A stretch of 13,315 nt of DNA, taken from Planctomycetota bacterium (GTDB lineage: Bacteria > Planctomycetota > SZUA-567 > H5-PLA8). This document shows, piece after piece, positions 1 through 13,315 of the stretch (position 1 is the stretch's first letter; each line of letters starts with the position of its first letter). The notes under the pieces were generated by a model, which did not search any database, was not told the origin of the DNA, and saw only the letters and a list, made by a program, of their open reading frames with translations. The stretch spans positions 1 to 13,315 of the forward strand of contig BTVV01000153.1 of NCBI GenBank assembly GCA_045863855.1. The letters run 5' to 3'. A program made the position numbers and the translations under genes.

Positions 1-549
1 TGGGCCTTCAGCATGCGTTTGAAGCTGGGGTACGTCCCGTCGGCAATCGGAATCAACCTGCTCAAGCTGGGGAAGACCAAGTCTCTGGAGTTGACCGAAG
101 ATTACCAGGTGCTGCGCCCCGAAAAGGAACGCGACCGCGCTTGGGGACCGGTACAAGACGACGCGGCGGCCTTCCACGAACGCATTCACGGGTTTTACGA
201 GCGCTTCGATACGCATCCGGTGTTGACCGGGCACGTCGAACAACTGGCCAAGCTGGTGAAAGAAGACGGCGGGCGGCTGGTGCTGATCCAGATGCCCAAT
301 CGACGCATCCACCAAGAAGAAGTGGAACGCCTGTACGCTCCGCATTACGAGCAGCACGTCTCCACGCTCAAGGAACTGGGTGCGCGGCTGGACGTGCCGG
401 TCTTCGTGTGGCGCTATCCCGAAGCATGCGGGCTGCAAGAGATCAGCTATCTGGACTACGGGCACATGGCGCGGGAAGGCAGTAAACAGTTCACCGCGTT
501 TCTGGCCCAAGTGATCGAGCAGGAAAAGCTGCTCGATTCGAAAGAATAA
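1..549 (+). CDS. Partial (5'-truncated) SGNH-hydrolase-like / DltD-DUF1574-like protein, C-terminal part
   Basis: Frame 1 is open from base 1 (W-A-F-S-M...) to TAA at 547-549. It has 'LVLIQMP' followed by a C-terminal DxxH motif 'YLDYGHMAREGSKQFTAFLA', typical of SGNH-like polysaccharide O-acyl modification proteins. Family assigned from motif only. Confidence 0.55.
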   Translation, partial: WAFSMRLKLGYVPSAIGINLLKLGKTKSLELTEDYQVLRPEKERDRAWGPVQDDAAAFHERIHGFYERFDTHPVLTGHVEQLAKLVKEDGGRLVLIQMPNRRIHQEEVERLYAPHYEQHVSTLKELGARLDVPVFVWRYPEACGLQEISYLDYGHMAREGSKQFTAFLAQVIEQEKLLDSKE

Positions 550-566
550 TTCCGGCCCGGCACACG

Positions 567-1721
567 TTATCTGCCGGTCAACTTCCCGCGCTGGACGTTG
601 AACCAGCGTTCGAACTCGTTCCAGTCCTCGTGCGCTTTGTCGACCAGAAAATCTTTGATCTTTTTATGCACGTCCAGCGCGATCATCATTCCGTTGGCGG
701 CGATTTTGCGCGTGTCTTTGTCGCGCGCTTGAAGGTGGGGAGCCAAGCGGTCGGCGATCAAAACTCGTTCGAAGGGCTGCAGCACGCAGCTCCAAGTGCC
801 CGGTTCGTCCTGGTCGAAGTGATCCGAGTTTCCGCCACACGCGAAGACCATGCGCTTGCGGTCGCGGTCGTCGTCCCGCATCGGGGCGGCATCGACTTCG
901 TAGCGCGCCGCGTACAGGTCCATCAGGTAGGTCGCCGCGCGTACGCCGCTGCAGTTGGAGATACAGGCTTCCAGGTCCAGAATGATTTCGCGCAGTTCGC
1001 GGCTGGTGTATCCGACCTGATACGGAGCCTCGCGGCCTTGTTTGCGGCGAAAGACAGCGAATCCCGCGTCCTTATCGTAAGGCACCAGGATAGCGTTCGC
1101 TTCGCGCATGAGCATCTTGTGAGTCTCGGCGATGTATCCGACCGCGTGCGGATTGCTGCGTTTGGCGACCGCGCGCCAGAGGCTCAGCTTGAGCCCGATA
1201 TCCACCGGATCGGTGTAGAAGGATGCGATCGCCAGAACGGCCTCGCCGCCCCCTTCGGCCAATTCGCGCCGGATTTCGCTCCGCTCGCTGACCCCGCTGC
1301 TTCGGAAAGCCGCCACACGCGCCTTAAAATGCTCGATTCGTCCACGATCGAGACTGGCGCGCCAGCGCTTGTCGTCTTCAACGATCCATCCCAGCACGCC
1401 GCCGGTGACCGCCGGCTCGGCAACTGGAGCGGCTTCGACCGGAGCCGGCCGGCTTTCGAGCGGTGCGGGAGCCGGTTCGGGGCCCTGGTAGCGTTCGGGC
1501 AGATTCAGGCGGCCTTGCGCGTCGATATGCTTCAGAAGCAGATCGCGCTGGGATGCCGAGATCGCGCCGGCGGTCACAAAGATGTTCAGCTTGTCCGCCG
1601 AAAGGGGCTCGACGCGCTTAAGCTGCGCCACCTTTTCCGGCGCGACGATCAAATCCTGTGCTCGAACGGAGCAAGTCAGAGCTAACGCCCCGATCAAACA
1701 GACGGTCAAGTTACGAAGCAT
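567..1721 (-). CDS. Exported hypothetical protein with HEAT-like helical segments
   Basis: Long ORF (track start 1742; second ATG at 1721 gives a clean signal peptide MLRNLTVCLIGALALTCSVRA|QD). Pro/Ala-rich linker (PEPAPAPLESRPAPVEAAPVAEPAV), HEAT-like segments (LAPHLQARDKDTRKIAANGM) and a C-terminal 'DWNEFERWF'. Confidence 0.7.
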   Translation of the reverse strand: MLRNLTVCLIGALALTCSVRAQDLIVAPEKVAQLKRVEPLSADKLNIFVTAGAISASQRDLLLKHIDAQGRLNLPERYQGPEPAPAPLESRPAPVEAAPVAEPAVTGGVLGWIVEDDKRWRASLDRGRIEHFKARVAAFRSSGVSERSEIRRELAEGGGEAVLAIASFYTDPVDIGLKLSLWRAVAKRSNPHAVGYIAETHKMLMREANAILVPYDKDAGFAVFRRKQGREAPYQVGYTSRELREIILDLEACISNCSGVRAATYLMDLYAARYEVDAAPMRDDDRDRKRMVFACGGNSDHFDQDEPGTWSCVLQPFERVLIADRLAPHLQARDKDTRKIAANGMMIALDVHKKIKDFLVDKAHEDWNEFERWFNVQRGKLTGR

Positions 1722-1836
1722 GCGTATTCCCCTATAGGACATTCAACTGCGCGGATTCTCGCCGGTTCTCGAACTTAACTCAACCCCTCATACCCAATGG
1801 ACGCTTGAAACATCACGCTTCTTCGAGCCACGGTCC

Positions 1837-1865
1837 TTGAGGCTTGGCAGCGCTTGGATTAGCAT
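1837..1865 (+). promoter_or_regulatory. Candidate sigma70 promoter for leuC
   Basis: TTGAGG (1837-1842) - 17 nt - TAGCAT (1860-1865) in the divergent intergenic region. The -10 is overlapped by an inverted repeat TGGATT-N6-AATCCA (1855-1872). Confidence 0.35.
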
Positions 1866-1921
1866 AAATCCACGCGAGCTTCGTCGCTCGCAAAGGTGAT
1901 ACCGGGGAGTGCTCAAACGCC

Positions 1922-3364
<1,443 letters not shown>

Positions 3365-3405
3365 AATGGTCGCAACGAAATTAAGTTGAAAGTGCGTGCA
3401 AAATA

Positions 3406-3672
3406 ATGATTCAGGTGCTCAAGGCAATTGCCGTAGGTCTAGCTTATGTGCTGAACGGAATGTTTTTAGTGATGCTACTAGTTTCAGAGGAAGATCGGTC
3501 CGGAGAGTTGTTCTTCATGAATCACGGCCATAAGGTGTATATCCTGGGACTGAGAAGCAATGAGGCACCATATTTCATGGCCCTATCCATTTTTATTTTT
3601 ATGATCCAAATTGCTTTCCTGATTTGGGTTATCTTGCGGGAAAACGGCGGCAGGCTAATTCGAGACTACTAA
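3406..3672 (+). CDS. Small hypothetical membrane protein (2 predicted TM helices), low GC
   Basis: 88-aa ORF filling the leuC-leuD gap, with two hydrophobic stretches (IAVGLAYVLNGMFLVMLLV; YFMALSIFIFMIQIAFLIWVIL). Hand count gives ~43% GC for 3361-3690. No obvious SD. Confidence 0.6.
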   Translation: MIQVLKAIAVGLAYVLNGMFLVMLLVSEEDRSGELFFMNHGHKVYILGLRSNEAPYFMALSIFIFMIQIAFLIWVILRENGGRLIRDY

Positions 3673-3698
3673 CCGATCTCTCCAAAAGGAATTTCGCC

Positions 3699-4316
3699 AT
3701 GGCCTTAGCTAGAATCACTTCCGTCACCGGCGCTGCTGTCGTTGTCCCAGGAGACGACATCGATACCGACCGCATCATTCCGGCGCGGTTCATGCGCTGC
3801 GTCACTTTCGACGGGTTGGGGCAATACGCGTTTTACGACGTTCGCTTCGACCCGAACACCGGAAAGCCGCTCAACCACCCCTTGGACCGGCCCGAACACA
3901 AAGGCGCGTCGATTCTGATCAGCGGGAACAACTTCGGCTGCGGGTCGTCGCGCGAGCACGCGCCGCAGGCGCTCCAAAAGTTCGGGATCAAGGCGGTGAT
4001 CGCGGGAAGCTTCGCGGAGATCTTCTTCGGGAACTGCACCACGTTGGGCATTCCCTGCGTCTGCGTCTCGGACGCCGACCGGGCGAAGCTGGCGCAGGCC
4101 GTTTCCGCGAACCCGAAGGGCTCGATCCGCGTTAATCTGGAAGCGTTGCGCGTGGAAGCGGGTGAATGTTCCGTGCCCTGCACCATCAAAGAAGGGGCGC
4201 GAAAGGCTTTAAGAGAGGGGCAGTGGGATGCCATTGGCCTCTTGCTTGACGGCGCAAAGGCGGTCAGCGCCTTGGAGGTGAAGTTGCCCAAAATCAGTCT
4301 GGCCTCATCGTCCTAA
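3699..4316 (+). CDS. leuD: 3-isopropylmalate dehydratase small subunit
   Basis: Motifs DDIDTDRIIPARF, GNNFGCGSSREHAPQAL and VIAGSFAEIFFGNC. ATG at 3699 is preceded by AAAGGA (3685-3690), so the track's upstream start at 3624 is unlikely. Confidence 0.97.
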   Translation: MALARITSVTGAAVVVPGDDIDTDRIIPARFMRCVTFDGLGQYAFYDVRFDPNTGKPLNHPLDRPEHKGASILISGNNFGCGSSREHAPQALQKFGIKAVIAGSFAEIFFGNCTTLGIPCVCVSDADRAKLAQAVSANPKGSIRVNLEALRVEAGECSVPCTIKEGARKALREGQWDAIGLLLDGAKAVSALEVKLPKISLASSS

Positions 4317-4406
4317 GTATTTTGGCTGTAAGGCCATATTTCGGAAGTCTGAGACGGTGCTCATGTGTCTAACTTGCAAGTAACAGCACCTCTTCAGGAG
4401 CAAAAC

Positions 4407-6326
4407 ATGCGCTTGAGTTCGGTAAATGTTCGGGCGGGCGTGATTCGCGCGTCGGGTCTCGTTTGTCTTTTGGTTCAAGCTTCGGTGTGGGCGCAGGCGC
4501 AGGTGCCTACTCAGCCCCAGAAGGCGCCGCCCGGTTTCCAACAGATGGTCACGGCGGCATTCGACATTCAGACCGATGCGCCGAACTACATTCAGAAGCT
4601 CTCGCAGTCGGTTTTCCGGGCCGAGCAGCGGTTTTATCAACTCTTCGAGCTGCAACCGGGCTTCATACGCGGCGACGATCCGAAAGCCAAGCTGGATAAC
4701 CGGCTCCCGTCGATCAAAGGCGACCAGCTCAGCAAATGGGGCTACCGCCCTTGGATCGAGATCCGCGTTTACAACAACTACAAAGATTACGTCGATGAGT
4801 ATTTCGACGAGATCAACCGGATGCATTCGCTGATCAACAAGACGCCGGTGAAGCAGGAGACGCCGGAAGAGCGCGCGCTGCGTCGGATTCGCGAAGGCGT
4901 GCCGGGCGCGTACTACATGCGCATCACGGATTACGACGGCAAGTCGGTGCTGCGGCGCATCCGGGCGTACGTCGCGGACAAATCGCACGAGCAGGTCGAG
5001 ATGGACGTGCTGCACGAGATGGGACATTGTTTCTCGGAGACGTTCCTCTTCGAGTTCGGCGGTGCGCCGCGGAGCGGGCAGGAGTCGGAGAAGCGCGGGA
5101 CGCCGGCCTGGATCGGCGAAGGCGTCGCGCAGCTCTTTCAGTACAACTGGGCCGACGCCGGCCACGCGCGCAAAGAGAAGCTGCGCAATTGGGGCATGAT
5201 CTACGAAGCCGTCGAGGCGGGGCACCACTACGAATTCGACAAGTTCATCAACGTAACCAACGCGCACAACTTGGCGTCGGTGGCTTCGGATCCGCTCAAG
5301 GCCCGCATCAACTACATCCAGTCGTTTTCGCTGATTCAGTACATGGTCGAGAAGGACTGGCAGCGCTTCATGCAGTTCCTCAAAAACTGCCGCGTGAACA
5401 ACCTGCAGGACCAGTTTAAAGGCAAGAAAGTCAGCGAGCTGTATTCCGTCCAGAATAAATCCTTCCAGGATGCGTTCACGATTCCGATTCCCGGGGTCGA
5501 GAAGTACTGGAAGGAGCACGTGCTGGATACGGGCGCCAAGCAGCTCAAGGCGGATGCTTCAGGCTATTACTACTGCGGCCTGTACTGGCTCGACCGGCGC
5601 GACCTGGCCAAGGCGACCGAACGCTTCGAGAAGGCCATTGCCGGAGCTCCCGGAAAGGGCGAAGGGTACTTGGGCATGGGCCGCGTGGCGATCCTGAAGC
5701 AGGATTTCAAAGCGGCGCTGGAGCAACTGGGGAAGGCCACGGAGCTGAATCCCAAGGATGAGGACTCCTGGTACTACTTGGGTAGCGCGCAGGTCCAGGC
5801 CGGCAAGCCCAAGGAAGCCATGGCCAGCTTCGAGAAGGCCATCGCGTTGTACTCGAATTTCCACGAAGCCTTCGACGGACTGGCCGACGCTCAGTTCGCT
5901 CAGCAGCAATTCAAGGAAGCGCACAAGAATTACGACCGGGCGTATCAGATCTCGCGCCTGCCGCAGTACTTGCTCTACGTGGGGCGCGCCGCCTTCTATG
6001 CGCACGAGTACGCCGAAGCGCAGCGTAGCTTCTCGGCGTTCTGCAACGTTTTTACCCAAGATCCCAACGGGGCCTTCTGGTACGGCATGTCGGCATGGCG
6101 GCTGGGAGACAAGGAGTTCGCGCTCAAGAAACTTCAGGAAGCATCCAAGCTGCAGCCCAACAACAACGACTTTAAGGTCGCCGTCCAAATGGCGCAGAAG
6201 GGCGAGATGCTCTACTTCCAGAACGAGACCAAGCAGGCCGCGAAGGATCCTTCGGGTTTGACGACCACGGCCAAGCCCACGGATACGAAGACCGAGAAGA
6301 AGACCGACGTGGTTGAAGAAGAGTAA
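4407..6326 (+). CDS. Exported protein: gluzincin/peptidase-MA-like (DUF1570-like) domain plus C-terminal TPR repeats
   Basis: ATG 4407 with AGGAG upstream; signal peptide (GLVCLLVQASVWAQA). HExxH motif 'LHEMGH' (5013-5027) and downstream 'PAWIGEGVAQ' (third-ligand Glu), then 'YIQSFSLIQYM'. About 6 TPR-like units (e.g. SWYYLGSAQVQAGKPKEAMASFEKAIALYSN). Low-complexity K/T/E C-terminus. Confidence 0.85.
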   Translation: MRLSSVNVRAGVIRASGLVCLLVQASVWAQAQVPTQPQKAPPGFQQMVTAAFDIQTDAPNYIQKLSQSVFRAEQRFYQLFELQPGFIRGDDPKAKLDNRLPSIKGDQLSKWGYRPWIEIRVYNNYKDYVDEYFDEINRMHSLINKTPVKQETPEERALRRIREGVPGAYYMRITDYDGKSVLRRIRAYVADKSHEQVEMDVLHEMGHCFSETFLFEFGGAPRSGQESEKRGTPAWIGEGVAQLFQYNWADAGHARKEKLRNWGMIYEAVEAGHHYEFDKFINVTNAHNLASVASDPLKARINYIQSFSLIQYMVEKDWQRFMQFLKNCRVNNLQDQFKGKKVSELYSVQNKSFQDAFTIPIPGVEKYWKEHVLDTGAKQLKADASGYYYCGLYWLDRRDLAKATERFEKAIAGAPGKGEGYLGMGRVAILKQDFKAALEQLGKATELNPKDEDSWYYLGSAQVQAGKPKEAMASFEKAIALYSNFHEAFDGLADAQFAQQQFKEAHKNYDRAYQISRLPQYLLYVGRAAFYAHEYAEAQRSFSAFCNVFTQDPNGAFWYGMSAWRLGDKEFALKKLQEASKLQPNNNDFKVAVQMAQKGEMLYFQNETKQAAKDPSGLTTTAKPTDTKTEKKTDVVEEE

Positions 6327-6409
6327 TCCGTTTTAGGCCGGGAAGGGGTGGCGCGGGCCTGGGTCCTGGCCGCCACGGGCCGTGTTTCACCCTGTGACCG
6401 GATGGCCGT

Positions 6410-9370
6410 ATGCCGGTAGTATCCTTCGACATGACCTTTCCCGATAAGCGAGTTCGCGTAGCGAGCTATCTCCTCCACATTGCGTGGCTGGCATCCGCAG
6501 CTCTTGCCGCTGGCGAAGACCCGCAGCCGTCCGGATTGTCCTTTGGGCTCGCCACCGATGGGAGCCTCACCGCCTGGTACGTGTCACCGCCCCAAGCGGG
6601 AACGCTGGCAACCGTCGCCGCGCCGCCGGACGGAGCCGGATCGGGCTCGTCCGCGGCGCCAACTGGTTGGAATCGGTATGTATCGCCGGCGAAGTTCGTG
6701 AATCTGCGCGGCTGTTTGGGGAAGTCCCGCCGCGGTTACTTGTGGGCCTATGCGCGCGTAAACGGAGGAGACGGCGGACGGCGGCGGCTGGCGACGCTGA
6801 GTTACTGCGCGGTTAAGGCTTTTGTGGACGGCCGCTTGGTGCTCGACAAGCCCGAACCGGGCGCGCCGCAAGCGGACGGGAAAGATGCCGAGTTCGAACT
6901 GCCGGCGGGCGAATCGACCGTCGCGGTGGCGGTGCAGGTTCGCTTCGGCTACTGCGGATTCCAGTTGGCGCTGGTTCGCGGGGACGCCGATAAGCCGCAT
7001 CCCACCGACCGCCTCGTACTGCGCGAGCCCGGCGGAGCGGCGCCCGACCGCGCGGTGGTATTCGCCGAGGCGCTGACCTTCGAACCGCAACGCTGGCTGA
7101 CCTCGGAGGGCCAGCCGCTCGAATGCGTGATCGGGCTTCAAGGCGGCTGGCCGCTGGGCATCGGGACGCTGGCGCCGACTCTGCGAGCGCCGGAGCACGG
7201 CGAGACGCAGGGTACGCTGCCGCCACGAGCTCCTGACGAACTCGAGCGCCAGCCTTGGCGCGCGCAGATCAAACTGGCCGAACGGCCCTCGGCGACCGTC
7301 GACCTCAGTCTGGTACTCCGCGATGGTGAGGCTCTTGTCGCAAGCAAGACGGTACGCCTTTACGGTCTGCACGGATTGCTGGAGACGGCCCAGAGGCTGG
7401 AAACGCAGGTGCGGGCGGAGCGTAAGAACGCCGGGCATGCCTTCCCTTATACCGAGTTGGCGCTGGAGAAGCTCCAGATCTGGTTCGCCAAGCTCGCGCG
7501 CGGAGAGATTCGCGATCCGAGCGTGCAGAAGGATCTGGGCACCGACTTGCTGCGCCTGACCGAAGACGCGGCGCGCTTCCTGGAACTGGAAGCCAAGGGT
7601 ACGGATCCGAACGCCGGACGCTTGGGGTATTTCGAACGCTGCTTCAGCAGCAAGATCGACGATTCACCGCAGCCGTATTTCGTGCAGGTGCCCAGCGCCG
7701 CCCAGGAAGCCATGGGGCAAAAGGAGCCGGCCCAGCGCTTCCCGCTGGTCCTGTTTCTGCATGGGTACGTGCCCGACTACCATAAGCACCGCTGGTGGAA
7801 CGAGACCCCTGAGTTCAACAAGCAGTTCGAAGCGGCCGGCGCGTTCCTGGCGATTCCATTCGGGCGCAGCAACACAGACTTTCTAGGCCCCGGCGAAGTC
7901 GATGTGCTTGAAGTACTGGAAGAAATGAAGCGGCTGTATCCGATCGATCCGGACCGCGTGTACCTCTACGGGTATTCGATGGGCGGGATGGCGGTGTACA
8001 GCTTGGGGGGACACTTTCCCGAGCTCTGGGCTGGCGGCATCGCGATCGCCGGGCGCGCCGATTCGCCCCTTCTGATGGGTACGCAGGGTTTGGGGCGGCT
8101 GCATCCATTCAAGCAGCACTTGATTCGCGCCGATCAGCCGATCGACCTGTGCGAGAATTTCGTGAACATTCCGCTGCGCATTTACCACGGCAAGCAGGAT
8201 CAGTTCATCTCCCCGGACGAAGCGCGCCGGATGTGCACGCGCCTGCGCGAGATCGGTTGCGATGCGGAGGTGACCGTGGAGGACGGCGATCACTATTACG
8301 GGTTCGACTTGATGTGCACGGAAGCGCCGCTCAAATGGCTGCTGGCGCAGAAGCGCCCCGCGACGCCGAAGGTGAAAAAACTCAAGAATTTCTCGCCTCG
8401 ATTCGGCGGCGATACCTATTCTTACTTATTTCAGGGCCGCACGTTCGAGACGCCTTTTACCGCTCCGCATGAGTTCCGCATTAACCACACCACGGGTGCG
8501 CTGGAGCCCTTTTATGTCGAGCGCGAATACGACGGCCAACAGTATGTCATCAAAAAGCTGGCAGGGCCGATTGCGGATCTATTGACTTGGAACTTAGGAC
8601 TGAAGACCCCCGGACTTTCCTGGGAGGCGGGTACTTTCATCAATGGCGTTCCCTTGGGTGACTTGGAAGAGAATGGCATGAATCCACAGCATGCCGCACT
8701 CAATGATTGGGAAGGCATGAGGAAGTTGCGCGCCTGGAATCCGGATTGGAAGAATCCGGTTCGCTGCGGCCCCGTGAAGGAAGCGCTGTGCCGGCCGTTC
8801 CTGGCCGTATTCGGCACGGCCGCCGGCGACAAGCGCGGCGAGGAATTGCGCAAGCAGGCCGCGCAATTTGCACAGGACTGGTACGCCTTCGCCAAGGGGC
8901 GCGCCACCGTCAAACCCGACCGGGAAGTGACCGAGGTGGAGTGGAAGACCAAGAACCTGATTCTTTTCGGGCAGGCGAATGAGAACCTATTGCACGGCCG
9001 TTGCGCGGAGACCGGCAAACTGCCCTTCGTGGTCAAAGACGGTACCGTCGTCGCCGGGCAGCGGAACCTCAAGTTGGAAGGGAAGGGGATCCTGTACACC
9101 TTTCCGAATCCGCTCGAAGGGGCATCTCCTGAAAGCAGCGTCGTCATTGCGGCGGGCGAACCCTACGGCGCTCAGCTTCCCGAGAATCACAAATGGGATC
9201 TCGTGCCGGATTTCATCGTCTATTTGCCCGAGAAGGACCACGACGGGACCGGAACGAACAAGCCGCTATTGGCCGGTTTTTTTGACGGGAAATGGAAATG
9301 GAACGACGCCACAAGTTGGTGGTTCGAAGGTAATTCGCCTCCGCCTCCGGTCCCAGAAGCAAATCCGTAG
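6410..9370 (+). CDS. Large exported alpha/beta-hydrolase (esterase / prolyl-oligopeptidase-like) with N-terminal beta-sandwich and C-terminal accessory domains
   Basis: Signal peptide (alternative ATG at 6431: MTFPDKRVRVASYLLHIAWLASAALAA). Motifs 'PLVLFLHGY', nucleophile elbow 'IDPDRVYLYGYSMGG' (GYSMGG from 7970), 'IYHGKQDQFI' (Asp) and 'EDGDH' (His) give a complete Ser-Asp-His triad. N-terminus has PA14/jelly-roll-like strands (KAFVDGRLV). Confidence 0.88.
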   Translation: MPVVSFDMTFPDKRVRVASYLLHIAWLASAALAAGEDPQPSGLSFGLATDGSLTAWYVSPPQAGTLATVAAPPDGAGSGSSAAPTGWNRYVSPAKFVNLRGCLGKSRRGYLWAYARVNGGDGGRRRLATLSYCAVKAFVDGRLVLDKPEPGAPQADGKDAEFELPAGESTVAVAVQVRFGYCGFQLALVRGDADKPHPTDRLVLREPGGAAPDRAVVFAEALTFEPQRWLTSEGQPLECVIGLQGGWPLGIGTLAPTLRAPEHGETQGTLPPRAPDELERQPWRAQIKLAERPSATVDLSLVLRDGEALVASKTVRLYGLHGLLETAQRLETQVRAERKNAGHAFPYTELALEKLQIWFAKLARGEIRDPSVQKDLGTDLLRLTEDAARFLELEAKGTDPNAGRLGYFERCFSSKIDDSPQPYFVQVPSAAQEAMGQKEPAQRFPLVLFLHGYVPDYHKHRWWNETPEFNKQFEAAGAFLAIPFGRSNTDFLGPGEVDVLEVLEEMKRLYPIDPDRVYLYGYSMGGMAVYSLGGHFPELWAGGIAIAGRADSPLLMGTQGLGRLHPFKQHLIRADQPIDLCENFVNIPLRIYHGKQDQFISPDEARRMCTRLREIGCDAEVTVEDGDHYYGFDLMCTEAPLKWLLAQKRPATPKVKKLKNFSPRFGGDTYSYLFQGRTFETPFTAPHEFRINHTTGALEPFYVEREYDGQQYVIKKLAGPIADLLTWNLGLKTPGLSWEAGTFINGVPLGDLEENGMNPQHAALNDWEGMRKLRAWNPDWKNPVRCGPVKEALCRPFLAVFGTAAGDKRGEELRKQAAQFAQDWYAFAKGRATVKPDREVTEVEWKTKNLILFGQANENLLHGRCAETGKLPFVVKDGTVVAGQRNLKLEGKGILYTFPNPLEGASPESSVVIAAGEPYGAQLPENHKWDLVPDFIVYLPEKDHDGTGTNKPLLAGFFDGKWKWNDATSWWFEGNSPPPPVPEANP

Positions 9371-9515
9371 GCTAAGTCGTCGAAGCGAGTCCGGAAATTC
9401 GAGTGCATGACCGGCCCGGCCCACTCGCGCAGGATTCGTTTTCGGTTTACCGGTTCCTCGGTCAGAAGTATCCTGCCATTCGCAGGATCTTGCCATTGGA
9501 GACGAACGCAAACTC

Positions 9516-9851
9516 ATGTCGCGCCGCCCGTCCCGTGCCAGCGAGTCTGCTTCGCCCGAGCGGCGCAAGTCGCGCGCGCTGGATACGATGCCGGAATTGG
9601 CCACCAACGACTTCCGCCGCACGGGGCCATCGGGGATCGTACTGATGATTCTGGCCGGCGTGCTCGTGGGCGGCGGCTTGGGGTTGCTCGCGCTGCCGAG
9701 TATTCTCCGGCAAAAGCCCCAAGTGCCCGCCGAACCGCCCGAGGCGAAAAAGTCGACAGATCCCTCGGGCAAGACGGAATCCAAGTCCGAAGCGCCCGCC
9801 GAGTACGATCCCGACAAGCTTTATCCGCACACCAACCGCCTTAAACCGTAA
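9516..9851 (+). CDS. Small single-pass membrane hypothetical protein
   Basis: 111-aa ORF with a basic N-terminus, one hydrophobic helix with GxxxG motifs (IVLMILAGVLVGGGLGLLAL) and a Pro/Lys/Glu-rich C-terminus. Fills the gap between the hydrolase and the terminator. Start uncertain (alternative MPEL...). Confidence 0.65.
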   Translation: MSRRPSRASESASPERRKSRALDTMPELATNDFRRTGPSGIVLMILAGVLVGGGLGLLALPSILRQKPQVPAEPPEAKKSTDPSGKTESKSEAPAEYDPDKLYPHTNRLKP

Positions 9852-9886
9852 AGCGATTTCATTGGATGGCCGCGGATGCTCAGCAG

Positions 9887-9928
9887 CCAAAAGCAACGCC
9901 GCGCGGATCCCGAGGAACCGCGCGGCGT
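9887..9928 (-). terminator. Intrinsic terminator of the histone gene (possibly bidirectional)
   Basis: Perfect 11-bp inverted repeat ACGCCGCGCGG (9896-9906) / CCGCGCGGCGT (9918-9928). On the minus strand it is followed by TGCTTTT, 26 nt after the histone stop codon. It lies between convergent genes. Confidence 0.75.
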
Positions 9929-9954
9929 ATGGCCTGCCTTTAGACCTCTAGCGG

Positions 9955-10173
9955 CTACAGATCGCCGGGGCGCACCGTCGAGCGTTTGTTGGCCTTCGCG
10001 CGATCGACGGCCTTATCCAAGCAACACGCCACGCACGCACTCACCGCGTCGATCAATTCGCCGCTGCTCTTCAAGCCCTTCGACTTGACGTAGTTCTTCA
10101 CCTTGCTGCCCACGACGAGGCCTTCCGTCGAAGCCTTGCCTTTGCCGGCTGCCTTTTTGCCCTTCTTCGCCAT
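9955..10173 (-). CDS. Bacterial histone-fold protein (72 aa) with Lys-rich N-terminal tail
   Basis: Sequence: MAKKGKKAAGKGKASTEGLVVGSKVKNYVKSKGLKSSGELIDAVSACVACCLDKAVDRAKANKRSTVRPGDL. It shows helix 1 'LVVGSKVKNYVK', loop 'KSS', a long helix 2, the L2 motif R64-S-T66-V-R-P-G-D71 (RxTxxxxD) and a truncated helix 3. This matches the pattern I recall for Bdellovibrio Bd0055-like and face-to-face prokaryotic histones. ATG at 10173 has AAGGAGG 7 nt upstream; 14 K + 3 R versus 6 D/E. Confidence 0.9.
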   Translation of the reverse strand: MAKKGKKAAGKGKASTEGLVVGSKVKNYVKSKGLKSSGELIDAVSACVACCLDKAVDRAKANKRSTVRPGDL

Positions 10174-10180
10174 CGTACGT

Positions 10181-10187
10181 CCTCCTT
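10181..10187 (-). promoter_or_regulatory. Consensus Shine-Dalgarno of the histone gene
   Basis: Plus-strand CCTCCTT = AAGGAGG on the minus strand, 7 nt before ATG 10173. Confidence 0.85.
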
Positions 10188-10259
10188 GGAACGATACACT
10201 TGGGGAGCGGTACTCGCTTTCGCACGCCTCATGCGCGACGATCGGAGTGAACTGGCCGA

Positions 10260-10287
10260 AATGTAGGTTTTTTCCTGCATCCGTCAA
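10260..10287 (-). promoter_or_regulatory. Candidate sigma70 promoter of the histone gene
   Basis: Minus strand TTGACG (10287-10282) - 16 nt containing an A6 tract - TACATT (10265-10260). The -35 overlaps the stop codon of the upstream gene. Confidence 0.55.
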
Positions 10288-12038
10288 GGCTGCGGGTTCC
10301 GAATTATGCGGATTTCGCCGCTAATACGGCCCGATTCCGAACTTTCCTCGACCGGTACGAGATGCAACGAAACGGAACCCCAAAGGCTCGCGGCTCTCCG
10401 GACCAGTTCCACGGCCGCCCCTTCGTCGGGGTAGCGTTCCAGAAACTCCGCCGGGCCGATCTCGTCGCGCAGTTCTTCCAGCCAAAGCTGTGCAAAAACA
10501 GCCGCCATGGGCGCCATTCGCTGGCCGTCTGTTCGAAATTCGAAGTAGGGCGCATCGGGCGTCGAATCGTTCGGCGCCCATGCGGCGGGCATCGGTAGCA
10601 TTGCGAAAGGCCCCGCGTCGCTGATCCAGCCCAAGGCCTGGGGCGCAGCGACCCAGGTCATGCGCGTGTAGTTACCCTTCACGAGTACGTAACGCTCCGC
10701 TTCGCCGTGCCGCAAGCGCAACACATAAGGCCGGTCGGCCTCCTCGGGAGCCGTTCCGTCGAACAAGCCGCGCCAGCGGACCCGTGAAAGCTCGCCCAGA
10801 GCCATGCGTGCTTCCGGCGTGGCCGTGAATGGAATGGAGGCCAGTGCGCGCGGTTGCACCACGGCCGCACCGGGCGGCGGTTCAACGATCCGCACCCGCA
10901 AGGTTTTGCCGAAGGAAGGCCAAAGCTGTTCGTTCAAGTCGATACCGGCCTCCGACAGATAGACCAAGCGTGCTTCCCAGCGGCGCCGGTCCTTGTCGTT
11001 TCGATAGGCCTCGAAGAGATTGCGGCGAAAAAGCTTCCCCACGTCCAAAGGAATACGGGCCTCCAGCAGGGGTGGTGTGTCAGGCGGCAATCCATCGCTC
11101 AAGAACGGCGCCCCTGCGCCGCGAGCGGGTAGCGCGCCCAGCCAAAAGCCTTCGGCCCGCAGCGTATCGCCTGACTCGTCGGAATCGACGCGCAGGCGAA
11201 GCTGGATCAGGTCAGGCAGCCGTTCCAGCCCGAAGATTTCCGGCCAGCTAGGGGGTCCCAGCAGGGCATGCGCTAAATTCAGCTCGCCTTCCAATGCCAC
11301 CGCGCGCGGCCGAACTTGCACCTCGGCCACCGCAGCGGGCTCTAACGGAGCCGCCCGAGTAGACACGGTTTCTCCCGGTCCGGGGCGCGCACCATGAAAT
11401 CCCGCGGCCAGGAGCCCGCCGCCCAAGTCGTAGAAATGCGGTTCATGGGGTTGGGGATTGCCTAACCGCATGAGCAAGTAAGCGCCCAAGCGGGTCAGCG
11501 CACCGCGTCCGCCTTGCACGCGAACGAGAAAGAGCACAGGCGCCTTACCTCGCTCGCCGCTGGTATCGCGCGGGGGCGCGGAGACGCATGCCACGATCTC
11601 GGAGCCGGTGAGGAACCGCAGACCGCGCCGAGTCGGCGAGATGAAGTCCCGCAACAGCGCCGGTTTCTTGGCCCAGCGCGCGCGCAGGTCGTCGAGTTTT
11701 TCCTGCCAGCCCGTGAGACGCTGCAATTCCGGGTCGTGCCAAACTCCGCGCAGGCCGGGATGCGCTTCCATGGCGCGCCAAATCGCATCGCCGTTGCGCA
11801 AACGCACCAGAGCCAGCGCATCCGAAGGCACGTAGGCGTCCACCGGTCCGCCGGCCGTGGGCGCAAATCCCGCCACGAAAACGCATGCCGCGGCGCTCGA
11901 AAGCAGCCAAACTACCGCCGACGCTGGTTTGAGCTTTCGCCAAAAGGAAATGCGCGGAGTGGCAACCGGTTCCACGCCGGCCGCAGCCGGTGCGGGCGTA
12001 CTTTCGGGCAGAGGGGCGTGCGCCTCGGCGTCGGCCAC
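10284..12038 (-). CDS. Membrane-anchored hypothetical protein (584 aa)
   Basis: Long ORF with a GTG start 6 nt after the pcm stop. N-terminal basic patch plus hydrophobic helix (VVWLLSSAAACVFVAGFA) followed by 'VDAYVPSDALALVRL', a start resembling DUF3352-like exported proteins (weak). Confidence 0.75.
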   Translation of the reverse strand: MADAEAHAPLPESTPAPAAAGVEPVATPRISFWRKLKPASAVVWLLSSAAACVFVAGFAPTAGGPVDAYVPSDALALVRLRNGDAIWRAMEAHPGLRGVWHDPELQRLTGWQEKLDDLRARWAKKPALLRDFISPTRRGLRFLTGSEIVACVSAPPRDTSGERGKAPVLFLVRVQGGRGALTRLGAYLLMRLGNPQPHEPHFYDLGGGLLAAGFHGARPGPGETVSTRAAPLEPAAVAEVQVRPRAVALEGELNLAHALLGPPSWPEIFGLERLPDLIQLRLRVDSDESGDTLRAEGFWLGALPARGAGAPFLSDGLPPDTPPLLEARIPLDVGKLFRRNLFEAYRNDKDRRRWEARLVYLSEAGIDLNEQLWPSFGKTLRVRIVEPPPGAAVVQPRALASIPFTATPEARMALGELSRVRWRGLFDGTAPEEADRPYVLRLRHGEAERYVLVKGNYTRMTWVAAPQALGWISDAGPFAMLPMPAAWAPNDSTPDAPYFEFRTDGQRMAPMAAVFAQLWLEELRDEIGPAEFLERYPDEGAAVELVRRAASLWGSVSLHLVPVEESSESGRISGEIRIIRNPQP

Positions 12039-12044
12039 GGGGCG

Positions 12045-12695
12045 CTACCCTTGATCCTTATATCCGTCCTGGCCGATCAGCCGGACGAACGAGCACTCCA
12101 CGCCGGTCTGTTCGTGCAGGCTACCATCGGGCTGTTTGGTCGCGGTGATCAGGCGCTGCATGTCGGGTCCGCCCACTGGCGCGACGAGGCGCCCGCCGGG
12201 CGCCAACTGTTCGGCCAAGGCCATCGGCAGTTTGGGGCAGGCGGCCGAGATGACGATTCGGTCGTAGGGAGCGCCTTCGGCCCAACCTACGGAACCGTCG
12301 CCTAACCGGTAGCGTATGTTCGAATACCCCAGGTCCAGGAGCCGGTCTTCGGCGGTGGTGGCGAGGTACTCGATCCGCTCGACCGTCCAGACTTCGCCCG
12401 CCAACTCCGCAAGCAGCGCGGTGAGGTACCCGCTACCGGTCCCAATCTCAAGCAGCTTCTCTTTTCCCTTAAGCTGCAAGGCCTCCAGCATCAAGGCGAT
12501 CATGTACGGTTGGCTGATGGTCTGGCCGTGGCTGAGCTGCAGAGCGCGGTCGACGTAAGCTTGCTCGAAGAGATACGCAGGCACGAAGAGCGCCCGGTCG
12601 ACCTTGAGGAACGCGCGCAGCACCCGTTCGTCGCTAATGCCGCGATCGCGCAGGTCGCCCTCCACCATCCGGCCTCGTTCGTCTTCGTTCGCCAT
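12045..12695 (-). CDS. pcm: Protein-L-isoaspartate(D-aspartate) O-methyltransferase
   Basis: Motifs 'RGISDERVLRAFLKVDRALFVP', 'AYVDRAL..GQTISQPYM', SAM motif I 'LLEIGTGSGYLTALLA', 'GDGSVGWAEGAPYDRIVISAA' and 'QLAPGGRLVAPVG'. ATG at 12695 with GGAG upstream is preferred to the track start at 12809. Confidence 0.96.
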   Translation of the reverse strand: MANEDERGRMVEGDLRDRGISDERVLRAFLKVDRALFVPAYLFEQAYVDRALQLSHGQTISQPYMIALMLEALQLKGKEKLLEIGTGSGYLTALLAELAGEVWTVERIEYLATTAEDRLLDLGYSNIRYRLGDGSVGWAEGAPYDRIVISAACPKLPMALAEQLAPGGRLVAPVGGPDMQRLITATKQPDGSLHEQTGVECSFVRLIGQDGYKDQG

Positions 12696-12863
12696 GGGGG
12701 CTGACTCCGCCGGAGTGCTAAGTCGTGGAGGTACTCCCTGGTGCGCATCGAATAGGGGAGCATCCGCACGAGCGACGGGCAGGCTGAGATCCGCCGGATG
12801 CCGCGGCATTTAGCCGCCGCGGAGCGTCAAATGCCAAGACCTCATTCCAGCGCACCCATCGGC

Positions 12864-13313
12864 TTACGCCTTCCGACAGCGCCATAATACCCGGAAAAAG
12901 CGCAATGCGTCGAGCAGCGGGTTGATCTTGCTGTCGGCGGTTCCGTTGTAAATCGTGCGGATAGGCACCTGAGCGATCTTAGCGCCACGCTGGCAGGCTT
13001 TAATGATCACCTCGGATTCCAAATCGAACCGCCGGCCGTCCAGATCCAGACGCTGCCAAGTATCGAGGCGGATCAGGCGGAATCCGACCTGACTGTCGCT
13101 GATCGGCACGCCAGCCATGCGAGTGATGCACCAGGACGCGAAGCGGTTTGTCGCGCGGCGCACGAACGGCATCTTTTCCTGTTCGCCCATCCGGTCGCCC
13201 AGCACGATATCCACCTTCCCGCCGTCGAAGATTTTTACGAAGCGAGGAATTTCTTCCGGGTCGTGCTGCCCGTCGCCGTCGAGCGTGATGGCCGCTCGTA
13301 ATCCGGCGGCTTG
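12864..13313 (-). CDS. Partial (5'-truncated) family 2 glycosyltransferase, DPM1/polyprenol-phosphate glycosyltransferase-like
   Basis: The frame stays open to the window edge: ...AITLDGDGQHDPEEIPRF...DIVLGDR...RRATNRFAS...ISDSQVGFRL...FDLESEVII...IAQVPIRTIY...SKI, the classic DPM/DPG-synthase-like GT2 motifs. Confidence 0.92.
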   Translation of the reverse strand, partial: QAAGLRAAITLDGDGQHDPEEIPRFVKIFDGGKVDIVLGDRMGEQEKMPFVRRATNRFASWCITRMAGVPISDSQVGFRLIRLDTWQRLDLDGRRFDLESEVIIKACQRGAKIAQVPIRTIYNGTADSKINPLLDALRFFRVLWRCRKA

Positions 13314-13315
13314 CG

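What the first reader, a model, noticed from the sequence alone, without database searches (positions are those of the whole stretch)
9955..10173. Bacterial histone gene hidden inside an over-extended ORF call
Seen: the likely real protein starts at ATG 10173 behind a perfect AAGGAGG and is 72 aa with net charge about +11. It has a helix1-L1-helix2-L2-short helix3 pattern: LVVGSKVKNYVK / KSSGELIDAVS...LDKAVDRAKANK / RSTVRPGDL. Established: RxTxxxxD (Arg-Asp clamp and DNA-contacting R/T pair) is the histone-fold L2 signature, and short singlet histones with truncated helix 3 occur in a minority of bacteria (e.g. Bdellovibrio Bd0055, Leptospira). Inference: this organism uses a histone as a nucleoid protein; ending right at 'DL' suggests a face-to-face or dimer type rather than a nucleosomal type.
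Basis: partly seen in the sequence, partly recalled or inferred. Interest (0 to 1): 0.9.

Follow-up and report, generated by a model that had tools for sequence, protein, structure and literature searches.

The report
Cysteine-rich face-to-face bacterial histone
This small gene encodes a bacterial histone-fold protein of the already described "face-to-face" family, common in Planctomycetota, which likely wraps DNA around a four-subunit ring; its one unusual trait is a cluster of three cysteines that might, untested, bind metal or sense oxidation.

Summary
Observation confirmed: a 72-aa, net +11 protein starts at ATG 10173 behind AAGGAGG. "Hidden" is overstated: databases hold the 72-aa form, not the 110-aa one, whose TTG is part of a conserved -35-like box. 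The family is published and common: 197 of 401 sampled genomes of the phylum match, basic tails are described, and this scan noted such histones before on other genomes. Unlike Leptospira, this genome also has HU, and most of its family lacks the histone. One feature I did not find in print: C47, C50, C51 in helix 2. Across relatives, cysteines recur on one polar side of that helix (31 of 396 cells versus 3 of 594 on the other side) and C46/C50 co-occur. A thiol or metal function is possible (about 15%) but untested; no tetramer could be modelled.

The parts
9955..10173 (-). 72-aa alpha3 histone of the face-to-face subfamily (CDS with stop)
10126..10173 (-). Lys/Gly/Ala-rich N-terminal tail, residues 1-16 (6 Lys), predicted disordered
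   Evidence: pLDDT <50 for 1-14; kept in G006 and G007, shorter in G008-G010
9958..10125 (-). Histone fold, residues 17-72, aligning without gaps to HLp 8-63
10021..10035 (-). Cysteine cluster in helix 2: C47, C50, C51
   Evidence: kept in G006 and G007, absent in G008-G010; family statistics
9958..10002 (-). FtF tetramer residues R58 and N62, RxTxxxxD motif (R64, T66, D71) and C-terminal L72
   Evidence: alignment to HLp R49, N53, R55, D62, F63
10181..10187 (-). Shine-Dalgarno AAGGAGG, 7 nt before the ATG
   Evidence: a purine-rich SD-like run precedes the equivalent start in G006-G010
10260..10287 (-). Sigma-70-like promoter candidate TTGACG-N16-TACATT; the -35 box overlaps the upstream gene's TGA stop and supplies the TTG of the 110-aa ORF call
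   Evidence: 1 found, 0.2 expected; same boxes and spacing in 4 of 6 histone-bearing loci, 0 of 10 loci without the histone
9889..9928 (-). GC-rich hairpin followed by UGCUUUU, terminator-like
   Evidence: -40.1 kcal/mol for the 75 nt, z -2.95, 4 of 200 shuffles as good; not called by the strict scan; kept in G006, not evident in G007-G010
10284..12038 (-). Upstream 584-aa protein without a family match; marks the locus within the family, no shown functional link

Best explanation
The gene encodes a 72-residue alpha3 histone of the face-to-face subfamily that likely forms handshake dimers, likely closes two dimers into a ring-shaped tetramer, and likely wraps about 60 bp of DNA without sequence preference, as its Leptospira homologue HLp does. 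Shown here: the ORF, start, fold match and the residues for tetramer formation and DNA contact. Inferred: R58 salt-bridges the opposite dimer's C-terminal carboxylate at L72 and N62 bonds to R64 across the interface; S23/K24/K26/K30, G38, K63, T66 and R68 contact the backbone; the basic tail adds linker-DNA affinity. The gene likely has its own promoter and terminator. Because HU is present and most of the family lacks the histone, it is likely an accessory compactor beside HU, not the sole organiser. The three cysteines are most likely tolerated small residues at the helix crossing and ring interior, with no role of their own.
For: Best PDB match by sequence and fold is HLp: E 7.4e-12, profile E 3.5e-24 against 9e-13 for HBb and 1.4e-11 for HTkC, rmsd 1.2-1.3 A and 45-46% identity. 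Of 11 HLp residues named as DNA contacts in PMC12701072, 8 are identical, 2 are T-to-S, 1 is A-to-G. The three tetramer residues that paper calls conserved (R49, N53, R55) are identical; HBb has S and D at the first two (alignment), and bacterial dimers are defined by lacking them. In HTkC the equivalent arginine is needed for the tetramer and binds the C-terminal carboxyl. The protein is far better conserved than its neighbour (100/88/62-66% versus 93/51/36-38% in G006-G010), the upstream in-frame extension is not conserved, and contigs from RNA libraries of 3 studies cover the gene in near relatives.
Against: No oligomer model and no binding data for this protein. The other 3 of 6 HLp interface residues differ (S52 to A61, T61 to G70, F63 to L72). 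VIA Z for HLp (7.0), HTkC (6.5) and HBb (6.3) are tied, so the monomer fold does not separate FtF from dimer type; the monomer model is modest (pLDDT 74.7, pTM 0.50). The RNA-library contigs cannot show transcription level or strand and may include DNA. The non-random placing and co-occurrence of cysteines is not explained by plain tolerance.
Confidence: 0.8

Rival explanations
1. It is an FtF histone whose helix-2 cysteines are functional: they bind a metal ion (Zn, Cu or Fe) or form a reversible disulfide at the dimer two-fold or in the ring interior, so DNA compaction responds to redox or metal state.
For: Cys at positions 46/47/50/54, which are 54-74% polar or charged in other members: 50 of 632 cells versus 4 of 2212 at other polar positions; in a genome-drawn set found with a Cys-free profile, 31 of 396 versus 3 of 594 on the opposite side of the helix. 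C46 and C50 co-occur (10 of 14 versus 11 of 144; 5 of 7 versus 10 of 92) but not with buried-position Cys (p 0.22-0.56). The pairs are scattered over the tree (13 rows, 12 changes, shuffled mean 12.6). These positions lie on the same side of the helix as R58. All three Cys are kept in G007 at 88% identity. In a crude helix-pair geometry C51-C51' C-beta atoms are within 5.5 A in 60% of 405 settings.
Against: The stripe positions were chosen after seeing the data; the two sets overlap in part; the tree has only 9 well-supported branches of 155 and only 3 independent pairs, too few to test co-evolution. About half of the members have no helix-2 Cys (83 of 158; 49 of 99), including the histones of G008-G010 in the same family. 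The family core is Cys-rich in general (2.2% versus 1.0% in the genome's long ORFs). This protein has C47, not the commoner C46. In the crude geometry C47 and C50 are too far from the partner chain for a four-cysteine site within one dimer (0-4% within 5.5 A). The tail-Cys link seen in the first set was weak in the second (p 0.039 with C46; p 0.31 with the stripe).
Confidence: 0.15
2. It is a bacterial dimer histone like HBb/Bd0055 that bends DNA as a dimer.
For: Matches HBb at E 7-9e-06 and rmsd 1.3-1.5 A; RxTxxxxD is shared; dimer histones occur in Planctomycetota.
Against: R58 and N62 are present and HBb lacks both; the profile scores HLp 36 bits above HBb; no gap is needed against HLp, one is needed against HBb.
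Confidence: 0.04
3. The real product is the 110-aa form starting at TTG 10287, translationally coupled to the upstream gene.
For: The frame is open and TTG overlaps the upstream TGA.
Against: No SD before the TTG; the extension differs in length and sequence among relatives; TTG is part of a conserved -35-like box; the exact 110-aa sequence is not in the protein collection.
Confidence: 0.01

Closest known systems
HLp, FtF histone of Leptospira perolatii (PDB 9QT0-9QT2; PMC12701072)
   Same: 45-46% identity, gap-free fold match, R49/N53/R55/D62 equivalents, 8 of 11 named DNA contacts identical, same C-terminal end.
   Different: Longer and more basic tail; three helix-2 cysteines where HLp has K38, A41, L42; host encodes HU (Leptospira is reported to lack it); no smc-linked neighbourhood seen; patchy within its family.
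HTkC, archaeal FtF histone of Thermococcus kodakarensis (PDB 9F2C; bioRxiv 10.64898/2025.12.06.692711)
   Same: Same fold (rmsd 1.4-1.5 A, 38%); the arginine needed for the tetramer is kept (R58); coexists with other chromatin proteins.
   Different: Archaeal, tail-less, two-residue longer L1, no helix-2 Cys in the aligned part.
HBb/Bd0055, bacterial dimer histone of Bdellovibrio bacteriovorus (PDB 8CMP, 8FVX, 9EZZ)
   Same: alpha3 histone fold, VVxSKVK start, RxTxxxxD.
   Different: Lacks R58 and N62, stays a dimer and bends DNA.
Histone H3-H4 tetramer copper site, H3 C110/H113 (bioRxiv 10.1101/350652)
   Same: Precedent for a histone cysteine at a symmetric interface that binds and reduces metal.
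   Different: C110 lies at the H3-H3' four-helix bundle with a histidine; here the cysteines are mid-helix 2, the protein has no histidine, and no activity was tested.

Membership tests
alpha3 histones | Histone fold (helix-loop-helix-loop-helix) | tested here: met
   no Pfam model fires
alpha3 histones | alpha3 cut to 3-4 residues and alpha2 shorter than in nucleosomal histones | tested here: met
   DSSP H40-61 plus a 3-residue terminal turn; gap-free to HLp, gapped to HPhA and core histones
alpha3 histones | RxTxxxxD motif | tested here: met
   R64, T66, D71
Face-to-face (FtF) histones | Conserved Arg and Asn of the dimer-dimer interface (HMM 48 and 52; HLp R49, N53) | tested here: met
   R58, N62
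Face-to-face (FtF) histones | C-terminus ends right after the RD-clamp Asp so that its carboxylate can reach the Arg | tested here: met
   D71-L72-stop equals HLp D62-F63
Face-to-face (FtF) histones | Conserved alpha1 lysines | tested here: met
   K24, K26, K30 equal HLp K15, K17, K21
Face-to-face (FtF) histones | Predicted or solved toroidal homotetramer (the formal definition in PMC11390915) | not testable with these tools
Face-to-face (FtF) histones | Sequence-independent DNA wrapping of about 60 bp | not testable with these tools
   needs EMSA, MNase, TPM
Bacterial dimer histones (HBb type) | Lack of the interface Arg and Asn | tested here: not met
   both present
Archaeal nucleosomal histones | About 10-residue alpha3 and full-length alpha2 | tested here: not met
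   protein ends one residue after D71
DUF1931 pseudodimeric histones | Two histone folds in one chain; PF09123 | tested here: not met
   single fold of 72 aa; no PF09123 match in the genome
ZZ / Rab GTPase / phage alpha3 histones | Extra fused domain | tested here: not met
   only a 16-residue low-confidence tail precedes the fold

The most novel reading that the evidence does not exclude
A recurrent cysteine-bearing variant of bacterial FtF histones: cysteines on the inward side of helix 2 (positions 46/47/50/54, plus 51 at the two-fold) bind metal or form a redox-sensitive cross-link in the tetramer ring, making a prokaryotic histone a redox- or metal-responsive chromatin protein that arose several times in Planctomycetota. 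This protein, with three such cysteines per chain (twelve per ring), would be a good test case.
Probability: 0.15. Interest if true: 0.7.

Novelty: new member of a known kind. Interest (0 to 1): 0.3.

Why it matters
As an FtF histone it is one more uncharacterised member of a published family, useful mainly because Pfam and NCBIfam miss it and because it sits beside HU in a family where close genera have or lack it, a natural comparison for what a histone adds to an HU nucleoid. If the cysteine stripe is functional it would give the first regulatory chemistry in a bacterial histone and a prokaryotic parallel to the H3 C110 metal site; that is cheap to test on recombinant protein.

Tried and rejected
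Pfam and NCBIfam: no match for the 72-aa or (Pfam) the 110-aa form at E<=0.1; PF00808 and PF09123 find nothing in the genome. A second histone in the genome: none beyond a chance hit at E 0.99. Tetramer prediction: tool not available, no verdict. Functional link to neighbours: the 584-aa gene and the pcm gene occur in 3 of 80 related loci (L003-L005, the three closest), the esterase-like gene in 2 of 80; the commonest neighbour cluster is in 13 of 80 loci and is not in this window, so synteny is lineage-level only. Phylogenetically independent test of Cys co-occurrence: 3 supported pairs, cannot reach significance. R58/N62 in 158 of 158 and 99 of 99 relatives is partly forced by the search pattern and profiles and was not used as evidence. 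Search for this protein in published supplements by a six-residue motif: no occurrence in the files searched, but those tables may list accessions without sequences and 4 files were not searched, so this does not show it is uncatalogued. ESM Atlas: nearest clusters are unnamed Planctomycetota/Myxococcota proteins, with PF00808 only on more distant ones.

Full report
AAGGAGG lies 7 nt before the ATG. The frame is open to TTG 10287, giving a 110-aa call. That longer form is not real: it has no SD, the extension differs in length and sequence in G007-G010, and the exact 110-aa sequence is absent from the 15-billion-protein collection while the 72-aa one is present. The TTG belongs to TTGACG-N16-TACATT (1 site, 0.2 expected), which overlaps the upstream stop. 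The same two boxes at the same spacing occur in 4 of 6 histone-bearing loci and 0 of 10 loci that have the upstream gene but no histone. A GC-rich hairpin with a short U run follows the stop (z -2.95; not called by the strict scan). The gene therefore likely has its own promoter and terminator (inference).

Identity. Pfam and NCBIfam give nothing. Against PDB sequences the four matches under E 0.001 are all alpha3 histones: HLp 7.4e-12, HBb 7.4e-06 and 8.9e-06, HTkC 3.4e-04; with a 26-sequence profile 3.5e-24, 9e-13, 2e-12, 1.4e-11. The AlphaFold monomer (pLDDT 74.7; helices 23-31 and 40-61; residues 1-14 under 50) matches HLp best in Foldseek (rmsd 1.2 A, 46%) and VIA-align (Z 7.0, rmsd 1.3 A, 17-72 on 8-63; HTkC 6.5 and HBb 6.3 are tied with it).

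Subfamily. Schwab et al. (PMC11390915; I read section 7 and search passages) define FtF histones by a ring tetramer held by an Arg and an Asn, and say bacterial dimer histones lack both. Hu et al. (PMC12701072; parts 1-3 of 9 and the Discussion) name R49, N53, R55 as conserved tetramer residues of HLp. With an offset of 9 these are R58, N62, R64 here; HBb has S and D at the first two. In HTkC the same arginine binds the opposite C-terminal carboxyl and its loss gives a dimer (bioRxiv 10.64898/2025.12.06.692711; passages), which explains the end at D71-L72. Of 11 HLp DNA contacts 8 are identical, 2 are T-to-S and 1 A-to-G; the other three interface residues differ.

Host and spread. The nearest named records are Planctomycetota MAGs (L003 100%, L004 88%; P0002). 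A Cys-free profile matches 197 of 401 genomes drawn from the phylum; the first profile matches 15 of 62 in the class and 6 of 20 in the order, in 3 of 12 genera. All six carry it directly behind the 584-aa gene; ten other genomes have that gene without it, eight of them with over 1.3 kb assembled downstream. HU-family matches are in 20 of 20 order genomes, including one strong and two weaker ones in G000. The order and class tallies include G019, flagged unpublished, as one histone miss and one HU match. No second histone was found in G000, which is 94% complete. So unlike Leptospira, reported to lack HU and to need its histone, this lineage has both and close genera do without the histone: an accessory role is likely (inference). 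The histone is more conserved than its neighbour (100, 88, 62-66% versus 93, 51, 36-38%). Contigs of 4 RNA runs from 3 studies cover the gene in near relatives (4-14 differences); this fits transcription but shows neither level nor strand.

Tail. Residues 1-16 hold 6 lysines. Basic tails are described as common in bacterial FtF histones, and 85 of 158 and 55 of 99 relatives have one by my thresholds. Not new.

Cysteines. C47, C50 and C51 replace HLp K38, A41 and L42; HTkC and HBb have none at these places. They are kept in G006 and G007 and absent in G008-G010. Set 1: 275 collected sequences, 212 singlets with a terminal motif, 162 under 85% identity, 158 in register. Cys fills 50 of 632 cells at positions 46/47/50/54 against 4 of 2212 at other polar positions; C46 and C50 co-occur (10 of 14 versus 11 of 144, p 1e-07) and do not follow Cys at buried positions (p 0.56). 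This set was gathered with Cys-bearing queries, so I repeated it. Set 2: 130 of about 218 matches of the Cys-free profile (30 given as loci, 100 fetched from the top 150 listed), 6 dropped for indels or motif changes, 99 non-redundant: 31 of 396 versus 3 of 594 on the opposite polar side; C46 with C50 5 of 7 versus 10 of 92 (p 7e-04); 4 of 99 have three helix-2 Cys; 49 of 99 have none. The sets overlap in part and the positions were chosen after the fact. Tail cysteines went with C46 in set 1 (9 of 14, three of the 14 being over-long N-termini) but only weakly in set 2 (p 0.039; p 0.31 for the stripe). On a 47-column tree without the trait columns the 13 double-Cys rows need 12 changes, no fewer than shuffled labels (mean 12.6), which suggests repeated origin, but only 9 of 155 branches are well supported and 3 independent pairs cannot test co-evolution. 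A helical wheel puts the stripe on the same side as R58, the side that would face the other dimer; a crude helix-pair geometry, with the two-fold assumed at residues 49.5-51.5 from HLp's loop pairing, puts C51-C51' within 5.5 A in 60% of 405 settings, but C47 and C50 in 0-4%. The family core is also Cys-rich overall (2.2% versus 1.0% in G000 long ORFs). The pattern is real; its meaning is open. Tolerated small residues in a half-buried ring interior explain much of it; a metal or redox role has a precedent in H3 C110 (bioRxiv 10.1101/350652; passages), at a different site. I give that about 15%.

Literature on the cysteines. 'Cysteine' does not occur in the main text of PMC11390915, PMC12701072 or the HTkC preprint, nor in the supplements searched for the first two (one scanned file not read; bioRxiv supplements are closed). 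Searches for bacterial histone + cysteine + metal (11 listed), FtF histone (6 listed), copper reductase + archaeal histone and prokaryotic histones + disulfide/redox (top 20 of a very broad list) listed no paper on it; I saw only listings for those. PMC10627809 (passages; supplements in part) notes persistence of histones in Planctomycetota. Subscription journals are not covered.

Earlier scan notes. No look-alike by sequence; by words, eight notes on other genomes reach the same family verdict. I saw them after stating my reading; none of the lines shown mentions cysteines.

Verdict. A correct catch of a real, unannotated bacterial histone, a new member of the published FtF family. Interest 0.3, raised slightly by the untested cysteine stripe and by its coexistence with HU.

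Noticed in passing
P0037-P0049 and about 30 more rows; P0186, P0253, P0256: Many 114-270 aa proteins match the FtF profile twice, i.e. tandem double-fold forms built from FtF-like units. PMC12701072 describes DUF1931 doublets as lacking DNA-binding residues; whether these are a separate class was not checked.
   Followed up: no
L035, L046, L057, L059, P0004, P0010, P0022, P0053, P0092: Several relatives carry Cys, CxC or CC in the N-terminal arm together with C46 and often C50, which could make an arm-to-helix metal site. Strong in set 1, weak in set 2.
   Followed up: partly
L013, L016, L024, L026, L028, L037, L047, P0015-P0018: One Planctomycetota clade has an acidic, Ala/Pro-rich tail (starting MFE[DE]) in place of the basic tail.
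   Followed up: no
L011, L014, L019, L078: These archaeal records hold two FtF histone paralogues within the same 10-kb locus, one with RxxAN[K]R and one with RxxAN[G]R.
   Followed up: no
window 10284-12038 (-): 584-aa protein with an N-terminal hydrophobic segment and no Pfam or NCBIfam match; found in 16 of 17 genomes of the family and 0 of 3 others in the order: a family-specific orphan.
   Followed up: partly
window 12045-12809 (-): Protein-L-isoaspartate O-methyltransferase (pcm) two genes upstream on the same strand; near the histone in only 3 of 80 loci, so no link shown.
   Followed up: partly
window 3406-3672 (+): An 88-aa hydrophobic ORF lies between leuC and leuD; contigs of runs X2 and X5 join 3364 to 3714 with 69 other letters, so a close relative lacks this insert.
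   Followed up: no
L020, L023, L027, L033, L040, L041, L043, L044, L058, L064, L065, L070, L071: In 12-13 of 80 loci (mostly Phycisphaerae/Pirellulales titles) the histone gene is followed by the same cluster of three large genes that look like glycosyltransferase/glycoside hydrolase genes by eye; not scanned against a family library.
   Followed up: no
G015: 20 HU-family matches, many partial, against 1-8 in other genomes of the order.
   Followed up: no

What the first reader, a model, noticed from the sequence alone, without database searches (positions are those of the whole stretch)
10129..10173. Eukaryote-like Lys/Gly/Ala N-terminal tail on a bacterial histone
Seen: 15 residues (MAKKGKKAAGKGKAS, 6 Lys, no acidic or bulky residues) precede the fold. 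Established: the best-characterised prokaryotic histones (HMf, Bd0055) are essentially tailless, while eukaryotic tails contain similar motifs (H2B KKGSKKA, H4 GKGGKG) that carry acetylation and methylation. Inference: a disordered, modifiable tail could give this bacterium a PTM-tunable chromatin or DNA-bridging/condensation system. The resemblance is low-complexity and probably convergent.
Basis: partly seen in the sequence, partly recalled or inferred. Interest (0 to 1): 0.85.

Follow-up and report, generated by a model that had tools for sequence, protein, structure and literature searches.

The report
Lysine-tailed bacterial histone, known family
This small gene encodes a real bacterial histone with a floppy, lysine-rich front tail, but it belongs to an already described family in which such tails are common, so it is a clean example rather than a new kind of protein.

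Summary
A 72-aa gene (9955-10173, minus strand) starts MAKKGKKAAGKGKAS behind a strong ribosome-binding site, and the tail is predicted disordered. The protein is a face-to-face (FtF) bacterial histone: its best sequence and fold match is HLp (PDB 9QT0), it keeps the FtF tetramer residues, and relatives are Planctomycetota. The premise that such tails are exceptional is wrong. Schwab et al. 2024 (PMC11390915) report tails as common and mostly basic in bacterial FtF histones, and 69 of 147 homologs surveyed here carry a long basic tail; 46 of 147 are at least as long. The eukaryote-like motifs are no better than shuffles of the tail (26% and 95% score as well). Lysine positions are kept only within the genus, and similar leaders sit on this genome's SWIB and DksA-like proteins. 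No SET domain was found in this genome; its GNAT, Sir2 and HDAC genes are ordinary. Most likely the tail is a lineage-variable electrostatic DNA grip on a DNA-wrapping tetramer. Modification is plausible but untested; my literature searches found no test on a bacterial histone tail. The scan has noted this on at least 7 other genomes.

The parts
10129..10173 (-). Lys/Ala/Gly N-terminal tail, residues 1-15 (18 residues precede L19, the first conserved fold column; net charge +5)
   Evidence: pLDDT <50 at residues 6-15; no confident interface contact for residues 1-14 in the 4-copy model
9955..10173 (-). 72-aa face-to-face (HLp-type, alpha3-truncated) bacterial histone gene incl. stop codon
   Evidence: phmmer to 9QT0 E 7.4e-12; Foldseek rank 1 9qt0, rmsd 0.8 A over 56 columns, 45% identity; R58, N62, R64, T66, D71, K26 present
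10181..10186 (-). Shine-Dalgarno AGGAGG, 7 nt before the ATG
   Evidence: GGAGG also before the orthologous ATG in G001
10260..10287 (-). sigma-70-like promoter consensus TTGACG-N16-TACATT (function inferred)
   Evidence: TTGACG with a TAGAGT 16 nt further on is also seen in the otherwise diverged G001 leader
9896..9928 (-). GC-rich hairpin followed by a U-rich run between the histone and the convergent gene 9516-9851; probable terminator (inferred)
   Evidence: fold of 9880-9960(-): -43.4 kcal/mol, z -3.15, 1 of 200 shuffles as good; not called by the terminator scanner

Best explanation
A single-gene face-to-face (FtF) histone of an uncultured Planctomycetota bacterium. The fold forms a toroidal homotetramer and wraps about 60 bp of DNA without sequence specificity, as HLp does (inferred by homology). 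The four disordered Lys/Ala/Gly tails add about +5 each and act as a generic electrostatic grip on wrapped, linker or neighbouring DNA, raising affinity and compaction (inferred). Net charge and length matter, not a fixed code of sites; the tail is an optional appendage that lengthens, shortens or even turns acidic between lineages. Bulk lysine acetylation may weaken the grip, as in HupS, but no dedicated writer-reader system is indicated. Shown here: gene, start context, fold, family residues, tail distribution. Inferred: DNA wrapping, tail role.
For: Fold and sequence. FtF residues R48/K16/N52/R54/T56/D61 of the published HMM map with a constant offset to R58/K26/N62/R64/T66/D71. A 4-copy model scored 0.88 against a best control of 0.02 (mark reached by 20 of 30 solved homo-pairs and 1 of 23 single chains; runs agree in at least 88% of contacts; partner pLDDT at least 83); its second interface (57-58, 61-62, 64, 68, 70-71) matches HLp's R49, S52, N53, R55, T61. 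Like complexes are solved, so this pass may be from memory. Tail lability: of 147 homologs 69 long basic, 30 intermediate, 39 short, 9 acidic; three family mates have 10-14 residues with net +1 to +2 against 18 and +5 here; long basic tails average 48% K, 30% A, 8% G and no position after A2 holds one residue in more than 51 of 67 tails. Same kind of leader on this genome's SWIB protein, DksA-like protein and an oxidoreductase.
Against: No DNA-binding, tail-deletion or proteomic data exist for this protein. All six Lys are kept between two species of the genus despite 28 synonymous codon changes in the gene, which also fits site-specific constraint. Tail type is clustered by family (20 changes against a shuffled mean of 49), so it is not random noise. 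Among histone-bearing genomes SET domains were commoner with long basic tails (23 of 67 vs 7 of 75, p 4e-4 uncorrected; p 0.048 by family).
Confidence: 0.72

Rival explanations
1. The tail is a regulated modification platform: reversible acetylation (GNAT or acetyl-phosphate on, Sir2/HDAC off) or methylation of particular lysines switches wrapping, bridging or condensation, a bacterial parallel of the eukaryotic histone tail.
For: Six Lys conserved in the genus; genome has 15 GNAT, 1 Sir2, 1 HDAC-family matches; precedent in Streptomyces HupS with CobB1 (PMC11229371 abstract) and Asgard tailed histones (10.64898/2026.07.02.735847 passages); raw SET/long-tail association; one genome (G397, L156) has tailed histone > CoA-binding protein > SET on one strand.
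Against: No SET in G000, G001, G002 (G000 is 94% complete). GNAT, Sir2 and HDAC ring in 14, 10 and 9 of 14 control genomes, so presence is uninformative. SET is no commoner in histone-bearing genomes (45 of 193) than in the rest (60 of 208). The SET/tail link weakens with kinship: one-genome-per-family draws median p 0.20, without two families 8 of 43 vs 7 of 75, p 0.16. The G397 arrangement was not repeated: 3 of 40 relatives matched that SET, each on another contig than the histone, and no further SET, HDAC or Sir2 hit in ORFs of 118 flanking loci with single-sequence queries.
Confidence: 0.2
2. The tail is nearly neutral: a tolerated basic leader (translation-start or solubility by-product) that adds little to a fold that already binds DNA.
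For: HLp has only 9 residues before the equivalent column, its first 6-7 are unresolved, and it wraps DNA; 39 of 147 homologs are essentially tailless and 9 acidic; similar leaders occur on a non-chromatin oxidoreductase.
Against: 87 of 98 extensions of 10 or more residues are net positive; tail amino acids are conserved against synonymous change in the genus; tail type is stable inside most families (mixed in 3 of 20 multi-genome families).
Confidence: 0.07
3. The tail is not translated; the protein starts further downstream.
For: Start mis-calls are known in this family (HLp 63 vs 77 aa database variants). Codon 21 is GTG.
Against: Strong SD at M1 and no start codon before L19; codon 21 is GTC in two genus mates; 55 of 147 homologs also begin MAKK; RNA-library contigs of a roughly 97% identical relative span the tail in two studies.
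Confidence: 0.01

Closest known systems
HLp, face-to-face histone of Leptospira perolatii (PDB 9QT0-9QT2; Nat Commun 2025, PMC12701072)
   Same: Best sequence and fold match (45% identity); tetramer residues R49/N53/R55 and RD clamp R55-D62 correspond to R58/N62/R64/D71; short alpha2 and one-turn alpha3.
   Different: 18 residues before the first conserved fold column against 9 in HLp; a C47-x2-C50-C51 cluster in alpha2 where HLp has K, A, L; Planctomycetota host; uncharacterised.
Bacterial FtF histones of Schwab et al. 2024 (PMC11390915), including Planctomycetota members
   Same: Sequence signature, phylum, and a positively charged N-terminal tail without conserved sequence, all stated in sections 7-8.
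   Different: Nothing categorical; the paper did not test tails. Its Supplementary Figs 13, 19, 20 on tails could not be seen.
Bd0055/HBb bacterial dimer histone of Bdellovibrio bacteriovorus (8FVX, 8CMP)
   Same: Same alpha3-truncated fold (E about 8e-6; Foldseek ranks 4-9).
   Different: Bacterial dimers lack the FtF R48/N52 and carry RKT; this protein has R58/N62 and RST, and a tail.
Eukaryotic core histones and Asgard tailed nucleosomal histones
   Same: Histone fold plus disordered Lys-rich N-terminal tail.
   Different: About 20% identity and much weaker fold match; residues 1-20 hit nothing in the PDB at E 10 (a weak test for so short a query); quoted motifs matched at chance level; homotetramer rather than nucleosome.
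HupS / HupB, HU proteins with lysine-rich tails (PMC11229371; PMC5676037 and PMC5931751 seen only as search listings)
   Same: Functional analogue: a Lys-rich low-complexity tail on a bacterial nucleoid protein; HupS acetylation lowers DNA binding.
   Different: HU fold, long C-terminal repeat domain; unrelated to the histone fold.

Membership tests
Face-to-face (FtF) alpha3 histones | Histone fold with short alpha2 and truncated alpha3 | tested here: met
   Model helices 22-31, 40-61 and a 3-residue turn near the C-terminus; rmsd 0.8 A to 9qt0 over 56 columns
Face-to-face (FtF) alpha3 histones | Conserved R48, N52 (tetramer) and RxTxxxxD without a fixed K/R at position 55 | tested here: met
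   R58, N62, R64-S65-T66-D71 against the published list
Face-to-face (FtF) alpha3 histones | Conserved Lys on alpha1 (HMM K16) | tested here: met
   K26, also K24 and K30
Face-to-face (FtF) alpha3 histones | Predicted face-to-face homotetramer | tested here: met
   4-copy model 0.88 vs best control 0.02, second interface at 57-71 as in HLp; calibration 20 of 30 pairs, 1 of 23 single chains; may be from memory of solved relatives
Face-to-face (FtF) alpha3 histones | Tetramer in solution and wrapping of about 60 bp DNA | not testable with these tools
   Shown for HLp only
Bacterial dimer histones (Bd0055/HBb) | Lack of R48/N52; RKTxxxD motif | tested here: not met
   R58 and N62 present, S at position 65
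Eukaryotic-type histone tails (H2B/H4) | Sequence similarity beyond composition | tested here: not met
   26% and 95% of shuffles score as well; 24 of 68 and 29 of 68 other long tails too; no PDB hit for residues 1-20
Eukaryotic-type histone tails (H2B/H4) | Positionally conserved modifiable lysines across the lineage | tested here: not met
   Kept in the genus, not in the family; K11 and K13 matched in 20 and 26 of 67 long tails
Eukaryotic-type histone tails (H2B/H4) | Site-specific modification in vivo | not testable with these tools
   Needs proteomics
Eukaryotic-type histone tails (H2B/H4) | Dedicated writers/erasers co-occurring with the tail | tested here: inconclusive
   No SET found in own genus; generic GNAT/Sir2/HDAC present; SET/tail link not robust to kinship

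The most novel reading that the evidence does not exclude
Planctomycetota FtF histones use their tails as a regulated chromatin switch: reversible acetylation (and, in SET-bearing families, methylation) of tail lysines controls wrapping, bridging or condensation of the nucleoid, an invention of tail-based histone regulation in bacteria independent of Asgard archaea and eukaryotes. The natural series found here (tailless, acidic, 18-residue, 32-residue and a 46-residue H1-like tail on one fold; one histone-CoA-binding-SET gene run) would make that directly testable.
Probability: 0.2. Interest if true: 0.7.

Novelty: new member of a known kind. Interest (0 to 1): 0.2.

Why it matters
As found, it adds one more uncharacterised member to a published family whose basic tails are already on record. 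The open point is real but not special to this gene: in my searches no paper tested the function or modification of a bacterial histone tail, and the two characterised FtF histones (HLp, HTkC) are short-tailed or tailless. If tails prove to be regulated by modification, tail-based chromatin control arose in bacteria too. This protein is a usable but unremarkable test case; longer-tailed relatives are better ones.

Tried and rejected
Pfam and NCBIfam gave no histone family for the protein (only DUF5805 at E 0.17, below cut-off): library blind spot, not novelty. An extended 110-aa ORF from the TTG at 10287 was rejected: no SD, overlaps the -35 box, upstream part not conserved in G001. A second histone in the genome: not found (one match with the protein, next E 0.99; one with the profile). 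SET co-occurrence: significant raw, not robust to kinship. Histone-SET adjacency in G397: not repeated in 40 relatives. Recurring neighbours: 39 representative ORFs scanned (recurring clusters from crude ORF calls in 118 loci, plus the two L156 neighbours); apart from the L156 SET, no acetyltransferase, deacetylase, SET or reader family; clusters below the top 45 were not scanned. Cys cluster as a family feature: all three Cys in 4 of 147 homologs, so lineage-specific. 5' leader structure: not significant (z -0.45). Expression level: only contigs were available, so no level, strand or start can be read; X5 did not cover the gene; no DNA run was laid. The careful tree did not finish; the quick tree (54 columns, 11 of 140 branches starred) cannot exclude a single origin of tails. 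The search of earlier findings by sequence returned nothing. The protein-atlas and 50%-representative searches were not run.

Full report
Observation. The ATG has AGGAGG 7 nt upstream; the only other in-frame start within 40 codons upstream is a TTG without SD that is the -35 box of a promoter-like TTGACG-16-TACATT, and no start codon lies between M1 and L19. A GC-rich hairpin at 9896-9928 follows the stop (z -3.15 for 9880-9960; the terminator scanner did not call it). Neighbours are unrelated: a 584-aa ORF without Pfam match and a PCMT methyltransferase upstream, a convergent 111-aa ORF and an alpha/beta hydrolase downstream, leuCD-type aconitase-family genes further off. RNA-library contigs of a roughly 97% identical relative cover 9934-10223 and 9935-10223 in two studies and 9955-10395 in another run (3 of 4 runs laid); contigs show presence only, and DNA carry-over was not controlled. 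In genus mate G001 the first 18 codons have 6 synonymous and 3 non-synonymous changes, the fold 22 and 6; G002 differs by 5 synonymous changes only. The tail is therefore very probably translated. AlphaFold2 predicts it disordered (residues 6-15 below pLDDT 50).

Identity. Pfam and NCBIfam do not name the protein. PDB sequence search ranks HLp (9QT0, E 7.4e-12) above HBb/Bd0055 (E about 8e-6) and HTkC (3.4e-4); Foldseek gives the same top hit (rmsd 0.8 A, 45% identity), with eukaryotic histones at E 0.15 or worse. The residues that define face-to-face histones in PMC11390915 (section 7 read whole; passages of other sections) are all present: K26, R58, N62, R64, T66, D71, and no K/R at 65. A four-copy model scored 0.88 against a best control of 0.02 (20 of 30 solved homo-pairs and 1 of 23 single chains reach the mark; runs agree in at least 88% of contacts; pLDDT at least 83), with a second interface at residues 57-71 matching HLp's tetramer contacts. 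Because like complexes are solved, this shows likeness, not binding. Residues 1-14 are in no confident contact. Named relatives are Planctomycetota. The genome holds one copy beside three HU/IHF matches.

Is the tail unusual? Here 193 of 401 genomes of the phylum had a homolog. I examined the 150 listed matches (63 weaker ones were not listed) plus 3: 153 loci. Two had no start in range (one at a contig end; one, L113, has a 46-residue tail when read by hand), and four were dropped (self, one with withheld bases, one mis-started, one doublet-like); five starts were re-called by hand. Of the remaining 147: 69 long basic (at least 14 residues before the L19 column, net at least +4), 30 intermediate, 39 short, 9 acidic; 46 are at least as long as this tail, 65 at least as basic, 56 have at least 6 Lys. 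Starts are SD-based predictions, and the profile included the tail, so the listed matches may lean towards tailed proteins. Three family mates have only 10-14 residues, net +1 to +2. Tail class is clustered by family but changes repeatedly on a weak tree (20 changes, shuffled mean 49; one origin not excluded).

Is it eukaryote-like? Only in composition. Gly content is higher than the family's 8% average. In the same genome 8 of 22,964 SD-preceded candidate starts have at least 5 Lys and no acid in 15 residues; they include this histone, a stand-alone SWIB protein with a very similar leader, a DksA-like protein and a Gfo/Idh/MocA oxidoreductase. The leader is a generic appendage.

Modification machinery. 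No SET match in G000 (94% complete), G001 or G002; 105 of 401 in the phylum. GNAT (15), Sir2 (1) and HDAC-family (1) are present but also in 14, 10 and 9 of 14 control genomes. SET is found in 45 of 193 histone-bearing and 60 of 208 other genomes. Against my reading: among 142 tail-classified genomes SET goes with long basic tails (23 of 67 vs 7 of 75, p 4e-4), and by family p 0.048; but one-per-family draws give median p 0.20 and removing two families p 0.16. One genome has histone, CoA-binding protein and SET in a row (L156); this was not repeated in 40 relatives nor in 118 flanking loci.

Mechanism. Best reading (0.72): an HLp-like tetramer wraps about 60 bp; four +5 tails grip DNA electrostatically and raise affinity, compaction or bridging; sequence order matters little. 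Regulation by acetylation is a live rival (0.2) because HupS is so controlled (PMC11229371 abstract) and Asgard tails are modified (10.64898/2026.07.02.735847 passages; its supplements are closed). My seven searches found no test on a bacterial histone-fold tail; subscription journals are mostly outside the library. HTkC preprint passages (10.64898/2025.12.06.692711) name HLp and HTkC as the only characterised FtF histones.

Verdict. Correct observation, known family, known feature: new member of a known kind, interest 0.2. Eight earlier notes of this scan on at least 7 other genomes reached the same reading; they came after my own tests and are not independent evidence.

Noticed in passing
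L156:7470-8790 (G397:C33): Tailed histone (79 aa), CoA_binding_2 protein (133 aa) and a 116-aa SET protein lie in a row on one strand; not repeated in 40 relatives.
   Followed up: partly
L113 (G296:C1:2063809-2064615): FtF histone with a 46-residue H1-like tail of AKKT-type repeats, the longest seen; this genome has a SET match.
   Followed up: no
L014, L047, L051, L064, L068; P0015-P0018, P0021, P0023: A clade of FtF histones with acidic Ala/Pro/Glu N-terminal extensions instead of basic ones; possible auto-inhibitory tails.
   Followed up: no
window 10021-10035 (-), residues 47-51: C47-V-A-C50-C51 cluster in alpha2; all three Cys in only 4 of 147 homologs, in two separate families. C51 matches a dimer-core Leu of HLp; redox or metal role untested.
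   Followed up: partly
L239 (G000:C145:8407-8688, -): Stand-alone 94-aa SWIB-domain protein with a Lys/Ala/Gly leader much like the histone's; candidate second tailed nucleoid protein.
   Followed up: partly
L240 (G000:C76:4618-5274, -) and L241 (G000:C43:10204-10731, -): DksA/TraR-type protein with a long Lys/Ala/Pro N-terminus, and a 176-aa Lys/Ala/Pro-rich ORF with no Pfam match.
   Followed up: no
L143 (G305:C21:405514-406302): ORF that seems to hold two histone-like segments in tandem behind a hydrophobic leader; start and integrity unchecked.
   Followed up: no
L118, L133, L145, L100: FtF histones with 2-7 residue insertions in loop L1, some basic.
   Followed up: no
window 10284-12038 (-): 584-aa ORF without Pfam match directly upstream; kept beside the histone in five genus and family mates (8 loci, some duplicates).
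   Followed up: no
window 3406-3672 (+): 88-aa hydrophobic ORF between the leuC- and leuD-type genes, in a lower-GC stretch, no significant Pfam match.
   Followed up: no
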